From NCBI GenBank assembly GCA_017472305.1, contig JAFUQP010000007.1:5272-69271 (forward strand): a stretch of DNA of 64,000 nucleotides, written 5' to 3'. Numbering within the stretch: the first letter of the stretch is position 1; every line of letters starts with the position of its first letter. Below the pieces are notes generated by a model that did not search any database, had not been told where the DNA came from, and worked only from the letters and a program-made list of their open reading frames with translations. Shown piece after piece: positions 1-64,000 of this stretch. This stretch comes from Clostridia bacterium. GTDB taxonomy: Bacteria > Bacillota > Clostridia > Oscillospirales > CAG-272. A program made the position numbers and the translations under genes.

Positions 1-426
1 CGCGGCTCTGAACGTATCTGCAGCCGCAACGACAACCTTTTTGCCCTGTGACTTAAGCTCTGCGGAAATTTTACCTATAGAGGTGGTCTTTCCAACGCCG
101 TTTACACCGATAACGAGAATAACCGAGGGCTTTGTCGAAAGATTGAGAGGCTCGTGCTCGCCTATCATATTGCGAAGAATTGCATAAAGCTCGCGCTTTA
201 TGTCGGCGCCGTCCTTAAGCCTTTTATCTCTCGTGATTTCGCGAAGCTCGTCAAGGATTTCCTCGGTGGTATTTACACCGATATCCGCGGATATCAGAAG
301 CTCCTCGAGCTCGTCGAATAAATCCTCGTCTATTTTGACGAATTTTTTCATAAGCTCATCGATTTTACCGACTATTGCGCTTTTTGTCTTGAATAGACCC
401 GCCTTGAGTTTGTCAAAGAACCCCAT
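1..426 (-). CDS. ftsY: Signal recognition particle receptor FtsY, N-terminal part (gene runs off the window start)
   Basis: My own minus-strand translation from ATG 426-424 gives MGFFDKLKAGLFKTK. The P-loop VILVIGVNGVGKTT is encoded near 85-125. The gene overlaps the smc stop by 14 nt, in the classic smc-ftsY order. Confidence 0.85.
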   Translation of the reverse strand, partial: MGFFDKLKAGLFKTKSAIVGKIDELMKKFVKIDEDLFDELEELLISADIGVNTTEEILDELREITRDKRLKDGADIKRELYAILRNMIGEHEPLNLSTKPSVILVIGVNGVGKTTSIGKISAELKSQGKKVVVAAADTFRAA

Positions 427-3400
427 CAAGTAACTCCTTCTGTTTTCCTTCGATTTCATTTACGTTAAGCTCGATTGCCTGCGAAATACCTCTTTGAGGC
501 ATCGTGACACCGTAGAGCCTGTCGCCGATTTCCATAGTTCCTCGGCGGTGCGTGATAAGTATAAACTGCGTTCCGTCGCCGAAGCGCTTGATGTATTCGC
601 CAAAGCGGAATACGTTGACCTCGTCAAGCGCTGCCTCAATCTCGTCGAGAATACAGAAGGGCGTGGGATTGACCTTAAGTATCGCGAACAGAAGAGCAAT
701 TGCGACAAAGGACTGCTCACCACCCGAAAGAAGCGAAAGATTTTTGATAATCTTGCCGGGAGGCGCCGCCTTGATTTCTATTCCCGAGGTAAGTACGTCC
801 TCGGGGTCGGTCAGCGACAGCTCTGCGTTACCACCGCCGAACAGCTCCTTGAAGGTGATGCCGAAGTTCTTGTTTATAGCCTCAAATGCGTCAACGAAGC
901 TAACGCGCATCTCGTTCTCGAGCCTGGAAATTATGTCCGTAAGCTCGTCATAGGAGCTTGTGAGGTCAACGAACTGCGTGTTAAGCGCATCGTATCTCGT
1001 CTTGACCTCTGCATACTCGTCGATAGCACCCGGGTTGTAGTTTCCGAGAGCGCGGAGCTTTGCGCGGCAGGAGCTTCTGTGCTGCTCTATCTCGTCGTGG
1101 TTTTCCTCCGTTACTGCAGGATATCCAAATCCGATGGCATCCTCGTAGGTTATCTCATAGTCGTCCCAGAGCTGCGAGCCAAGCTTATCCTGGCGCTCCT
1201 CAAGGTGAGAAAGTCTGTTTTCGTTCTTGATAACCGCCTCATATGCAAGCTGCCTTGAGCTGGATTTCTCTCGCATTTTAATGCGTATTGATGCCATCTC
1301 CTGGTCGAATTCGTCGTTACCTGCCTCGACCTCCGCACGCTTCTGCCTTAGGTTATCTATCTCTTTTTGAAGATTATCAAGCTCGTTTACACTGTCGCTC
1401 TTGGTTTTGTCGATGTTCTTTCTCTTTTCCTCAAGCTCGAGAATTCTCGCCCTCTGCTGCTCTACGTCAGAGCAAAGCTCGGCAATTCTCAAATCAACGC
1501 TCTCAATAAGAAGGTCTACGCTCTCGACGTCCTTTTTCGCCTCTGCCGAAAGGATATACTCGTCGTTAGCCTTGGAGTTAAGCTCGTCAACCTTTTCGTC
1601 AAGAACGCCCTGCTCCTCGCTTTTCTTTACGCGGAACTCCTTAAGCGCCGCAATTCTCTCGTTTGCCGCGGCGTAGTCTTCCTTAAGCGAGAGAAGCTCT
1701 GTGTCTGCCCGCTCGTTTTCTCCTGCGAGAGAGGTGAGGTCTGACTTAAGTCTTTCTACTATTTCTCTGTTAGCATCGTACTTTGCGTTAGCGTTATCAA
1801 GTGCCGCAAACTGCGAGCGAGAGAGCGAAAGAAGGAATTCCTTATCCTGCGTAGCCTCTGCAAGGCGCTCCTTTGCGTCCTTGATTTCACCGTCGGTCGA
1901 GCTCATTTTCTTCTCGAGCGACTTAATATCCTTGTCAAGCGCTGCCGCGCGTGTCTTAAGCTCGCTGACGGTGTTAAGGCGCGAGAGAATTCCGCTGTCG
2001 CGCTTTGCGCTACCGCCTGTAAACGCACCGCCTGCGTTGATTATCTGTCCGTCAAGCGTTACGAGCTTAACCTTGTATTTAAGTCTTTTTGCAGCATCTG
2101 CCGCACTGTCGATATTATCAAATACAACGGTACGGAGAAGAAGCCACTCAACAATGCCCTTATACTCTGCATCGGTAGTCACGAGAGTATCAGCTCTGCC
2201 AACGTAGCCCGAGAGCTTCTTTGCCTCTCTTATCTCGTCGGTTTCGGTTGCCGACTTGATTGCCGTTATAGGATAGAAGGTCGCCCTGCCCGCGCCCTCA
2301 CGCTTCAGTGCTCGGATAGCAGCCTTTGCGGTATCCTCGTTATCAACTACGATATTCTGAAGACTGGAGCCGAGTGCGGTTTCGACCGCGGTAATATATT
2401 TTTTGTCAACCTTAATAAGCGAGGAAAGCGGACCGTGTATTTTGCCGTGACCGCTAAGATTGCCAGCCGAATACTCGCGCATAACGAACTTAATGCTCTC
2501 GGCATAGCCCTCAAAGTGGTCGTTCATTCTCGTGAGAGCGTCAGCCCTTTCAACAAGGGTGTCATGCTCAACTCGCTTGGAATTAAGCTCTGCCGTTATG
2601 CTCTCTCGCTCGGTAAGAAGCTTTTCGAGGGCTGAATTTGACCCGTCAATAATTTGCTCCTTCTCAGAAATACTCTTCTTGAAGCCCTCTGTGCTCTTGT
2701 CACACCGCTCTGCCTCAAGACGAAGCTCCTCACCCTCTTTTTCGTACTTCTCTATTTCAGCCTCAACTGCCGCGCTCTTGCTTGTACCTGTGAGCTTCGC
2801 GTTATCGAGAACGTCCATACGAACCTTGATTGCCGTTGCGGTGTTCTCCTCAACGGTCAGCTCGTCAAGCGCCTCCTCTAGCTCTCTGCGAAGCTTTTCA
2901 ACCTCGACTGAGAGCTTCTGTGCCGCCGAAAGCAGCTCAAGCCTTGCGTCCTGATGAGCCACGAGCTTTCTTTCGTGCTCACTCCTCTTCTCGGTATGCT
3001 CCGACTTGATTTTCTCCTGCTGCTTCTTTGCGTCCTCAAGCTCGGAAATTCTGGTTTTCGATGCCTCGATAAGCTCTGCGGAGTGCGAGAAATTACTCTC
3101 GGCAACTCTTAATTCGTTATCTATCGTGTGAAGACGGTCGGTGGCAGTCCTGATATCCTCAAGAAGCTTTTCGGAATAGGCTCTGCTCGCCTGCGCCTTG
3201 TTATAAAGGTTCTCGTTCTGTGCCTCGAGGTCGGAGATTAGCTGGTCTATAATTTCAAGCTCGTTCTGCGAGAGCTTAAGATTATTCCTTGCAAGCTCGA
3301 TGTCCTCGCGGATTTTCTTCGTATCAAAAAGCCAGAGAGAAACGTCTGCGCGCTTCTTCTCCTCATAGAGCGCAAGACCGCGCCGCGCCTTCTCCGCCTC

Positions 3401-4027
3401 ACGCTCAAGGGGACCTACTCGGCCCTCAAGCTCTGCAAGAATATCCTTGACTCGGTCAAGGTTGTCCTGCGTTTGCTTAAGCTTACGCTCCGACTCCTCT
3501 TTTCTGTGGCGGTACTTGGCAATTCCCGCAGCCTCCTCGAAAATGCTTCTGCGCTCATCGCTCTTCTTCGAGATAATCTCTGCAATCTTACCCTGACCGA
3601 TTATCGAATAGCCCTCACGGCCGACACCGGTATTCATAAAGAGCTCGTATATGTCGCGAAGCCTTTTGGGCTGCTTATTTATCAGGTATTCACTCTCTCC
3701 CGTACGGAAATATCTGCGGGTTACAACCACCTCGTCAAACTCCGAGTCAAGTCTGTTCTCGGGGTCGGAGTTATCGAAGGTAACCGAAACCTCGGCAAAG
3801 CCCATAGGCCGCCTGTCGTCAGTTCCGCCGAAGATAACGTCCTCCATCTTCGTTCCTCGGATATTACGGCTCGAAAGCTCACCGAGAACCCAACGCATAG
3901 CGTCCGAAATATTCGATTTTCCGCTTCCGTTAGGTCCGACGATAACGGTAGCGCCTCGCTCAAACGAGAGAACCGTTCTGTTCGGGAAGGATTTGAAGCC
4001 GTGGAGCTCAAGAGATTTTAAATACAT
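413..4027 (-). CDS. smc: Chromosome partition protein SMC
   Basis: 1204-aa ORF with an N-terminal Walker A (GPNGSGKSN), long coiled coils, a hinge, and a C-terminal LSGGE signature plus Walker B (ILDEIEAALD). Confidence 0.97.
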   Translation of the reverse strand: MYLKSLELHGFKSFPNRTVLSFERGATVIVGPNGSGKSNISDAMRWVLGELSSRNIRGTKMEDVIFGGTDDRRPMGFAEVSVTFDNSDPENRLDSEFDEVVVTRRYFRTGESEYLINKQPKRLRDIYELFMNTGVGREGYSIIGQGKIAEIISKKSDERRSIFEEAAGIAKYRHRKEESERKLKQTQDNLDRVKDILAELEGRVGPLEREAEKARRGLALYEEKKRADVSLWLFDTKKIREDIELARNNLKLSQNELEIIDQLISDLEAQNENLYNKAQASRAYSEKLLEDIRTATDRLHTIDNELRVAESNFSHSAELIEASKTRISELEDAKKQQEKIKSEHTEKRSEHERKLVAHQDARLELLSAAQKLSVEVEKLRRELEEALDELTVEENTATAIKVRMDVLDNAKLTGTSKSAAVEAEIEKYEKEGEELRLEAERCDKSTEGFKKSISEKEQIIDGSNSALEKLLTERESITAELNSKRVEHDTLVERADALTRMNDHFEGYAESIKFVMREYSAGNLSGHGKIHGPLSSLIKVDKKYITAVETALGSSLQNIVVDNEDTAKAAIRALKREGAGRATFYPITAIKSATETDEIREAKKLSGYVGRADTLVTTDAEYKGIVEWLLLRTVVFDNIDSAADAAKRLKYKVKLVTLDGQIINAGGAFTGGSAKRDSGILSRLNTVSELKTRAAALDKDIKSLEKKMSSTDGEIKDAKERLAEATQDKEFLLSLSRSQFAALDNANAKYDANREIVERLKSDLTSLAGENERADTELLSLKEDYAAANERIAALKEFRVKKSEEQGVLDEKVDELNSKANDEYILSAEAKKDVESVDLLIESVDLRIAELCSDVEQQRARILELEEKRKNIDKTKSDSVNELDNLQKEIDNLRQKRAEVEAGNDEFDQEMASIRIKMREKSSSRQLAYEAVIKNENRLSHLEERQDKLGSQLWDDYEITYEDAIGFGYPAVTEENHDEIEQHRSSCRAKLRALGNYNPGAIDEYAEVKTRYDALNTQFVDLTSSYDELTDIISRLENEMRVSFVDAFEAINKNFGITFKELFGGGNAELSLTDPEDVLTSGIEIKAAPPGKIIKNLSLLSGGEQSFVAIALLFAILKVNPTPFCILDEIEAALDEVNVFRFGEYIKRFGDGTQFILITHRRGTMEIGDRLYGVTMPQRGISQAIELNVNEIEGKQKELLDGVL

Positions 4028-4028
4028 T

Positions 4029-5045
4029 TTATTTCCCCTGTTCTATATTGACCGAGAATGTCTTTATTCCGTCCGACTCCAGAAAGTCGACGCGTGACAC
4101 TCCGAGTATCTCTTTTATAAGTGTTTTGTTTCGTTTTCTTTGTCCGATAGCCTTCGAAAGCTCGCCCTTGGCTACCCTGACCTTTAATATATCATTATTT
4201 TTAAATTTGATTTTTTTCGCTTCTTCAAGTATGATTTTTCTATAGAGTGCCGAATAAGCAAGCTCTCCGAGCGCCGGGTGATTTGGCCCTGCAAAATAGG
4301 TTTCTTTGTCCGAGAGATTTTCGCTCGCGCAAAGTCCGAGCCGTATTACGGGCACACCCGCGCGTAAAAAGCAAAGTAGCACCTCCGCAGACCTCTCGGC
4401 AGCCTCGTCCTCTGTCAAGGGCATATATTCTCCGCACTCTGCCATAGAGCAAAGCTCGGTGTCGCGGAATACAACCGTCGGATAAATTCTTGCAAAGTCA
4501 GCCCCCGAGGAAACAATAAACTCCGCCGTTCTGATTTCATCTTCAAGAGATGCGCCCGGCAGTCCTATCATCATCTGTCCGACGAGCGTAAAGCCGCCCT
4601 CAACAATAAGCTTGCACGCGCGCCTCTCGTCCTCGAAGGTGTGTCCGCGCTTTGAAAGTGCAAGAACTCTGTCGGAGCTTGACTGAAGTCCAAGCTCAAT
4701 AACCTTTACGCCGTAGCGACCGAGAATATCCAGAATTTCCTCTGAAATATAATCGGGACGGGTTGAGCATCTTATGGATTTTACGCGCCCTTCTTTGATA
4801 TAGGAGTAGGCAATTTCAAGAAGCTCTACCATAAGTGAACGGTCAATTCCCGTAAAAGAGCCGCCAAAGAAGGCAATCTCGACCTCGTCGTCGGGACTCA
4901 CCGTTGAAAGCGAGTCCTCGATAATGTCCCTGACCCTTGAAATGTCAAAATCAACAGTTCCCGAAATAGTTCTCTGATTACAGAACACGCACTGATTGGG
5001 ACAGCCGAGATGCGGAATAAATATAGGAATGTTTATATGCCTCAT
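4029..5045 (-). CDS. Radical SAM protein (Elp3-like core, no acetyltransferase domain)
   Basis: The N-terminal CPNQCVFCNQ is a CxxxCxxC radical SAM cluster motif. The gene lies between rnc and smc with 4-nt and 1-nt junctions, so it belongs to the operon. Confidence 0.8.
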   Translation of the reverse strand: MRHINIPIFIPHLGCPNQCVFCNQRTISGTVDFDISRVRDIIEDSLSTVSPDDEVEIAFFGGSFTGIDRSLMVELLEIAYSYIKEGRVKSIRCSTRPDYISEEILDILGRYGVKVIELGLQSSSDRVLALSKRGHTFEDERRACKLIVEGGFTLVGQMMIGLPGASLEDEIRTAEFIVSSGADFARIYPTVVFRDTELCSMAECGEYMPLTEDEAAERSAEVLLCFLRAGVPVIRLGLCASENLSDKETYFAGPNHPALGELAYSALYRKIILEEAKKIKFKNNDILKVRVAKGELSKAIGQRKRNKTLIKEILGVSRVDFLESDGIKTFSVNIEQGK

Positions 5046-5758
5046 AGCGAATACCCGAACAGAAGAAGTGCTGCGCGCGCGGCGCTCATTTCGGCATCCT
5101 TCTTGTTCTTTGCAGTTCCCCTGCCCACCTCATTGTCGTTAACGAAGGCGGCAACGGTATATTCCTTATCGTGCTCGGGCCCCACCTCGGAGATTACCCG
5201 ATACTCGAGTATTACACTTCCGTCCTGCTCTGATAGCTGCTGAAGCATGGTTTTATAGTCTGTTCTCTGATTTATAGCTCCAAGCTCCAGAACAGGTCCG
5301 AGCAGCCTGAGTATAACCTCTGTATACTCGGTCGAGCCGCGCTCCTTGCAATCGAGATATATAGCCGCAATCAGCGCCTCCATAGCATCAGCAAGCACCT
5401 TTGGGCGACGGCGGCAGCCGTTCTGCTCCTCACCAAAGCCAATATTGATAAATTCTCCGAGCGAGAGGCTCTCCGCTACCGAAAACAGCGTTTTTTCGCA
5501 GACTATAGCCTGCCTTTGCTTTGTCAGCGCACCCTCGCGGTGCCTCGAGTAGCTGTTATAGAGGTATTCCGAAACAACAATTTCAAGAACAGCGTCGCCG
5601 AGGAACTCAAGGCGCTCGTTTGATTCCGCCTTAATTCCCCTAGTACGCATTTCATTCGTGTAGGAGGAATGAGTAAGAGCTGTATCGAGGTAAGCGGTGT
5701 TATTAAATTTGTAGCCGATTTTCTCGGCAAGAAGCATCGAGTCCCTTCCTATAGCCAT
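5042..5758 (-). CDS. rnc: Ribonuclease III
   Basis: Carries the RNase III signature ERLEFLGDAVLE and a C-terminal dsRBD. Position upstream of smc is conserved. Confidence 0.95.
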   Translation of the reverse strand: MAIGRDSMLLAEKIGYKFNNTAYLDTALTHSSYTNEMRTRGIKAESNERLEFLGDAVLEIVVSEYLYNSYSRHREGALTKQRQAIVCEKTLFSVAESLSLGEFINIGFGEEQNGCRRRPKVLADAMEALIAAIYLDCKERGSTEYTEVILRLLGPVLELGAINQRTDYKTMLQQLSEQDGSVILEYRVISEVGPEHDKEYTVAAFVNDNEVGRGTAKNKKDAEMSAARAALLLFGYSL

Positions 5759-5778
5759 ACCAATTCTCCAAAGAGTAA

Positions 5779-6822
5779 TCAGATTTCGCCGCTTTGGTAA
5801 GCCTTCTCGGCATCGGCGATAAGCTTCTTATCGTCATAGTCGGCAGCGAAAACGGTTATGTCGTTATTTATTCCTGTTTCAACGAAGAAAATCGCCTGTC
5901 TTACGGCATTCTTGATAGCCTTCGCATCAGAGGAGCCGTGCGCCTTGATTACAGGCTTCTGAATACCGAGAAGCGGTGCGCCGCCGTGCTCCGAGGCATC
6001 GAAGCGGTGCTTCATATCCTTGATTTTCTCCTTCATGGTAAGGGTTGAAACCTTGGTAACGAGGTTAGTTTTAAGAACGTCCTTAAGAGTACCCATAAGG
6101 AATTTACCCATTCCCTCAACACTCTTTAAAAGAATGTTACCGGTAAATCCGTCGGTAACCAGCACGTCGCAAACACCGAAGGGAACCTCCTTTGCCTCGA
6201 CGTTTCCGACGAAGTTAAGTCCGCACTCCGAGAGAAGCTGATAGGACTCGGTCTGTAGCGCGTTACCCTTGTTGTACTCGGTACCGTTGTTAAGCTGTCC
6301 GATTTTCGGACGGTCGATGTCGTATATTTTCTCCATATACTTCGCGCCCATAAACGCAAACTGACAGATGTTATCCGAGGTAACGGTCAGGTTTGCGCCC
6401 GAGTCCATAAGAAGAACAGGGGTGGAAAGCGGAAGAATTGAAGCAATTGCGGCTCTGTTAATACCGGGAATTCGCCTTACTATGATGGTTGCGCCTGTAA
6501 TAAGCGCACCTGTGTTTCCCGCGCTGACGAATGCGTCAACCTCCCCCTTGGAGAGAGCCTTGAAGCCGACACCCATAGAGGAGTCGCGCTTATCTCTTAC
6601 AACCGAAAGCGGGCTGTCCTCCATCGTAATAACCGACGGAGCGTTTATGATTTCCATACCCGCAATATTAATCTCGTTTTTAACGGCAATATCGGATATA
6701 ACGTTCTCGTCGCCGACGAGCATTATCGTATGGTCCTTGAATTCTCTTGCCGCCCATTCTGCGCCCTTAAGTATTTCAAGAGGAGCGTTATCTCCGCTCA
6801 TAGCGTCAATCAGTATTTTCAT
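5779..6822 (-). CDS. plsX: Phosphate acyltransferase PlsX
   Basis: The N-terminus [14 protein letters not shown] and the full-length 347-aa protein are typical of PlsX. Confidence 0.93.
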
Positions 6823-8161
6823 TTGTGTGAGAATTACCGTATCGCTCCTTTATGATAGCGAGCGAGCGTTCTGCATACGCCTCGTTACGGTATTTCTTTC
6901 CTCCTTTTACCTTTTTATCAAGGGGTGCTATTATTCCGAAGTTTGCGTTCATAGGCTGGAAGGACGAGCCGATGCCGCCCTCGCTTACGTAATGCGCCAG
7001 CGCTCCGATTTGGGTTTCCTTAGGGAAAACCGCCGAAGGCTCGCCAAGAGCAAGCAGTGCCGCGTTCAGTCCGGCAACAAAGCCCGACGAGGTTGACTCG
7101 ATATATCCCTCAACTCCCGTCATCTGTCCGGCAAAGAACAACCCTTCTCTGCCTTTTACAGAATAGGTGGGGGTTAAGAAGCCCGGTGAATTAAGATAGG
7201 TATTCCTATGCATTACTCCGTATCTGAAAAACTCGGCATTTTCAAGTCCCGGAATCATTCCGAAGACTCTCCTCTGCTCGGGGAAGGTCAGGTGCGTCTG
7301 GAAGCCGACAAGGTTATACATAGTTCCCTCGCGGTTCTCGCGGCGAAGCTGAACCGTCGCGTAGGCGTCCTCGCCGGTCTCGGGAAGCGGAAGTCCGACA
7401 GGCTTCATCGGTCCGAAGCGAAGGGTGTCGTAGCCCCTCTTTGCCATAACCTCAACCGGCATACAGCCCTCAAAGACCTTAAGGTCCTCCTGAAGCTCTC
7501 TGTCAAATGCCTTAAGCGGCGCGCACTCGGCAGAAATAAGCGCCTCGTAGAACGCGTCGTACTGCTCCTTTGTCATAGGGCAGTTAAGATAGTCCTCGGC
7601 ATCTCCCTTGCCATATCTTGAAGCAAAGAAGGCAACCTCGGTATTTATACTCGAAAAATCAACGATAGGCGCTGCCGCATCGAAGAAATGAAGCTCGTCG
7701 CCGCCCGTAAGCTCGGAAATGCTCCTCGAGAGTGCCTCCGACGTAAGGGGACCCGAGGCAACTACTACTATTCCTTCAGTGGGAATTTCGGTTATTTCCT
7801 CGTTTATTACGGTGATTTTCGGGTGATTTCTGATTTTTTCGGTTATATAATTACTGAAAGCCTCGCGGTTTACGGCAAGCGCCGCGCCTGCGGGCACGCG
7901 TGACTGATATGCCGCCTCCATAATCAGAGAGCCGAGAAGCGACAGCTCCTCTTTTAAAAGTCCTACGGCATTTGAGAGCTGTATCGAGCGAAGCGAATTT
8001 GAGCAGACCAGCTCAGCAAAGCCCTCGCTGTGATGTGCGGGGCTGAAGCGCTTCGGCTTCATTTCATAGAGAGTAACCTCTACTCCGCGCTCTGCCGCCT
8101 GCCACGCCGCCTCACAGCCTGCAAGACCTGCACCTATGACGGTTATTTTCTTATTCATCAC
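6806..8161 (-). CDS. trmFO: Methylenetetrahydrofolate--tRNA-(uracil-5-)-methyltransferase TrmFO (Gid)
   Basis: Has the FAD-binding motif [16 protein letters not shown] and the ELVCSNS motif. It follows topA as in Bacillus. Confidence 0.93.
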
Positions 8162-10425
8162 TCTATCACCGTCATTTCCTCGTCGCGCTTATAGGAGCAG
8201 TCGCGCTCCTTGCATATTACAGCCTTACGGCTCTTTCTGTAGTAGAGCATACTGCCGCAATCGGGGCAGCTCTCCGACAGAGGCATATCCCACGAGGAGA
8301 AATCGCACTCGGGATATTTTTCACAGCTGTAAAATACCATTTTGCCCTTGCCGTGTCTTGCCACGATTTTCGAGGAGCAGATAGGACAGCTTGCTCCTGT
8401 GTCGGTTACCTTCTGCTTTGTAAAGCTGCAGCGCGGATAATCCGAGCAGGCGTAGAATGCGCCGTATCTTCCCTGTCTTACGACCATCTCAGAGCCGCAC
8501 TTTTCGCACTTGAAGCCTGCAAGCGTCGGCTCCTTTGCTTCGCTTTGCTCAAGGAGCTTGCCGGACTTATCGATAGCCTTCGTGTTCTTACAGTCGGGAT
8601 ATCCCGGGCAGGCAAGGAACTTTCCGTATCTGCCGTTCTTATATACCATTTTTCTGCCGCATCTTTCGCAGACGACATCGCTCTCCTCTTGGGGAACCGA
8701 GAACTCTGCCTTGTTCTCGCTGCTCAAGGCACGCTCAACGTCGTCCTTGAATTTGCCGTAGAACTCGCCGAGAACGCCGACTGCGGTATTCTCGCCGTGC
8801 TCGATAGAGTCGAGCTTGCTTTCCATTGATGCAGTAAACTCATAATCTATAATCTCGGGGAAATTCTTACGCATAAAGTTCGTAGTAACCTCGCCGAGAG
8901 GAGTTGCAACGAGAGCCTTGCCCTCGCGCTTTACGTATTCTCTTGAAAGAATTATCGAGATAATAGGCGCATAGGTAGACGGTCTGCCTATTCCGTTTTC
9001 CTCAAGGAACTTGATAAGCGATGCCTCGGTGTATCTCTGCGGGGGCTCGGTAAAGTGCTGTGCCTTCTTAAGTTCAAGGGTTGTGAGCGCCTCGCCCTTC
9101 TTAAGAGCAGGAAGAGCCTCGAGTGAGCCCTCGCTCTCCTCGTCGTCGGGAAGGTGGTCGCCGTCAAACACCGACATATATCCGCGGAAGGCTATGACGT
9201 AGCCGCCCGTCTTGAACAGGTAGCCCGCGCACTCAATATCAGCCGCAACCGTATCAAGAATCGCCGACTCCATCTGGCTTGCAACGAATCTCTCCCAAAT
9301 AAGCTTATAAAGCTTATACTGGTCGGTGGAAAGAAGCTTCTTAATGCTCCTCGGCTGAATAGTGACAGTCGAGGGTCTGATAGCCTCGTGCGCGTCCTGC
9401 GCCGACTGGCTCGTTTTGAAGCTGCGCTGATTTTTCGGAAGATATTCCTCGCCGAAATTCTCCCTGATATATTCAGAGCAGGCTTCCTTTGCGATAGGAG
9501 CAATTCTCGTCGAGTCGGTACGCATATAAGTGATAAGACCCTGCACGCCGCCGAATTCAGAGCCGAGGTTAAGTCCGTCGTAGAGCTCTTGGGCAACCTT
9601 CATAGTCTTCTGCGCCTGGAAGCCAAGCTGACGCGAAGCCTCCTGCTGAAGAGTTGAGGTCGTGAAGGGGGGCGCGGGCTGCTTATACTTCTTGGTGTGC
9701 TTGACGGAAGCAACCTTGAAGCTACCCGCGGAGAGTGCCGACTCAATAGTGAGAGCCTCGCTTTCCGAGGAAATTTTAGTCTTTCCCGTACCGTCACCGA
9801 AGAAGCGAGCGATAACCTTATCTCCCTTCTTCGTGGAAAGTGATGCCTCTACTGTCCAGTATTCCTGCGGCACGAAGGCGCGGATTTCTTCCTCGCGCTC
9901 GGTGATAATTCTTGCGGCAACAGACTGCACTCTGCCGCCCGACAAACCGCTCTTAAGGTTCTTCCAGAGCACCTCGGAGAGCTTGAATCCCACTATTCTG
10001 TCAAGAATTCTTCTTGCCTGCTGGGAATTAACGAGGTCAAGATTGATTTTTCTCGGATTTTTTATAGATTCCTTAACGGCTGATTTGGTAATCTCGTTAA
10101 ATGTCACTCGGCAGGCGCAGCTCTCGGGAATATCAAGCTGCTTTGCAATGTGCCAGGATATTGCCTCACCCTCGCGGTCGGGGTCGGTTGCGAGATATAC
10201 CTTCGAGGCAAGCTTTGCCTCGCTCTTAAGCTCCTTGATAACGTCGCCTTTTCCGCGAATATTTATATAATGAGGCTCAAAATTATTGTCGATATCGATA
10301 CCGAGGGTGCTCTTGGGAAGGTCCCTGACGTGTCCCTTTGATGCGACTACCTTGTAATTCGAGCCGAGATATCCTTTGATTGTGTTTGCCTTTGCAGGCG
10401 ACTCAACTATAACAAGTATTGCCAT
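8158..10425 (-). CDS. topA: DNA topoisomerase I
   Basis: Has an N-terminal TOPRIM domain ([17 protein letters not shown]) and multiple C-terminal CxxC zinc ribbons. 755 aa. Confidence 0.96.
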
Positions 10426-10453
10426 ATTTCATAGCGGCTCTGCCGCTGCCTTT

Positions 10454-11773
10454 CTAAATGGATTTGCGTTTGATTCTCTCGCCGGGCAGTCTTTCAATAA
10501 AGCCGCCCATCTCAAGCTTAAGAACCGATTTCATTACCTCGCGAAGCGTAAACTCACCGTCGACCAGCTCGTCAACAGCGCAATCGCCCTTCAGAGGAAT
10601 GGATTTATAAATTTTAATCGCAGTTGCACCGAATCCTTCGTCGGGCACTCTTTCTTCTACAGCACTCGCGGTGCCCTTTTCGTCAGAAGCTACACCAAAA
10701 ATCTCTTTCTCTGGAAAATGCTCGGGAAAGCTTGAAGTGCCGGCAGCGTCTGTAGACTCCGACTTTGCTCTTTTAGTCCGTTTGGGCGGAGAGAGAATCT
10801 CGTCGTTTGGGCAAAGCGCCGATACACAATATCTGTGCAGCGCCTCGTTCATATCAACAGGACACCTCTCGGTGAGCCTGAAGCGGTTGAGCATAGTACC
10901 GCACTGCGGCTCAAAATCGTTGATAATATCCTCTGCGGCGGTCAAGACCTTTGCGCCGTTCTTCAAAAGAAGCGTCGTTACCTCGGCATTCTTGCTGCCC
11001 ACGTTTGCGGGCAGTGCGTAAACGGTGCGATTTTGCGCCATCGCGTGGCGCGCGGTTATAATCGAGCCGCTTTTCTCCCTGCCTTCAACAACGAAGGTTG
11101 CAGAACAGAGTCCTGATATTATCCTGTTTCTTCTCGGGAAATTATATTTCTTCGGCTTCGTGCCTGGTGCGTACTCGGTAATAACGCAGCCACATTTTAC
11201 AATTTCACGCGCAAGGGTGAGATGTACCGCGGGATAGCATACGTCAATCCCCGAACCCAGCACCGCGACGGTAGCTCCTCCTGCCGCGAGTGCGCCCGCG
11301 TGAGCTACTCCGTCAATTCCTATAGCCATTCCCGAAACGACAATAGCGCCCGAAGACGCTAAATCGTAGGAAATTCTGAATGCAGAGCGCCTACCGTAAT
11401 CGGATAACATACGCGTTCCGACTATGCTGACGAAAAATTCATTATCGAAGTCGGGGAGAGTGCCTCTGTAATAAAGAAGCACGGGCGGTGTGGGTATAGC
11501 CTTAAGCGACTTCGGAAAGGCTTCGCTGAAATAAGGGATAAGCCCAACCTTTTTCCTTGTGCAAAAGTCAAAAATCCTCTCTGCGCGCGAGAGGTCCTTG
11601 TTAATTAAAGCGCGCTTGTCGGTGGCATTGTGCCCGACTGTTCTTGAAAGCTCCTTATCGGGAGCATCGTATATTTCCTTTGCCGAGGAATATTTTTCGA
11701 GTAATCTCGGAAAGGTTGCACTGTCGGGAGTACAGGCAAGCGAAAGCCATATATCGTATATTATGTCATTCAT
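10454..11773 (-). CDS. dprA: DNA processing protein DprA (Smf)
   Basis: Contains a DprA Rossmann core (GMAIGIDGVAHAGAL, SGIDVCYP). The dprA-topA-trmFO order is conserved. Confidence 0.9.
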   Translation of the reverse strand: MNDIIYDIWLSLACTPDSATFPRLLEKYSSAKEIYDAPDKELSRTVGHNATDKRALINKDLSRAERIFDFCTRKKVGLIPYFSEAFPKSLKAIPTPPVLLYYRGTLPDFDNEFFVSIVGTRMLSDYGRRSAFRISYDLASSGAIVVSGMAIGIDGVAHAGALAAGGATVAVLGSGIDVCYPAVHLTLAREIVKCGCVITEYAPGTKPKKYNFPRRNRIISGLCSATFVVEGREKSGSIITARHAMAQNRTVYALPANVGSKNAEVTTLLLKNGAKVLTAAEDIINDFEPQCGTMLNRFRLTERCPVDMNEALHRYCVSALCPNDEILSPPKRTKRAKSESTDAAGTSSFPEHFPEKEIFGVASDEKGTASAVEERVPDEGFGATAIKIYKSIPLKGDCAVDELVDGEFTLREVMKSVLKLEMGGFIERLPGERIKRKSI

Positions 11774-11794
11774 AAAGCCTTCCTCCCATAAAAA

Positions 11795-12625
11795 TCAAAG
11801 CTTGCTTTGCTCCCACATAAAGAGCGATGCTGCAACCGATGCGTTAAGCGACTCGGTTTTCTCGGAAATCGGGATATACACGCTTTTATCGCAGAGCTCG
11901 GATATCTCCCTTGCAATTCCGTGTCCCTCGTTTCCTATTACGATTATATCGCTTCTCTTCAGCTCAATTCCTGATAGCGGTACTGCGCTATCTGTCAGCT
12001 CTGCCGCAAGGACCCGTCTTTTTGATTTGTGAGCGTAAGCAATGAATGCCGAGAAATCCGAAACAGAGGTAATCTTAACCTTAAAGAGACTGCCCATAGC
12101 GCTTCTTACAGTCTTGGGATTATATACGTCGGCTGTATCCGAGCTGACTATTATATGCTCAACGCCGAAGGCAACCGCGCTTCTGATTACCGAGCCGAGA
12201 TTTGAAGGGTCGCGAAGAGAATAAAGTGCCAATACTCTTTCATTCTCTGAAAAAATTACTTCATTATATATTATATCTATATTTGAGAAAAAGTCAAGAT
12301 ATTTTATTACGCTAATTACGCCCTGAGGGGCTTTTTCGGTAGAAATTTTTTCAAATGCCGTGCCCGACAGTATGAAAATATCAAGTGAGTCGGGCTCGCT
12401 TGCCGAACAAAGAGCTTTTATTTTCTCTATAACCGCCTCCGCCTTATCCTCCCTGATAAGAATTTTCGTCACGGGAAGGCGCGCCGAGAGAGCCTCGTAG
12501 GTGAGCTTCTCCCCCTCGGCGATAAAGCATTTTTCCGCCGCCCTGCCCTTCTTATCGGCAAGTGATGCCACAAGCTTGACGGTAGGGTTGTTTCTGCTCG
12601 TTATTACTTCCTTGTGTATAAACAT
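11795..12625 (-). CDS. TrmH/SpoU-family RNA 2'-O-methyltransferase
   Basis: C-terminal SpoU methylase motifs are present (IVIGNEGHGI, LNASVAASLFMWE). It sits downstream of rplT like B. subtilis ysgA. Confidence 0.85.
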   Translation of the reverse strand: MFIHKEVITSRNNPTVKLVASLADKKGRAAEKCFIAEGEKLTYEALSARLPVTKILIREDKAEAVIEKIKALCSASEPDSLDIFILSGTAFEKISTEKAPQGVISVIKYLDFFSNIDIIYNEVIFSENERVLALYSLRDPSNLGSVIRSAVAFGVEHIIVSSDTADVYNPKTVRSAMGSLFKVKITSVSDFSAFIAYAHKSKRRVLAAELTDSAVPLSGIELKRSDIIVIGNEGHGIAREISELCDKSVYIPISEKTESLNASVAASLFMWEQSKL

Positions 12626-12664
12626 TTTTCACTCCTTAAAGGTGGAAAATATAGCTGTTGTATC

Positions 12665-12703
12665 AAAAAAACAACCCTGTTTTTGAAGCTTCAGAAAACA
12701 GGG
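12665..12703 (-). terminator. Intrinsic terminator after rplT
   Basis: On the minus strand a 9-bp stem CCCTGTTTT/AAAACAGGG is followed by a T-run. Confidence 0.75.
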
Positions 12704-12714
12704 TGTGTTTAATA

Positions 12715-13068
12715 TTAGAGAGCTGCCTTTGCCTTCTCGCAGATTGCTGCGAATGCTTCCTTATCGGAAACTGCAAGCTCAGCGAGCATCTTGCGGTTGA
12801 GGTCAATGCCTGCAACCTTAAGACCGTGCATAAGGGTGGAATAGTTCATTCCGCAAACCTTAGCCTGTGCAGAAATTCTGGTAATCCAGAGAGAACGGAA
12901 ATCTCTCTTCTTAAGCTTACGGCCGGCGAAAGCATAGTTACCGCTCTTGAGAACGGCCTGCTTAGCCATCTTAAAATGCTTGGACTTTGCGCCCCAATAG
13001 CCCTTAGCAGCCTTGAGTACGCTCTTTCTTCTCTTGCGCGTCATCATAGCGCCCTTAACTCTTGCCAT
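12715..13068 (-). CDS. rplT: 50S ribosomal protein L20
   Basis: [26 protein letters not shown] is a canonical L20 N-terminus. Confidence 0.98.
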
Positions 13069-13107
13069 TTTATATCATCCTCCAAATTTTTCTTCGTTCG
13101 TTTCTTA

Positions 13108-13302
13108 TTACTTCTGAATAAGAGTTCTGTAGGTAGGTGCAAAGCACTCGCTGAGAATCGCGCCCTTACGAAGGCCTCTCTTACGCTTTGCGGTCTTGAT
13201 ACCGAGATTGTGACGGTGGTTGTTGTGAGACATCTTGATTTTGCCGCTGCCGGTGAGAGAGAATCTCTTTGCGGAAGCCTTATGTGTCTTGATCTTGCCC
13301 AT
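13108..13302 (-). CDS. rpmI: 50S ribosomal protein L35
   Basis: MGKIKTHKASAKRF followed by TGSGKIK is a canonical L35 sequence. Confidence 0.97.
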   Translation of the reverse strand: MGKIKTHKASAKRFSLTGSGKIKMSHNNHRHNLGIKTAKRKRGLRKGAILSECFAPTYRTLIQK

Positions 13303-13347
13303 TTTTATTCTCCTTTTCTACTTGGGTTGCCCCTATTTTAAACTTAA

Positions 13348-13881
13348 TTATTTCTTATCCTGCTTAACAGGGCTTAAAATAATCGACATAAATCTACCGT
13401 CGAGCACAGGCTTCTTCTCTGCTACGCCTGCATCGCGGCACGCATCCTCGAACTTGGCTATAACCTCTCTGCCAAGCTCCATATGCGACATTTCCCTGCC
13501 CTTGAAGCGAACGACTGCCTTAACCTTGTTACCCTCGCTAAGGAACTTCTTCGCGTGATTTACACGAGTGTCGAAGTCGTGCTGCTCAATTCTGCATGAG
13601 AGCTGGATTTCCTTAACCTTGACGATAACCTGCTTCTTCTTTGCCTCCTTCTCCTTCTTGTCACGCTCGAAGCAATACTTGCCGTAATCGATAGCGCGGC
13701 ATACGGGAGGAGTTGCATTTGCGACGATAAGAACGAGGTCCACGCCTGCGTTGTAAGCATAAGCGCGTGCATCGTCGATTTTCATAACGCCGACCTGCTC
13801 GTTGTTTGCACCGATAACTCTTACCTCAGGATGCTTGATTTCCTCATTGATAGGCAAATCTCTACTGTTGTTCGGTTTAAT
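13348..13881 (-). CDS. infC: Translation initiation factor IF-3, probably starting at ATT 13881-13879
   Basis: The ORF track starts at TTG 13857. The frame stays open 8 codons further to an ATT placed 9 nt after a GGAGG (13895-13891), whereas the TTG lies about 33 nt from that SD. An AUU start is the conserved autoregulatory feature of infC. Confidence 0.9.
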   Translation of the reverse strand: MKPNNSRDLPINEEIKHPEVRVIGANNEQVGVMKIDDARAYAYNAGVDLVLIVANATPPVCRAIDYGKYCFERDKKEKEAKKKQVIVKVKEIQLSCRIEQHDFDTRVNHAKKFLSEGNKVKAVVRFKGREMSHMELGREVIAKFEDACRDAGVAEKKPVLDGRFMSIILSPVKQDKK

Positions 13882-14070
13882 GGCTTCGTACCTCCAAAAA
13901 CAAAAAATGCATACGGAGAACTTCCGTACGCATAACCTACCTATTATACCTCTTGATATAAAGGAAATTATTAACCATACGCACCCCTGTGGTATGGTGA
14001 GAACGGAAATTCTGCTTCATCTGAAGATTTACTTCCCGTATATTATATCAGCAAGAACACCGTTTGTCAA
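13882..14070 (-). promoter_or_regulatory. infC-rpmI-rplT promoter plus L20-type attenuator leader
   Basis: On the minus strand a consensus TTGACA (14070-14065) is followed by 17 nt and TATAAT (14047-14042). The ~150-nt leader ends in the hairpin GCGTACGGA/TCCGTATGC (13931-13909) plus a T-run (13907-13902), immediately before the infC SD. Confidence 0.7.
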
Positions 14071-14206
14071 GTGTTTTTTAAAAAAAATTCATTATTTTTC
14101 TTTCGGATTAACTAAAGCTGTCATTTCGACCTCTTTTTCACAAGTAAAAATCAATTTTCTCCTATTTTCACAAACTTTTGATAATAAAATTGTGAAAAAT
14201 CCCATC

Positions 14207-14235
14207 TTTACAATTCCGCCCTCGTGATGTATAAT
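14207..14235 (+). promoter_or_regulatory. Sigma-A-type promoter of the candidate small RNA
   Basis: TTTACA (14207-14212), a 17-nt spacer, then TATAAT (14230-14235) preceded by TG. Confidence 0.6.
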
Positions 14236-14241
14236 TAAATA

Positions 14242-14370
14242 GCACGAACGAAAACCGTGCAGCCTGCCGAGCGCGAAGAGGCATCAAGCTTATGATGCAT
14301 AACACAGAACGCTAGGCACCCGGGGCATTGCCAAGTGCAGGAATGGCAAGCCCTTTTTTCTTTTTCTTTT
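14242..14370 (+). ncRNA. Candidate ~125-nt small RNA, family unassigned
   Basis: It has its own promoter and an intrinsic terminator (GGGC-A-TTGCC / GGCAA-GCCC at 14323-14353, then TTTTTTCTTTTTCTTTT). Internal hairpins are GCACG/CGTGC (14242-14260) and GCATCA/TGATGC (14281-14298). No ORF exceeds 12 aa. recG has a separate promoter downstream. Confidence 0.45.
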
Positions 14371-14388
14371 AAAATCTTTATTCAACTA

Positions 14389-14417
14389 TTGAAATCTTAA
14401 CTGAAATGTAGTAGAAT
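14389..14417 (+). promoter_or_regulatory. recG promoter
   Basis: TTGAAA (14389-14394), a 17-nt spacer, then TAGAAT (14412-14417). An AGGAGG SD lies at 14437-14442. Confidence 0.55.
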
Positions 14418-14447
14418 ATAGATTAGTAATTAATACAGGAGGTCACG

Positions 14448-16583
14448 ATGAGCAGATTTACGCAAAGCACACCCGTAACAGAGCTTTCAGGTGTTGGCAA
14501 AACACGCGCCGAGCAGCTTAAGAAGCTCGGTATAGAAACCTTCGGCGACCTCGTTTACTATTTCCCGAGAGCCTACGAAAACCGCGGTGACACAAGGCTT
14601 CTGTCAAGCTGCACACCCGATACTACGGTTTCGCTTATACTCACGGTTGCAACTACCGTAAGAAGCGCTAATATCCGCCGCGGGCTGACTATATCGCGCT
14701 TCCGCGCCTTTGACGAATCCGGCTCTGTAGAAATAACCTTCTTTAACTCTCCCTACGTCAAGGACGTATTCACTGTCGGCGCGGATTTCCGCTTCTACGG
14801 CAAAATCACGCTTCAGAAGGGCAAGCCCGTTTTGACAAACCCGAAGTACGAGCCCATAATCGAGGGGCGTCCGCTTGCCGATTACGTTCCTATTTATTCT
14901 CTTACAGAGGGTATATCCTCAAAGCAGATTGATAAGCTGATATTTACCGCGATAAACGACGTTCTACCTTCAATTTGCGACCCCCTGCCCGACAGTCTAA
15001 GAATAAAATACAGCTTACCTACCCTCACCTACGCGCTGAAAAACGCGCATTTCCCCGAGGACGACAAGGCTCTCGAGAAGTCACTCTCAAGGCTAGCCTT
15101 TGACGAGATGCTTCTGTTCGGAATAGGCATCTCTATGTCTGCTATGAGGAAATCAAAGGGCGAGGGCATAAGGCTTTCCCCCTGCTCTCTTGAGCCTCTT
15201 ACCTCGCTTTTGCCATACGAGCTGACCTCTGCACAGAAGGCGGCAATTAACGACGTATACCGAGATACCGTAATAGGCAAGGACGGCATTGTATCGCCTA
15301 TGGCGAGAATTATTGTCGGCGACGTCGGCTGCGGTAAAACAGTTTGCGCCGAGGCGGCAATTTATATTGCGGCAAAATCGGGCTGCCAATCTGCCTTTAT
15401 GGTTCCTACCGAGATACTCGCGCGTCAGCATTTTAAGGAAATATCCGATTTATTCTCCAAATTGGGAATAAGCACGGCTCTGCTTCTCGGCTCAACGGGT
15501 GTTGCCGAAAGACGCAGGATTTACAGAGGGATTGAAAGCGGCGAAATCGACGTCGTAGTTGGCACTCACGCCTTGCTTTCGGATAAGCTCAATTTCTGCA
15601 ATCTCGGTCTGATTATTACAGACGAGCAGCACAGGTTCGGTGTCGCTCAAAGAGCCGCACTGAAGGAAAAATCGAAAAAGGCGCATCTTCTCGTAATGAG
15701 CGCAACCCCAATTCCCCGAACGCTTGCGCTGACTATGTACGGTGACCTTGACATTTCACGAATTACCGAAATGCCGAAGGGCAGACAGAGAGTTGACACA
15801 TTTACGGTTGATGAGGGATACCGCGCAAGGCTTGACGATTTTATAAGAAAGCAGGTAATGCTTGGCGGTCAGTGCTATATAGTTTGCCCCGCGATTGAAG
15901 CACCCGAGAGTGACGGTGAGGTTGTCGCCGAGCGCATAGGCGAGCTTGTTGACATCGGGCGTCTTAATCTCAAAAACGTAACCGATTACGCAAAGGAGCT
16001 ATCGAAAAGATTACCCGACATTCCTATTGGAGTACTGCACGGCAAAATGAAGCCTGCCGAAAAGGACGAGCTTATGTCGCGCTTCAAGTCGGGTGAAGTC
16101 AAGGTGCTGGTTTCAACGACGGTTATCGAGGTCGGAGTAAACGTACCGAACGCCTCACTTATGATTGTCGAAAACGCCGAGAGATACGGGCTTTCCCAGC
16201 TCCATCAGCTCAGAGGAAGGGTTGGAAGAGGCGAAAGAAAATCCTATTGCGTTCTCGTATCCGACCTGAATTCCCCTAAGGCGAAGGCTCGTCTTGACGT
16301 TATGAAAACAACCTACGACGGATTTGAAATCGCCGAGAAGGACCTTATGCTTCGCGGCCCCGGCGACCTATTTTCTTCAAATTCGGATATTAATTTAAGG
16401 CAGAGCGGCGGCTTCGAGTTTAAGTTTGCCTCGATGTGTAACGACTACGACCTCTTTGAGGCTGCATTCTCCTCTGCAAAGGCAATCGTTAGCTCCGACC
16501 CGACTCTCGAGTGCTCAGAGCATCTGCCGCTTCGAGGTGAGGTAGAAAGGCGTTTCTCCCTTTACGATAAAAACATCTCATAA
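14448..16583 (+). CDS. recG: ATP-dependent DNA helicase RecG
   Basis: 711 aa with a wedge domain and superfamily-2 helicase motifs (GDVGCGKT, DEQHRFG, QLHQLRGRVGRG). Confidence 0.96.
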   Translation: MSRFTQSTPVTELSGVGKTRAEQLKKLGIETFGDLVYYFPRAYENRGDTRLLSSCTPDTTVSLILTVATTVRSANIRRGLTISRFRAFDESGSVEITFFNSPYVKDVFTVGADFRFYGKITLQKGKPVLTNPKYEPIIEGRPLADYVPIYSLTEGISSKQIDKLIFTAINDVLPSICDPLPDSLRIKYSLPTLTYALKNAHFPEDDKALEKSLSRLAFDEMLLFGIGISMSAMRKSKGEGIRLSPCSLEPLTSLLPYELTSAQKAAINDVYRDTVIGKDGIVSPMARIIVGDVGCGKTVCAEAAIYIAAKSGCQSAFMVPTEILARQHFKEISDLFSKLGISTALLLGSTGVAERRRIYRGIESGEIDVVVGTHALLSDKLNFCNLGLIITDEQHRFGVAQRAALKEKSKKAHLLVMSATPIPRTLALTMYGDLDISRITEMPKGRQRVDTFTVDEGYRARLDDFIRKQVMLGGQCYIVCPAIEAPESDGEVVAERIGELVDIGRLNLKNVTDYAKELSKRLPDIPIGVLHGKMKPAEKDELMSRFKSGEVKVLVSTTVIEVGVNVPNASLMIVENAERYGLSQLHQLRGRVGRGERKSYCVLVSDLNSPKAKARLDVMKTTYDGFEIAEKDLMLRGPGDLFSSNSDINLRQSGGFEFKFASMCNDYDLFEAAFSSAKAIVSSDPTLECSEHLPLRGEVERRFSLYDKNIS

Positions 16584-16695
16584 TTTTCGCTTCGTTAATT
16601 CTCAACAGTCCGGCAAGTAACATATATACCCTTGCGTACTTATTTCTATCCAAGTACCGAAAAGAACAATCCGAACAACCGAAAGGCAGATTATA

Positions 16696-17943
16696 ATGAA
16701 CAATAAGCCTCTGGCTGACAGAATGAGACCTACCTCATTTGACGAGGTTTGCGGACAGTCGCACCTCGTATCAAAGGGCGGAATTCTTCGCCGTCTTGTA
16801 GACAATAACAGAATACCGAATATGGTTTTCTTCGGTCCTCCCGGCACGGGCAAGACCACCGTTGCCAATATCATTGCAAAGACCTCGGGAATGCAGCTCT
16901 ATAAGTTTAACGCGACAACAGCTTCTCTTTCCGACGTCAAGGACGTTATTTCCTCAACCGATAATATTTTCTCCGAAAACGGTACTCTTCTCTATCTTGA
17001 CGAGATACAGTATTTCAATAAAAAGCAGCAGCAGTCACTGCTCGAATATATGGAAAACGGCAAGCTGACGCTGATTGCTTCAACGACCGAAAATCCATAC
17101 TACTGCGTATATAACGCCCTTCTTTCGCGCTCCTCGGTATTCGAGTTCAAATCTGTTAGCGCAAAGGACTGCGTTCCTACCTTGAAGCGCGCACTCAGGC
17201 TCCTTAACGAGGATTTCGGTGACGAAAAGTCTGCCTCTGACAAGGTTCTGGAGGAAATTGCCTACTCCGCGGCAGGCGACGTCAGAATGAGCATTGGAAT
17301 ATTAGAGAACGCATATTATATTTCCGGCAAGGAAATCACCGCCGAAAATATTTCCAGCCTTCTTCCGCAAACCGTCGGTCACTACGACAGGGACGGCGAC
17401 GTGCATTACGACCTTCTTTCCTGCCTGCAAAAGTCAATTCGCGGCTCCGACCCCGACGCGGCGATATTCTATCTTGCAAAGTTGCTTGCCTCGGGCGACC
17501 TTCTTTCCCCTTGCAGAAGACTGCTCGTCATTGCAAGCGAGGACGTGGGAGTTGCCTACCCTCTTGCCACAGCGATAACCTATGCCGCAGTTGAGAGCGC
17601 AAAGGCACTCGGGCTTCCCGAGGCTGCTATTCCGCTTGCAAACGCAGTAGTAACGCTTGCTACGGCGCCTAAATCGAACACAGCGTATCTTGCTTACCAC
17701 GCGGCAAGCGAGGATATATCAAAGGGGCTCGGAGTTGAAATTCCCGAGCATCTCCAAAGCCCTCTGTTCAAAGGCTATCTCTACCCCCACGATTATCCGA
17801 ACAGCTACGTTGAGCAGAATTATCTCCCGCGCGACCTTATCGGCAAGCATTACTACAAATTCGGTTCGAATAAGGCAGAGCAGGCGGCGAAGGCATACTA
17901 CGATATGATACGCGCAAGTGCAAAGGGGCTTCCCAAAGCATAA
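16696..17943 (+). CDS. rarA: Replication-associated recombination protein A (RarA/MgsA AAA+ ATPase)
   Basis: Contains FFGPPGTGKTT and LYLDEIQYFNK, plus the C-terminal MgsA domain. Confidence 0.93.
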   Translation: MNNKPLADRMRPTSFDEVCGQSHLVSKGGILRRLVDNNRIPNMVFFGPPGTGKTTVANIIAKTSGMQLYKFNATTASLSDVKDVISSTDNIFSENGTLLYLDEIQYFNKKQQQSLLEYMENGKLTLIASTTENPYYCVYNALLSRSSVFEFKSVSAKDCVPTLKRALRLLNEDFGDEKSASDKVLEEIAYSAAGDVRMSIGILENAYYISGKEITAENISSLLPQTVGHYDRDGDVHYDLLSCLQKSIRGSDPDAAIFYLAKLLASGDLLSPCRRLLVIASEDVGVAYPLATAITYAAVESAKALGLPEAAIPLANAVVTLATAPKSNTAYLAYHAASEDISKGLGVEIPEHLQSPLFKGYLYPHDYPNSYVEQNYLPRDLIGKHYYKFGSNKAEQAAKAYYDMIRASAKGLPKA

Positions 17944-17997
17944 ACCGATATTTTAACCGTAAAATTTGACATTCTTCGTTTAAATATTCAATAAAAC

Positions 17998-18026
17998 TTG
18001 ACAAAGCGACTTAATTTTGCTATAAT
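17998..18026 (+). promoter_or_regulatory. Promoter of the lipid kinase gene
   Basis: Consensus TTGACA (17998-18003), a 17-nt spacer, then TATAAT (18021-18026). Confidence 0.6.
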
Positions 18027-18128
18027 TAACTCGTCTTTACTTAAATTTTATTAAATTTATATAGTCGAGTAAAGGCATAACGCTTTAATTAAATATTAAA
18101 AACGGGATTTTCGGAGGAAGCCTTTCCT

Positions 18129-19058
18129 ATGATATATCATTTTATTTTAAACCCGAAGTCAGGACATAGCCCCAAGCAGAAGAAGATGGAGCAGGAAATC
18201 AAGGATGCCTGCACAAAAAGGCAGTTAAGCTACCATATTTACTATACCACCTGCGCCGGAGATGCTACCGAATACGTTAAGTCGATGGTAAGAATATCTC
18301 AAGAGCCTCAGCGCTTCATCTGCGTGGGCGGTGACGGCACTATAAACGAAATTGCAAACAGCGCTCCCGAAAATCCTAACGTGCAGTTTGGAGTTATTCC
18401 GAGCGGCTCAGGTAACGATTTTGTCCGTAATTTCTCCAACACCAAGAATTTCTCGGATATTAACGCGCAGCTCGACGGCGAGCCTATGTCGTTCGACCTT
18501 ATTAAGTGCAATGATTTCTACTGTGTTAATATGGTTAATATCGGCTTTGACTGTGCGGTTGTTAAGGAAGCTGAGAAGCTTAAGAAAATCAAGTTTATTC
18601 CTGCCGGCATTTCCTATATTCTCGGTGTCGTAGTAGTTCTATTCAAGAAGTTCGGCACCAAAATGAAGCTCATTTTCGATGACGGAACGGTTCTTGACAG
18701 GGAGTTCACCCTTACCGCAATTTCTAACGGAAAGTTCTGCGGCGGCGGATTTATGGCAGCTCCGAAGGCACTGCTCAACGACGGACTCTTTGATATTTGC
18801 GCTATCAACAAGGTAACCCGAAGAACCTTTATCTCTCTCGTTGGCTCCTACAAGAAGGGTACCTACCTCACCAATAAGAGAGCTATGAAGATAATAGGCT
18901 ACTACAGAGTTCCGCACTTCAAGATGGAGTTCGACACCCCTATTCCGATATGCATTGACGGAGAAATCAAGGGTGCGAAGAACATCGACTTCTCTATTGT
19001 TAAAAACGCTTTTAATTTCGTCATTCCGAAGGGCTCCGAGCTGAAATACAAGAGCTAA
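18129..19058 (+). CDS. Diacylglycerol kinase-family lipid kinase (YegS/DagK-like)
   Basis: Carries the DAGK catalytic-domain motif GGDGTINE. 309 aa. Confidence 0.85.
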   Translation: MIYHFILNPKSGHSPKQKKMEQEIKDACTKRQLSYHIYYTTCAGDATEYVKSMVRISQEPQRFICVGGDGTINEIANSAPENPNVQFGVIPSGSGNDFVRNFSNTKNFSDINAQLDGEPMSFDLIKCNDFYCVNMVNIGFDCAVVKEAEKLKKIKFIPAGISYILGVVVVLFKKFGTKMKLIFDDGTVLDREFTLTAISNGKFCGGGFMAAPKALLNDGLFDICAINKVTRRTFISLVGSYKKGTYLTNKRAMKIIGYYRVPHFKMEFDTPIPICIDGEIKGAKNIDFSIVKNAFNFVIPKGSELKYKS

Positions 19059-19084
19059 GGCTCCCTCGGACCTAAGGAGACATT

Positions 19085-21331
19085 ATGAATATAATGCACA
19101 AAAGACCGCTTAGCCTTATACTTTGTATATCGCTTTGCGGCTTTGTGCTTTTTTCATACCTTGATGCCGGCTTTTTAAAGAATACACTTGCATTAATCGC
19201 TATAATTTCGCTCGCTCTTTCAATTACTGTGCTCATTATAAGGAAGAGGGGCGCTTTTTATCTACTCACATCGGTTGTACTGTGCCTTTCACTCATCTTT
19301 TCGTACGTTTACTTCGACCTATGGTTTCAGGCAGATAAACGCTTTTCGGAAGAATGCTGTGTTATAGGCACTGTCACAGAGGAAAGCCGCGAGCAAACCT
19401 ACTCACTCTATAAAATCAAGGCAGACGGTATTAACGGCGAAAGTCTTTCGGGATATACGCTCTCGGTTCTGATTTCAAGGAGCGATGCTGAGAAAGCCGA
19501 AATCGAGGTCGGCTCAAAGCTGAAATTCAAGTGCAAGCTTAATTCAACCGCAAATCATATCGCTTACGGCTTCAGATATTTCAGCGCGTACGGCATCAAT
19601 GCCTTTGCAGATAACGTAAAGGATATGACTCACTTGGGGACCGGAGAAATTCCGCTTGCCTCGCGCCTCTCGGATATTCGCGAGTTTCTTACAAGGCACG
19701 CGAAAATGCTGACAAACGAGGAATGCGGCGCGTTTCTTTCGGCGCTTATTTTCGGTGAGCGAGATGCGCTTTCAGGCGACGTGGCGCTCGATTTTTCAAG
19801 AATTGGCATCTCCCACGTGCTTGCCTTAAGCGGTATGCACCTTTCGGTGCTGGCTCTCGGAATTAACGCTCTCTTATCGCTCCTTCGCGTTAAGAAAAAA
19901 TGGCGGGTGCTCACCGTTATCCTTTTTGCATCGGTGTATACTTTATTTACAGGGCTTTCGGTAACGGTTGTCAGAGCCGCTATAATGCTCATCATCTCTT
20001 CTCTGCTCTATCTTATCGGCGCAGAGCAGGATTCGGTAACCTCTCTTTCGGTCGCGGTGGCGGTAATAATTATTTTTTCGCCCTATTCGGTATTCAGCAT
20101 ATCTCTCTGGCTCTCGGCACTCGCAACTCTCGGTGTAATTACCTCTGCCGAGTGGATATCAAGGCTCGAGCTGCCTAAAGCTCCGCTGTCAAGGCTATGG
20201 CGCGGCATACTCAACCTCTTTGTCCCGAGTATATTCGCAATTTCAGCAACCTTGCTTATTACGAGCATAGCCTTCGGCGGCGTATCTACGGTTTCGCTCT
20301 TTGCTACGGTAATATTTTCATTTCTCTCCGAGGTAATTATGTATCTCGGTACTCTGACACTGATTTTCGGCAGGTTTATTCCCTTCTCATACATACTCAT
20401 ACCGATTACAGAGTATACGCTCGGGCTTGCCGATGCTATCGCCGACTGTAGGTACGTATATGCGAGCGCCGACTTTCTTCCTTATATTATTCTTGCGGTA
20501 CTGCTCACCCTTGTTTTTTATATATTCCTGTTTATCAAAACGAAAAAGCAGGGTGTGTTCGTAACTGCTATTTACTCGCTTCTCCTTTTATGTTTCTGTG
20601 CGGCAATGCTCTCATTTGCGAAAGCCGAGCCCGACACGGTATATTCGTCAGGAGAGGAATGCGACCTCATACTTCTCAAATCCGACTCACAAACCTCGCT
20701 TATTGTCAACTCTACTAACAAAAGAGGCACAGGCAGGCTCGCTTACAATTCACTCCGCCACGACGGCGCGGCAGCGCTCGACACTCTCGTTTATACCTCG
20801 TATTCCTTTGAGCTTCCAAGTGAGGCAGAGGAGTTACTATCAAGAGTACTAGTGTACGAAATCCGTCTTCCCGAGCCACAGAGCAGCGAGGAGAGAGATA
20901 TTTACTGCACGCTTTGTGAGCTTGCGGAAGAGTTCGGCACAAGGCTTACGCTCTATAGGATTGGAGAGAGCAATAAGCTCGGCGAGCACGAGTTTACCCT
21001 GCTTTGCGCCTCTCGATACGGAGAGGGCTTTGCCTGCGCTCAATTTATCACCTACCGCGAGAGAGCCCTTTTGTATCTCTCCGACGGATTTACGAAGGAG
21101 AGCCTTCCCGAGGAGCTATCGGGCATATACGCGATAGCTGACACCTTTATCGTCGGTGGATGCGGCAAGGGCTACAAAGAGGAACAATACATCAGTACAG
21201 AAACCGGCACGGCAAAAGACATAGTAATTTCAGCAGAAAATCTCTATTTCGTGCAAAATTCCTACGCATATTATAAAGAAAACGGATGCAGAATAACTCT
21301 GCACCCGCAATATATAAGTCTGTTTGAATGA
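19085..21331 (+). CDS. comEC: ComEC/Rec2-family competence channel protein without metallo-beta-lactamase motifs
   Basis: Polytopic membrane protein with a Competence-domain core (GISHVLALSGMHLSVL). The C-terminal ~220 aa contain no HxHxDH motif. Confidence 0.85.
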   Translation: MNIMHKRPLSLILCISLCGFVLFSYLDAGFLKNTLALIAIISLALSITVLIIRKRGAFYLLTSVVLCLSLIFSYVYFDLWFQADKRFSEECCVIGTVTEESREQTYSLYKIKADGINGESLSGYTLSVLISRSDAEKAEIEVGSKLKFKCKLNSTANHIAYGFRYFSAYGINAFADNVKDMTHLGTGEIPLASRLSDIREFLTRHAKMLTNEECGAFLSALIFGERDALSGDVALDFSRIGISHVLALSGMHLSVLALGINALLSLLRVKKKWRVLTVILFASVYTLFTGLSVTVVRAAIMLIISSLLYLIGAEQDSVTSLSVAVAVIIIFSPYSVFSISLWLSALATLGVITSAEWISRLELPKAPLSRLWRGILNLFVPSIFAISATLLITSIAFGGVSTVSLFATVIFSFLSEVIMYLGTLTLIFGRFIPFSYILIPITEYTLGLADAIADCRYVYASADFLPYIILAVLLTLVFYIFLFIKTKKQGVFVTAIYSLLLLCFCAAMLSFAKAEPDTVYSSGEECDLILLKSDSQTSLIVNSTNKRGTGRLAYNSLRHDGAAALDTLVYTSYSFELPSEAEELLSRVLVYEIRLPEPQSSEERDIYCTLCELAEEFGTRLTLYRIGESNKLGEHEFTLLCASRYGEGFACAQFITYRERALLYLSDGFTKESLPEELSGIYAIADTFIVGGCGKGYKEEQYISTETGTAKDIVISAENLYFVQNSYAYYKENGCRITLHPQYISLFE

Positions 21332-21347
21332 ATGGACGTCTTGCGTA

Positions 21348-22442
21348 TTAAACGTTGAAGAGGAACTCAACGACGTCGCCGTCCTTCATAACGTACTCCT
21401 TGCCCTCGCTGCGGAGAAGTCCCTTCTCCTTTACCTTGTTACGGTCGCCCTCGCGAACAAGGTCGTCAAACGCAACAACCTCGGCACGAATGAATCCGCG
21501 CTCAAAGTCGGTATGTATTTTACCTGCGGCGCCCGGAGCCTTCGTGCCCTTCTTTATCGTCCAGGCACGAACCTCTTTGGGTCCCGCGGTGAGGAAGCTG
21601 ATAAGTCCGAGAAGCGCGTATCCCGACTTTATAAGCTTATCAAGTCCGCTCTCCTCAATTCCAAGGTCAGAAAGGAAGGTCATTTTGTCCTCTCCCTCAA
21701 GCTCGGCAAGCTCCGCCTCAATCTGCGCGCTGACGGCGATAATCTGGCTGCCCTCGGAGTCGGCAAGCGCCTTCAGTCTTACGTATCCCTCGTTGTTCTC
21801 ATAATCTCCGCCGACCTCGTCCTCGGAGATGTTCGCAACGTAGATTATGGGCTTAAGAGTGAGAAGCCTCGACTCCTCGATTAGCGCCGTTTCCTCGGCA
21901 TCGAGTTCGACAGCTCTTGCGCACTTACCCTCTTCAAGAGCTGCCTTGACCTTCTCAAGCACGGCAAGCTTTGTAAGAAGCGTCTTGTCACCTCTTGCCG
22001 CCTTCACGGTTCTGTCAACCGCGCGCTCGACAATCTCAAGGTCGGAGAGTATAAGCTCAATATTTATGGTTTCAACATCGCGGATAGGGTCAACAGAGCC
22101 CTCGACGTGAATAATATCGCTGTTCTCGAAGCATCTTACAACGTGAACAATCGCGTCAACCTCTCTTATATTTGCAAGGAACTTATTTCCAAGTCCCTCA
22201 CCCTGCGACGCACCCTTAACAAGTCCCGCTATATCAACGAACTCAATTATAGCGGGTGTGTACTTCTCGGGATTATACATCTCTTGAAGCTTGTCAAGAC
22301 GCTTGTCAGGCACCGCAACCACGCCGACGTTCGGGTCGATGGTGCAGAAGGGATAGTTAGCGGACTCGGCTCCTGCATTCGTAAGAGCGTTAAAGAGCGT
22401 ACTCTTACCGACGTTCGGAAGTCCGACGATACCAAGTTTCAT
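21348..22442 (-). CDS. ychF: Ribosome-binding ATPase YchF
   Basis: [24 protein letters not shown] 22442-22440 has a GGAGA SD upstream, and the 13-codon extension in the ORF track lacks an SD. Confidence 0.95.
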
Positions 22443-22662
22443 ATTATTCTCCATTCTGTCGCCTGTAGGGCGACTGCACAAATTTTAGATGAATTTTGAG
22501 TTTCGCCGCATCGGCGGCATTTTGGAATAAGGCTAAAAATGCGAAAATTCAGCGCACAAAACAGACAAAACGGCAAATCAGACGTTATAACACCCTCACG
22601 CCATCTTCTTTACGGACGGAAATTCCCCGTCCCACCTTTATTACTGCAAAACTCGCATAAGA

Positions 22663-22691
22663 ATTATAACACATTGAAAAGCTTTTTTCAA
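22663..22691 (-). promoter_or_regulatory. ychF promoter, implying a ~210-nt leader
   Basis: On the minus strand TTGAAA (22691-22686), a 17-nt spacer, then TATAAT (22668-22663). Confidence 0.5.
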
Positions 22692-22853
22692 TAGATTAAT
22701 TTCCAATTATTATAATTATTTATTTTCTTTGCCGGCGTTTTCTAAAAAAATGCATCTGTGAACAGAATATTCTCTATTTGTTGCCGAATTTTTTACTTAT
22801 TTGGAATGTTTTGTAAAACTTTACCACTTTATGAATAAGTTGTCTAAAACGTC

Positions 22854-22882
22854 TTGACAGACGGCTTTTGTTAGTGTATAAT
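22854..22882 (+). promoter_or_regulatory. Response-regulator promoter
   Basis: Consensus TTGACA (22854-22859), a 17-nt spacer, then TATAAT (22877-22882). Confidence 0.6.
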
Positions 22883-22950
22883 GAAATTGTTAAGATTTTA
22901 ATGTTTTTGTCAATGTTAACAATTCGACAGAAGAGAAAGGAAGTTAAACA

Positions 22951-23640
22951 ATGGATACTAAGCTACTTATAGTAGACGACGACGCCAATATTTGCGATAT
23001 GCTCAAGCTCTATTTTGAGAACGAGGGCTATATGGTAAAGACCGCGAGCGACGGTGTTGAGGGCGTGAATTACTTCAAGATTTACGAGCCCGACCTCGTG
23101 CTGCTCGACATAATGATGCCTAAGAAGGACGGCTGGCAGGTTTGCCGTGAAATCCGTGAGATTTCACCGAAGCCCGTTATTATGATTACCGCCAAGGGCG
23201 AGGTCTTTGACAAGGTGCTCGGACTTGAGCTCGGTGCAGACGACTTTATCGTCAAGCCCTTCGATATGAAGGAGCTTTCCGCAAGAATTAAGGCTGTTCT
23301 TCGCCGCTACAACGCGCACTCAAAGACGAGTGACGACGAGGTTGTTAAGTTTGAGAACATCGAAATCAGCCTTCAGAAGTATGAGCTTAAGCTCTCCGGC
23401 AAGGCTATTGATATTCCCCCGAAGGAGCTAGAGCTTCTCTATTTCCTTGCCTCGAACTGCAACAGAGTTTTCACAAGAGACCAGCTCCTTGACAAGGTAT
23501 GGGGATTTGATTACCTCGGCGACTCGAGAACGGTTGACGTTCACGTAAAAAGACTGCGTGAAAAGCTCGAGGGCGTTTCCGACAAATGGACACTCAAGAC
23601 CGTTTGGGGCGTTGGCTACAAATTTGAAACCTTAATTTAA
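22951..23640 (+). CDS. OmpR/PhoB-family response regulator with no adjacent histidine kinase
   Basis: Receiver domain (LIVDDD, LLDIMMP, KPF) plus a winged-helix output domain (TVWGVGYKF). Confidence 0.93.
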   Translation: MDTKLLIVDDDANICDMLKLYFENEGYMVKTASDGVEGVNYFKIYEPDLVLLDIMMPKKDGWQVCREIREISPKPVIMITAKGEVFDKVLGLELGADDFIVKPFDMKELSARIKAVLRRYNAHSKTSDDEVVKFENIEISLQKYELKLSGKAIDIPPKELELLYFLASNCNRVFTRDQLLDKVWGFDYLGDSRTVDVHVKRLREKLEGVSDKWTLKTVWGVGYKFETLI

Positions 23641-23884
23641 TCCGCACCGCAATTACTAAATAGTTAAAACGAGATGGAAACACTCCATCTCGTTTTTTAT
23701 AATCCTTGTCGGTGAGAGCTGCGTTAAGCTGCTTTGTCGCCTCTCTCTTATTCGTCGCGTTCAGCTCGCCGTATTCGTACTCGTCGAACATCATTACCTC
23801 TGACATTACGGTGGAGATAATCTTTTCCGCGTCGCGCTTATCGTATACGCGGAGCTTCTCAACCTCGGCAACACGGCTGTACAC
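23594..23884 (-). CDS. Hypothetical protein; the listed ORF is the 3' part of a 223-codon open frame reaching 24262
   Basis: Lys/Glu/Asp-rich, protein-like composition. The frame is open from 24262, but the first ATG/GTG/TTG is GTG 23884. The 3' end reads through the terminator hairpin and overlaps the response-regulator gene by 47 nt. Confidence 0.4.
   Translation of the reverse strand: MYSRVAEVEKLRVYDKRDAEKIISTVMSEVMMFDEYEYGELNATNKREATKQLNAALTDKDYKKRDGVFPSRFNYLVIAVRIKLRFQICSQRPKRS
23669..23698 (+). terminator. Intrinsic terminator after the response regulator, with A-run/T-run flanks that make it bidirectional
   Basis: A 10-bp stem ACGAGATGGA/TCCATCTCGT is followed by TTTTT. Confidence 0.8.
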
Positions 23885-24268
23885 GGAGCCTTCGGAGATG
23901 GGCTTCGATTTGCGGGAATAATTGAATTCAACCTCTCGCTGATATTTCTTTGCTTCTCGTTCCAGCGCTCTCTTCTTCGCGTGCTTCTGCTCTAATGAAA
24001 GAAATTCGTCCGGTATGTATTTGAAGAAATTTTCGTCGCGGGGGTTGATTTTTTCAATAAGCTGTGGTATACTAAATCTGGAGAAAGGTAACAGACGTGT
24101 CGATGTCTGCTTTTCATTAGCAGTTATGGTATCGTTGACGACACCTCTCTCTATTTTTCTATTAACATTCTCGCCACAACTGTATATAATATTATCAGAA
24201 GCTTTCTTGTCATACCCTGCAGCAATTGGCGCTGCAGCGTCACCGACGGGAATGCTTTCTTTTTATGT

Positions 24269-24306
24269 AAAAAGACCGTGTCGGAGTTCTGCCTCTGACA
24301 CGGTCT
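24269..24306 (-). terminator. Intrinsic terminator after the nfeD-SPFH pair
   Basis: A 10-bp stem AGACCGTGTC/GACACGGTCT is followed by a T-run on the minus strand. Confidence 0.8.
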
Positions 24307-24316
24307 TAATTTTGGG

Positions 24317-25279
24317 TTATTTCTCTTCCTTCACCGATTCAACGACGGCGCTTGCAAGTCCTGCAACGCCTTGAATGTTCGAGGGAATGATTATCTTCGT
24401 TGCCTTGCCGTCGGCTGCGCGCTCGAAGGCTTCAAGGCTCTTTATAGTCAGGACTGCGTCCGAGGGCTTTGAATTGTTTATCATTTCAATACCCTTTGCG
24501 GTTGCTTCCTGAATACGGAGAATTGCTTCGGCTTCGCCCTCTGCTTCCTTGATTTTCGCAACTCTTACAGCCTCTGCGCGGAGAATTGCCGACTCCTTCT
24601 CTGCCTCTGCGGCAAGGATTAGCTGCTGCTTATTACCCTCTGCGATAAGGATAGTCGAGTTCTTCTCACCCTCTGCCTTAAGGATAAGCTCGCGGCGCTC
24701 GCGCTCCGCCTTCATCTGCTTTTCCATTGCGTCCTGGATTTCCTTCGGCGGAATGATGTTCTTAAGCTCAACGCGGTTAACCTTAATTCCCCAAGGGTCG
24801 GTTGCCTCGTCAAGAATAGAGCGCATCTTCGTGTTTATAATATCGCGAGAGGTGAGCGTCTGGTCGAGGTCGAGCTCGCCTATGATGTTACGGAGTGTAG
24901 TCGCTGTGAGGTTTTCTATTGCCATCAAGGGATTGGTAACACCGTAGGAATAGAGCTTACAGTCGGTTATCTGATAGAAAACGACGGTATCAATCTGCAT
25001 TCTTACGTTATCCTTAGTGATAACGGGCTGGGGCGGAAAGTCAACTACCTGCTCCATAAGAGTGATTTTCATTGCGACCCTCTCAATAAAGGGAATCTTG
25101 AAATGAACGCCTGTAGACCAGGTTTTCTCATAGCTACCGAGGCGCTCGATAACCTGTGCTGTTGCCTGGGGAACGATTTTAATGTTTGCGATAAGTATTG
25201 CAACGACGATTGCGACAAGGATTATCACGAAGATAATAGGGCCTGCACTGCCTGCTGCAAGTAGAGTTGAAAAGGTCAT
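24317..25279 (-). CDS. SPFH/Band-7 (stomatin/prohibitin-like) membrane protein
   Basis: N-terminal TM segment, SPFH core and a coiled-coil Ala/Glu-rich tail. It is paired with an NfeD gene. Confidence 0.9.
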   Translation of the reverse strand: MTFSTLLAAGSAGPIIFVIILVAIVVAILIANIKIVPQATAQVIERLGSYEKTWSTGVHFKIPFIERVAMKITLMEQVVDFPPQPVITKDNVRMQIDTVVFYQITDCKLYSYGVTNPLMAIENLTATTLRNIIGELDLDQTLTSRDIINTKMRSILDEATDPWGIKVNRVELKNIIPPKEIQDAMEKQMKAERERRELILKAEGEKNSTILIAEGNKQQLILAAEAEKESAILRAEAVRVAKIKEAEGEAEAILRIQEATAKGIEMINNSKPSDAVLTIKSLEAFERAADGKATKIIIPSNIQGVAGLASAVVESVKEEK

Positions 25280-25300
25280 AGCTATATTCCTTCCTTTAAA

Positions 25301-25729
25301 TTATTTTACACAGATAAGCTTAACACCCTCGATAGCAACTATTGAGAGCACCTCGCCGACCTCAAAGGTATCGTCCTCGCCTGCTCCGCGTGCTGACCAG
25401 ATTTGTCCGTTAACCTTAACCTGACCGCAACCTGCAAAGTTGTCAATGCGCTCGGTTACTACGCAACGCGCGCCGACTATGGCATCTATGTTCGTTTTGG
25501 TATTGCCGGAGGGCTTGAATTTGGTAAGAAACATCTTGGCAAAGACAATTCCCGCCGCAGATACAACGAGGAAAACAAGCACCTGCCAGATTATATCCAC
25601 CTCGCAGAAATCAAGCACCGTGGCAACAATTCCCGCAGGTACAAACCAGATAGAAACAAGCTGGTCGGTGAGAACCTCAATTACGATTGCAAGAATTATT
25701 ATTGCAATCCATATCCAACCGTATACCAT
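25301..25729 (-). CDS. NfeD-family membrane protein
   Basis: Three N-terminal TM helices plus a C-terminal OB-fold-like segment. It lies immediately upstream of the SPFH gene. Confidence 0.85.
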   Translation of the reverse strand: MVYGWIWIAIIILAIVIEVLTDQLVSIWFVPAGIVATVLDFCEVDIIWQVLVFLVVSAAGIVFAKMFLTKFKPSGNTKTNIDAIVGARCVVTERIDNFAGCGQVKVNGQIWSARGAGEDDTFEVGEVLSIVAIEGVKLICVK

Positions 25730-25918
25730 TATATATACTTCTCCTTCATTTTTTATGTTAAATATATATTATCATACTATGTTATAAAAGTCAAGAATGC
25801 GGAATAATATTTAGAAAGAATTCATTTCTTTATTGTTGATTCTGTTGCTATTATCTATTGATTTTTGTTCACTGTTTCTCAAAATTTGGTGAAAAAGCTT
25901 GTTTTTTGAAAAAAATAC

Positions 25919-25947
25919 TTGACATTTTTCTCTTGTTATAGTATTAT
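25919..25947 (+). promoter_or_regulatory. Promoter of the carrier-protein gene
   Basis: TTGACA (25919-25924), a 17-nt spacer, then TATTAT (25942-25947). Confidence 0.5.
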
Positions 25948-25992
25948 AAATTAGTGTTGTAACACAACCGTTAATCAAAAGGAGGAGAGATT

Positions 25993-26223
25993 ATGTTTGA
26001 AAATCTTAAGAAGTTTCTCGTTGAAGAGCTTCGCGTGAACGAAGATGATATCACTATGGAAGCTGAGCTTGTAGGTGACCTTGGCATCAATTCTCTTGAG
26101 CTTGCAGACCTTGTTTATCTCTGCGAAGAGAAATTCAACGTAACCATTGAAGACGAAGAGCTCCACAACTTCAATACGGTTGGCGATATCGTTCGTTATC
26201 TTGAAAACGCAACAAAGGCTTAA
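25993..26223 (+). CDS. Acyl carrier protein-like phosphopantetheine carrier (stand-alone)
   Basis: 76-aa acidic four-helix pattern. The attachment motif reads GINSLELADLV, with Ser34 at 26092-26094 and Asn where Asp is usual. Confidence 0.8.
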   Translation: MFENLKKFLVEELRVNEDDITMEAELVGDLGINSLELADLVYLCEEKFNVTIEDEELHNFNTVGDIVRYLENATKA

Positions 26224-26234
26224 AAAAATATTAA

Positions 26235-26255
26235 GGGACGGCATTACGCTGTCCC
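26235..26255. terminator. Shared hairpin between convergent genes
   Basis: The stem GGGACGGC/GCTGTCCC is flanked by A/T-rich runs on both sides. Confidence 0.5.
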
Positions 26256-26271
26256 TAAATTATTAAAAAAA

Positions 26272-26610
26272 TTATAGCTTGATATAAAAATAGGTTGTTC
26301 CCTCTGCCGGCTCTTCTTTTTCATTTACGTAATCCGAATACTTGTTTAAGAGGAACTGTATTTCGGTTGTTTGCTCTGTGAAGCTCTCGGGAGTAACGAA
26401 GAACTGTATCTGGCGCCTTGAGCGCATATTTTTGAGGACACGCTTCACCCCCGCGACAAGCCTCTCGAACTCGCGCTCGCCCTCGCTTCTTATAAGGTCA
26501 AGCCTTAAAAGCTCCACGCGTTCCGCCCTCTTTGTTGCAACCTCGAACATAATTTCGGTCGCGGCATTAACAACCGTTTTATTTTTCAGCGTTATTCTTT
26601 CGTATATCAT
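26272..26610 (-). CDS. Hypothetical 112-aa protein
   Basis: Protein-like composition and a plausible SD, but I recognise no motif. Confidence 0.5.
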   Translation of the reverse strand: MIYERITLKNKTVVNAATEIMFEVATKRAERVELLRLDLIRSEGEREFERLVAGVKRVLKNMRSRRQIQFFVTPESFTEQTTEIQFLLNKYSDYVNEKEEPAEGTTYFYIKL

Positions 26611-26707
26611 AATTACTTCTCTCTTTTTTAGTTAATTAGATTTTAACATAAATTTACAGAAAAGTAAATAGCATTTAGAAATTTTAAGCATTTTGAAGGG
26701 AGTTTGT

Positions 26708-27880
26708 ATGAGCGACTTTTTAGCTAAACTTTTTATTAAGGATTACCAAAACCGTGGCAGCGGCCGCGTTCGCGAGAAATACGGAACACTTGCGTCTGTT
26801 GTCGGAGTTGTTACTAACTTTATCCTCGCGGGAATTAAGCTTCTTGCAGGGCTTCTGTCGGCATCGGTTGCTATTATTGCAGACGCGCTGAACAATCTAT
26901 CGGATGCCGGCTCGTCGGTTATTACCTACCTATCCTTTAAGGCGGCGGCGAAGCCTGCCGACAAGGACCACCCGTTCGGACACGCGAGAATGGAATACAT
27001 TGCCTCTATGGTGGTGTCCTTCCTTATTCTTCTTGTCGGTTTTGAGCTGCTTATGGACTCGGGAAAAACAGTTCTGGGCTTAAGCGAGGCGCAAAGAACC
27101 GAAATAACTCTCGTTACAATTATTATTCTCTCGGCATCTGTTCTGCTGAAGCTGTGGCTCGCCTTCTTCTACCTCGACGTAGCTAAGAAAATCGACTCCT
27201 CGGTTGTTAAGGCATCGGCTATGGATTCGCTCTCGGACTGCGTATCAACTCTTGCGGTCCTTGTTTCTTCTATAGTTATCTACTTCACCAACTGGATTTT
27301 ACTTGATGCTATCGTCGGACTCGGCGTTTCGCTCCTTATACTGTTCGCAGGCGGAAAGATACTTAACGAAACTAAAAACGCGCTTCTCGGTGAGGCTCCC
27401 GTCGAGGAAACCGTAACGAAAATTTACAAAACCGTCGAGGACTACCCCGATATTCTCGGAGTCCACGACCTGCTCGTTCATAACTACGGACCGCACACCT
27501 TTATTGCATCATTCCATGCAGAGGTTGACGGAAAGAAGGATATTTATCTGCTTCACGATATGATTGACAACGTCGAGCGAGAGATTAAAGAGAGGCACGG
27601 AATACAGTGTACAATACACCTTGACCCGATTGTAACCGACGACGAAATTGTAACCGAGCTTCAAGGCTTCCTTCGCAATATTCTCATAGAAAACGATATT
27701 GATTACAGTGTTCACGATTTCAGAACTGTCGTGGGTACAACTCACACAAATCTGATTTTTGATATCGTCCTGCCCTTCGATGCAAAAATAAAGCCTCAGG
27801 AGCTTACCTCGCTCATACAGGAGAAGGTACACAAGGCTCGTGAGGACGTGTTCTGCGTAATCACGGTTGACAGGGGTTAA
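26708..27880 (+). CDS. Cation diffusion facilitator family transporter
   Basis: Six TM helices with the CDF motifs IIADALNNLSD and DSLSD, plus a C-terminal cytoplasmic domain. ATG 26708 follows an AAGGGAG SD. Confidence 0.9.
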   Translation: MSDFLAKLFIKDYQNRGSGRVREKYGTLASVVGVVTNFILAGIKLLAGLLSASVAIIADALNNLSDAGSSVITYLSFKAAAKPADKDHPFGHARMEYIASMVVSFLILLVGFELLMDSGKTVLGLSEAQRTEITLVTIIILSASVLLKLWLAFFYLDVAKKIDSSVVKASAMDSLSDCVSTLAVLVSSIVIYFTNWILLDAIVGLGVSLLILFAGGKILNETKNALLGEAPVEETVTKIYKTVEDYPDILGVHDLLVHNYGPHTFIASFHAEVDGKKDIYLLHDMIDNVEREIKERHGIQCTIHLDPIVTDDEIVTELQGFLRNILIENDIDYSVHDFRTVVGTTHTNLIFDIVLPFDAKIKPQELTSLIQEKVHKAREDVFCVITVDRG

Positions 27881-27924
27881 TGCCCGAATTTGCGTCAGCT
27901 GCAACAAAAAACAATTGACCGAAG

Positions 27925-28383
27925 AAAAAGGAAGATGCACAGATAGCGTGATACTCTTAACGGAGTATCACGCATCGAGATAAATCCCGTATGGGATTTT
28001 CGATATGTTGCTAACGCAACTCGATATGCCTTCGGCTCGATATGTTTGCTTCACAAACGAGGGGATTTATCTCATATCGAATTGACGCACAGCGGCAATA
28101 TATCGAGCTTGAGCGGCTGGGGTTCCCCTAAGCGAAGAATGAGCTTTGGGGGTTCGCAGCGTAGCGAAAGCATATCGAGTCAACGGAGTTGACATATCGA
28201 CAGAAGAAAAAATGAGAGCAAGAATAGAAGGATTTTTCTCCTTTTACTCTTGCTATTTCTGTTTGTAATAAGGGTTTGGGCATAGCCCATTTGCGTTTGA
28301 CTAGTCAAATGCGATGCTCGCACTTTGCCCAAAGTGTAAAATTCTCCGCTAAGGACATCACCCTATTTTGCATCTTCCTTTTT
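27925..28383. ncRNA. Hairpin-dense non-coding element bounded by a 15-bp perfect inverted repeat (large structured RNA or MITE-like element; strand unresolved)
   Basis: AAAAAGGAAGATGCA (27925-27939) is the reverse complement of TGCATCTTCCTTTTT (28369-28383). At least 14 consecutive hairpins lie between them. There is no ORF of 60 aa or more. The element sits between the 3' ends of two convergent genes. Confidence 0.45.
28000..28200. repeat. Array of the 8-mer TCGATATG (three forward copies) and its complement CATATCGA (three exact copies plus one 7/8 copy)
   Basis: Forward copies are at 28000-07, 28021-28 and 28037-44. Reverse copies are at 28073-80, 28171-78 and 28193-200, with TATATCGA at 28099-106. 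A short hairpin lies in each interval. Confidence 0.85.
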
Positions 28384-28460
28384 TGATATTCAAGCAATAG
28401 TCACGGTAAGATTAAAGCGCTCAAAAAGACTCGGGGACAGCAGAAAGGAGATTTCTGCCC

Positions 28461-29414
28461 TTAAATATCTACGCGATTCAGAATTTTTCCATCAACGAAA
28501 GTCGAAATATTATCTGCTATAACCGATATGCATCTGCACCTTGCCTCATACGAGCCCCAGGCTGCGTGAGGAGTGAGAATAACGTTATCAAGCTTCATAA
28601 TCGAGGTGTAGGGGTGCGACTCACAGAAGGGCTCGGTAGAATATACGTCGGAGCCGAAGGCGGCAATTCTTCCTTCCCTGACAGCCTCTGCGACTGCCGC
28701 CTCGTCAAGCACCGCGCCGCGTGCCTCGTTTACGAGAATTACCTCGGGCTTCATTAACTTAAGTCGCTCGCGCGAGATTATACCGCGTGTGCCGTCGTTC
28801 AAGGGACAGTGAAGCGTTATTATATCACTCTCACGGCAGAGGGTATCAACGTCCACGCACTCGACGCCATCAACAGGTGTTCTCTTATTCACTATTACCC
28901 TCGCGCCGAGGCTCTCGGCTACCCTGCCGACCGCCTTGCCTATATTTCCGTAGCCGATAATACCCCATGTCTTTCCTGCAATCTCGTGGTATACGGGAAT
29001 TAATCTGTTCGGTACGCCGAGGCGAGTATATTCACCGTCGGTTACAAACCTACGGTATTCAAAAAGGTGCGAGGCAAGAGCAAGCACAGTTGAAAGAGTG
29101 AATTGTGCCACACTCTCGGTTGAATAGGCAGGAACGTTACACACCGCTACTCCGTGCCGTCTTGCGGCATTCAAATCGATATTATCGTATCCCGTCGCAA
29201 AAACGCAAATAAGCTTCAGCGCCTTTGCATAGGAGAGTACCCTTTCGGTTATCTTAATCTTGTTGAGAACTATAACCTCGGCGTCACGTATGCGCTCTTC
29301 CATCTCACAGTCCGTGGTATTAGCGTATATTTGCAGCTCACCGAAGCCCGATAAATAGTCCTTTATCGGCGTATCCTCGCCAAGAGATGCGCTGTCGAGT
29401 ACCTTGATAAGCAT
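28461..29414 (-). CDS. D-isomer-specific 2-hydroxyacid dehydrogenase (glycerate/hydroxypyruvate reductase-like)
   Basis: NAD-binding motif GIIGYGNIGKAVG and the catalytic R..E..H arrangement. 317 aa. Confidence 0.9.
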   Translation of the reverse strand: MLIKVLDSASLGEDTPIKDYLSGFGELQIYANTTDCEMEERIRDAEVIVLNKIKITERVLSYAKALKLICVFATGYDNIDLNAARRHGVAVCNVPAYSTESVAQFTLSTVLALASHLFEYRRFVTDGEYTRLGVPNRLIPVYHEIAGKTWGIIGYGNIGKAVGRVAESLGARVIVNKRTPVDGVECVDVDTLCRESDIITLHCPLNDGTRGIISRERLKLMKPEVILVNEARGAVLDEAAVAEAVREGRIAAFGSDVYSTEPFCESHPYTSIMKLDNVILTPHAAWGSYEARCRCISVIADNISTFVDGKILNRVDI

Positions 29415-29504
29415 AATAAACTCCTGATTTCTTAATATATTCTATTATAATTTATATTTATTTCTTTGTCAATAAAAATATTTAAAAATATTTTCTGAAA
29501 CCCC

Positions 29505-29533
29505 TTGACAAACAGAAAGAAATGTGGTACAAT
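29505..29533 (+). promoter_or_regulatory. rpmG-secE-nusG promoter
   Basis: TTGACA (29505-29510), a 17-nt spacer ending in TGG, then TACAAT (29528-29533). Confidence 0.6.
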
Positions 29534-29649
29534 GGTTCTACCTCTGTCGGAGGTCTTTTTTTGTGCGCTTTTGGGACAGCCACTCTTCGACATTGAGGGA
29601 GGTATTCAACGGGCTACGCCCGAATTCTATCAGGAGGTGCCGAAAAACA

Positions 29650-29799
29650 ATGAGAGTCAAGATTACACTCGCCTGCACTGAGTGCAAGCAAAGAAACTAT
29701 GACACAATGAAGAACAAAAAGAACGATCCGGACAGGCTTGAGATGAAGAAGCACTGCCGTTTCTGCCGCAAGCACACTTTGCACAAGGAAACCAAATAA
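29650..29799 (+). CDS. rpmG: 50S ribosomal protein L33
   Basis: [17 protein letters not shown]...[14 protein letters not shown], a zinc-ribbon type L33. AGGAGG lies 8 nt upstream, and the longer ORF in the track is an in-frame leader artefact. Confidence 0.95.
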
Positions 29800-29819
29800 T
29801 TATTTGAGAGGATAAACTG

Positions 29820-30125
29820 ATGGCAGAAGAAAACATGAACATTCCCGAGGAACAGCTCGCTGAGACTTCCGCCCCCGCGGAAAAGAAGGCGAAGTCCAAG
29901 ACTCCCAAGAAGGAGAACTTCTTTGTAAGAGTCTGGAAGAAGCTCGTGAAATTCTGCAAGGATACTGCCGGCGAACTCAAGAAGGTCGTTTGGACTCCTA
30001 AAGCGGAAGTTTTCAAAAGCTTCAAGCTTGTTGTCGTAACCGTTGTTGCGGTAGGTCTGGCAATCGCTATCGTTGATTTGACTTCTTCATTCATAATCAA
30101 TGCAATAGCAGGTCTTATAGGCTAA
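29820..30125 (+). CDS. secE: Preprotein translocase subunit SecE
   Basis: C-terminal motif KKVVWTPK plus a single TM helix. Position between rpmG and nusG is conserved. Confidence 0.9.
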   Translation: MAEENMNIPEEQLAETSAPAEKKAKSKTPKKENFFVRVWKKLVKFCKDTAGELKKVVWTPKAEVFKSFKLVVVTVVAVGLAIAIVDLTSSFIINAIAGLIG

Positions 30126-30131
30126 ACCGAA

Positions 30132-30674
30132 ATGAGTAACATAAACGAAAAGAACCAGGGTCCCAGATGGTACGTTGCTCACACCTACACAGGCTATGAG
30201 AACAAGGTAAAGGACAATATTGAGAAGATGGTTGAAAACCGTGGACTCGAGCACCTTATCTATGACGTCAAGGTTCCCGTTGAGGTTACCGTTGAGACCA
30301 ACGATAAGGGCGAGGAGAAAACCGTTGAGACCAAGCTCTTCCCAAGCTATGTCTTTGTTAAAATGACTATGACCGATGAGAGCTGGCACGTTGTCAGAAA
30401 TATCACGGGAGTCACGGGCTTCGTAGGCCCCGGTTCAGAGCCTACGCCCCTCACCGATAAGGAGGTTGAGATGTTCAGCGTTGAGGTCAATGCTGAGGAA
30501 TTCAAGTTCAAGCTCGGTGACAAAGTTGAGGTTGTATCGGGTATCTTTGAAGGATATTCGGGCATACTTCAGGAAATCAGCGAGGACAAGAAGCAGCTTG
30601 TCATTCTCGCATCTACAGAAAGACGCGACATTCCTATTATGGTTGAAACCAAGGACGTGCGTATCGCGGAATAA
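30132..30674 (+). CDS. nusG: Transcription termination/antitermination protein NusG
   Basis: NGN domain (WYVAHTYTGYENKV) and a C-terminal KOW domain. Confidence 0.96.
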   Translation: MSNINEKNQGPRWYVAHTYTGYENKVKDNIEKMVENRGLEHLIYDVKVPVEVTVETNDKGEEKTVETKLFPSYVFVKMTMTDESWHVVRNITGVTGFVGPGSEPTPLTDKEVEMFSVEVNAEEFKFKLGDKVEVVSGIFEGYSGILQEISEDKKQLVILASTERRDIPIMVETKDVRIAE

Positions 30675-30767
30675 TTTCCGCACGCTTCATTCTGAAGCAT
30701 TCGTGGGAGGGAGAAAAATACTTTACAATTCTCCCGACAAAATTACCACATTTGGAGGTTTATTATT

Positions 30768-31193
30768 ATGGCAAAGAAAATTTCCGGTTACATTAAACTG
30801 CAGCTTCCTGCCGGCAAAGCTACTCCCCAGCCCCCTGTAGGTCCTGCACTCGGTCAGTACGGTGTATCTATCCCCAACTTCACCAAGGAGTTCAACGAGA
30901 GAACCAAGAATGATATCGGTCTTATTATCCCCGTTATCATCACTGTTTACGCTGACCGTTCCTTCACCTTCGTTACTAAGACTCCCCCCGCAGCAGTTCT
31001 TATCAAGAAGGCTTGCGGCATCGAGACCGCATCCGCTGTTCCTAACAAGACCAAGGTTGCCAGCCTTACCAAGGAGCAGGTTCAGAAGATTGCTGAAACC
31101 AAAATGCCTGACCTCAACGCCGCTTCTCTCGAGGCTGCTATGAGCATGGTAGCAGGTACTGCCCGCAGCATGGGTATTACCGTAGAAGACTAA
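30768..31193 (+). CDS. rplK: 50S ribosomal protein L11
   Basis: [30 protein letters not shown]. Confidence 0.98.
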
Positions 31194-31211
31194 TAGGAGG
31201 ATTGAGTAACA

Positions 31212-31907
31212 ATGGCTAAATTCGGAAAGAAATATAATGCAAGCGCGGAGCTTATTGATAAGTCCAAGCTTTACGACGTAGACGAGGCAGTTGCTCTCGT
31301 TTGCCAAACCGCAAAGGCAAAGTTCGACGAGACCGTCGAGATTCACATCAGACTCGGCGTTGACTCCCGTCACGCTGACCAGCAGGTCAGAGGCGCTATC
31401 GTCCTCCCCAACGGTACCGGTAAGACCGTTAGAACCCTCGTTTTCGCTCGTGGCGACAAGGCTGACGCTGCACGTGCAGCAGGCGCTGACTTCGTTGGTG
31501 CTGAGGATATGGTTCAGAAGATTACCACCGAGAACTGGTTCGACTTCGACGTTGTTATCGCATCTCCTGACATGATGGGCGTTATCGGCCGTCTTGGTAA
31601 GGTGCTTGGTCCTAAGGGACTTATGCCCAACCCCAAGGCAGGAACCGTTACCCCCGACGTTGCTAAGGCTGTTACCGAGGCAAAGGCAGGTAAGATTGAG
31701 TACCGTCTTGACAAAACCAACATCATCCACTGCCCTATCGGCAAGGCATCCTTCGGCGCAGAGAAGCTTATGGAGAACTTCAACACTCTCGTAGGCGCTG
31801 TTATCAAGGCTAAGCCCGCTGCTGCAAAGGGTCAGTACATCAAGAGCTGTGTAGTTGCTACAACCATGGGCCCCGGCATCAAGGTTAACTACGCAAAGCT
31901 TGGTTAA
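31212..31907 (+). CDS. rplA: 50S ribosomal protein L1
   Basis: Canonical L1 sequence of 231 aa, directly after rplK. Confidence 0.98.
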
Positions 31908-31932
31908 TTTGAAATAACGCCACAACGGCAAA

Positions 31933-31967
31933 AAAGAAGATACTCAGCCGAGTATCTTCTTTTTTTA
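31933..31967 (+). terminator. Intrinsic terminator after rplA
   Basis: The stem GAAGATACTC/GAGTATCTTC is followed by T8. Confidence 0.85.
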
Positions 31968-32021
31968 TTTCTTTTTCAATCAATCCGTCAAATCCGAGTT
32001 CTAAAGATTATGCAAAATTCC

Positions 32022-32088
32022 TAATCAATCAAAATCAGTAAATATGTTATCTACCAATTAATCAAAATCAGCAAATGTGTTATTTATT
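32022..32088. repeat. Two tandem 33-bp direct repeats
   Basis: AATCAAAATCAG[T/C]AAAT[A/G]TGTTAT[C/T]TA starts at 32027 and again at 32060. Confidence 0.8.
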
Positions 32089-32099
32089 AATTCAGCATA

Positions 32100-34319
32100 T
32101 CAGAAGTTAAAGGTCAGCTGACCGAGGGGCGAGCCTGTTGAGGGGAGCGCAAGCTTCTTGCATTTGAGCGCGTCCTGCCCTACGTCCTCAATTCGGTCGG
32201 TAACAAGGTCTACCTTGCTCTTCTTTGCCAGCTTCATAATCTGCACGCCAGAGGCGGTTCTGGTTGATTTCTCGGGTATAAGACTGCTCTTAATAAGCAT
32301 TCCTCTGTCAGAATCGCTTCGTATAAAGATATTGACAGGCTTATCGCCCTCGTAGATTGCGCCCGCGAGAGGTGAATCCGAGGAATATGCGCCCGAAATC
32401 TTTCTTCTCTTGGATTTCGCCTCGTATGCACCCATAGAAACGCGCAGTCCCTTACCGTTCTCAAATACGTAAACCATATGATGCTCGGGAATAAGCTCGT
32501 AAATCATCTTGCAGGTGACTACGTGCTCGTCGTCGTCCATCTGGAGCTTTGCCGGAACGTATTCGCCCATCTGGCTAGCCTTCGAAAGCTCAAAGTCGGC
32601 AACGCGAGCCCTGTAAATCTGTCCTTTATCTGTAAAGAACAGAACGTCGCCGCGGTTGTCGGTGTCCTCTTGATATACGACGTAGTCGCCCTCCTTAAGC
32701 TTCTGCTCGTCGGATGCACGCACAGACTGAACCGAGAGCTTCTTGAAGTATCCGCCGCGAGTCATAACGAGGCGGCAGTTATAGTTCTCGAAGAAGATGT
32801 CCTCCTTAGGAGTCTTTACCTCCTCCTTCTCAACTATGTCGGTGCGACGAGGCTTGCCGTATTTCTTTTTGATTTCCTGAAGGCTCTTGATTATCATTGC
32901 CTTGAGCTTCAGCTCGTCACGGAGCGTTTCCTTGATGTCGGCAATCTCTGCCTCAAGCTGCTTATGCTCTGCAATCCTGTTCATAAGGTATTCCCTGTTA
33001 AGGTTACGGAGCTTGATATCCGCTATGTATTCAGCCTGAATTTTAGTGATACAGAAGGCGCGCTCGAGATTCGGTACAACGTCTGCCTCGTGCTCGGTGT
33101 TTCTTATAATCCTTATTGCCTTATCAATATCTACGGCAATTGCCGCAAGACCGAGAAGCAGGTGAAGCTTGTCCTCCTTCTTGCCGAGGTCAAAGGTCAG
33201 CTCGCGCGTAACGCAGCCCGAGCGGAAGCGAATCCACTCAAGAAGTATATCCTTGACTCCGAGCTGCATAGGTCTTCCCTCGACAAGAATATTGAAATTA
33301 CAGTCGAAGTTATTTTCCAGCTCGGTGGTTGCAAAGAGCTTTTGCATTACGATTTCGGGGTTTGCATCCTTCCTAAGGTCGAAGGAAATAAGCTTCTCAG
33401 CGCTCAAGTCAATAGAATCTCTGACGTCAACAACCTCACGAAGCTTTCCCGCCTTAATCATATCCGTCGCCTTCTTCATTATCGACTCAATGCAGGACGA
33501 GTTCGGAATTTCGGTTACGTCAATGCAGTTATCCTTCTTTGAATACACGTACTTTGCGCGCATTCTGAAGCTGCCGTTTCCGGTTTCATAAATCTTCCTC
33601 ATCTGCTCTCTGTCGTAAATAATCTCGGCTCCGCCGGGAAAATCGGGAGCCTTGACTATATCGAGAAGCCTATCAACGGTTGTCTTGGGATTTTTAAGAA
33701 GCGCGATAGTCGCGTCGCAAATCTCAGCAAGGTTAAACGAGCATATCGAGCACGCCATACCAACGGCAATACCGAGGTTCGGCGACACGAGAATATTCGG
33801 GAAGGTTGTCGGGAGCAATGTCGGCTCGGTTGAGGTATTATCGTAGTTAGGCACGAAATCTACCGAATCCTTATCTATACCCGAGAACAGCTCGTGACAG
33901 ATAGGGTCAAGCTTCGCCTCGGTGTAACGCGATGCCGCGTACGCCATATCGCGCGAATACTGCTTACCGAATGAGCCCTTTGAATCTATAAAGGGATGAA
34001 GAAGCGCCTCGTGACCCTTTGTAAGTCGCACCATCGTTTCGTATATCGAAGCGTCACCGTGGGGGTTGAGCTTCATCGTCTGACCTACAATATTGGCACT
34101 CTTGGTTCTCTGTCCGTTCATAAGTCCCATTTTATACATTGTATAAAGGAGCTTTCGGTGAGAGGGCTTGAAGCCGTCGATTTCCGGAAGAGCACGCGAA
34201 ACTATTACGCTCATAGCGTAGGGCATATAGTTTTTCTCAAGCGTTTCGGTTATCGGCTGCAGAGTCGCCTCCGCCTCATTCTCCATTGGGTTTACTGTAA
34301 CAGTCTTCTTTTTAGCCAT
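32100..34319 (-). CDS. Type IIA topoisomerase subunit A (ParC/GyrA-like)
   Basis: 739 aa. Motifs include AMSVIVSRALPEIDGFKPSHRKLLY and the catalytic Tyr region AASRYTEAKL. No B-subunit gene is adjacent. Confidence 0.9.
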   Translation of the reverse strand: MAKKKTVTVNPMENEAEATLQPITETLEKNYMPYAMSVIVSRALPEIDGFKPSHRKLLYTMYKMGLMNGQRTKSANIVGQTMKLNPHGDASIYETMVRLTKGHEALLHPFIDSKGSFGKQYSRDMAYAASRYTEAKLDPICHELFSGIDKDSVDFVPNYDNTSTEPTLLPTTFPNILVSPNLGIAVGMACSICSFNLAEICDATIALLKNPKTTVDRLLDIVKAPDFPGGAEIIYDREQMRKIYETGNGSFRMRAKYVYSKKDNCIDVTEIPNSSCIESIMKKATDMIKAGKLREVVDVRDSIDLSAEKLISFDLRKDANPEIVMQKLFATTELENNFDCNFNILVEGRPMQLGVKDILLEWIRFRSGCVTRELTFDLGKKEDKLHLLLGLAAIAVDIDKAIRIIRNTEHEADVVPNLERAFCITKIQAEYIADIKLRNLNREYLMNRIAEHKQLEAEIADIKETLRDELKLKAMIIKSLQEIKKKYGKPRRTDIVEKEEVKTPKEDIFFENYNCRLVMTRGGYFKKLSVQSVRASDEQKLKEGDYVVYQEDTDNRGDVLFFTDKGQIYRARVADFELSKASQMGEYVPAKLQMDDDEHVVTCKMIYELIPEHHMVYVFENGKGLRVSMGAYEAKSKRRKISGAYSSDSPLAGAIYEGDKPVNIFIRSDSDRGMLIKSSLIPEKSTRTASGVQIMKLAKKSKVDLVTDRIEDVGQDALKCKKLALPSTGSPLGQLTFNF

Positions 34320-34326
34320 TATGTTC

Positions 34327-35382
34327 TCACTTTTCCGGTTTTATTATTCTGTGCGCCGCCGCACGTATAAGTCTGTTATAGAGAGCAAGTCCTACGCCCT
34401 CGGTGCTCGGCAAGGGTGCGTAAATCTGTTTATAATCCTTACCGTCCGCCTCTCTTAAGCAAGCAAACAGCCTGTGCGCCTGCTCCTCGAGATTATCCCT
34501 TCCGCCAAGCGGATAGAAGTCTGCACTCGGGAGGCTTTTTTTAATTTTCTCTCCGTCCTCAAGGTAGGAAATAATCGCAATATCCTCCACCCCGTCGCGC
34601 TTAATAAAATCAAGCATCTCTGAGAGCGTTCCGTCAAAGAGCGCAAGCGGAGAATGTGGCGCGTAGTGTCGGTATTTCATTCCGGGGGAAAGCACTCGCT
34701 CACCTTCCTTAAGCTGCTCGGTGACGGCGTCTGCAATTTTCACGTTACAAATTAAGGAAAGCTCCTCGGGGGTAATCTTACCCGGGCGAAGAAGCGTAAG
34801 CGTGCCGTCGTCCTCAAGCTTGACGATAGTTGACTCGAGTCCAAAGGACGAGTCGCCGCCGTCAATAATCATATCAACCCTTCCAAGCATATCCGAGATA
34901 ACGTGCTTGGCAGAGGTCGGTGAGGGACTGCCCGAAAGGTTAGCCGACGGAGCTGCAATCGGCACTCCCGAAAGCTCTATAAGCCTTCTTGCAATAGGGT
35001 TCTCGGGAATTCTTACGGCAACCGTCGAAAGCCCTGCACGGGTTTCCAAAGCTACCGTATCCTTCGCAGGAAGAATAACCGTAAGAGGCCCGGGCATAAA
35101 GCTCTCGGCAAGCTTATAGTACAGAGGGCTTGTGTGGGTGTAATTCTCCGCATCCTCGGGCTTTGCCAAATGAATAATCAGCGGATTGTCCGAGGGTCTG
35201 CCCTTTGCCGAGTATATTTTTCTTGCCGACTCTGGGTTTGTTGCATCACCGCCGAGTCCGTATACCGTTTCGGTAGGAAATACGACAAGTCCCCCGCGCT
35301 TTATTATTTTTGCAGCTCTTGAGAGCGCGCCGTCAAAGGCAAACAGCTCGCCGCCGCCGATTTTAAATACTTCAGTTTTCAT
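34327..35382 (-). CDS. tsaC: L-threonylcarbamoyladenylate synthase (Sua5/YwlC/TsaC type with Sua5 C-domain)
   Basis: VVFPTETVYGLGGDA and the YrdC and Sua5 domains. The start is either ATG 35382 (MKTEVF) or GTG 35391, and both overlap the prfA end. Confidence 0.9.
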   Translation of the reverse strand: MKTEVFKIGGGELFAFDGALSRAAKIIKRGGLVVFPTETVYGLGGDATNPESARKIYSAKGRPSDNPLIIHLAKPEDAENYTHTSPLYYKLAESFMPGPLTVILPAKDTVALETRAGLSTVAVRIPENPIARRLIELSGVPIAAPSANLSGSPSPTSAKHVISDMLGRVDMIIDGGDSSFGLESTIVKLEDDGTLTLLRPGKITPEELSLICNVKIADAVTEQLKEGERVLSPGMKYRHYAPHSPLALFDGTLSEMLDFIKRDGVEDIAIISYLEDGEKIKKSLPSADFYPLGGRDNLEEQAHRLFACLREADGKDYKQIYAPLPSTEGVGLALYNRLIRAAAHRIIKPEK

Positions 35383-36460
35383 TCTGCTCACCCTTGAGGC
35401 GCTCGGCAGTATCCTGCGCGATAAGCTCGTCGACTATTACGTCGATATCTCCGTCAAGAAAGGCGTCGAGCGAATATACAGTCTTGTTAATTCTGTGGTC
35501 GGTCACACGCGACTGTGGGAAATTGTAGGTTCTTATCTTCTCGCTTCTGTCGCCGCTGCCAACCTGACTTTTCCTCGTAGAGGCTATGCTCTCGGTCTGC
35601 TCACGCAGCTTGATATCGTAGAGCTTTGTATAAAGAAGCCTCAACGCCTTCTCCTTGTTCTGAAGCTGGCTACGCTCCTGGTCGCACTCTATAACTATAC
35701 CCGACGGCTTATGCGTAAGCCTTACAGCCGACTCGGTTTTATTAATATGCTGACCGCCCGCGCCGCTGGATTTGCAGGACTCAAACTTGATATCGGCAGG
35801 GTTTACCTCAACCTCAACCTCCTCTGCCTCGGGAAGAACCGCAACGGTGACGGTTGAGGTCTGTATTCTGCCGTTTGACTCGGTGACGGGAATTCTCTGT
35901 ACCCTATGCACACCGCTCTCAAACTTGAAGCGCGAGTAAGCTCCGTCGCCGATAATATTAAAGGTAATTTCCTTTATACCGCCAAGCTCGGTTTCATTTC
36001 TGCTTACAACCTCAACCTTGAAGCGACGGGAATCGGAGTACATCGTATACATTCTGTAGAGGTCTGCACCGAACAGCGCCGCCTCCTCGCCGCCTGCGCC
36101 CTGTCTTATCTCGACGGTTACGTTGCGCGAGTCATTTGGGTCGCGAGGCATAAGAAGAATTTTAAGCTCCTCGGTGATTTTATCACAGAGGTCACGGTAT
36201 TCGTGATATTCCTCCTCGGCAAGCTCCCGAAGCTCAGGCTCGAGGCTTCCGTCGCGCATAATCTCCTCGGCGCCCGACATAGTATCGCGCGCCGATTTGT
36301 ATTCTCTGTATTTTTCAATTATCGGCTCTAAGGATTTGTACTCCTTGATGAGCCTTGCGTATTCCTTGGCATCAGAGGCGACCTCGGGGAGCGTCATTGC
36401 CTGCTCAATCTCTCTGTATCTGTCCTCTGCCCTTTGTAGCTTTGTAAATATCATATACAC
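35372..36460 (-). CDS. prfA: Peptide chain release factor 1
   Basis: PVT tripeptide region and the GGQ motif (SGAGGQHINKTESAVRLTH). Confidence 0.97.
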   Translation of the reverse strand: MYMIFTKLQRAEDRYREIEQAMTLPEVASDAKEYARLIKEYKSLEPIIEKYREYKSARDTMSGAEEIMRDGSLEPELRELAEEEYHEYRDLCDKITEELKILLMPRDPNDSRNVTVEIRQGAGGEEAALFGADLYRMYTMYSDSRRFKVEVVSRNETELGGIKEITFNIIGDGAYSRFKFESGVHRVQRIPVTESNGRIQTSTVTVAVLPEAEEVEVEVNPADIKFESCKSSGAGGQHINKTESAVRLTHKPSGIVIECDQERSQLQNKEKALRLLYTKLYDIKLREQTESIASTRKSQVGSGDRSEKIRTYNFPQSRVTDHRINKTVYSLDAFLDGDIDVIVDELIAQDTAERLKGEQNEN

Positions 36461-36521
36461 CTCAAAAAATTGGGGAAAGAGGCTGGCTATATCAGTATTT
36501 AAAGCCGCCTCTTTTTATATG

Positions 36522-37922
36522 CTACTTTACAAACGCGCAGAATGCCTCGTAGGTAGAATAAACGTCTGCCTTGGATACTACCTCGTAGGGCGCGTGCATC
36601 GAGATAACCGGCACACCAAGGTCAACGGTTTCGATATTATGGTTAGCGATATACATAGCAACCGTTCCGCCGCCGCCCGCATCAACCTTACCAAGCTCGG
36701 CAGTCTGCCAGATAACGCCATTATCGCGGAAGAGCTTTCTTATAAAGCCTACGAATTCGGCAGATGCGTCGTTTGTCGAGGACTTTCCGCGTGCACCCGT
36801 GTACTTACTCATAGTAGTACCGCAGGAAATCATAGCGCTGTTGCGCCTTTCGTAAACGTCGGCAAAATTCGGGTCGTAGCAAGCGGTAACGTCGGCGCTT
36901 AAGCACTTGCTCTTGCTTCTTACGACAACCTCGTTCTTGCCAAGCGAGCGTGAAATCTCCTTCATTACGTCAACGAGAATGTCAGACTGCATTCCGGTAA
37001 CGCCAACCGAGCCAATCTCCTCCTTGTCGGCAAGCACTACCATTACGGTGTGCTTTGTGTCGCCGTTATCGAGAAGCGCGGTTACTGCGGGATAGGAGCA
37101 TACTCTGTCGTCGTGGCCGTATGCCGCGATAAGCGCTCTGTCAAAGCCGATATCCCTTGCCTTGAAGGCAGGAACGAGCGAAAGCTCCGCAGAGAGGAAG
37201 TCCTCCTCGGTAACACCGTACTTTTCGTTAAGAATAGAGAGGGCTGTAAGCTTGATTTTGTCGCTTACGTCCTTATCGTCGTAAGGAAGTCCGCCGATAA
37301 GAATATTGAGGCTCTCGCCGCTGATTGCCGAGGAGAGGGGCTCAGCGCCCTGCTTCTGTCCAAGATGAGGAAGAAGGTCGTTGATATAGAATACGGGGTC
37401 GGAGTCGTCCTCACCGATATTAACCTCAACAACACTTCCGTCAGCTGTAACCATAACGCCGTGAAGCGCAAGAGGAATTGCAGTCCACTGATACTTCTTG
37501 ACGCCGCCGTAGTAGTGAGTCTTAAGGAAGCCCATTCCCGCCTCCTCGTACATAGGAACCTGCTTTAAGTCAAGACGGGGAGAGTCGATATGCGCCGCAA
37601 GAATTCTGATGCCGTCAGACTCGAGGTCATTCTCACCGACCTTGAAGAGTATAAGGCTCTTGCCGTGCTGGTTGAGGTATTTCTTATCTCCTACCTTAAG
37701 CTCCTCGCCGAGCTTATACTCGGTATAGCCCTTTGCCTCTGCCATTTTAATAGCGTATGCCGTTGCCTCGCGCTCGGTTTTAGCCGCGTCGAGAAATGCT
37801 GCGTATCCAACGTTGTAGTCAAATATAGCCTTAACCTTTTCGGGAGTTGCCTCCTCGAAGATATTTTTCTTTTTGTAGGAAAGCTTATCGAAGATTTCCT
37901 GTCCAATGCTCTTTTCGCTCAT
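36522..37922 (-). CDS. M18-family aminopeptidase
   Basis: AAHIDSPRLDLK and the metal-binding pattern of M18 aminopeptidases. ATG 37922 has an AGAAGGA SD, and the 12-codon upstream extension would overlap coaE. Confidence 0.8.
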   Translation of the reverse strand: MSEKSIGQEIFDKLSYKKKNIFEEATPEKVKAIFDYNVGYAAFLDAAKTEREATAYAIKMAEAKGYTEYKLGEELKVGDKKYLNQHGKSLILFKVGENDLESDGIRILAAHIDSPRLDLKQVPMYEEAGMGFLKTHYYGGVKKYQWTAIPLALHGVMVTADGSVVEVNIGEDDSDPVFYINDLLPHLGQKQGAEPLSSAISGESLNILIGGLPYDDKDVSDKIKLTALSILNEKYGVTEEDFLSAELSLVPAFKARDIGFDRALIAAYGHDDRVCSYPAVTALLDNGDTKHTVMVVLADKEEIGSVGVTGMQSDILVDVMKEISRSLGKNEVVVRSKSKCLSADVTACYDPNFADVYERRNSAMISCGTTMSKYTGARGKSSTNDASAEFVGFIRKLFRDNGVIWQTAELGKVDAGGGGTVAMYIANHNIETVDLGVPVISMHAPYEVVSKADVYSTYEAFCAFVK

Positions 37923-37926
37923 TTTC

Positions 37927-38535
37927 TTATCCTTCTCTGTTGAGTATTTCTTCGGCAATTCGAAGAACCGACGCGCGAAGCTCGTCCCCGTTGCCGTTAT
38001 TAACGATTATATAATCCGAGAGGCTCCTAAGCTCCTCGTCGGACTTTTGCGAGGCAATGCGCCGCCTCGCCTCCTCCTCGCTTACACCGTCGCGAAGGAG
38101 AATTCTCTTGATTCGAAGCTCTATGTCGGCAATAACCGAAACGGTCGCGTCACATTCTCTGTCAAAGCCCGACTCAAAGAGCAGAGGCGCATCGACTATC
38201 GCACCGCGATACCGTACGTCGAGCGAGGAAATAATTTTCCTTACCTCGTCAAGAATATACTTGTGGGTAATTTCATTGAGCTTCAGCCGCCTCTCTTCCG
38301 CTCCCTCCGACATAAAGACCGCCTCGGCAAGTCTTCGTCTGTCGAGTGCGCCCGAAGGCGTGAGAATGTCGGTGCCGAACTCCTCTGAGAGCGCCTTCAG
38401 ACATTCCGAGGGAGATGAGGTAATCTCTCGGTAAACGAGGTCGGTATCAATGCCGAAAAAGCCAAGCTCAGAAAAAAGCTCGGTGACAAGGCTCTTTCCG
38501 CTTCCGCTTCCTCCCGCAAGACCGATAATTACCAT
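37927..38535 (-). CDS. coaE: Dephospho-CoA kinase
   Basis: MVIIGLAGGSGSGKS P-loop. About 200 aa. The second ATG has proper SD spacing. Confidence 0.92.
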   Translation of the reverse strand: MVIIGLAGGSGSGKSLVTELFSELGFFGIDTDLVYREITSSPSECLKALSEEFGTDILTPSGALDRRRLAEAVFMSEGAEERRLKLNEITHKYILDEVRKIISSLDVRYRGAIVDAPLLFESGFDRECDATVSVIADIELRIKRILLRDGVSEEEARRRIASQKSDEELRSLSDYIIVNNGNGDELRASVLRIAEEILNREG

Positions 38536-38680
38536 ATACATACTCCTTTACTTTTATATTATACTATACTAATGTAGCAAATGTCAAGTTCAATAATGGC
38601 AATATCAGGCAGATTTATTATCATTTTTTCTTCATTTGAATATAATTTTTACTGAAAACTGTTATTTTAGGAGTACTTTT

Positions 38681-39724
38681 ATGAATAACACAAAACACAT
38701 ATCTGCTTTCGCGGCGGCAAACGGCTACTCGGGCTTCAGAAGCTATTTTCACGAGGTATTTGCGTCGGAGGATTTTTCTAAAATTTACGTTATCAAGGGC
38801 GGCCCCGGCACGGGCAAAAGCAGCTTTATGAAGAGGCTTCTCCGTGAGTATTCGGAGTATGCCGAGGAAGCAATATATTGCTCTTCTGACCCGAATTCAC
38901 TCGACGGCGTAATTCTTTCGGGAGATGGCGGAAGGGTTGCCCTGCTCGACGGAACGGCGCCGCATATACGCGATGCCGAAGTTCCCGGGGCAATAGACGA
39001 GATACTGAACCTCGGCGAATTCTGGGACTCGCGGTGGCTTTGTGCAAAGAGAGAAAGGATACTGTCACTGACAGACGAAAAGAAGAAGGCATACAAAACC
39101 GCCTATCGCTATCTTTCTCTTGCGGGAAAAATGAAGGAGTCGGAAATTAAAGCTCCCGCTATATCCGCGCGCACTTTAGCCGAGATAGTCGGAGAGATTA
39201 AGGCTGACGACGAATACAAGCAGCAAACGAGGCTTATTTCGGCATTCGGCAAGGAGGGACTCATTCGCCTTCCCACGCTCACGGAAATTGCTGACGAGAT
39301 TATAGAAATTCGGGGCGGGGAGCGCTCTATGCTGCTATGTAACAGGATTGCCGATTATCTTTCCGACAATTCGACCTCGCACACGCGATTTCCCTATGCG
39401 CTCGACGGCTCGCTCACCGAGGCGATTTATATTCCGTCGTGCGGCAGAGCCATTGTGTGCTATCCCCCTGAGGGCAAAGCCCCCGCAAGGGTTATCGAAG
39501 AAGTGCAGCTCTACCCTGCCCCCGACCGCACCGACATAGAGAGGTGTCGCGTAGCGCTTGAATTTTCGAGTGAGATGGAGAGCGAGGCGCAAAGGTGGTT
39601 TTCCATTGCCTCGGAGCTGCACTTTGAGCTTGAGGAAATATACTCGCAAGCAATGAACTACTCGCTTGTTGACGAGCTGTACGCCAAAAAGAGCCTTGAT
39701 ATACTAAATATTATCAAAAGCTGA
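38681..39724 (+). CDS. P-loop NTPase of unknown function
   Basis: Walker A VIKGGPGTGKSSFMKRL and a Walker-B-like VALLDG. ATG 38681 follows an AGGAG SD, and TATAAT at 38641-38646 lies inside the longer ORF of the track. Confidence 0.7.
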   Translation: MNNTKHISAFAAANGYSGFRSYFHEVFASEDFSKIYVIKGGPGTGKSSFMKRLLREYSEYAEEAIYCSSDPNSLDGVILSGDGGRVALLDGTAPHIRDAEVPGAIDEILNLGEFWDSRWLCAKRERILSLTDEKKKAYKTAYRYLSLAGKMKESEIKAPAISARTLAEIVGEIKADDEYKQQTRLISAFGKEGLIRLPTLTEIADEIIEIRGGERSMLLCNRIADYLSDNSTSHTRFPYALDGSLTEAIYIPSCGRAIVCYPPEGKAPARVIEEVQLYPAPDRTDIERCRVALEFSSEMESEAQRWFSIASELHFELEEIYSQAMNYSLVDELYAKKSLDILNIIKS

Positions 39725-39779
39725 TTTAATTTTACTCCTGTTATTGACTTATTTTAGGTTTTGTGGTATCATTATATAG

Positions 39780-39809
39780 AAAAAAGGAGCTGTCCCTGCG
39801 GACAGCTCC
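39780..39809 (-). terminator. Intrinsic terminator after ackA
   Basis: The 10-bp stem GGAGCTGTCC/GGACAGCTCC is followed by T6 on the minus strand. Confidence 0.85.
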
Positions 39810-39826
39810 GGAAATATTAAAGAGTA

Positions 39827-41032
39827 TCAGAGAGAGGAAACAATCTTCTCGGTGTCAAGTGCAATTACAAGCTCCTCGTTGGTGGGTATCATATAAACCT
39901 CAACGCGGCTTCCGTCAGACGAAAGCTTAACGGGAGTATTCGAGTGACCGAAGGTGTTGCGCTCCTTATCAAGCTCAACCCCGAGATATTCAAGTCCCGA
40001 GAGTGCATTCTCTCTTATATAAGAAACGTGCTCGCCTATTCCTGCGGTGAATACTATAGCGTCAAGACCGCCCATTGCGGCAGAATATGAGCCTATGTAC
40101 TTCTTTATCTGGTAGCTGAGCATATCAAGCGCAAGCTTTGCACGCTCATTACCCTCGTCCATAGCACGCTCAACGTCACGCGAGTCGGAGCCTACGCCGC
40201 TGATACCGTCGAAGCCGCACTTCTTGTTCATATAGGTATCCATTTCCTTCGGGGTAAAGCCCTTCTTCTCCATAATGAAGGGTACGATTGCAGGGTCAAT
40301 CGAGCCGCATCTCGTTCCCATAATGACACCGTCAAGAGGAGTAAAGCCCATAGAGGTATCAATGCACTTACCGTCCTTGACTGCGCTGATGGACGAACCG
40401 TTACCAATATGACAGGTTACAATTTTCGTTCCCTCGGCCTTGCCGCCCATAATCTTTATCATCTCACCGCTGACAAATCTGTGCGAGGTGCCGTGAGCGC
40501 CGTAGCGGCGAATTCCGTAATCCTCGTACATATCGTAGGATACTCCGTACATATAGGCTTCCTTCGGCATTGTCTGGTGGAAGGCGGTATCAAACACGAG
40601 AACCTCGGGGGTGTTCGGCATTGCTGCCTTACAGCCCTTGATGCCCATAATATGCGGCGGAGTATGAAGCGGTGCGTATGCCGTGCACTTTTCAAGAACG
40701 CTCATTACCTCGTCGGTAACGAGAACAGACTCGGTAAAGAAGGGTCCGCCGTGGACAACTCTGTGTCCTATTGCCTCTATCTCGTCAACACTCTTAAGGC
40801 AGCCTACCTCACTGTCGAGAAGAACCTCAACAACGAGCTTCATTGCCGCAGAGTGGTCTGGGAGCGATGCCTCCTTAACGTAGTCTGACTTTCCCTTGGG
40901 CTTATGGATAATTCTGGAGCCGTCAATTCCTATTCTTTCGCAATTTCCCTTTGCAAGCACGTCGCAGCCTTCGGTATCAAAAAGCTGATATTTAAGAGAG
41001 CTAGAGCCTGCGTTTACAACTAAAACTTTCAT
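39827..41032 (-). CDS. ackA: Acetate kinase
   Basis: MKVLVVNAGSSSLKYQLF. Canonical over the full 401-aa length. Confidence 0.97.
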   Translation of the reverse strand: MKVLVVNAGSSSLKYQLFDTEGCDVLAKGNCERIGIDGSRIIHKPKGKSDYVKEASLPDHSAAMKLVVEVLLDSEVGCLKSVDEIEAIGHRVVHGGPFFTESVLVTDEVMSVLEKCTAYAPLHTPPHIMGIKGCKAAMPNTPEVLVFDTAFHQTMPKEAYMYGVSYDMYEDYGIRRYGAHGTSHRFVSGEMIKIMGGKAEGTKIVTCHIGNGSSISAVKDGKCIDTSMGFTPLDGVIMGTRCGSIDPAIVPFIMEKKGFTPKEMDTYMNKKCGFDGISGVGSDSRDVERAMDEGNERAKLALDMLSYQIKKYIGSYSAAMGGLDAIVFTAGIGEHVSYIRENALSGLEYLGVELDKERNTFGHSNTPVKLSSDGSRVEVYMIPTNEELVIALDTEKIVSSL

Positions 41033-41125
41033 TTTTCTTCTCCTAAAGTTTTTTTACAGAACTATTATACACTAAAGGAATAAAATAATCAATATTAATT
41101 TTAAATTTACTTTGGAAGGTCGGTT

Positions 41126-42337
41126 ATGAAGGTTGCCGCTATAATAGCAGAATACAATCCGTTTCATAACGGACACGCCTATCAGATAAGAAGGCTACGC
41201 GAGATTCTCGGAGAGGACACCGCGGTTATCGCAATTATGAGCGGTAACTATACCCAACGTGCGGAAAGTGCGCTTTTTGAGAAATTCTCGAGAGCGCGGT
41301 GCGCTGTAGAGGGCGGAGTAAATCTCGTTCTCGAGCTTCCCTTCCCGTATTCCACATCGAGCGCAGAATTCTTTGCACGCGCCGGAGTTTCAATTGCCGA
41401 GAGGCTCGGGGTTGTTGACCACCTTGTTTTCGGCAGTGAAAGCGGAGAGCTTGACACACTAAGAAGGGCGGCAAGTCTAGCAGGCGATGGCTCCTATCTT
41501 GACAAGCTCGAATGTGTTTTGTCGGGCAAGGAAAAAGGTATCGGCTATGCGAAGGCGTGCGAGCGCATTGCAGAAAGTGAGCTTGGAGAGCTCACGGAAA
41601 GTATTTTTACGCCAAACAACATTCTCGCTATAGAGTATCTCAAGGCTTTGTCTAAGTTATCCTCAAAAATTATACCCCTGACAATCAAGCGCGAGGGAGC
41701 AGACTACAACAGCACACTAATCGAAAAATCCGAGCACCAGAGCGCAAGTGCTATCAGAAACAGAATCCTCGAGGGCGACCTTTCTGCCTTAGATTATGTT
41801 CCGCATTCGACAAAAGTTGCAATTTCAGAAGCGCAAAGCGCAGGCAAGCTCTCGGACTACTCGAGGCTTGACCTTGCAATCATTTCATTTCTACGTTTAA
41901 ATCCCCCGACCCCGAAAATTCTTTTTCACGAGGCAAAGGGTGGTTTATATAACCGTCTTTGCAGCATTGCCGCAAGGACAAACGGCATTTCTCATTTGGT
42001 AGACGAGGCATATACCAAGCGTTATACCAAAGCAAGAATAAGACGTGCTATTCTCAATTCATACCTCGGTGTTACCTCCGCCGACGTATCTACCCTACCC
42101 GAATACACGCAGATTCTCGCTATGGATAAAGTGGGTGCTTCGCTGCTGAAGAAAATCAAGAGGGTGACAAGCACAACGCTCCTCACAAAGCCCTCCGACA
42201 CGAAGGCTCTCACCGACGTCGCAAAAAGGCAAAAGGAGCTGTCCGACAAGGCAGATTCGGTTTATCAGCTGACGCTGTCTGTGCCGAACTCGGGTGATTA
42301 TTCAATTACCCGCTCGCCTTTTATCAAAGCTGAGTAG
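41126..42337 (+). CDS. tmcAL: tRNA(Met) cytidine acetate ligase TmcAL (UPF0348 nucleotidyltransferase)
   Basis: IIAEYNPFHNGHAYQI is an HxGH-type motif. About 400 aa. Confidence 0.85.
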   Translation: MKVAAIIAEYNPFHNGHAYQIRRLREILGEDTAVIAIMSGNYTQRAESALFEKFSRARCAVEGGVNLVLELPFPYSTSSAEFFARAGVSIAERLGVVDHLVFGSESGELDTLRRAASLAGDGSYLDKLECVLSGKEKGIGYAKACERIAESELGELTESIFTPNNILAIEYLKALSKLSSKIIPLTIKREGADYNSTLIEKSEHQSASAIRNRILEGDLSALDYVPHSTKVAISEAQSAGKLSDYSRLDLAIISFLRLNPPTPKILFHEAKGGLYNRLCSIAARTNGISHLVDEAYTKRYTKARIRRAILNSYLGVTSADVSTLPEYTQILAMDKVGASLLKKIKRVTSTTLLTKPSDTKALTDVAKRQKELSDKADSVYQLTLSVPNSGDYSITRSPFIKAE

Positions 42338-42463
42338 TTTTTGCGATTTATTAGCCGTGACATTTATTGTCGAAGCTATTTACACCGCAAGTAAGTTCTG
42401 CTATGATATTAGCGAGATGGACAAGCGCCGTCATCCCGAAATAAAACGAAAGGAGTATCTATT

Positions 42464-42754
42464 ATGTTAAACGCAGAAGGCGTTGGAACCGAAGAGTTCC
42501 TCGAATACAAGGGCAAGCCCCTTGTCCGTCAGGGCGATGATATTTTCTACGGCGATCTGTCAGATAAATATTACGTCTATATGATGATTATGAGTACTAA
42601 AAAGTCCCCTAAGGGTGACAAGGAAGTGCCCGATACCATTATGGTACAGCTTCTCGACAGCAAGTCGAAGAAGCCCGAAAAGCAGAAGATTACGAAGGGG
42701 CTCAGCGATGCTCTCGAATTCGCAGAGGCATGGCTCCGCTACAACGATAAATAA
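42464..42754 (+). CDS. Hypothetical 96-aa protein
   Basis: Good SD (AAAGGAG), a promoter (TTTACA, 17 nt, TATGAT at 42379-42407) and protein-like composition. No motif recognised. Confidence 0.6.
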   Translation: MLNAEGVGTEEFLEYKGKPLVRQGDDIFYGDLSDKYYVYMMIMSTKKSPKGDKEVPDTIMVQLLDSKSKKPEKQKITKGLSDALEFAEAWLRYNDK

Positions 42755-42884
42755 TCGGGCAAAATTTGCCGTAGGAGATTACGTAGGGTAAGTACTCTTC
42801 TACGGCGGACTTGTCGCACAGTCCTGTATACCGCAAGTCTCTGCTTTGGTATACGCTTGCGGCAATCCATCAAGGAGGTAAAAA

Positions 42885-43997
42885 ATGAATACAAAAAAAT
42901 GTGGCGGTTACGGAAAGCTACTTGTCTTTTTCCTCGTAGCCGCAATTTTAATCTTTGCCTTCGGCTTAGTTGCCGACGGCTGGCAAAATGACGTCGAAAA
43001 TAATAGCGGCAATGTCACAGATGACGACAAGGACAATAATGACGAAGCCGATGAAAATAAAGATGCAGGCAATTCTTCCCCCGAGGGCGAAAAGGCTCCC
43101 GAGCCAAAGCCCACGCTCTACAACAAGCTGACCGGTATTCCTCTTGAAGAGGGAGAGGCTGCTTCCCGACACGTTGCGTTCGTTATAGATACGACGGCGC
43201 CGCTTTACGGTGTCTCGGGCGCTGATATCATTATAGAATTACCTACCGAAAACGGACAAACACGTCTTGCCGTACTTACAAAAAGCTACACCGAGCTTGG
43301 AAAGCTTGGCGCAATAGCCCCGACAAAGGGCTACATCAACAGTGTTATTTCTTATTTCGACACCGCAGCAGTTTATTTTGGCAAGGAAGGTGTCAGGGAG
43401 TATGAGTGCTTTGAGCTCGGCAGCAGTGCTCTTGACCTCTCTGTCAACAAGGGCTACCACTACACCGAGTTTTCAAGCTATAACTACTCAAACGGCAATC
43501 TGATTACCGCGGCGCTCGCGGCAAAAAACGTTGACACGCTTACTCCGTCCTCACGTCTGCCCTTCGTCTTTTCAAAGAGTGAGGCTATTTTCGGACAAAA
43601 ATCTGCAAAGACTGTAGTTCTTCCCTTCTCGGATTATTCCGAAACCGAGCTTTATTTCCGCGAAACCGATAAAATGTACACCTTTGCAAAGAATGAGAGC
43701 GTAAAGCAGGATTTGCTGTCAAACGAGAGCATATCCTTTAAGAACGTGTTCGTTCTGTTTGCAGATGCAGTAACCTACGAGGATTCCCTCGGCTGCGAGT
43801 TAATTCTTGATACCGTAGGCTCGGGCAGCGGCTATTACGCCTCTATGGGAGTTTACAAGGAAATCAGCTGGTCGGTTGATGAGGCCAGAAATCTTTCCTT
43901 TACAAACACCGACGGCTCGCCGCTCGAGGTAAACCCCGGAACCTCATACATCAGCTACTTGAAATCCTCGCATAAATCAAAGGTCAGCTTTAATTAA
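42885..43997 (+). CDS. DUF3048 (YerB-like) secreted/membrane-anchored protein
   Basis: N-terminal TM anchor, an acidic low-complexity linker and a DUF3048-like core (VAFVIDTTAPLYGVSGADIIIELPTENGQTRLAVL). Confidence 0.7.
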   Translation: MNTKKCGGYGKLLVFFLVAAILIFAFGLVADGWQNDVENNSGNVTDDDKDNNDEADENKDAGNSSPEGEKAPEPKPTLYNKLTGIPLEEGEAASRHVAFVIDTTAPLYGVSGADIIIELPTENGQTRLAVLTKSYTELGKLGAIAPTKGYINSVISYFDTAAVYFGKEGVREYECFELGSSALDLSVNKGYHYTEFSSYNYSNGNLITAALAAKNVDTLTPSSRLPFVFSKSEAIFGQKSAKTVVLPFSDYSETELYFRETDKMYTFAKNESVKQDLLSNESISFKNVFVLFADAVTYEDSLGCELILDTVGSGSGYYASMGVYKEISWSVDEARNLSFTNTDGSPLEVNPGTSYISYLKSSHKSKVSFN

Positions 43998-44065
43998 AGA
44001 GCTACCCTTTACGAGCTTTTATTTGGTCAAAAGGTGATAAATCACACCCGACCATAGAAATCAAT

Positions 44066-44100
44066 AAAACGCAGAAGCGAATGCTTCTGCGTTTTATTTT
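44066..44100 (+). terminator. Intrinsic terminator after the DUF3048 gene
   Basis: The stem AAAACGCAGAAGC/GCTTCTGCGTTTT is followed by a T-run. Confidence 0.85.
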
Positions 44101-44261
44101 AGAAAATGTTTTCAGAAAAATGAAAAAGAACTTAGAATAACAAGCTCAAAGCTCAACTCATATAGAATTATGTATATTTTCCGTTTATTTACAAAGACTA
44201 AAATCAAACTCATTTGAGTAATTTTTACTAAAGTATGCCTTATGGCAGAATGGAGAAATAT

Positions 44262-44816
44262 ATGAAGGCAACTGGTATTGTTCGTCGAATTGACGACCTT
44301 GGACGAGTCGTTATTCCTAAGGAAATCAGACGTACGATGAGAATAAAGGAAGGCGACCCTCTCGAAATATTCACCGACAGAGAGGGTGAGGTGATTTTTA
44401 AGAAATATTCGCCTATCGGTGAGATGCAAAGCTTTGCAAACGATTATGCCGATACGCTTCAGAAAACCTCAGCCTCGCCCATTTTTATATGCGACCGAGA
44501 TGCGGTTATTGCTGTTTCCGGAGCTTCGAAGCGCGAATATCTTGAGAGAAGAATATCGAGAGGTCTTGAGGAAATCGTTGAATCGAGAAGCCTTTACGTC
44601 AGAGGTAACAGCAGAGAGCCTGTATCTATCATCAGCGACGGCGGAACTCATTACGTAAACTGCGCTATGCCGATTTTGAGCGAAGGCGATATTGTTGGGT
44701 GCGTGGTTTCCGCGTGGCAGTACGATATGTCAACAAGCGGCAAAATATCCGACGAAATTGAATCAAAGCTTGTACAAACGGCGGGAATGTTCCTCGGTAG
44801 ACAAATGGAAAGCTAA
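44262..44816 (+). CDS. spoVT: Stage V sporulation protein T (AbrB-family regulator with GAF domain)
   Basis: MKATGIVRRIDDLGRVVIPKEIRRTMRIKEGDPLEIF is the SpoVT/AbrB swapped-hairpin N-domain. ATG 44262 follows a GGAGA SD. Confidence 0.93.
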   Translation: MKATGIVRRIDDLGRVVIPKEIRRTMRIKEGDPLEIFTDREGEVIFKKYSPIGEMQSFANDYADTLQKTSASPIFICDRDAVIAVSGASKREYLERRISRGLEEIVESRSLYVRGNSREPVSIISDGGTHYVNCAMPILSEGDIVGCVVSAWQYDMSTSGKISDEIESKLVQTAGMFLGRQMES

Positions 44817-44970
44817 GGCATTTACCGAAAAATTAAACCTTTAGTTTACCCAAACGGGGAAAAAGCGACCTTTTCTGTTATTACCGCACTCAAGAATAAT
44901 AACTAACTGTCAATCTCAAAATACAGTTTAACGCCACAGTAATTAATCCCGAAAAAGAATAAACAAAGAA

Positions 44971-45004
44971 AGAATGGAGAACGGCAATCGTTCTCCATTC
45001 TTTA
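44971..45004. terminator. Bidirectional terminator between spoVT and the phosphatase gene
   Basis: The 13-bp stem AGAATGGAGAACG/CGTTCTCCATTCT has A/T-rich flanks. Confidence 0.8.
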
Positions 45005-45039
45005 TAATTCACAGGCGCGCGACGGCCGCCCGTATGTAA

Positions 45040-45729
45040 TCAATTCATTTGTGCAAAGACCTTATCGGAAAAGTCATTGACGGTGTCAAGGTGCGCGCCA
45101 AGCTTTCTTGCAGCCTTGACAAAGTAAGGATAGGCGTGTCTATCCGTTCCGTGAATATCGCTTCCGATAGCGACAATAAGATTTCTTTCAAGCCACGAGC
45201 GAAGAATTCGGCGCTTTGAAAAATAGTGCATTGAAACTGCGTTTATCTGTATTTTTGCGCCGTATTCAATTATTTGCTCGATATTCTCTGTGGGATAACG
45301 CTCTGCGTGGGCAAGAATAACGTCAACACCCGACTTCACAAAGCTCTCTACAGAATAGCAGTATTCAATCTGAAAATCAGAATAAGGTAGCTCAAGGAGC
45401 AGGACGTTAGTTCCGCGAAGGAAAAGCTTTTCAATTCCGGGAAGCCTTTCTATTCCGTTACAAAGTAGAACCTCTGCTCCAAGCCGAACGGTAGGCAGGT
45501 CACTGTGCTCTGACATAAGGAGCTCGTATGCTCTGTTTCTACGGTCGAGAAAGCTCTCGACGCTATGAACGGTTGGATAAAAATGAGGTGTAGCAATAAT
45601 GCGGTCAATACCGTTCTCCCTTGCCATCTTCATTTGGCAAAGAGAGGTTTCAAGCGACGTCGAGCCGTGGTCAGCACCGGGAAGGATATGCGCGTGAAAA
45701 TCTACCGGCGCAAATCGGCTACCCGTCAT
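45040..45729 (-). CDS. PHP-family protein-tyrosine phosphatase (CpsB/YwqE type)
   Basis: The N-terminal motif DFHAHILPGADHG. It shares a 4-nt overlap with the kinase gene. Confidence 0.88.
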   Translation of the reverse strand: MTGSRFAPVDFHAHILPGADHGSTSLETSLCQMKMARENGIDRIIATPHFYPTVHSVESFLDRRNRAYELLMSEHSDLPTVRLGAEVLLCNGIERLPGIEKLFLRGTNVLLLELPYSDFQIEYCYSVESFVKSGVDVILAHAERYPTENIEQIIEYGAKIQINAVSMHYFSKRRILRSWLERNLIVAIGSDIHGTDRHAYPYFVKAARKLGAHLDTVNDFSDKVFAQMN

Positions 45730-46487
45730 TTGCTTTCCTCCTGAATATAAGAATACTTTCCGCCGTAGCGCGACATATACTTTCCGTTCTTGCCACGAAC
45801 GTTGCTCTTGAGCTTGAGAGAGGTGAGAACAACACCGAAAATCTCGGCACCTGTGCGATTGAGTATGTCAATACATTCGCCTACTCCGTTAACGTTCGAA
45901 TAGTCGGCTTTTGTGGAAATGATATATCCGTTAACGTTATTGCTTAAGTGTATAGCATCGGTAACAACCGTTACCGGCGGAGTATCAAAGATTATGCAGT
46001 CAAACCTTTCCTCACACATCTTCACAAGCTCGGTCATTTTAGACGAGGCAATGAGCTTTGTGGGGTTGACGTTGGTCGCGCCCGAGGTAAGGAGTGTGAG
46101 CTTGTACTCCGGAATATCAATAAAGTTCGGGGTATCGTCAATACCGGCAAGGTATTCGCTGAGTCCGTGGCTCTTTCTGTCAACAGAGAAAAGCTTTGCA
46201 AGCTTCGGCTGACGCATATCCACGTCTATAAGAAGCACCCGCTTTTCTTCTGAATTGAGCGCGTAAGTTATTCCAAGGTTTGCAGATACGCAGCTCTTTC
46301 CCTCGCCCGAATAGGCGCTGGTTACCGCGATCTTTTTACATTTATCCTCTATATTAAGATACAGTACATTTGTATAAAGCGACTTGAATGCTTCTCTGAT
46401 TGCGAAGGGAGTGTTATTAGTTATAGTCGTTAATTCAGGTTCGCCTTTTTTATTTAATGCGCGAGGTTTCATAAACAGCTTTTTCAT
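45726..46487 (-). CDS. BY-kinase catalytic subunit (CpsD/YwqD type tyrosine kinase)
   Basis: Walker A SAYSGEGKS, a Walker A'/B pattern and a C-terminal Tyr cluster (KYMSRYGGKYSYIQ). Confidence 0.9.
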   Translation of the reverse strand: MKKLFMKPRALNKKGEPELTTITNNTPFAIREAFKSLYTNVLYLNIEDKCKKIAVTSAYSGEGKSCVSANLGITYALNSEEKRVLLIDVDMRQPKLAKLFSVDRKSHGLSEYLAGIDDTPNFIDIPEYKLTLLTSGATNVNPTKLIASSKMTELVKMCEERFDCIIFDTPPVTVVTDAIHLSNNVNGYIISTKADYSNVNGVGECIDILNRTGAEIFGVVLTSLKLKSNVRGKNGKYMSRYGGKYSYIQEESK

Positions 46488-46528
46488 AGCATCTCCGTAA
46501 GTCCGCCCCAGCGGTTATTTATATTAAT

Positions 46529-47248
46529 TTAGACGTCGGATTCCAGTCTTGGAATAACTCCAAGCACAGGCATATCGAAATTGTCCTCGAGCTTCTCTCT
46601 CGAACGAACTACGACGTCAAGCTTCGAGATAACAAACACCGCAAGAGCCGCAAGGAGAAAGCCGCCTGCAAAGCCTATAACAGCGTTTCTTACAACGTTC
46701 TTGCTATCGGGAGAGGTAGGAAGCGCGGGGTCGTCCTTCAGGTCGATAGTAACGGCGTATTTTGTTTCCTTATAATCCTCTACCAAAAGCTTTCCCGCAA
46801 CCTCGGCAATAGCCTGAGAAATCTCAGGGTCGTCAGAGGTTACCCTGATATAATAGCAGGTAGTGTTCTCTCCGCTGAGCACAACCTTCATCATCGGACG
46901 AATCTGTGAAGGAGTGAACTCTCTTGTGATAGAGTAATCATTCTTAAGGCTGTCGATTACCTTGTTTGCAAATCTGTTAGTATCAACTATCTCCTGCATA
47001 TTGGCAATCATAAGCTGCATTGCATCAACCTCGCTCGAGGTAAGACCTGTCTTGTCATAAACCTCGGTGTAGTTGATTTTAGACATCATATACTTACCCG
47101 AAGAGGTGTAGGTATCCTTCTTCATAAATGCAGAATATCCGCCGAATGCCGCACCGAAAAGAACGGCAACAAGGATAATGAGCCATAGCTTTGGAAGAAA
47201 AATATTAATTAAGCCTTTAATTGTTATTTCATCGTTTTGCTTTTTCAT
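46529..47248 (-). CDS. Wzz/CpsC-type chain-length determinant and BY-kinase transmembrane activator
   Basis: Two TM helices flank an extracellular domain. It lies immediately upstream of the kinase. Confidence 0.85.
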   Translation of the reverse strand: MKKQNDEITIKGLINIFLPKLWLIILVAVLFGAAFGGYSAFMKKDTYTSSGKYMMSKINYTEVYDKTGLTSSEVDAMQLMIANMQEIVDTNRFANKVIDSLKNDYSITREFTPSQIRPMMKVVLSGENTTCYYIRVTSDDPEISQAIAEVAGKLLVEDYKETKYAVTIDLKDDPALPTSPDSKNVVRNAVIGFAGGFLLAALAVFVISKLDVVVRSREKLEDNFDMPVLGVIPRLESDV

Positions 47249-47278
47249 TTATCCACCCGTAAAAAAGTTTTGTTGAAG

Positions 47279-47316
47279 AAAAACGAGAGTTGCAAAAACA
47301 AGGGACTGCAACTCTC
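47279..47316 (-). terminator. Intrinsic terminator after the lipoprotein gene
   Basis: The 10-bp stem GAGAGTTGCA/TGCAACTCTC is followed by T5 on the minus strand. Confidence 0.8.
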
Positions 47317-47329
47317 AGTTTTTCGTTAA

Positions 47330-48523
47330 TTATTCACCGAGAACAGAATGCTTGTTTTGCTCAAGACCGTACTTTGCAGCATCTGCCGTCCAAACGTCGG
47401 AATAGCTTGCAATAAATACATTTCCGGTGTATTCGATATTCATATTGTATACTCGGTCCTCTTCGGTGCTCTTAACGACGATGCCGTCAACTACAGTGTA
47501 GTTAGCGCCCTTGACACCGTACTGGAGAGTATTTCTAATATTCTTATCCTTATTAAGCGCGTAGATTATCTCCATCGCTCTGTCGGTGTAATCAACAAGG
47601 ACAACCTGGATATCCTCGCCCTGCTCATTCTTTCCTGCCTCGGTCTTGTTAGCCGAAGGAAGAACGCCGTATGCGGAAGCGTATGCCTCGTCGGCATTGG
47701 CTACAGGATACCTTGCCACGTTAACTATGTACTGCTGACGGGCGGTTCCCTCTACCTTCTTTGCTTCCTCTGTCTGCTTATACTCATAAGGCTTGTCGGT
47801 TACAAGAGTGATAACGTCGCTCTCAACGAGGTCAGCCTCGCCGGGGTCGTTATTTGCGTTATACTCAGCAATCTTCGCCTTAAGCTCGAGCGCATGCTCG
47901 TCGTCCATAGAGGTTATGGAAAGAAGAGTGGTCTGTGCGCTGACACCGAGCTTTCTTTCGGCAATTTCCCTGTTTATCTGAATATAATCGTAAGAACCGA
48001 ATACGCGGTTGTTCGGAACACCGTAAAGTGCGCCGTTAACGTATGCCGCGTCAAGGAGAGGCGACTTGTAGTCGGGAGCAAGGTCACCGAACTTTTTGGA
48101 TTCAAGATAAGGAGCGAGGTCCTTGAAGTTATACTCATCAAGCATTGACTTGTCGTTGATAAGAACTATTCTGCCACCGTAAAGGTAATTGCGGAACTCG
48201 GTATTCGAAAGGTCGGTAGGACCTGCCTCAACGTCCGCTTTCAATGCAGTCTGATACTCAGTAGCAGTCAGATAATGAATTTTTACCTGAGTGTTGTACT
48301 TCTTCAACAGCTGATTTATACTGTCGTTTACCGTAACCTTGGCGGGTTCGTCCGTGCCGTCCTCGGTAATGACGTAAAAGTCATAGTAAACGTTATAAAC
48401 CGTGGTATCCTGTACGCCATACTTGTCTTTCCAGTAGTCCGGGTCAAACTCGTCGCAGCTGACAAGCGCAAACGAAAGAAGAACGGCGGAAAGAAGCATT
48501 GCAATAATTTTTTTCATTCTCAT
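47330..48523 (-). CDS. Lipoprotein resembling an extracellular solute-binding protein
   Basis: Signal peptide with the lipobox LVSC. About 397 aa. No permease or ATPase genes are adjacent. Confidence 0.7.
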   Translation of the reverse strand: MRMKKIIAMLLSAVLLSFALVSCDEFDPDYWKDKYGVQDTTVYNVYYDFYVITEDGTDEPAKVTVNDSINQLLKKYNTQVKIHYLTATEYQTALKADVEAGPTDLSNTEFRNYLYGGRIVLINDKSMLDEYNFKDLAPYLESKKFGDLAPDYKSPLLDAAYVNGALYGVPNNRVFGSYDYIQINREIAERKLGVSAQTTLLSITSMDDEHALELKAKIAEYNANNDPGEADLVESDVITLVTDKPYEYKQTEEAKKVEGTARQQYIVNVARYPVANADEAYASAYGVLPSANKTEAGKNEQGEDIQVVLVDYTDRAMEIIYALNKDKNIRNTLQYGVKGANYTVVDGIVVKSTEEDRVYNMNIEYTGNVFIASYSDVWTADAAKYGLEQNKHSVLGE

Positions 48524-48686
48524 GCTACCGAGAACCTCCGAATAATTTTCTACTATAGTAGTTTACTATATTCACGGGCAAAAGTCAAGACTTTTTATAT
48601 TAATAAAAGCTTTTGGTAAAACAAATAGTCAGTTTATACAAAAGTTGTTTTGAGTTTTTGTGAATATTTAATGTCTGTTTTTGCCA

Positions 48687-49754
48687 TTAATTGGAAAGAT
48701 AATCCTTGAGAGTTTTCGAGCGCGAGGGGTGACGAAGCTTACGGAGCGCCTTTGCCTCAATCTGTCTGATACGCTCTCTTGTAATCTCGAATTTTTTTCC
48801 TACCTCCTCGAGAGTTCTAGGCCTTCCGTCCTCAAGTCCGAAGCGAAGCTTGATAACCTGCTCCTCTCTCGGGGTGAGGGTGTGAAGAATGTTGCAGAGC
48901 TGCTCGCGAAGAAGCGAATAGGACGCGCTGTCAGAGGGAGCGGGAGAGTCGCTGTCCTCAACGAAATCGCCGAGTCTTGAGTCCTCCTCCTCACCGATAG
49001 GAGTTTCGAGCGAAACGGGGTCCTGTGCAATCTTCATAATCTCCCTGACCTTATCGGCAGTCATTCCGAGCGCCTCGGCAATCTCGTCTGTAGAAGGCTC
49101 TCTGCCGAATTCCTGAAGAAGCTGACGGGCGGTTCTCGATACCTTGTGAATGGTTTCCACCATATGGACGGGAATTCTTATGGTTCTCGCCTGGTCGGCA
49201 ATAGCACGGGTAATTGCCTGCCTTATCCACCATGTAGCGTATGTAGAGAACTTGTAGCCCTTGCTGTAATCGAACTTCTCTACCGCCTTGATAAGACCGA
49301 GGTTACCCTCCTGGATAAGGTCAAGGAAATACATTCCCTTACCCACGTGGCGCTTTGCAATGCTTACGACCAGACGAAGGTTCGCCTCAATAAGCTCGTC
49401 CTTAGCCGCCTTATTACCCACGGTAATCTGCTCTGCAAGATAGGTTTCGCGCTCGGGGGAAAGGAGAGGAATCTTTCCTATTTCCTTAAGATACATACGA
49501 ACAGGGTCGTCGATTGCAAGGCCCTCCTGTAGGAAGAGCTTGTCCATATTTTCAGCCGAATCATACGCCTTGACGTCCTGCTCAAGCTCCTTAAGATCGT
49601 CACTCTCGAGATCGTCGGGATCCACAACGTCAATATCCGCCTGGGAAATGTCGTAGTCGATATCCTCGAGCGCCTTCATTATATCGGAGTTGCCTATACC
49701 GCCGTCGCTCTTGGAATCAATAAATTCATTTACGTCAATCTTATCTCTGCTCAT
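48687..49754 (-). CDS. sigA: RNA polymerase primary sigma factor
   Basis: Regions 1.2 to 4.2 are present ([34 protein letters not shown]). The dnaG-sigA order is conserved. Confidence 0.97.
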
Positions 49755-51540
49755 TTGTATTCTCCTTGTTTTTGGTTTCGCGTTTATTGTTTAAAAGCTC
49801 ACGGAGAGCCTCCAGACTTTGATTTGTTTTCGAAGCATTTTTACGCACCGACAAGCGAAGCGACTCTATTGCCTCGAGAAGCACCGTGTCACCGTTATCG
49901 GTCATTGCCATACGTGACAGGCGCATTTTGATAATCCTTCCGACCTCGTCGGCAGAAAAGCTATCATTTAAATTAATATTATAATCCTCGCCTCTTTGAT
50001 AGCAGTCAAAGAGATACGAGAACACCCTCTTTGAGAGGTCCGTGAAGAAATCGTCCTCCGATAGAAGCCCCCCTTCAAACACCTTCTTGCGATGCTCCTC
50101 AAAGAGAAGAAGGAAGCCGAGAACGTTTTCCTCGTGCTTTGCAACCGCGGGGGCTTTGATGTAATCGGGATTAACCCTGTCGGAGTAACCGACTGTATTT
50201 TGCTTGATTTTTTCGGACTCCTCTTTTCTTCGGTTGTACGCCGCCGCTCTGATAAGTCTGTCAACGTCCGACTTGATGCTCTTTGCATCTATATCAAGAT
50301 TTGTAGCAACAACCCGAATGTAAATATCGCGTTCTGCCGCGGAATAAGTTTCGGATATCAGCTTTTCGAGAGAATGAAGCGCCTTTATACGTTCGGCAGG
50401 AACCGATATATCGTGCTTTGCAAGTATGTTGTCCATATTGTAGTCAAAGCGGCTCTTTGATGACTCGAGAAGTGCCTTGAACTTCTCCGCGCCGTTGGCT
50501 TTGATATATTCGTCGGGGTCCTTTGCGCCCGGTACCTTGAGTATCGTTACCTCAAGTCCTACGTCGGTAAGCATCTTCGTTGCTCTCATTGCCGCCTTCT
50601 GCCCTGCCTCGTCGGCATCGTAGGAAATGATAACCTTCTTCGTGTATCGGCTCATCATTCGTGCCTGCTCCGAGGTTATCGCCGTTCCAAGAGTTGCAAC
50701 CGCGTTGGTAAAGCCTGCGGAATGCATCGCTATAACGTCCATATATCCCTCGCAGAGTATCATCGCTTCCTGACAGGTGAGTCTTGCAAAGTTAAGAGCA
50801 AACAGGTTTCTTGATTTCTTGAAAACCGGCGTATCAGAGGAATTCTTGTATTTTGGCTTCGAGTCATCCATAACTCTTCCGCCGAAGGCAATAACGTTTC
50901 CCGAGGCGTCGATTATCGGGAACATAACGCGGTTTCTGAAGGCATCGTAATACTTGCCCTTCTCGCTTCTTCCGCAGAGAAATCCCGCAACAAGCTCGTC
51001 GTAGGTATAGCCCTTATTAAGCATATATTTCGAGAACACGTCAAAGCTGTTCGGAGCAAAGCCGAGCCCAAAATGCTTGATTGTGGCTACGGAAAGTCCT
51101 CTTTTGTTTACAAAATAGTCAAGTGCCGCCCGTGCATCGGGGTTGTCGGAAAACAGACACGAGTGAAAATACTTCGCGGCATCGACGTTCATTTTGAGCA
51201 TTTTTGCCCTATCGTACTTCGGTGTCGGGGAATATGAGCCCTTCGACTCGTCGCGTACAATAGTTATTCCCGCTCTGTTTGCAAGAAATTCAACTGCATC
51301 GGGATAATCGAGGTTTTCCCTTTTTCTTATAAAGGTTATAGCGTCGCCGCCCGCCCCGCAGCCAAAGCAGTAAAAGCTGTTATCCTGCGGATAAACTGTA
51401 AAGGACGGTGTTTTCTCACTGTGAAAGGGGCACAGCCCCTTAAGATTTGAGCCTGCGCGCTTCAGGGTAACGTAGCTTCCAATCAAGTCTTCGATATCGT
51501 TTCGCGCTATTACCTGCTCTATAGTTTCCTTGCTTATCAA
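49741..51540 (-). CDS. dnaG: DNA primase
   Basis: Zinc ribbon ([20 protein letters not shown]) and a TOPRIM domain. TTG start 9 nt after GGAGG. Confidence 0.96.
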
Positions 51541-51604
51541 AAGAGCCGACCTCCTTCCCTGTTTTGTACTAATATACGATAGTTATTTACAAAACACTTT
51601 TAAT

Positions 51605-52237
51605 TCAGTAATCGAATTTTTCAGATATAATTTTTGTCTGTGCCCTGCCCGAGGTTGCCTCGGTAAGAGCGTGAAGAAGCTCATCTGCATCGCTCTTTAA
51701 AATACTGCCCAGAACCTCAACGCTTTCTCTGTAGGATACGTCGGAGGTGCGGAAGCCAAGCTGCGAAAGCGAAGCGGTAATCTTTCCGTAATCCGAGTAG
51801 GAAACGGTTATCGAAATCTCGGAATAAATATCATACCTGATAATTTCTGCCGCCTCGAGTGCCCCCTGCGCCGCCGAGGTATAAGCTCTCACAAGTCCGC
51901 CCGTACCGAGAAGAGTACCGCCGAAGTATCTTGTTACCACTATAACGGTATCGGTGCAGCCGCGCTTTCTTATAACGTCAAGCACCGGCATTCCCGCAGT
52001 TCCCTGCGGCTCTCTGTCGTCGGTAAAGCGCATTATTGAATTCTCACGCAAGACGTAAGCGTATACGTGATGCCTTGCATCCGGATATCTCTTTTTTACC
52101 GACTCGATAAAGGCAAGCGCTTCTTTTTCGCTCGACACGGGACATGCCTCTCCGATAAAAACCGATTTTCTATCCTCGTATTCGTAGCTTGACTGCTGCC
52201 TTACGGTTGTGTATGCTTGGGTTTCCATATCATTCAC
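51605..52237 (-). CDS. YigZ/IMPACT-family protein
   Basis: UPF0029 N-domain pattern (DDREPQGTAG). It overlaps the hflX stop by 8 nt. Confidence 0.85.
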   Translation of the reverse strand: MNDMETQAYTTVRQQSSYEYEDRKSVFIGEACPVSSEKEALAFIESVKKRYPDARHHVYAYVLRENSIMRFTDDREPQGTAGMPVLDVIRKRGCTDTVIVVTRYFGGTLLGTGGLVRAYTSAAQGALEAAEIIRYDIYSEISITVSYSDYGKITASLSQLGFRTSDVSYRESVEVLGSILKSDADELLHALTEATSGRAQTKIISEKFDY

Positions 52238-53495
52238 CCCCGACTATATAGCGCTTGTAGCGTCCTCTTGACGCCTCGTCAAGCTTTACCTTTACCATAA
52301 CTCCGTCGGCAAGATACTCGACACTCTCTACTGTATATCCCGAATAAAGAGTGCTGACGAGCGACTGCTCGGAGTAAGGAATAAGAAGGTTCGTGCTCTT
52401 TTTGAACTTAAGGAGCAGCTCCTCTATCTTGGAGATAAGCAAATCAAGCCCCCTGCCGTCCTTGCCGGATACAAAAACCGAGTCCTCCGATGGCTCAAGC
52501 ACGCCCTCGCTATCGAGAAGGTCGCATTTGTTATATACAAACAGCACCGGCTTGTCCGATGCCTCAAGCTCCTCTATTACAGAGAGTGTAACCTCTATAT
52601 GCTCCGTCACCTCGGGGTCGGTAGCGTCGGATACTATAAGAAGCACGTCGGCATATTTTACCTCGTCCAGCGTTGACTTGAACGCCTTGACAAGATGGTG
52701 CGGAAGCTTTCTTATAAAACCTACAGTGTCGGTCAGAAGTATGCTCTCCCCGCAAGGAAGCTCGTATTTTCTGGTCGTTGGGTCAAGCGTTGCAAAAAGC
52801 TTGTCCTCCGAAATCACCCCTGCCCCCGTCAGCGCGTTAAGAAGCGTTGATTTACCTGCGTTGGTATATCCGACGAGCGCAACCTTAAGGAGTCCGCTTC
52901 TGTCCCTTTGCGCGCGCATTACGCGGCGATTATTCTCCATCTCGGCAAGCCTGTGCTCGAGTATGGAAATTTTTTCTTTTAAGTGTCTTCTGTCGCTCTC
53001 GAGCTTTGTTTCACCGGGGCCTCTGGTTCCGATACCGCCGCCAAGCCTTGAGAGCTCTGTACCGTGTCCCATAAGCCTCGGTGCTGAATATCTGAGCTGC
53101 GCCAGCTCGACCTGTAATTTTCCCTCGCCGCTTGTCGCGTGAAGAGCAAATATGTCGAGTATCAGCATACTGCGGTCTATTACGGTGACGTCCTCACCGA
53201 TATCGCCCTCGAGATTTCTAATCTGCGCGGGGGTAAGCTCGAAATCAAATATAACGAGCCCGATGCACTCCTCACGGCAAAGCTCGGAAATCTCGCGAAC
53301 CTTACCGCTTCCTATGCAGGTTCTCGGGTCAAAGCTATCCTTTACCTGAATTACTCTGTATGCCGCCTCGCCGCCCGCGGTGTCAAGAAGCCTCTCAAGC
53401 TCGTCAAGGCTTCTCTCACATTCGGGAAGGTCAATGCCACGCTCGGCAATCCCGACGAGTATTGCTCGGCTCTTTACAACCTCCGAAGAATTCAT
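52230..53495 (-). CDS. hflX: GTPase HflX
   Basis: HflX N-domain plus the G-domain motifs GYTNAGKST, DTVGF and NKCD. ATG 53495 has an AAGGAGA SD. Confidence 0.94.
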   Translation of the reverse strand: MNSSEVVKSRAILVGIAERGIDLPECERSLDELERLLDTAGGEAAYRVIQVKDSFDPRTCIGSGKVREISELCREECIGLVIFDFELTPAQIRNLEGDIGEDVTVIDRSMLILDIFALHATSGEGKLQVELAQLRYSAPRLMGHGTELSRLGGGIGTRGPGETKLESDRRHLKEKISILEHRLAEMENNRRVMRAQRDRSGLLKVALVGYTNAGKSTLLNALTGAGVISEDKLFATLDPTTRKYELPCGESILLTDTVGFIRKLPHHLVKAFKSTLDEVKYADVLLIVSDATDPEVTEHIEVTLSVIEELEASDKPVLFVYNKCDLLDSEGVLEPSEDSVFVSGKDGRGLDLLISKIEELLLKFKKSTNLLIPYSEQSLVSTLYSGYTVESVEYLADGVMVKVKLDEASRGRYKRYIVGGE

Positions 53496-53534
53496 AGCTC
53501 TCCTTTCTCTTTGGCTGAACAAGGTCAAAAGAAC

Positions 53535-53569
53535 AAAAAGAGCGACGGACTTATCCGAGCGCTCTTTTT
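53535..53569 (-). terminator. Intrinsic terminator after rpmE
   Basis: The stem AAAGAGCG/CGCTCTTT has runs on both sides. Confidence 0.7.
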
Positions 53570-53581
53570 AATTCACAATAA

Positions 53582-53794
53582 TTACTTATTGTTATTCGCC
53601 ATAGCAAGACGCTTCTTGAACTTGTCAAGACGACCGCCTGCATCAACGAACTTCTGCTTACCTGTATAGAAGGGATGGCAGTTGGAGCAAATTTCTACGT
53701 TCATATCGCCCTTAACAGAGTGAGTCTGAACACTTGCGCCGCAAGCACATCTGATGGTAGCTTCTTTGTATTCGGGATGTATTCCAGCCTTCAT
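53582..53794 (-). CDS. rpmE: 50S ribosomal protein L31
   Basis: [19 protein letters not shown] is canonical. Confidence 0.97.
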
Positions 53795-54005
53795 TTTAAC
53801 ACCTCTTTACGCATTTTATCATTTTATTGCACTATATTATAACATATTATTTTTTGTTTTGCAATACCTTTTTGAAAATTTCCAAAAAGATTTTTCCTTC
53901 GCCGATTTTTGACATAAAGCGTAGCCCCGCTTTGAGTTAAGAGAGCGAAAAAAACGGAACGGGGCACTAAAATTTTCCCTGCCTTTACTGTAGCTACAGC
54001 GCGTG

Positions 54006-54716
54006 CTAGCACTTCTCCTCAAGCTTGTGTCTAAGCCTTGTCATTATACGCTTTTCAAGCCTTGATATGTAGCTTTGCGATATACCGAGTGTGTCTGCGA
54101 CCTCCTTCTGCGTAAGCTCCTCGCCGCCCGTCAGCCCATATCTCATTTCTATGATTATCCTTTCCCTGTCGGAAAGGTCGGATACCGCGGCACGGAGCAT
54201 ACGCCTCTCCTCGTCCTCCTCCATATCTTTGATTACGACGTCAGACTCGCTTCCGAGAACGTCAGAGAGCAGAAGCTCATTACCGTCCCAATCAACCGAA
54301 AGCGGCTCGTCTATTGATATTTCCTTCTTCTGCGAGGACGTTTTCCTGATAAACATCAGTATTTCGTTTTCAATACACCTTGATGCATAGGTAGCAAGCT
54401 TAATGTTTTTATCCTTGTTAAAGGTTGAGACCGCCTTCATAAGCCCTAGCGTACCTATCGAAATCAGCTCCTCGATATTCGCCCCCGTATTCTCAAAGCG
54501 CTTTGCAATATATGCGACGAGCCGCAGGTTATGCTCTATCAGCATATCCCTTGAATGCTGTGTGCCTATAGTGTTTATCATCTCCTCCTCGACCTCTGCG
54601 GGCAGTGGCGGCGGAAGAGTTTCATTACCATTTATATAATATACCTCGCTTCCAAAGATTAATCCCCGTATACGGAGATATATCCGAAGAAAAGCGAGCC
54701 TAAGCCTTGTGAACAT
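54006..54716 (-). CDS. sigE: Sporulation sigma factor SigE (pro-sigma-E)
   Basis: Close residue-by-residue resemblance to B. subtilis pro-sigma-E as I recall it, including the pro-sequence and EVYYI.G...LPPPL. It directly follows spoIIGA. ATG 54716 gives a pro-peptide of the expected length. Confidence 0.93.
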
Positions 54717-55566
54717 CACATATTGCGGCAGAAGGCATAAGAGCACTGAATCCGCCGTAATTACCTCCTTCCTTATCTATAGCAACGGTTACGGCAATTT
54801 CGCCTTCACCCATATCTCCGAGAACTCTCACCGAATCAACCTTCATTCCCGTAAGAACGTGCGTTTGTCCCCCTCTCGTTACGGGGAGAAGCCGTATGCG
54901 CTTTCTTATCGCGCGGTCCAGCTTATCGGGGTCGGAAAGCTCGATTACGCTCTCGGGAAAGAGCTTTTCCGCAAGCTCCCTTTTTATAAACATCACAGGT
55001 CGCATATCCATAGGGTCCATTGCAAGATTTCCGCTATCAACGAACGCCTCGCCGCTGACCGACTTGCCGAGGAAGCTTATCTCAAATTTTACGCTTCCCT
55101 CACATTCAAGATTTGAAAAGAACGAAACAATCATTTTAAATACTCCTATAGACAAAAGAACGAGTATCGAAAACAGAAGCAGCTTTCTGTTTTGCGCTCC
55201 GCCCTCTTGCGTGCTTAATTTATCGTAGACGAATTCATCCAGAAACGACCATAAGTAATAAGCAGCTCCACCCGTAAGAGCCTCGAAAATAAGGAAGGAA
55301 AACAAAAGCTTTCCCCGCCTTCTCGCGCTGACCTTCCCCGCAGCGACGTAGACTATTAAAACAAGCGACAGCACCGATAAAAGAAGGCTTACCAGCTCCG
55401 ACTCCAGAAATACAATGACCGATGCCGAGATGCCGCCGACTATTGCCGCTAGTATACCGCGCCGTGTGCTAACGGGAACTCGGGATATCCTCGAGGCAAA
55501 GTAAATAGCCAGAAGGTCAACTGTAAAGTTTATTAAAAAATACACGTCGATATATAAGGTTTTCAA
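54700..55566 (-). CDS. spoIIGA: Sigma-E processing peptidase SpoIIGA
   Basis: Five N-terminal TM helices and the aspartic protease motif VDSGN. TTG start after AGGAGG. Confidence 0.92.
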
Positions 55567-55695
55567 TAACCGACCTCCTAAAGCTCAAGCTTTGCCGTAG
55601 TCCTTATGCGTTCTGTTCACCGGCGGCAACCGCCAAAGCCTTAATCGTAGTGCTTTTGCAACGCCAAAAACTCACCTACGGTATTTACAGAGAAC

Positions 55696-55730
55696 ATTTT
55701 AGCACAGAGCGCGCAAAATAATTGTCGCAA
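55696..55730 (-). promoter_or_regulatory. Candidate spoIIG-type promoter with an overlapping Spo0A-box-like element
   Basis: On the minus strand TTGCGA (55730-55725), a 23-nt spacer, then TAAAAT (55701-55696). TTGCGACA resembles a 0A box (TTCGACA). Confidence 0.35.
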
Positions 55731-55744
55731 AAGGGCGCGGTAAA

Positions 55745-55781
55745 AATAAAAAATCAGTCCTCCGAAAAATTCGGAAGACCG
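55745..55781 (-). terminator. Intrinsic terminator after the mrp-like gene
   Basis: On the minus strand the stem GGTCTTCCGA/TCGGAGGAC (with G-U pairs) is followed by T6. Confidence 0.7.
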
Positions 55782-55808
55782 ATTTCAGAAAATATGAGCT
55801 TATAAAAG

Positions 55809-56630
55809 TCAGGAAAGCGCCTTTTCGATAGCGTCGGCAGCTCTTTCGAGATAATCGCCCTCGAAAAGCTCAATAACACCCTTGTCAACGAGAGAGGCAA
55901 ACGAGGGGTCGATAGGCAGTGACGCAAGAACCTCGGTGCCGTGAGCCTTTGCAAGCTCCTCTACGCGGCTCTCGCCATAGGGTCTGATTACCTTACCGCA
56001 GTCGGGGCATACGATGTAGCTGTAGTTCTCTACAAGGCCGAGCACCTTGATATCCATAAGTGTTGCCATATTCACAGCCTTCTCAACTATCATAGATACA
56101 AGCTCCTGAGGGCTTGTTACGATAATTATGCCGTCAAGAGGCAGGCTCTGGAATACGGTAAGCGGAACGTCACCGGTTCCGGGAGGCATATCCACGAACA
56201 TATAGTCTACGTCATTCCAGACAACGTCTGACCAGAACTGCTTAACAGTTCCTGCTATAACGGGGCCGCGCCATACGACGGGCTTGGTTTCGTCGTCGAT
56301 AAGAAGGTTAACGCTCATAACCTCAATACCCGTCTTGGTTTTAGGCGGGAACATACCCAGCTCGCTTCCCTCAACCGAGCCGCTCTTAAGTCCGAACGCC
56401 TTGGGAATTGAGGGGCCTGTGATATCAGCGTCAAGAACAGCCGCCTGATATCCTCTTCTCTGCATAGTTACGGCGAGCATAGAGGTTACAAGCGATTTTC
56501 CAACTCCGCCCTTACCGCTCACAACGCCGATTACGCGCTTAACCTTGCTCGCCTTGTTCATGGGTGCAAGGAGCGATTCCTTCGAGCATTTCTGTGAGCA
56601 GCTCGAGCAATCGTGATTACATTCTGCCAT
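55809..56630 (-). CDS. Mrp/ApbC/NBP35-family Fe-S cluster carrier ATPase
   Basis: Deviant Walker A SGKGGVGKS, a Cys-rich N-terminus and a CPDCG motif. Confidence 0.9.
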   Translation of the reverse strand: MAECNHDCSSCSQKCSKESLLAPMNKASKVKRVIGVVSGKGGVGKSLVTSMLAVTMQRRGYQAAVLDADITGPSIPKAFGLKSGSVEGSELGMFPPKTKTGIEVMSVNLLIDDETKPVVWRGPVIAGTVKQFWSDVVWNDVDYMFVDMPPGTGDVPLTVFQSLPLDGIIIVTSPQELVSMIVEKAVNMATLMDIKVLGLVENYSYIVCPDCGKVIRPYGESRVEELAKAHGTEVLASLPIDPSFASLVDKGVIELFEGDYLERAADAIEKALS

Positions 56631-56643
56631 TTTCTTTTCTCCT

Positions 56644-58935
56644 TTACAGAATATTTACTTTGATTTCACTGTTTTCTACGGAAAGAGATATTCCGGTAAT
56701 GCCCTTACCGTAATTCTCTATCAAAACGTTTGCGAGTCTGTCCTCGACGTTTCTCTCTATAAATCTACGCATATTGCGCGCTCCGTACTTTTCGGAATAG
56801 GAGCCGTCTGCAATAAACTCGAGAAGCTCCTTTGTATAAACAAGCTTTATTCCCTTGTCGAGAAGGTGCTCACGGAGCTTTCCGAGCATTATATCAGCAA
56901 TTCTGACAAAGTCAGAACGCGTAAGGTGTCTGAAGGTGATAATCTCGTCGATACGGTTGATAAACTCGGGTCTTAAGAACTCCGAGAGCGCTCTCTCGGT
57001 CTTTTCCTTTGACTGCATCTCCCTTGCCTCAGAGAAGCCCGACACCGACGAGGACTTGTGGCTGCCTGCGTTGGTGGTCATAATGATAACGGTATTTTCG
57101 AAGTTAACCTGTCTTCCCTGCGCGTCGGTAAGTCTGCCGTCGTCGAGCACCTGAAGAAGAACGTTAAGAACGTCGGGGTGCGCCTTTTCGATTTCATCAA
57201 AGAGGATTACCGAATAGGGGCGGCGGCGTATCTTCTCGGTAAGCTGGCCTGCCTCGTCGTAGCCGACGTAGCCGGGAGGAGCTCCAACGAGCCTCGACAC
57301 CGAGTGCTTCTCCATAAACTCCGACATATCAAGCCGTATCAGCGCCTCGGGCTGCTTAAAGAGGTCCTCCGCAAGCACCTTTACAAGCTCGGTTTTACCC
57401 ACGCCCGTAGGGCCTGCAAATATCATAGAAACGGGGTTCTGTCTGTAGGATACACCCGAGCGCTTTCTGCGTATTGCCCTGACGACTGCCGATACTGCCT
57501 CGTCCTGACCTATAATTTTAGCCGAAATACGCTCCGAAAGTCCGTTAAGCTCGCCGATTTCACCGAGGCTAAGCTCTGCTGCGGGAATTCCCGTCCATAT
57601 CTCGATTACTCGAAGAAGGTCGTCGGGGGTAACTCTGAGCTCCTCGACCACGGGGGCGATAATTTTCTGTCTTGTTTCAAGGCGAATTCTCTCCGACTTA
57701 AGCTCGGTCAGCTCCTTGTAGTTAGCCTCGGTCTGTCCGTCGGGCTCCTGGGTTTTAGCCTCGAGCTGCTGTGTGCGGCTATCGATTTCGAGAAGCCTCT
57801 TTTCGTTTCTCTTCTGCTCGTTAAGCTCGGGAGAGGAGAGAGCACACTTGGCAGCTGCCTCGTCGATAAGGTCGATAGCCTTGTCGGGCAGAAATCTGTC
57901 GGTTATATATCGCTCTGAGAGTGTTGCGGCAAGTCTTGCGACCTCGTCGGAAATCGCTATGCCGTGGAAGCCCTCGTAATATTTCTTGATGCCCTTGATA
58001 ATGTTAACGGTGTCCTCGACCGAGGGTTCGTCAACCTTTACGGGCTGGAAGCGTCTTTCAAGAGCCGCATCCTTTTCAATGCATTTTCTGTATTCCTTAA
58101 GAGTTGTCGCGCCTATAACGCGTATTTCGCCTCTCGAAAGCGCGGGCTTCAGGAGATTTGCGGCGCTCATACTGCCGTCAGAGGTTTCGCCTGCTCCTGC
58201 AATATTATGAACCTCGTCAATCATCAGTATAATATTGCCTGCCGCCTTGATTTCCTTAAGGAGCCCGAGTATACGCGACTCAAACTGTCCTCTGAACTGC
58301 GTTCCCGCAACGAGAGCCGTCAAATCGAGCATCCATATTTCGTGACCGCGAAGCGACTCGGGAACTCTGCCCTCGACTATTCTCGTAGCGAGTGCCTCAA
58401 CTATAGCGGTTTTACCGACACCCGGCTCGCCTATAAGGCAAGGGTTATTCTTCTGCCTTCTTGAGAGAATCTGTATTATTCTGTCGGTTTCACGCTCTCT
58501 GCCGACAAGCTCGTCAATCTTGCCCTCTGCCGCCTTTCTGTTTAGGTTCTGGCAGTAGGTGTTAAGGAGCTTCTTTGATGGCGGCTCCTTGCCCTCGGGC
58601 TTTTTCTTCTGACCGTCGCCCTTCTCGGGTGCGGGCTTGCCGAAGGGCATACCGAATATCTCGCCGAGGTTAAGGGTTGGCACCTTGCCGCCCTCGTCGC
58701 CGTCATCTGCCGAAACGAGTCCGCTCTCCATAAGTCCGTTGATTTCAGAGGTCATATTCTGTATTGCTTCCTCATCAATTCCCATTCTCGAGAGCATATC
58801 GTTAATAGGCTTGATTCCAAGCTCCGAGGCGCACTGAAGGCATATTCCCTCCTGCACCGTCTTATCGTTTTCAAGCTTGGTAATAAAGACCGCGGCGGGT
58901 CTTTTTTTGCATCTTGCACATACTTGTAATTTCAT
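56644..58935 (-). CDS. Clp/Hsp100 double-AAA+ ATPase with an N-terminal zinc-ribbon in place of Clp_N repeats
   Basis: Two AAA+ modules ([18 protein letters not shown]). The N-terminus carries CARCKK...CLQC. Confidence 0.88.
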
Positions 58936-58953
58936 TTGTTCACCGTAAATTAT

Positions 58954-59634
58954 TTAGAAGCTTAGAAGCAGCTCCATAGGATTGTAGGTATTGAAGAATC
59001 TGTAGATAAAGCCGCCCTCAAAGTCAGCTATCGTCGGGTTGCTCTCAAAAACGGGGAGCTTGAATACGATTTCAAGCACTACCGCAACCGCCCACGCAAG
59101 CACTACGCCGAGAGCACCCGAAACCAGAAGTCCGAGAGCCTTGTTGAAGATGCTGAAAACTCCTATTTCAAATATCTTGTCGATAATCATAAAGGCAATT
59201 CCGAGCAGTATCTTCAAGGCAAAGTAGCAAAGGAAGAAGGATGCAACAACAGAAACCACGTCAACGACGGGTGCGGTCAAGGACTCTGCTATGCTGTCGA
59301 TGACCGACGTTGCACCGCTTGCCGCCTCGGCAATGTCAATACCGAAAATTGCAGCGGCTATCTTAAGAAGTGTGGGAAGCTCCTCACCTGCGTTCTCTGC
59401 GGTAAGTCCCGCGCAGTTCTCATAGAGGAAATCCGATACGTAGGAAGCAACCGGCTGCTCTATCGCGGGTACGATAAGCATATCGGCAACCGTTGAGCAA
59501 ACCGCGAAAGCGATAACGAGAGCAAGCACGAACTTCACCGGCTTTGCCGCGATTTTAACAAATCCGACCTTTAAGCCTATGGCAAGAGATGCCGCGATAA
59601 TCACACATAAAACCAAATCAATAATAACGTTCAT
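58954..59634 (-). CDS. CvpA-family membrane protein
   Basis: Four or more TM helices, with size and hydrophobic pattern typical of CvpA. The assignment is weaker than for the others. Confidence 0.6.
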   Translation of the reverse strand: MNVIIDLVLCVIIAASLAIGLKVGFVKIAAKPVKFVLALVIAFAVCSTVADMLIVPAIEQPVASYVSDFLYENCAGLTAENAGEELPTLLKIAAAIFGIDIAEAASGATSVIDSIAESLTAPVVDVVSVVASFFLCYFALKILLGIAFMIIDKIFEIGVFSIFNKALGLLVSGALGVVLAWAVAVVLEIVFKLPVFESNPTIADFEGGFIYRFFNTYNPMELLLSF

Positions 59635-59653
59635 AATTTTTCCTTCCTTTGCT

Positions 59654-62600
59654 TTATTTTAATACCACGTTCTCGGGCGAGAACATAGATGAAAGTCTGT
59701 CAAGCACTCGGTCATCGGGGTTTATACGTACGCCCGACATAACCGAATACTTTCTTGTCGAGCCGTCAAAGAGAATAACCTTAACCTCTCCGGAATTCAG
59801 CGTTGCTATTCTGACAATATTATTTATTCTCGGGTCGTTAAGGCTCGGGACTTTAATATAGAGCTTCTTTTCCGCGCTGTCGCTCTTATATTCCGAGTTG
59901 GGAATCAAGGGAGTAAGCGAGGATAACATTATACGCGGCGGCTCGCTCTCCTCGAGCGAAAGCGTGCCTGTAACGAATACCGCGCCGTCAGCACGGATAA
60001 GCTCGGAGTAGCGCTTATACTGCTTTGCAAACACAAGCACCTCGATTTCACCGTATCTGTCCTCGAGGGTAAGGCGCGCCATAGTATCGCCGCTCTTTGT
60101 TATCTTCGTCCTCACCTCGGAAATGATACCCGCGACACTAACGCTTGCTCTGTCGGCATATCCGGACTCCCCCACCTCGTCCTCTGCCGCCTCGGTGATA
60201 TCCGAAATCTTTACAGTCTTAAGCGAGGATAGGTGCGAGCTGTAATCGTCAATAAGATGTCCCGAGAAATACATTCCCGAGCTTTCCTTCTCGAGAAGAA
60301 GCAGCTCCTTAAGGCTGAATTCCTCGGTTATCGGGTAGGAGTATGCAATAGCACCCGAATGCCCCGACGAGGCAATCGAGAAGAAGTCCATCTGTCCGCT
60401 GATATTGTTGCGAAGCCTCTCGTGCTCGGAGTCGAGAATACTCTCATAGCACTGTAAAAGCGAGCTTCTCGTTATTCCGAGAGCATCGAACGCACCGCAT
60501 TTTATCATATATTCAAGTGAGCGCTTGTTCAGGTCTGAATTAACCATTCTCGAAACGAATGAGTCAAAGCTCTTGTACGGAGAGCGCTCCCTTTCGCGGA
60601 TTATAGCCGCGGCAAGCGGTCTGCCGACGTTCCGTATGGCTAAAAGCCCGAAGCGGATATTCTTACCGTCGGTCGAGAAATGCTCGTAGCTCTCGTTGAT
60701 GTCGGGCGATAGCACCTTAACACCGAATTTCGCGGCATCGGTGATATATTCCCTGACCTTCGTCTGGTTGTCAAGCACGCTTGTCAAGAGTGCTGCAAAA
60801 TACTCGGCGGGATAATGTGCTTTAAGATACGCCGTTCTGTATGCTAAAATTCCGTAAGCCGTTGCGTGGCTTTTGTTGAAGGCGTACTTTGCAAATCCGA
60901 GCATTTCCTCAAAGATTTCGTTTGCAGCCTTACTGTCAATTCCGTGCTCCCTGCATCCGCCAAGGAATGCGTCGCGCTCTGCCTGCATAGCCTCGGTCTT
61001 CTTCTTCGACATAGCTCGTCTGACGATATCTGCCCTTGCGTAGGAATAGCCCGCAAGGCTTCGGCAAATCTGCATTACCTGCTCTTGATACACGATACAG
61101 CCGTAGGTTACGTCAAGTATGGGAGCAAGCTCGGGGAGCTTATAGCTTATCGGCTCGCGTCCGTGCTTTCTGGCTATAAATGTGTCAATCGAGTCCATAG
61201 GACCCGGGCGGAAAAGAGCAACGCAGGCTATGATATCCTCGAGGCAGTTCGGCATAAGCTTTGAGAGCACCTGCTTCATTCCCGCGCTCTCAAGCTGAAA
61301 GACACCGTCGGTTTTCGCCTCTGAAAGCAAGGCAAAGGTCGCCTTATCGTCGAAGGGGATTTTCGTTATATCAAAGCTCTTATCCTTAAGTCTTACCGAG
61401 CGCTCGGCATCGTGGATAACAGAAAGGTATCGAAGCCCGAGAAAGTCGAACTTTACAAGTCCGAGTCTTGCATCGGTCAGCATATCAAACTGCGTGACAA
61501 CACCCGTGCCGCTTCCGGAGAGAGGAACGTACTCGTAGGTGGGCTTCTCGGTAATTACCACACCCGCCGCGTGAGTTGACGCGTGGCGCGGCATACCGTC
61601 TATTTTAGAGCTGACGTCTATCAGCTTTTTAATATCCTCGTCGGTTGAATATAGCTCTCGAAGCTCCGAGGAAGCCATAGCCGCCTTCATATTCTCGCAC
61701 ATAGCGGGGATAAGCTTTGCGACGGTGTCCACCCTTCCGTATGGCATACCGAGAGCCCGTCCGACGTCCCTTACTGCCGCGCGAGGCGCTAAAGTACCGA
61801 AGGTGACAATCTGCGCGACCTTGTCCTCGCCGTACTTTGATTTAACGTATTCTATAACCTCCTCACGGCGGTTATAGCAGAAATCTATATCAAAATCGGG
61901 CATTGACACTCTCTCGGGATTTAAGAATCTCTCGAAGAGAAGGTCGAATTCCATTGGGTCGACGTCGGTAATCCCGACAAGATACGCAACAAGGCTTCCC
62001 GCACCCGAGCCTCTTCCCGGACCAACGGGAATATCGCTCCTCTTAGCATACGACACGAAATCGCTGACAATGAGGAAATAGGCGTTAAAGCCCATTTTAT
62101 CTATAACCGAAAGCTCGTATTCAATTCTGTCGGTATATTCCTCGCGTGAGCGCTTTGAGAAGGTAATTTTACCTTCGTTTTTTTTCTTTTCAAGTCCGAG
62201 ATAGGTATCTCTCCTAAGCTTGTCCTTATGCGAAAGCCCGTCCTCTGCCTTGAAGTCGGGAAGGTGAAGCTTGTCAAATTCAAAATCGAAGTTGCACTTT
62301 TCGGCAATTTTAACGGTATTTGAAACGGCATCACGGAAGCCCGAGAAGAGTACCTTCATCTCATTTGCAGTCTTGAAATAAAACTCGTCGGTTTCAAAGC
62401 CGAAGGGTCTGCCGTCGGTTATTACGTTGTTTGTCTGTATGCACATCAGGGTTGCCTGCGTGTCGGCGTCGCTTCGCTCAAGATAATGAACGTCGTTCGT
62501 TGCAACGAGAGGTATACCGTGCTTTTCGCCTATCAGCTTAAGACCGTATGCGATTTTTCGCTCGTCGTCAAGCCCGTGGTTCTGTATTTCAAGATAGAAA

Positions 62601-63106
62601 TCCTCACCGAAAAGCCCTCGGAGCTTCAAGGCATACTCCTCTGCTTCCTTCATTGCGCCCGAGAGTATAAGCTGCGGAATTCTGCCCGCAACGCAGCCCG
62701 AGAGAGCAATAAGTCCCTCGCTGTATCCCTCGAGAAGCTCCATATCTATTCTCGGTCTTGAATAAAAGCCCTCGGTAAAGCTCTTTGATACCATATAGCA
62801 AAGGTTTTTATATCCTACCGCATTCTTGCAAAGAAGTATCAGGTGGTTACCGGAGTTATCCTGCTTTCCGTCCTTTAAGTGGCGGCTTCTCGGAGCTACG
62901 TAGACCTCGCAGCCGATAATCGGCTTTACTCCCTTTTCCTTCAGAGCCGTGTAAAACTCAACCGCACCGTACATTACTCCGTGGTCGGTTATCGCGACGG
63001 CATCCTGTCCGTCCGAGAGTGCCTTATCGGCTATTGAGGAAATCCTCGTTGCACCGTCAAGAAGGCTGTATTCTGTATGAAGATGCAGATGTACGAATTC
63101 TCCCAT
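59654..63106 (-). CDS. dnaE: DNA polymerase III alpha subunit (DnaE type)
   Basis: PHP domain start FVHLHLHTEYSLLDG. 1150 aa with no intrinsic exonuclease insertion. Confidence 0.96.
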   Translation of the reverse strand: MGEFVHLHLHTEYSLLDGATRISSIADKALSDGQDAVAITDHGVMYGAVEFYTALKEKGVKPIIGCEVYVAPRSRHLKDGKQDNSGNHLILLCKNAVGYKNLCYMVSKSFTEGFYSRPRIDMELLEGYSEGLIALSGCVAGRIPQLILSGAMKEAEEYALKLRGLFGEDFYLEIQNHGLDDERKIAYGLKLIGEKHGIPLVATNDVHYLERSDADTQATLMCIQTNNVITDGRPFGFETDEFYFKTANEMKVLFSGFRDAVSNTVKIAEKCNFDFEFDKLHLPDFKAEDGLSHKDKLRRDTYLGLEKKKNEGKITFSKRSREEYTDRIEYELSVIDKMGFNAYFLIVSDFVSYAKRSDIPVGPGRGSGAGSLVAYLVGITDVDPMEFDLLFERFLNPERVSMPDFDIDFCYNRREEVIEYVKSKYGEDKVAQIVTFGTLAPRAAVRDVGRALGMPYGRVDTVAKLIPAMCENMKAAMASSELRELYSTDEDIKKLIDVSSKIDGMPRHASTHAAGVVITEKPTYEYVPLSGSGTGVVTQFDMLTDARLGLVKFDFLGLRYLSVIHDAERSVRLKDKSFDITKIPFDDKATFALLSEAKTDGVFQLESAGMKQVLSKLMPNCLEDIIACVALFRPGPMDSIDTFIARKHGREPISYKLPELAPILDVTYGCIVYQEQVMQICRSLAGYSYARADIVRRAMSKKKTEAMQAERDAFLGGCREHGIDSKAANEIFEEMLGFAKYAFNKSHATAYGILAYRTAYLKAHYPAEYFAALLTSVLDNQTKVREYITDAAKFGVKVLSPDINESYEHFSTDGKNIRFGLLAIRNVGRPLAAAIIRERERSPYKSFDSFVSRMVNSDLNKRSLEYMIKCGAFDALGITRSSLLQCYESILDSEHERLRNNISGQMDFFSIASSGHSGAIAYSYPITEEFSLKELLLLEKESSGMYFSGHLIDDYSSHLSSLKTVKISDITEAAEDEVGESGYADRASVSVAGIISEVRTKITKSGDTMARLTLEDRYGEIEVLVFAKQYKRYSELIRADGAVFVTGTLSLEESEPPRIMLSSLTPLIPNSEYKSDSAEKKLYIKVPSLNDPRINNIVRIATLNSGEVKVILFDGSTRKYSVMSGVRINPDDRVLDRLSSMFSPENVVLK

Positions 63107-63171
63107 TTACGGCTCCTTTCTGTAATAATTATTTATCGCGGCTTATCAATTGCTCGGGCTTTATCCGCCGT

Positions 63172-64000
63172 CTATTTTTCCTGCTCCTCGAGCAGTCTTT
63201 CTCCAAGCTCCATTACCTTTGAGAGCCTGTGAGAGAGCCCGGATTTTGTAATTGACGGCACCGACACCGCCGCAAGCTGCGAGAGCGACAGGTCTGGATA
63301 TTGCATTCGAAGTCGCGCCGTATCGGCTATTTCGTCGGGCAAGAGTGAAAGCAGTCCCTTCTTCTCAAGCCTTTCTATCAGCGCCTTTTGCTTTGCGGCG
63401 GCATCTACCGCCTTTTTTATGTTATTTGTCTCACAGTTTGTAAGACGCATTATATTCCTTCTTGCTTCCGCGCTGAATTTCGCCTCTATTACTGCGAACA
63501 TTGCGGGGTTCATTCCGCAAATAGCGTAGAAATCCTCAATTGATGTGCTGTTTTTGAAATAAACGGTTTTGCCGATTTTCTTGTTTGAAATCTTCGGGCT
63601 GAATCCAAGCTCCGTAAGATACTCGGCAAACGGCTCGGCAAAAGTGCCGAGCGTAAATTCCATAGAGTGCTGCACCGACGGGTCGGTTACTCTGCCGGCA
63701 GCAAGGAAAACGCCCCTTAAAAATGCCGACTGACAGCCCGCGCACCGCTCTGAAAACAGTCTACCCGAGCTATCGTAATCCGAAAGAAGTCTTGCCGCAG
63801 CACGCGACTCAAAGGAAATCTCAACGCATCTGCCGCCCTTCTTCGGATGCTCTACTGTGGCATCGGCTCCGTACTGCTCCTTAATAAGGCGGGCAATAAA
63901 CTCTGCAACCTCAAGCTTTTCAACACGGAGAGAAATCCTCTCCCCAAGAGCTGTGCCCTTTGCCTTAAGTATGCCTGTAAGCAAAGCGCGTCTACAGCAT
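63172..64000 (-). CDS. whiA: Sporulation/cell-division regulator WhiA (N-terminus lies beyond the window end)
   Basis: LAGLIDADG-like middle domain and a C-terminal HTH. The frame stays open upstream of the listed TTG (reading ...CCRRALLTG...) to position 64000. Confidence 0.9.
   Translation of the reverse strand, partial: CCRRALLTGILKAKGTALGERISLRVEKLEVAEFIARLIKEQYGADATVEHPKKGGRCVEISFESRAAARLLSDYDSSGRLFSERCAGCQSAFLRGVFLAAGRVTDPSVQHSMEFTLGTFAEPFAEYLTELGFSPKISNKKIGKTVYFKNSTSIEDFYAICGMNPAMFAVIEAKFSAEARRNIMRLTNCETNNIKKAVDAAAKQKALIERLEKKGLLSLLPDEIADTARLRMQYPDLSLSQLAAVSVPSITKSGLSHRLSKVMELGERLLEEQEK

Follow-up and report, generated by a model that had tools for sequence, protein, structure and literature searches.

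A gene-less 420-bp element in a terminator loop and a family of hairpin arrays in gut Clostridia

The BOX element of Streptococcus pneumoniae is a mosaic intergenic repeat with the structure boxA-(boxB)n-boxC. What is conserved in REP sequences is the palindrome, together with a 5' tetranucleotide, and it is this part that a linked RAYT recognises. IS1397 and ISKpn1 (IS3 family) insert in the loops of REP palindromes, IS1397 duplicating 3-4 bp, and class C group II introns target intrinsic terminators, inserting after the hairpin and not in its loop. Intervening sequences (IVSs) of 23S rRNA are located in helix 9, 25 or 45. To our knowledge, the protein family PF05635 has no known function apart from that of Avd, a protein of diversity-generating retroelements (DGRs), and its presence inside rRNA IVSs has never been explained. 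The IVS of Coxiella burnetii is 428 nt long and sits in the loop of helix 45, where its terminal inverted repeats make a 28-bp stem; it is excised by RNase III and holds a decaying S23p ORF preceded by three to four tandem heptamers (PMC4990558). Avd itself is an accessory protein that resembles PF05635 and, as stated in a review, is essential to DGR retrohoming (PMC10053308).

Here we describe a 420-bp gene-less repeat element in the spacer between a CDF transporter gene and a convergent 2-hydroxyacid dehydrogenase gene, in a window (the whole stretch of DNA analysed) of 64 kb. We class it as a MITE/BOX-like mosaic element of a new type. Like BOX, it and its relatives are modular, non-coding and structured, with an internal unit in variable number and partly complementary end modules, and both appear to be dispersed between genes and co-transcribed with their neighbours without a transposase of their own. 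There is, however, no sequence relationship to BOX: the arrays are built from a 7-nt linker plus a position-specific hairpin in a fixed 4+4 inverted layout, their linker varies by sub-family, and they are distinguished further by insertion in terminator loops and by an association with PF05635. The likeness to REP, BIME and REPIN sequences lies in short extragenic palindromes next to a short motif in alternating orientation, numerous and often in 3'UTRs, but the arrays conserve the linker while their hairpins differ, and no RAYT was found near copies in the fetched loci. The IVSs offer a different parallel. Both are inserts, about 420-430 nt long, that occupy a host hairpin loop and extend the stem of that hairpin by terminal complementarity, and both have tandem heptamers upstream of a PF05635/S23p ORF that is often decayed or absent; the array is nevertheless hosted by an mRNA terminator, as opposed to helix 25 or 45 of rRNA, its copy in the window is without an ORF, and the heptamers are separated by hairpins and arranged in two inverted arms. 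IS1397, ISKpn1 and the class C introns are precedents for targeting hairpin loops or terminators, but they have their own transposase or reverse transcriptase, whereas the present element is non-coding and seems to have duplicated 2 bp. Avd is related to the proteins that adjoin the arrays, although the arrays lack a nearby reverse transcriptase, template or variable repeat and the PF05635 genes found here stand alone.

The strangest sequence of the window thereby receives a concrete explanation, in which an insertion split a terminator and the insert brings a replacement terminator-like hairpin. It also leads to an apparently undescribed family of unusually regular 4+4 layout; uncultured gut Clostridia carry it in at least 85 species-level genomes, with several copies in each. 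A mobile element that lands repeatedly in the loops of intrinsic terminators would bear on the annotation of terminators and 3'UTRs. Finally, the arrays are tied statistically to PF05635/TIGR02436, a large protein family, and this raises the question whether binding to the heptamers controls expression, RNA processing or mobility.

Insertion of the element into a terminator loop

The initial annotation had described a hairpin-packed gap bracketed by a perfect 15-bp inverted repeat, and read it either as a large structured RNA closed by that repeat or as a MITE-like element with the repeat at its termini. The repeat is as described, AAAAAGGAAGATGCA and TGCATCTTCCTTTTT being complementary over 15 nt (100%), and the imperfect similarity that continues inward is stretched by blastn to 41-44 nt at about 82% identity. 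The 11-bp stem (27946-27956 with 27963-27973), the 16-nt arms (28217-28232 with 28239-28254), the palindrome around 28293-28312 and the long-range pair of 27977-27988 with 28062-28073 (GAGATAAATCCC/GGGATTTATCTC, 12 nt, 100%) were all recovered, the last backed by compensatory changes. The gap holds no wholly internal ORF of 60 aa or more, an antisense ORF at 27509-27940 merely touching its edge. Its dense hairpins fold far beyond chance on both strands (z ≈ -11): the + strand of 27925-28383 reaches -185.1 kcal/mol compared with -120.6 ± 6.1 for shuffled sequences (z = -10.6), and the - strand reaches -175.9 kcal/mol (z = -11.8).

To see what the 15-mers are, we compare the window with L195, a related locus whose CDF protein is 96% identical to that of the window. 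Its orthologous spacer of 150 nt has an intact hairpin, AAAAAAGGAAGATGCT-actcttt-AGCATCTTCCTTTTT, so that ...AAAAAAGGAAGATGCT-actcttt-AGCATCTTCCTTTTTaatattcaag in L195 is matched by ...AAAAAGGAAGATGCA-cagAT-(420 bp)-ATtt-TGCATCTTCCTTTTTTgatattcaag in the window. The 15-mers are the two halves of the stem of a host bidirectional intrinsic terminator common to both genes, and the 420-bp element is inserted into its 7-nt loop, the stem halves now standing 429 nt apart. The site is empty in L195, L194 and L197 (CDF proteins 96, 88 and 66% identical to that of the window, respectively) and filled in the window, L004 and L005. When the flanks in the window are rejoined the hairpin is restored, its fold reaching -22.9 (+ strand) and -20.7 (- strand) kcal/mol, as compared with -21.8 for L195. 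The 15-bp repeat also has the attributes of a terminator, i.e., a GC-containing stem set between an A-run and a T-run, located just after convergent stops: AAAAA-GGAAGATGCA ... TGCATCTTCC-TTTTTT lies 45 nt past the stop codon of the CDF gene. The hairpin in L195 is assigned as a terminator from its fold and its flanking A and T runs, and is not listed by a simple terminator scan, probably because these runs lengthen the stem. The CDF protein, read from the ATG start at 26708, has an exact-protein match.

Because of the empty site in L195, the 15-mers can be rejected both as the terminal inverted repeats of the element and as the closing helix of an RNA. From the MITE-like reading, what survives is an insertion measured against an empty site and a dispersed, multi-copy family, with the 15-bp repeats given up as its ends. 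From the structured-RNA reading, the closing helix is refuted, since the stem exists uninterrupted in L195, and the interior is upheld, in that its hairpins covary and it appears to act like a structured single strand.

The ends that do belong to the element lie just within the 15-mers and are imperfect repeats, AGCGTGATACTCTTAACGGAG and CTCCGCTAAGGACATCACCCT. Written as AGCGTGWTNTCCTTAACGGA (left) and TCCGCTAAGRACATCACSC (right) they match at about 17 of 21 positions and are present in the window, L100, L153, L184, L193 and L139; in short form the end motifs are GCGTGATGTCCTTAACGGAG...CTCCGCTAAGAACATCACGC. The left-end motif GCGTGWTNTCCTTAACGGA is kept in all window-type copies and also in L198, which has the same chassis with different linkers. 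The layout of the spacer is given in Table 1.

The same element is found in other terminators, within AAACACGGACGGC/GCCGTCCGTGTTTTTT in L153, AAAAGCGACACC/GGTGCCGCTTTT in L193 and AAAAAAAGCGAGGA/TCCTCGCTTTTT in L077, and in a like manner in L137 and L184; these copies are bracketed by unrelated A-run/stem...stem/T-run pairs. The AT before the element in the window is repeated after it, at 28365-28366, and the flanking dinucleotides are AT/AT in the window and L077 and TT/TT in L153, L184 and L193. Note that the resulting 2-bp target duplication (AT or TT) is putative, as it is drawn from one true empty site and from reconstructed sites for the other copies, and the loops are T-rich. The window copy is a recent insertion, as the element is lacking in L195, where the CDF protein is 96% identical. 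The full-length copies in the unrelated terminators of L153, L184 and L193 are mutually only about 76-78% identical, and any mobility may therefore be ancient.

Table 1. Positions of the host terminator, the inserted element and its parts, numbered along the window.
Feature	Position	Strand	Basis or detail
Left half of host terminator (A-run and 5' arm AAAAAGGAAGATGCA)	27925..27939	.	Complementarity; L195; refolding
Remnant of original loop, CAGAT	27940..27944	.	AT at 27943-27944 is the putative left copy of the target duplication
Inserted element, mosaic, without ORF, 420 bp	27945..28364	+	Absent from L195, L194 and L197
Left end and P0' hairpin, AGCGTGATACTC-TTAACG-GAGTATCACGC	27945..27973	+	11-bp perfect stem
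Hairpin-array core	27974..28200	+	Same architecture in at least 120 loci; hairpins and X:X'' covary
Core left arm, TCGATAT heptamers L1, L2 and L3	28000, 28021, 28037		Mini-hairpin after each; followed by the reverse-complement heptamers
Core left arm, degenerate heptamer L0 (TCGAGAT)	27975
Core left arm, X hairpin	27982-27999
Core centre, X''	28062-28073
Core right arm, ATATCGA heptamers (reverse complement)	28074, 28100, 28172, 28194		Hairpins between
Enlarged, duplicated right-arm hairpin h4 (GAGC...GCGA)	28107..28171	+	Direct repeat; ~40-nt module GGGGTTCCCC...GAGCTTTGGGGGTTC
Internal bidirectional terminator-like hairpin, AGCAAGAATAGAAGGA / TCCTTTTACTCTTGCT	28202..28265	.	A-run on the left, T-rich tail on the right
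3' domain, three small hairpins (TGGGCATAGCCCA; GCGTTTGAC-TA-GTCAAATGC; CACTTTGCCCAAAGTG)	28266..28344	+
Right end CTCCGCTAAGGACATCACCCT, imperfect inverted copy of the left end	28345..28364	+	- strand from 28345: GGGTGATGTCCTTAGCGGA
AT (putative right copy of the duplication), TT of the old loop and right terminator half TGCATCTTCCTTTTT	28365..28383	.
Weak terminator-like hairpin and T-run, outside the element	28424..28460	-	Directly after the 2-hydroxyacid dehydrogenase stop; fold ≈ -9.6 kcal/mol

Architecture, fold and distribution of the arrays

The regularity overlooked in the initial annotation is a constant, AT-rich heptamer between the hairpins. The core of the element, ~225 nt long, has four copies of TCGATAT followed by four of ATATCGA, with a small hairpin between each. 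Within an array the linker heptamer is constant and each position has its own hairpin, with a stem that differs from the others, is short and G-C-closed, and has a loop that is free to vary. Other sub-families carry different linkers with arms that are still complementary, i.e., the linkers are "alleles" on a common chassis.

Several of the parts listed in Table 1 can be followed through the family. The hairpin h4 is unexpanded (GCTTGAACGNAGTGAAAGC) in L087 and L193, and its ~40-nt module occurs elsewhere, within L116 and L192. The internal terminator-like hairpin folds with -22.6 (+ strand) and -21.6 (- strand) kcal/mol and has a UUUUUU tail on the - strand; it is kept in every window-type copy, including the truncated L188 and L189, which extend no further than this hairpin on their 3' side, and it would be expected to act as a terminator. 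The 3' domain is conserved in L100, L116, L153, L184 and L193, with compensatory changes, L100 having AGGC/GCCT in place of GGGC/GCCC, and with G·T that recurs on the + strand, as judged by eye in a small sample.

A pattern scan shows the core architecture at a minimum of 120 loci, which represent about 85 species-level genomes of Oscillospirales/Christensenellales. At least 120 stretches were listed where an estimated ~0.04 would be expected by chance, and inspection ruled out that the matches are unrelated tandem repeats. Many genomes have several copies, MAG SIG450 alone having 8 loci and many more genomes 2-3 each, while the genome of the window is represented by 64 kb with one copy; the blastn search proposed for further copies, run with the element against these 64 kb, did not find a second. 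Metagenomes provided ten further window-type copies. Some assembled contigs stop inside the element. Half-arrays, consisting of the left arm only, make up 43 of 142 clusters, and being so common they imply that pairing between the arms cannot be essential.

The initial annotation recognised no tmRNA, RNase P, 6S RNA or riboswitch, in agreement with Rfam 15, which gives no match at gathering score anywhere in the window. Rfam 15 covers ROOL, GOLLD, OLE, raiA and HEARO as well. Within 27800-28500, searched with E allowed up to 10, its only matches have E ≥ 6, and the arrays of 16 related loci do not match any family. We found no description of these arrays in the literature, whether searched by motif, by terminator MITEs, by REP/RAYT in Firmicutes or by PF05635, and the family of hairpin arrays in gut Clostridia is apparently undescribed. 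By blastn the element has no match among 50,697 phage and 72,556 plasmid records.

Comparison of 25 distinct cores argues that the hairpins are selected as such. In the alignment 93.8% of cells are paired, compared with 24-43% in slid controls, and double changes occur in 30 pairs, compared with 17.4 ± 1.9 after shuffling, a value reached in 0 of 500 shuffles. The long-range helix X:X'' has three covarying pairs, including pair 5-101 (UA in 20 cores and GC in 5), which is not explained by the alternative pairing L0:R4, and it appears from these changes to close the left arm. The fold proposed by RNAalifold is instead a rod in which L:R linker helices are nested. That this is the sole fold seems doubtful: across the TCGATAT set the linker pairs show no variation, half-arrays are common, and in window-type copies L0:R4 is broken while X:X'' compensates.

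The mismatches also differ between the strands. On the TCGATAT strand there are 19 cells with G·T or T·G versus 4 with A·C or C·A, and in h4 the oriented composites have G·A or A·G in 5 versus C·T in 1, where the counts are of cells and not of independent events and alignment A2 is partly imperfect. The upstream gene is co-oriented with the array in 44 of 56 cases.

Promoters and neighbouring genes

Many copies carry a sigma-A promoter. In about 20 of them TTGAAA or TTGACA, N17 and (TGn)TATAAT, with spacers that vary, stand directly ahead of the first hairpin. For the window copy itself there is no convincing promoter.

An all-against-all comparison of the ORFs in the loci left PF05635, the 23S rRNA intervening-sequence protein, as the only recurrent neighbour that is not a housekeeping gene. 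The array is immediately upstream in 12 of the 13 PF05635 genes with a visible flank, among them all four genomic contexts that were sampled via the PF05635 protein alone. In L208 the order is right arm, ORF (S23p), left arm. The PF05635 genes with arrays include ones with other linkers, and the identity of the proteins is 72-100% for TCGATAT, 60% for GCGATAT, 53% for GCTAAAT and 45% for TATGTAAT, although this correlation is based on single examples and may reflect phylogeny. No PF05635 gene was found in the 64-kb window by tblastn. We consider the association between the arrays and PF05635 to be a strong lead. A broader proposal, which we put forward only tentatively, is that the arrays are the specific nucleic-acid partners of PF05635 proteins and that array and S23p together make up an unrecognised selfish or regulatory cassette. 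It would have a clade-specific linker heptamer and would colonise hairpin loops (of terminators and of rRNA helices), promoter-proximal leaders and 3'UTRs, and the arrays without an ORF would be its MITE-like or regulon copies.

Proposed mechanism and alternative explanations

In our view the observations are probably best explained by a 420-bp mosaic mobile element, a member of the large family of arrays, that split a common terminator. At the start, one bidirectional intrinsic terminator was common to the CDF and 2-hydroxyacid dehydrogenase genes. The window-type composite would move as DNA via a transposase acting in trans. This enzyme would read the imperfect ends AGCGTGATGTCCTTAACGGAG and CTCCGCTAAGAACATCACGCT and insert the element at terminator hairpins, in their single-stranded loop, where 2 bp (AT or TT) would be duplicated. 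After insertion, the internal hairpin at 28217-28254 may stand in for the broken terminator, and the element may be tolerated because this bidirectional terminator-like hairpin of its own replaces the one it broke. The TCGATAT strand would be the functional single strand, transcribed in the window as the 3'UTR of the CDF mRNA; other copies would be read from a promoter directly before them and would in many cases form a 5' leader. Shown between the hairpins, the heptamers could provide a binding platform for the oligomeric four-helix-bundle protein PF05635 (S23p), and the window copy would derive from a unit of array plus S23p, as an orphan that lacks the ORF. Around the ~130 copies, in ~1 Mb of sequence with 1,419 ORFs compared all against all, there is no recurring transposase, RAYT or other recombinase, and neither these ~1 Mb of loci nor the viral collection contain a longer element with the same ends and a transposase. 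Longer relatives with the same ends do exist: L139 carries a 67-aa membrane ORF, and L164 adjoins a lipoprotein gene.

It is possible, if doubtful, that the core arrays are mainly cis-regulatory RNA elements of the host and not selfish DNA, located in 5' leaders and 3'UTRs of a PF05635 regulon, with the window copy working as a 3'UTR module in the CDF mRNA. In many copies the array stands after a conserved promoter and ahead of the RBS of a gene, the genes being diverse, which is in line with this reading, as are the G·T bias and the covariation, both of which indicate a single-stranded form. An array that serves as the leader of the PF05635 gene itself would fit autoregulation, and the shift of linker type with PF05635 sequence divergence points in the same direction, except that it could come from phylogeny alone, with single examples. 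The window copy does not behave accordingly, however: it is a recent insertion, a composite with end repeats of its own, and it landed in a terminator loop like other copies, which is the behaviour of a mobile element.

The element could also be the mRNA-terminator counterpart of a 23S rRNA IVS, that is, a selfish sequence that extends a host hairpin and is excised by RNase III, and whose full versions carry an S23p ORF. A 420-bp element in a hairpin loop above a perfect 15-bp closing stem has that appearance, relatives of the core directly precede or bracket S23p genes (L208), and the IVS of Coxiella is alike in size, loop position, terminal repeats and heptamers before the S23p ORF (PMC4990558). 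We nonetheless think it unlikely, since the element lies outside rRNA, with no rRNA match in the window, the window-type chassis is never found with an S23p ORF, and a closing stem of ~15-19 bp is short for RNase III.

A decidedly improbable explanation is that the hairpins are incidental palindromes and that the heptamers are sites for a DNA-binding protein in double-stranded DNA, for instance subterminal transposase sites as at the ends of Tn7, Mu or Tn402, or iteron-like sites. Four direct and four inverted copies of one motif could be understood in this way, particularly in elements that are mobile and whose motif varies by sub-family while the arms stay complementary. The spacing of the sites is variable though (14-25 bp), a heptamer is short for a DNA site and there is no transposase nearby. 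The sequences between the linkers are clearly selected to pair, with 30 covarying pairs, and the excess on one strand of G·T over A·C and of G·A over C·T is not expected from double-stranded DNA.

Mobilisation as a REP/BIME-type element by a RAYT (Y1 HUH transposase) seems very remote: short hairpins stand beside a conserved single-stranded motif, direct and inverted, in many extragenic copies, but here the linker is constant and the hairpin is different at each position, the opposite of REP, and no Y1 transposase gene recurs near copies in the fetched loci. We give next to no credence to a stand-alone gene for a large structured ncRNA with ends paired by the 15-bp repeat; for all its very low fold z-score and an MFE fold that closes with the 15-bp helix and about four more pairs (the left end forming its own hairpin), the same 15-bp stem is without an insert in L195, as an ordinary terminator, other copies are flanked by the unrelated stems of their own host terminators, and the window copy has neither an upstream promoter nor an Rfam match.

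CRISPR arrays have direct repeats of at least 23 nt with unique spacers between them, usually with cas genes. The present repeat is only 7-8 nt, the would-be spacers are palindromes of 7-17 nt conserved across genomes, the second arm is inverted, and a match to CRISPR-DR17 is due to chance (15.7 bits, with the gathering score at 42). Type III antitoxin repeats, iterons and pac/nut sites were likewise rejected, in view of too short a repeat, inverted arms, conserved hairpins and a lack of partner genes nearby. Pattern scans of the viral collection gave 35 hits for three copies of TCGATATG and 26 for two copies of CTCGATATG, with L036 in both; apart from L036, these hits come from ordinary tandem repeats or match coding sequence by chance. 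The same collection scanned with the end motifs of the element returned four chance coding hits and L198, the copy with the same chassis and other linkers.

The split terminator in the window

The two 15-nt arms between the convergent CDF transporter and 2-hydroxyacid dehydrogenase genes are perfectly complementary in an inverted-repeat search, and their similarity reaches inward to 41–44 nt at ~82% identity (blastn). Every hairpin of the initial annotation that we checked is found at the locus, as is the 12-bp pair it had offered as a long-range option. The gap contains no ORF of at least 60 aa, and the dense structure claimed for it has a predicted stability far beyond that of shuffled sequence (z = −10.6 on the plus strand and −11.8 on the minus strand). 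On these grounds the feature is real. One regularity had been missed: the hairpins are separated by a constant heptamer.

The perfect repeats had been taken for the ends of the element, but they belong to the host. We used CDF transporter protein homologues to fetch contigs and compare their spacers. In contig L195 a CDF gene whose protein is 96% identical is again followed by the convergent dehydrogenase gene, and the 150-nt spacer contains one intact hairpin, AAAAAAGGAAGATGCT-actcttt-AGCATCTTCCTTTTT. The window at the same site reads AAAAAGGAAGATGCA-cagAT, then 420 bp, then ATtt-TGCATCTTCCTTTTTT. When the window flanks are rejoined, they are predicted to form a hairpin around a 7-nt loop at −22.9 kcal/mol, against −21.8 kcal/mol for the L195 hairpin. 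Contigs L194 and L197 (CDF proteins 88% and 66% identical) are without the insert, and each has terminators of its own. Because the L195 hairpin is intact, the window flanks rejoin to the same hairpin and relatives lack the insert, the 15-mers are, by sequence comparison, the two halves of a predicted bidirectional intrinsic terminator common to the convergent genes. The same comparison shows that the real thing needing explanation is a 420-bp insertion into the predicted terminator loop. The insert is also present in assemblies whose CDF protein is identical to that of the window: L004 has it unchanged, L005 with a few substitutions.

The setting is one of ordinary chromosomal housekeeping genes (ComEC, YchF, Band7/NfeD, CDF transporter, 2-hydroxyacid dehydrogenase, L33-SecE-NusG-L11-L1, a topoisomerase subunit, Sua5 and RF1). 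The Rfam 15 covariance models gave zero matches at the gathering score over the whole window and only chance-level matches (E ≥ 6) in the element region; phage and plasmid records showed no similarity to the element. Elsewhere in the window, one stretch of identical sequence is called differently among assemblies (see table).

Coordinates of features in the window and at comparison loci (L-numbers)
Feature	Location	Strand	Remark
15-nt arms	27925-27939, 28369-28383		predicted terminator halves
Degenerate linker TCGAGAT	27975	+	repeat search and reading
TCGATAT linkers	28000, 28021, 28037	+	repeat search and reading
ATATCGA linkers (reverse complement of TCGATAT)	28074, 28100, 28172, 28194	+	repeat search and reading
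X:X'' long-range helix	27977-27988 with 28062-28073		12-bp pair
~40-nt module, window copy	28107-28171		in hairpin h4
Polymorphic left-hairpin base	27970		A/G
Stretch called differently among assemblies	25971-26270		
89-aa ORF	25975-26244	-	called in some assemblies
76-aa PP-binding (acyl-carrier-like) ORF	25993-26223	+	called in other assemblies
Longer element	L139:3250-3850		
Two direct arrays	L036:4720-4960	-	IMGVR_UViG_3300029305_012123
Rfam Gut-1 RNA match	L198:10-79	-	51 bits, gathering score 50
DUF559 ORF	L170:644-973		
DUF559 ORF	L066:6726-7046		
DUF559 ORF	L167:313-642		

Dispersed copies of the insert

The search for dispersed copies proposed earlier found no second copy in the 64-kb window and succeeded outside it: scanning metagenomes with a motif from the insert gave 10 further copies, and the genome scan several more (L087, L100, L104, L116 and L153). 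Full-length copies are 76–78% identical to the window copy. Five parts are common to the copies: a hairpin at the left end (AGCGTGWTNTCCTTAACGGA...CACGC); the array of heptamers; the hairpin GAGCAAGAATAGAAGGA...TCCTTTTACTCTTGCTC, preceded by an A-run and followed by a T-rich tail; small hairpins that make up a 3' domain; and a right end, CTCCGCTAAGAACATCACGC, which repeats the left end imperfectly in inverted orientation. The flanks of the other copies are unrelated to those of the window, yet are again terminator halves: AAACACGGACGGC/GCCGTCCGTGTTTTTT in L153, AAAAGCGACACC/GGTGCCGCTTTT in L193, an imperfect pair in L184, and, in two more distant copies, AAAAAAAGCGAGGA/TCCTCGCTTTTT (L077) and AAAAAGCGGTTG/CAACTGCTTTTT (L137). 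In most of these copies the stop codon of a same-strand gene forms the left flank. The dinucleotide adjoining the element ends matches on both sides (AT/AT or TT/TT), which suggests a 2-bp target duplication, with a real empty site behind it in the window only.

Two readings had been offered, a structured RNA and a MITE-like element. The second is the closer, since the window copy has a filled and an empty site and end repeats as a MITE does, but the perfect repeat is the host's and not the element's. We found no autonomous partner for the MITE-like copies among the fetched loci. The element probably moves by DNA transposition, with a putative enzyme that would act in trans, prefer terminator loops and make the 2-bp duplication. 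On either strand its internal hairpin has a folding energy of about −22 kcal/mol, with a U-run on the minus strand, and it is the last conserved part of the truncated copies L188 and L189. Transcription would terminate at this hairpin, which would stand in for the terminator disrupted by the insertion.

A longer element in L139 shares its end motifs with the window insert. Within it are arrays of the AGTGATATT/AATATCACT type, a terminator, a TATAAT resembling a promoter, and a 67-aa ORF whose C-terminus is hydrophobic and which matches no Pfam family; direct repeats of AAGTGCTTTTT flank the element on both sides. Short-read contigs of the window's species from Logan/ENA (L002, L003, L006, L007 and L008) end inside the element at differing points, one of them exactly at the polymorphic left-hairpin base. 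Heptamer-hairpin arrays may fragment metagenome assemblies.

A family of heptamer and hairpin arrays

The insert belongs to a large, apparently undescribed family of heptamer and hairpin arrays. A scan for TCGATATG three times over at short gaps, with each species represented by one genome, matched at least 120 stretches, where the estimated chance expectation is ~0.04. The matches listed come from ~85 different genomes, all but a handful of them MAGs of Oscillospiraceae, Acutalibacteraceae, Ruminococcaceae, Christensenellaceae and related Clostridia, most of them sampled from the guts of ruminants or other animals; eight of the loci listed are from a single MAG (SIG450). Ordinary tandem repeats with a chance TCGATATG were set apart as non-members (L072 and L149, Pontibacillus; L085, Planctomycetaceae), and L123 (Actinomycetales) was left out on taxonomy alone; it and L150 (Prevotella) lie outside the inspected set.

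The canonical core of ~170 nt starts with the linker L0, TCGATAT(A/G), and the X hairpin, followed by three more TCGATAT linkers, each with a G-C-closed mini-hairpin after it, then CGAG and X'' (the complement of the L0 end and X), and finally four ATATCGA linkers with three different hairpins between them. One right-arm hairpin (GAGC...GCGA) has conserved G·A/A·G mismatches. Among 142 clusters, 43 are ++++ alone, ~50 are ++++---- or close variants and ~10 are ----++++. Other sub-families use other linkers (GCGATAT/ATATCGC, CATGAATTG/CAATTCATG, AGTGATATT/AATATCACT, GCTAAAT/ATTTAGC and TATGTAAT/ATTACATA) in the same layout, even with the same flanking modules, and the arms stay complementary; GTGAAGTT occurs in direct arrays only. 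The arrays are dynamic. L192 has four tandem copies of a 20-nt unit, ATATTTCACGAAAGTGAAT, and a ~40-nt module, GGGGTTCCCC-nAA-GCGAAGAATGAGC-TTT-GGGGGTTC, lies within different hairpin loops in different copies (h4 in the window, h6 in L116, the 3' domain in L192, and also L185 and L188) and looks like a nested mini-insertion or duplication.

The family hairpins covary strongly. Across 25 distinct aligned cores, pairing in the seven local hairpins is 78–99%, and double (compensatory) changes number 30 pairs against 17.4 ± 1.9 after shuffling, a value reached by 0 of 500 shuffles; sliding the partners by 1–3 columns drops pairing to 24–43%. Linker-linker helices proposed by RNAalifold are invariant in this set and so give no covariation signal. 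The L0:R4 pair (R4 being a right-arm linker) is broken in the five window-type sequences, and there the X:X'' helix keeps the position by compensatory change (UA 20, GC 5). Together with two more covarying pairs, this supports the long-range pairing suggested earlier.

Several lines point to transcription of the TCGATAT strand. The TCGATAT-first strand has 19 G·T/T·G cells against 4 A·C/C·A cells, and G·A/A·G mismatches outnumber C·T by 5:1 in oriented composites, all five in h4. In ~20 copies a canonical promoter (TTGAAA or TTGACA, then 17 variable nt and often TGnTATAAT) ends one base ahead of the first hairpin, and diverse genes have half-arrays as 5'UTR. Of the nearest upstream genes 44 of 56 are co-oriented, as are 29 of 48 downstream genes. 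The window copy lacks a convincing promoter, so its TCGATAT strand would be transcribed as part of the CDF mRNA, in its 3'UTR.

Promoter-type copies (e.g. L119, L182, L110 and L134) share CAAAA-N7-9-GCATCTAAATCGTTCACTnATTTTATAAT after the last linker, and in the tandem elements of L078, L075 and L111 this motif gives the TATAAT preceding the next element's first hairpin. A 28-nt stretch, GTTTGCATCTAAACCTTATG..CGCAAT, is directly repeated either side of the array in L146 and L093. The phage-like contig L036 has one array with GTGAAGTT linkers and one with TCGATATG linkers, which share the three mini-hairpins tgcTTTgca, gccTACggc and tgccTGACggca. On one side of the arrays is a lipoprotein-like gene and on the other a 550-aa ORF for a putative portal protein, at whose RBS the second array ends. 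The Gut-1 match shares the viral contig L198 with a window-type chassis that has ATGAATTG/CAATTCATG linkers.

In being non-coding, modular, structured and without its own transposase, the family resembles mosaic intergenic repeats such as BOX and BIME/REP. The window copy falls outside the definition of REP because the constant part is the linker and not the palindrome.

The PF05635 neighbour gene

An all-against-all comparison of 1,419 ORFs from the fetched loci revealed no recurrent transposase. It revealed one small recurrent protein, at 9 loci by clustering and 11 with tblastn, that belongs to PF05635 (23S rRNA intervening-sequence protein) and TIGR02436 (four-helix-bundle protein). In 7 of the 11 loci its start codon lies 14–31 nt past the last linker. 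The gene in L111 is downstream of a GCGATAT-type array, and those in L075 and L096, which lie away from the TCGATAT array that had selected the locus, each have their own array with another linker (GCTAAAT and TATGTAAT, respectively). As a control for selection bias, we searched for PF05635 protein homologues (3,032 at E ≤ 1e-10, many on contigs shorter than 2 kb) and viewed four different genomic contexts; all four have an array immediately upstream. The order in L203 and L207 is promoter, full 4+4 array, PF05635 ORF and then another left arm, ahead of the next gene, and in L208 the ORF lies between an upstream right arm and a downstream five-linker left arm. Overall, an array is directly upstream of 12 of the 13 PF05635 genes with a visible upstream flank, and 36 nt downstream of the thirteenth (L098). 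Because TCGATAT arrays occur at no more than 8 loci per genome among the matches listed, this is a tight association far beyond chance. The window itself has no PF05635 gene.

The closest biological analogy to the element is the 23S rRNA intervening sequence (IVS). That of Coxiella is a 428-nt selfish element in the helix 45 loop, whose terminal repeats form a 28-bp stem cleaved by RNase III and whose S23p ORF is decaying, with 3–4 tandem heptamers just ahead of it; the structure of one S23p protein is cited there as a homopentameric toroid (PMC4990558). PF05635 proteins also resemble Avd, a protein that diversity-generating retroelements need for retrohoming (PMC10053308). We do not class the window element as an IVS, however, because it lies outside rRNA and the window-type chassis was never seen with an S23p ORF. 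It is the IVS-like behaviour of the element that leads us to a tentative reading of the arrays as nucleic-acid partners of the PF05635 protein, which may bind them.

In L073, L165 and L172 the array and PF05635 gene follow a putative RumA/RlmD-type 23S rRNA methyltransferase gene (C-terminus read by eye), the last codons of which (...HVESVVCLTR...) overlap the array's first hairpin; L089 is a remnant that keeps the hairpin despite a different upstream gene. The second recurrent small ORF after PF05635 is DUF559 (Vsr-like endonuclease fold), found 125–450 nt from the array at three loci.

Follow-up and report, generated by a model that had tools for sequence, protein, structure and literature searches.

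The intergenic locus

In the 64-kb window (the whole stretch of DNA that was analysed), a gap of 580 bp separates the convergent genes of a cation-efflux (CDF) protein and a D-2-hydroxyacid dehydrogenase and contains an array of short words and hairpins (27946-28200), which forms part of a longer unit. The locus is composed of the following features.

26693-27880, plus strand: cation-efflux (CDF) gene, left neighbour
27925-27939: outer inverted repeat, left arm, perfect 15 nt (AAAAAGGAAGATGCA)
27946-27973, plus strand: P0, perfect hairpin (arms of 11 bp) that flanks the first core immediately on its 5' side
27975-27999, plus strand: F0*, degenerate core TCGAGAT (27975-27981), followed by the hairpin A (AAATCCC), loop, A' (GGGATTT)
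28000-28058, plus strand: F-arm, cores F1-F3, all TCGATAT, each followed by a hairpin closed by G...C
28000-28006, plus strand: F1, TCGATAT core
28021-28027, plus strand: F2, TCGATAT core
28037-28043, plus strand: F3, TCGATAT core
28007-28020, 28028-28036 and 28044-28058, plus strand: F-arm hairpins hp1, hp2 and hp3
28059-28073, plus strand: centre, GAG and A'' (GGGATTTATCTC)
28074-28200, plus strand: R-arm, cores R1-R4, all ATATCGA, with hairpins hpX, hpY and hpZ
28074-28080, 28100-28106, 28172-28178 and 28194-28200, plus strand: ATATCGA cores R1, R2, R3 and R4
28081-28099, 28107-28171 and 28179-28193, plus strand: R-arm hairpins hpX, hpY (with a 46-nt window-specific insertion) and hpZ
28217-28254: terminator-like hairpin with 16-bp arms, kept together with the array in loci L082, L059, L106 and L037
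28255-28362, plus strand: conserved 108-nt tail of the window-type unit, with the P0 region repeated in inverted form at its end
28369-28383: outer inverted repeat, right arm, perfect 15 nt (TGCATCTTCCTTTTT)
28461-29414, minus strand: D-2-hydroxyacid dehydrogenase gene, right neighbour

The array had been described before, from the letters of the window alone, as an oriented set of copies of an 8-mer and its complement. A sequence check found all the copies of that sequence-only reading: exact TCGATATG on the plus strand starting at 28000, 28021 and 28037, its exact complement CATATCGA at 28073, 28171 and 28193, a copy of TATATCGA at 28099 and a decayed forward copy (TCGAGAT, 27975-27981, plus strand); the start-to-start spacings of 21, 16, 36, 26, 72 and 22 nt are correct as well. 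Both strands of the window taken together hold 10 exact copies of the 8-mer, six of them within 201 bp, compared with 2.42 +/- 1.56 (maximum 8) in 100 dinucleotide shuffles. Only one copy had been noticed outside the cluster, at 37586-37593; it exists, at 37585-37592, but is one of four (23261, 33742, 37585 and 46571), and with this number the 8-mer is not enriched or generally abundant in the rest of the window. The oriented word array was confirmed, but its conserved word is the 7-mer TCGATAT/ATATCGA and not the 8-mer: the base in position eight, G in forward and C in reverse copies, forms with the base preceding the next core the closing G-C pair of the adjoining hairpin, a pair that covaries to A-T or T-A. 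A hairpin was indeed found in every interval between cores, although that of 72 nt contains one long branched hairpin instead of two, with a 46-nt insertion that is missing from the closest relatives.

At the centre of the array, A'' is complementary over 12 nt, at 100%, to F0* and A (27977-27988), and in the window, L059, L037 and L082 the T-to-G change of F0 is accompanied by a matching A-to-C change in A'' (TATCT). The perfect 15-nt arms belong to a longer, imperfect inverted repeat (about 45 bp; 27925-27968 versus 28340-28383), which encloses the whole unit. Positions 27967-28384 align at about 75% identity with L082 and L059, whose flanks are unrelated, so that the unit of the window type extends past the array and includes the hairpin at 28217-28254 and the tail. 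This hairpin is followed by T-rich sequence on both strands and was not among the sites reported by a simple terminator scan. P0 is present in other family members with other sequences, where it is often terminator-like or placed just after a TATAAT box; no convincing promoter was found 5' of P0 in the window.

No Rfam family (Rfam 15) matched the window at the gathering score, rRNA included, and a search of 27700-28600 with E values up to 10 gave only noise (E of at least 8), all of it outside the array. Self-BLAST detected no second copy of the intergenic region within the window. Two short-read contigs carrying the neighbouring dehydrogenase gene break off at the unit's border, which a repeat would be expected to cause.

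A dispersed family of repeat elements

Contigs with one genome per species were scanned with the pattern TCGATATG-N5-30-TCGATATG-N5-30-TCGATATG, which matched at least 120 loci, compared with about three expected by chance (own estimate, uniform base composition). The matches listed belong mostly to MAGs of gut and rumen Clostridia, assigned to Christensenellales, Oscillospiraceae, Acutalibacteraceae and 'Eubacteriales', often with several per MAG; L090, L099, L018, L078, L075, L013 and L025 were rejected as family members, being unrelated tandem repeats that contain the word. A profile built from 11 copies and run on the loci of the pattern scan identified, among the matches listed, 62 elements in 59 loci (42 full and 20 half). 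Their canonical order is P0, F0 with the A:A' hairpin, F1-F3 each followed by a hairpin, CGAG with A'', and R1-R4 with hairpins between them. FFFFRRRR is the most common pattern (21 elements), followed by FFFFRRR and FFFF (8 each); single copies in either orientation, convergent and divergent inverted pairs (the divergent versions consisting of R-arm, short spacer and F-arm) and tandem copies occur as well. Half elements have terminal inverted repeats of 13-14 bp, and those with forward cores only are maintained. Tandem duplicates aside, the paralogues of one genome share 77-88% identity, and similarity between copies stops exactly at the element borders (TCGATAT...ATATCGA).

The elements are extragenic and multi-copy; most of them follow a gene or occupy the space between convergent or unidirectional ORFs. 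According to crude ORF calls for 53 cases, the gene upstream runs in the direction of the element in 38 (p = 0.002) and the gene downstream in 36 (p = 0.013); the median distance from the stop of a co-directional upstream gene to the element is 76 nt. The genes downstream (UPF0029, DD-carboxypeptidase, PfkB, RF2, GH38, ROK, CDF and MATE) are unrelated in function; a riboswitch was rejected on these grounds, and the variety of genes following orphan copies argues against a simple regulon. A phage origin was likewise discarded: 30 viral contigs match the pattern, but their matches to the profile are weak or partial. Arms lying kilobases apart flank ordinary genes, as in L044, which was considered as an autonomous element and dismissed because its arms, separated by 0.9-2 kb, enclose a cyclophilin gene and ORFs with no Pfam match, and no transposase.

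Contigs of one strain are either identical or broken at the repeat. An element is absent from all 80 metagenome loci in which a relative of the flanking efflux gene was found (up to 62% identity). Full-text searches of the literature with the 8-mer returned chance primer matches only. The array of the window is one copy of a repeat element that is widespread in gut and rumen Clostridia and apparently has not been described before. The existence of a multi-copy family, and its link to a protein family, go beyond what could be known from the window alone.

Conserved cores and free hairpins

The cores are invariant apart from their first position, even between paralogues that are 77-88% identical. 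Conversely, the spacers between them have conserved nothing but the ability to pair: among 285 spacers from the 62 elements there are 206 distinct sequences, 76% of the spacers have at least four contiguous Watson-Crick pairs counted from their ends (0.6% when shuffled), and their mean perfect stem measures 4.5 bp (0.4 bp when shuffled). Most closing pairs are G-C, with covariation to A-T or T-A, and spacer length varies between 7 and 40 nt (mostly 9-21 nt) with a broad distribution and no helical phasing. In an alignment of 31 elements, 26 of the 45 consensus pairs proposed by RNAalifold show double-sided changes, essentially all of them in the hairpins and in A:A' (the latter in 11-14 of the 31 sequences) and only in single cells at the first core position. 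Family membership and the common architecture are evident from these data, and cores and hairpins are under selection. The divergence of the paralogues indicates that the copies are old, yet cores and hairpins have been kept; in our reading each copy would be subject to purifying selection.

Linkage to PF05635 genes and heptamer classes

One gene recurs in the neighbourhood of the elements. It encodes a protein of 115-120 aa of the PF05635/TIGR02436 family (79.6 bits for PF05635 and 89.5 bits for TIGR02436), which is annotated as 'four helix bundle protein' or '23S rRNA-intervening sequence protein' and has 2RLD, with five chains, as its closest solved relative. PF05635 is related to Avd, a protein of diversity-generating retroelements (DGRs; PMC10053308). 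In L019, L081, L071, L080 and L039, 15-30 nt separate R4 from the start of the gene. With L019 as the query, a protein search produced 6,515 clusters at 90% identity (7,996 in a second PF05635 search); the best 120 were all at least 84% identical and most of them were on contigs shorter than 2 kb. For two of the proteins of this search, all loci that extend far enough 5' have a full element separating an rlmD-like methyltransferase gene from the PF05635 gene; in the P0084 loci L244, L246 and L248-L251 (those with downstream sequence examined), another array is present 3' of the PF05635 gene. Extending this to three protein-search clades and the single L071 locus, an array lies directly upstream in every PF05635 locus with enough upstream sequence; the exception is L056, where the PF05635 gene has an array only downstream.

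Other heptamers are arranged on the same plan (GCGATAT, ATGAATT, GCTAAAT, AGTGATA and ATGTAAT), and forward and reverse words are exact complements of each other in six of six classes. The words linked to PF05635 genes are distributed as follows.

TCGATAT: PF05635 loci L019, L081 and L234-L251
GCGATAT/ATATCGC: L071, paralogue 64% identical
GCTAAAT/ATTTAGC: L021 (paralogue 52% identical) and L252-L262
ATGTAAT/ATTACAT: L054 (paralogue 44% identical) and L264-L272

Relatives of the L021 protein have GCTAAAT arrays in three genomic contexts on independent contigs, each array behind an extended -10 promoter (TGGTATAAT or TGGTAGAAT) and a P0 hairpin, with TTGATT-17-TATAAT in L259, and relatives of the L054 protein have arrays of the ATGTAAT type, each just 3' of a different tRNA gene. 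Orphan arrays were found for ATGAATT (five loci, one of them on a viral contig), GCTAAAT (L033) and AGTGATA (L112), and different heptamer classes coexist side by side in one genome. The array of the window is a class-1 (TCGATAT) orphan copy, with no PF05635 gene or remnant of one within the 64 kb. The array-linked loci differ in genomic context, their neighbours including genes for an rlmD-like methyltransferase, an epimerase, DegV, peptidases, PFL and tRNAs, as well as small ORFs with no Pfam match; no reverse transcriptase or transposase was detected near the array-linked PF05635 genes.

The arrays are thus linked to PF05635 genes, and the heptamer co-varies with the protein clade in four clades. 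The eight cores of an array share the same word, and the word differs between clades, which suggests that one sequence-specific reader serves all cores of an array and co-evolves with their word; the adjacent PF05635 protein would be the obvious candidate. The co-variation, based as it is on four clades, could partly reflect linked descent, which explains part of the pattern but not the uniformity of the word within each array. To our knowledge, sequence-specific binding has been demonstrated for no PF05635 protein.

Comparison with known repeats and with PF05635 systems

The family shares several traits with the REP/BIME/REPIN sequences and their RAYT genes: short extragenic palindromic units with a conserved unpaired tag (PMC3733652, PMC3116915), many copies per genome placed mostly just 3' of genes or between convergent genes, occurrence as singles, inverted pairs and clusters able to fold into larger structures, one cognate gene flanked by repeats, and several repeat classes per genome. 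The tag of REPs is an unpaired GTAG or CGTC at one end of the palindrome (PMC3733652), whereas here it is a 7-mer, TCGATAT or another class-specific word; the palindrome of REPs, 20-40 bp in length, is conserved among copies, whereas here it is free in sequence; and the units described here are arrayed three to four times in one orientation before the flip. The gene linked to REPs encodes a Y1/HUH transposase (RAYT) and not a four-helix bundle of 115-120 aa of the PF05635 family. Clostridia, which carry the present elements, are not among the main hosts in the survey of REPs (PMC3733652). The elements constitute a new family of 'tagged palindromic' dispersed repeats with an organisation like that of REP/RAYT systems (PMC3733652) but with a different grammar and a different linked gene.

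MITEs are characterised by terminal inverted repeats together with a target-site duplication. Here the termini TCGATAT...ATATCGA are inverted, target-site duplications were not seen when the flanks were checked by eye, and no autonomous relative encoding a transposase between the same ends was found, the PF05635 gene being the only recurrent one. The BOX elements of pneumococci (boxA-boxB(n)-boxC) are, like the array described here, modular intergenic repeats of Firmicutes with a variable copy number and strong predicted folding, scattered among unrelated genes; in BOX the sequence of the modules is conserved, whereas the present elements conserve the heptamer alone, and we know of no homology in sequence or modules between the two nor of a protein gene linked to BOX. 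Arrays of 7-bp words, direct and inverted, are also found at the promoters of small autoregulated proteins that read them cooperatively, as in the operators of ribbon-helix-helix proteins and the centromere iterons of plasmids. Unlike the arrays described here, those repeats are contiguous or phased, are bound by a protein of another fold and are not known to have hairpin spacers or to be dispersed in the chromosome.

The array-linked gene belongs to the same protein family as the products of the intervening sequences (IVS) of 23S rRNA and Avd of DGRs (PMC10053308), and in L080 it is bracketed by inverted arms as the IVS ORF is by the excised stem. However, the present elements lie between protein-coding or tRNA genes and not in rRNA genes, and in contrast to DGRs there is neither a reverse transcriptase nor a template repeat beside the PF05635 genes. 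Judged by title and abstract, none of the papers found for PF05635/TIGR02436 deals with such arrays.

Action as RNA or as DNA

Among approximately 1300 pairs of the stems there are 8 G:T and 5 A:C mismatches, a near parity by which the stems bear no signature of an RNA strand, and the hairpin loops show no enrichment in classical RNA tetraloops. In class 5 a TTGATT-17-TATACT promoter is placed between the array and the ribosome-binding site, so that the array need not be part of the mRNA of that gene; together with the purely Watson-Crick stems, this would lean towards DNA. In classes 1-3 a -10 box abuts P0, which therefore could not fully form in the resulting RNA, and a role at the DNA level would be favoured by this arrangement. 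Conversely, the presence of promoters before P0 in these same classes and the orientation bias with respect to neighbouring genes may lean towards RNA.

Interpretation

Based on the available evidence, the reading that we favour, with a probability of roughly 45%, is that of a REP-like dispersed element that would fold as a single strand and be read by its cognate PF05635 protein. According to this hypothesis the element would act when single-stranded: the spacers would fold into hairpins, leaving the heptamers displayed in a row or paired forward with reverse as stacked four-way junctions, and the identical heptamers would be the recognition sites of the cognate protein. Gene-linked arrays would then mediate autoregulation of the PF05635 gene, and orphan arrays would be either additional binding sites or solo remnants or copies of a gene-linked element. 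In the window, the element would most plausibly constitute the 3' part of the cation-efflux transcript, with read-through ending at the hairpin at 28217-28254. Folding as a single strand in vivo, action as RNA rather than DNA, binding by PF05635 and a regulatory effect are what we infer from the comparisons described above. The parity of G:T and A:C, the lack of an excess of tetraloops, the placement of promoters in classes 1-3 and 5, the L056 locus and the lack of a PF05635 gene in the window count against this reading.

A more far-reaching version of the same proposal is that PF05635/TIGR02436 proteins read, in a sequence-specific manner, heptamers that a hairpin or four-way-junction scaffold displays; each paralogue would use a heptamer code of its own, regulate its gene by way of the array upstream and recognise in addition dozens of orphan arrays across the chromosome, including that of the window. 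This would amount to a new recognition system, organised like REP-RAYT without the transposase; we regard it as possible but doubtful.

Alternatively, the elements could be selfish DNA of the REP/REPIN or MITE kind, the units being single-stranded DNA sites for a mobilising enzyme, such as a HUH/RAYT-like or other transposase, acting in trans from a gene elsewhere in the genome, the PF05635 gene a cargo or accessory, and the orphan arrays the result of transposition. Dispersal as several extragenic copies per genome next to unrelated genes, the occurrence of singles in either orientation, of inverted pairs and of tandems, the sharp borders and the terminal inverted repeats of half elements, stems that are purely Watson-Crick with no strand asymmetry, and the breaking of assemblies at the elements are all features that such DNA would have, and REPs too are mostly located just 3' of genes (PMC3733652). 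Nevertheless, no transposase or RAYT was detected among the recurrent neighbours in about 0.9 Mb of flanks, and target-site duplications were likewise not seen in the flanks inspected. Moreover, the within-genome copies compared are old (77-88% identity) and not the product of recent bursts, tandem duplicates aside, and unlike in REPs only the tag is conserved, this being neither GTAG nor CGTC, with a free palindrome. Taken together, this makes a selfish origin unlikely, though it is an explanation to be taken seriously.

The sequence-only reading had proposed, for the case of transcription, a rod of 8-9-bp helices interrupted by multi-way junctions that carry the small hairpins. As a rival explanation, a self-contained structured RNA would form a rod of 7-9-bp helices with four-way junctions and act without a dedicated protein, for instance as a stabilising 3' or 5' UTR or as an sRNA. 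The rod proposal is partly supported. As was claimed, the array is oriented and non-random, with one hairpin per interval; across the 62 family members the hairpins have been kept by compensatory changes, and the RNAalifold consensus of 31 members is a nested rod (F0:R3, F1:R2, F3:R1) of core:core helices with hairpins at the junctions; the promoter boxes upstream, the terminator-like hairpin downstream of the window type and the orientation bias with neighbouring genes would also agree with a structured transcript. Both strands fold far better than shuffled controls (z = -8.4 and -10.2), which is expected because any set of inverted repeats folds in this manner. Within the class, however, the cores do not covary as helix partners. 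A change at their sole variable position (T to G) is compensated in L071 but not in L063 and L068 (U-C at predicted pairs), and F0 has G where R4 has T in L033, L061 and L101. Eight identical helix strands would be needless in a purely structural RNA and make its pairing ambiguous: since the helices are identical in sequence, the minimum-free-energy register of the window (F2:R3, F3:R2), the consensus and the scheme proposed earlier all differ from one another. The lack of a G:U excess in the stems, the maintenance of half elements with forward cores only and the lack of an Rfam family also speak against this model, which leaves the change of heptamer with the neighbouring protein clade without an explanation. 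We therefore consider it quite improbable.

Least probable of all are operator arrays (iterons) of double-stranded DNA for a DNA-binding regulator, with an incidental hairpin potential of the spacers: the same word does occur in both orientations around a centre, the arrays do lie at PF05635 promoters (before the -35 in class 5 and after the -10 in classes 1-3) and the stems are purely Watson-Crick, but phased binding sites, as had been suggested, fit poorly with spacers of 7-40 nt (mostly 9-21 nt) that lack helical phasing and are selected as palindromes, there would be no reason for 76% of the spacers to be perfect palindromes of unrelated sequence, and many copies, such as that of the window between convergent genes, are far from promoters.

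Implications

If the favoured reading of a single-stranded element recognised by its PF05635 protein is correct, a grammar consisting of an invariant heptamer, a free hairpin and an arrangement of four forward and four reverse words is obtained for a large class of intergenic repeats, so far without annotation, in uncultured Clostridia of gut and rumen. These repeats break metagenome assemblies, and ORF callers read through them, with proteins of 160-200 aa predicted as a result. Identical short helices stacked with perfect four-way junctions would represent an unusual natural architecture of nucleic acids. Even as an ordinary selfish repeat, the elements would constitute a new REP-like family in a phylum for which few have been described.

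We know of no role of PF05635 outside DGRs. The proposed recognition of the heptamers would provide this very abundant protein family with a concrete partner, together with a natural swap of specificity among TCGATAT, GCTAAAT and ATGTAAT.

Window Unit and Its Tail

The 459-bp window unit is enclosed entirely by a perfect 15-nt inverted repeat and includes a tail behind its terminator-like hairpin:

27925-27939 (AAAAAGGAAGATGCA) and 28369-28383 (TGCATCTTCCTTTTT), perfect outer inverted repeat, 15 nt
27925-27968 and 28340-28383, extended outer inverted repeat
28255-28362, 108-nt tail, 3' of the terminator-like hairpin

The tail is kept (~75% conserved) in the related units of contigs L082 and L059, which have unrelated flanks, and it includes the palindrome TTTGAC-TAG-TCAAA as well as a GGGC-ATA-GCCC hairpin. 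In other genomes a -35-side block, (T/G)GCATCTAAA, occurs beside elements, and the TGCATCT motif of the window inverted repeat is similar to it.

Copies, Look-Alikes and Artefacts

A complete class-2 array (ATGAATT/AATTCAT) was detected on a predicted viral contig, and whole elements, or F-arm-containing units of ~396 bp, are tandemly duplicated in some genomes:

L227 (IMG/VR) 9594-9736, complete class-2 array
L024 540-1560, tandem duplication
L063 4687-5257, tandem duplication
L021 2082-2497, tandem duplication

Contigs start or end inside an element or at its edge (L202 and L203 from Logan, L059, L082, L102), and gene callers that continue across the array yield PF05635 proteins extended at the N-terminus (160-200 aa). 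In practice, the repeat thus causes artefacts in assembly and in annotation alike. Seven candidate loci (L090, L099, L018, L078, L075, L013, and L025) were rejected as family members, as TCGATATG occurs in them by chance within unrelated tandem repeats of other phyla. A Bacilli MAG, for instance, has 17 copies repeating every ~28 nt, and a Lysobacterales MAG has 11.

Genomic Setting of the PF05635 Genes

In L264-L272, L054, and L257 a PF05635 gene with its array (class 5, except one of class 3) lies directly 3' of a tRNA gene and a terminator. Across these loci the tRNA gene is one of at least four, and this position may reflect integration beside tRNA genes or co-transcription with them.

At one locus the gene lies between inverted arms, which are separated by just 12-33 nt in L029, L034, L088, and L104:

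L080 1861-2392, R-arm upstream and F-arm downstream of a PF05635 gene

Being inverted, the L080 arms could pair into a stem that encloses the PF05635 ORF, as in rRNA intervening sequences.

A conserved small ORF (107-161 aa) is found downstream in each PF05635 clade:

L234 2860-3342, small ORF after PF05635 gene
L252 2372-2743, the same
L259 2369-2692, the same
L264 1309-1794, the same

In three of these four loci it directly adjoins the PF05635 stop or overlaps with it, none of the four ORFs had a Pfam match, and it may represent a second component of the array/PF05635 system.

Class-1 arrays with their PF05635 gene directly follow a gene resembling 23S rRNA/tRNA (uracil-5)-methyltransferases (PF05958) in L019, L234-L237, and L244-L245, a synteny found in several species. 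The PF05635 family was first seen in rRNA intervening sequences and, against that background, its synteny with the gene of an rRNA-modifying enzyme is notable.
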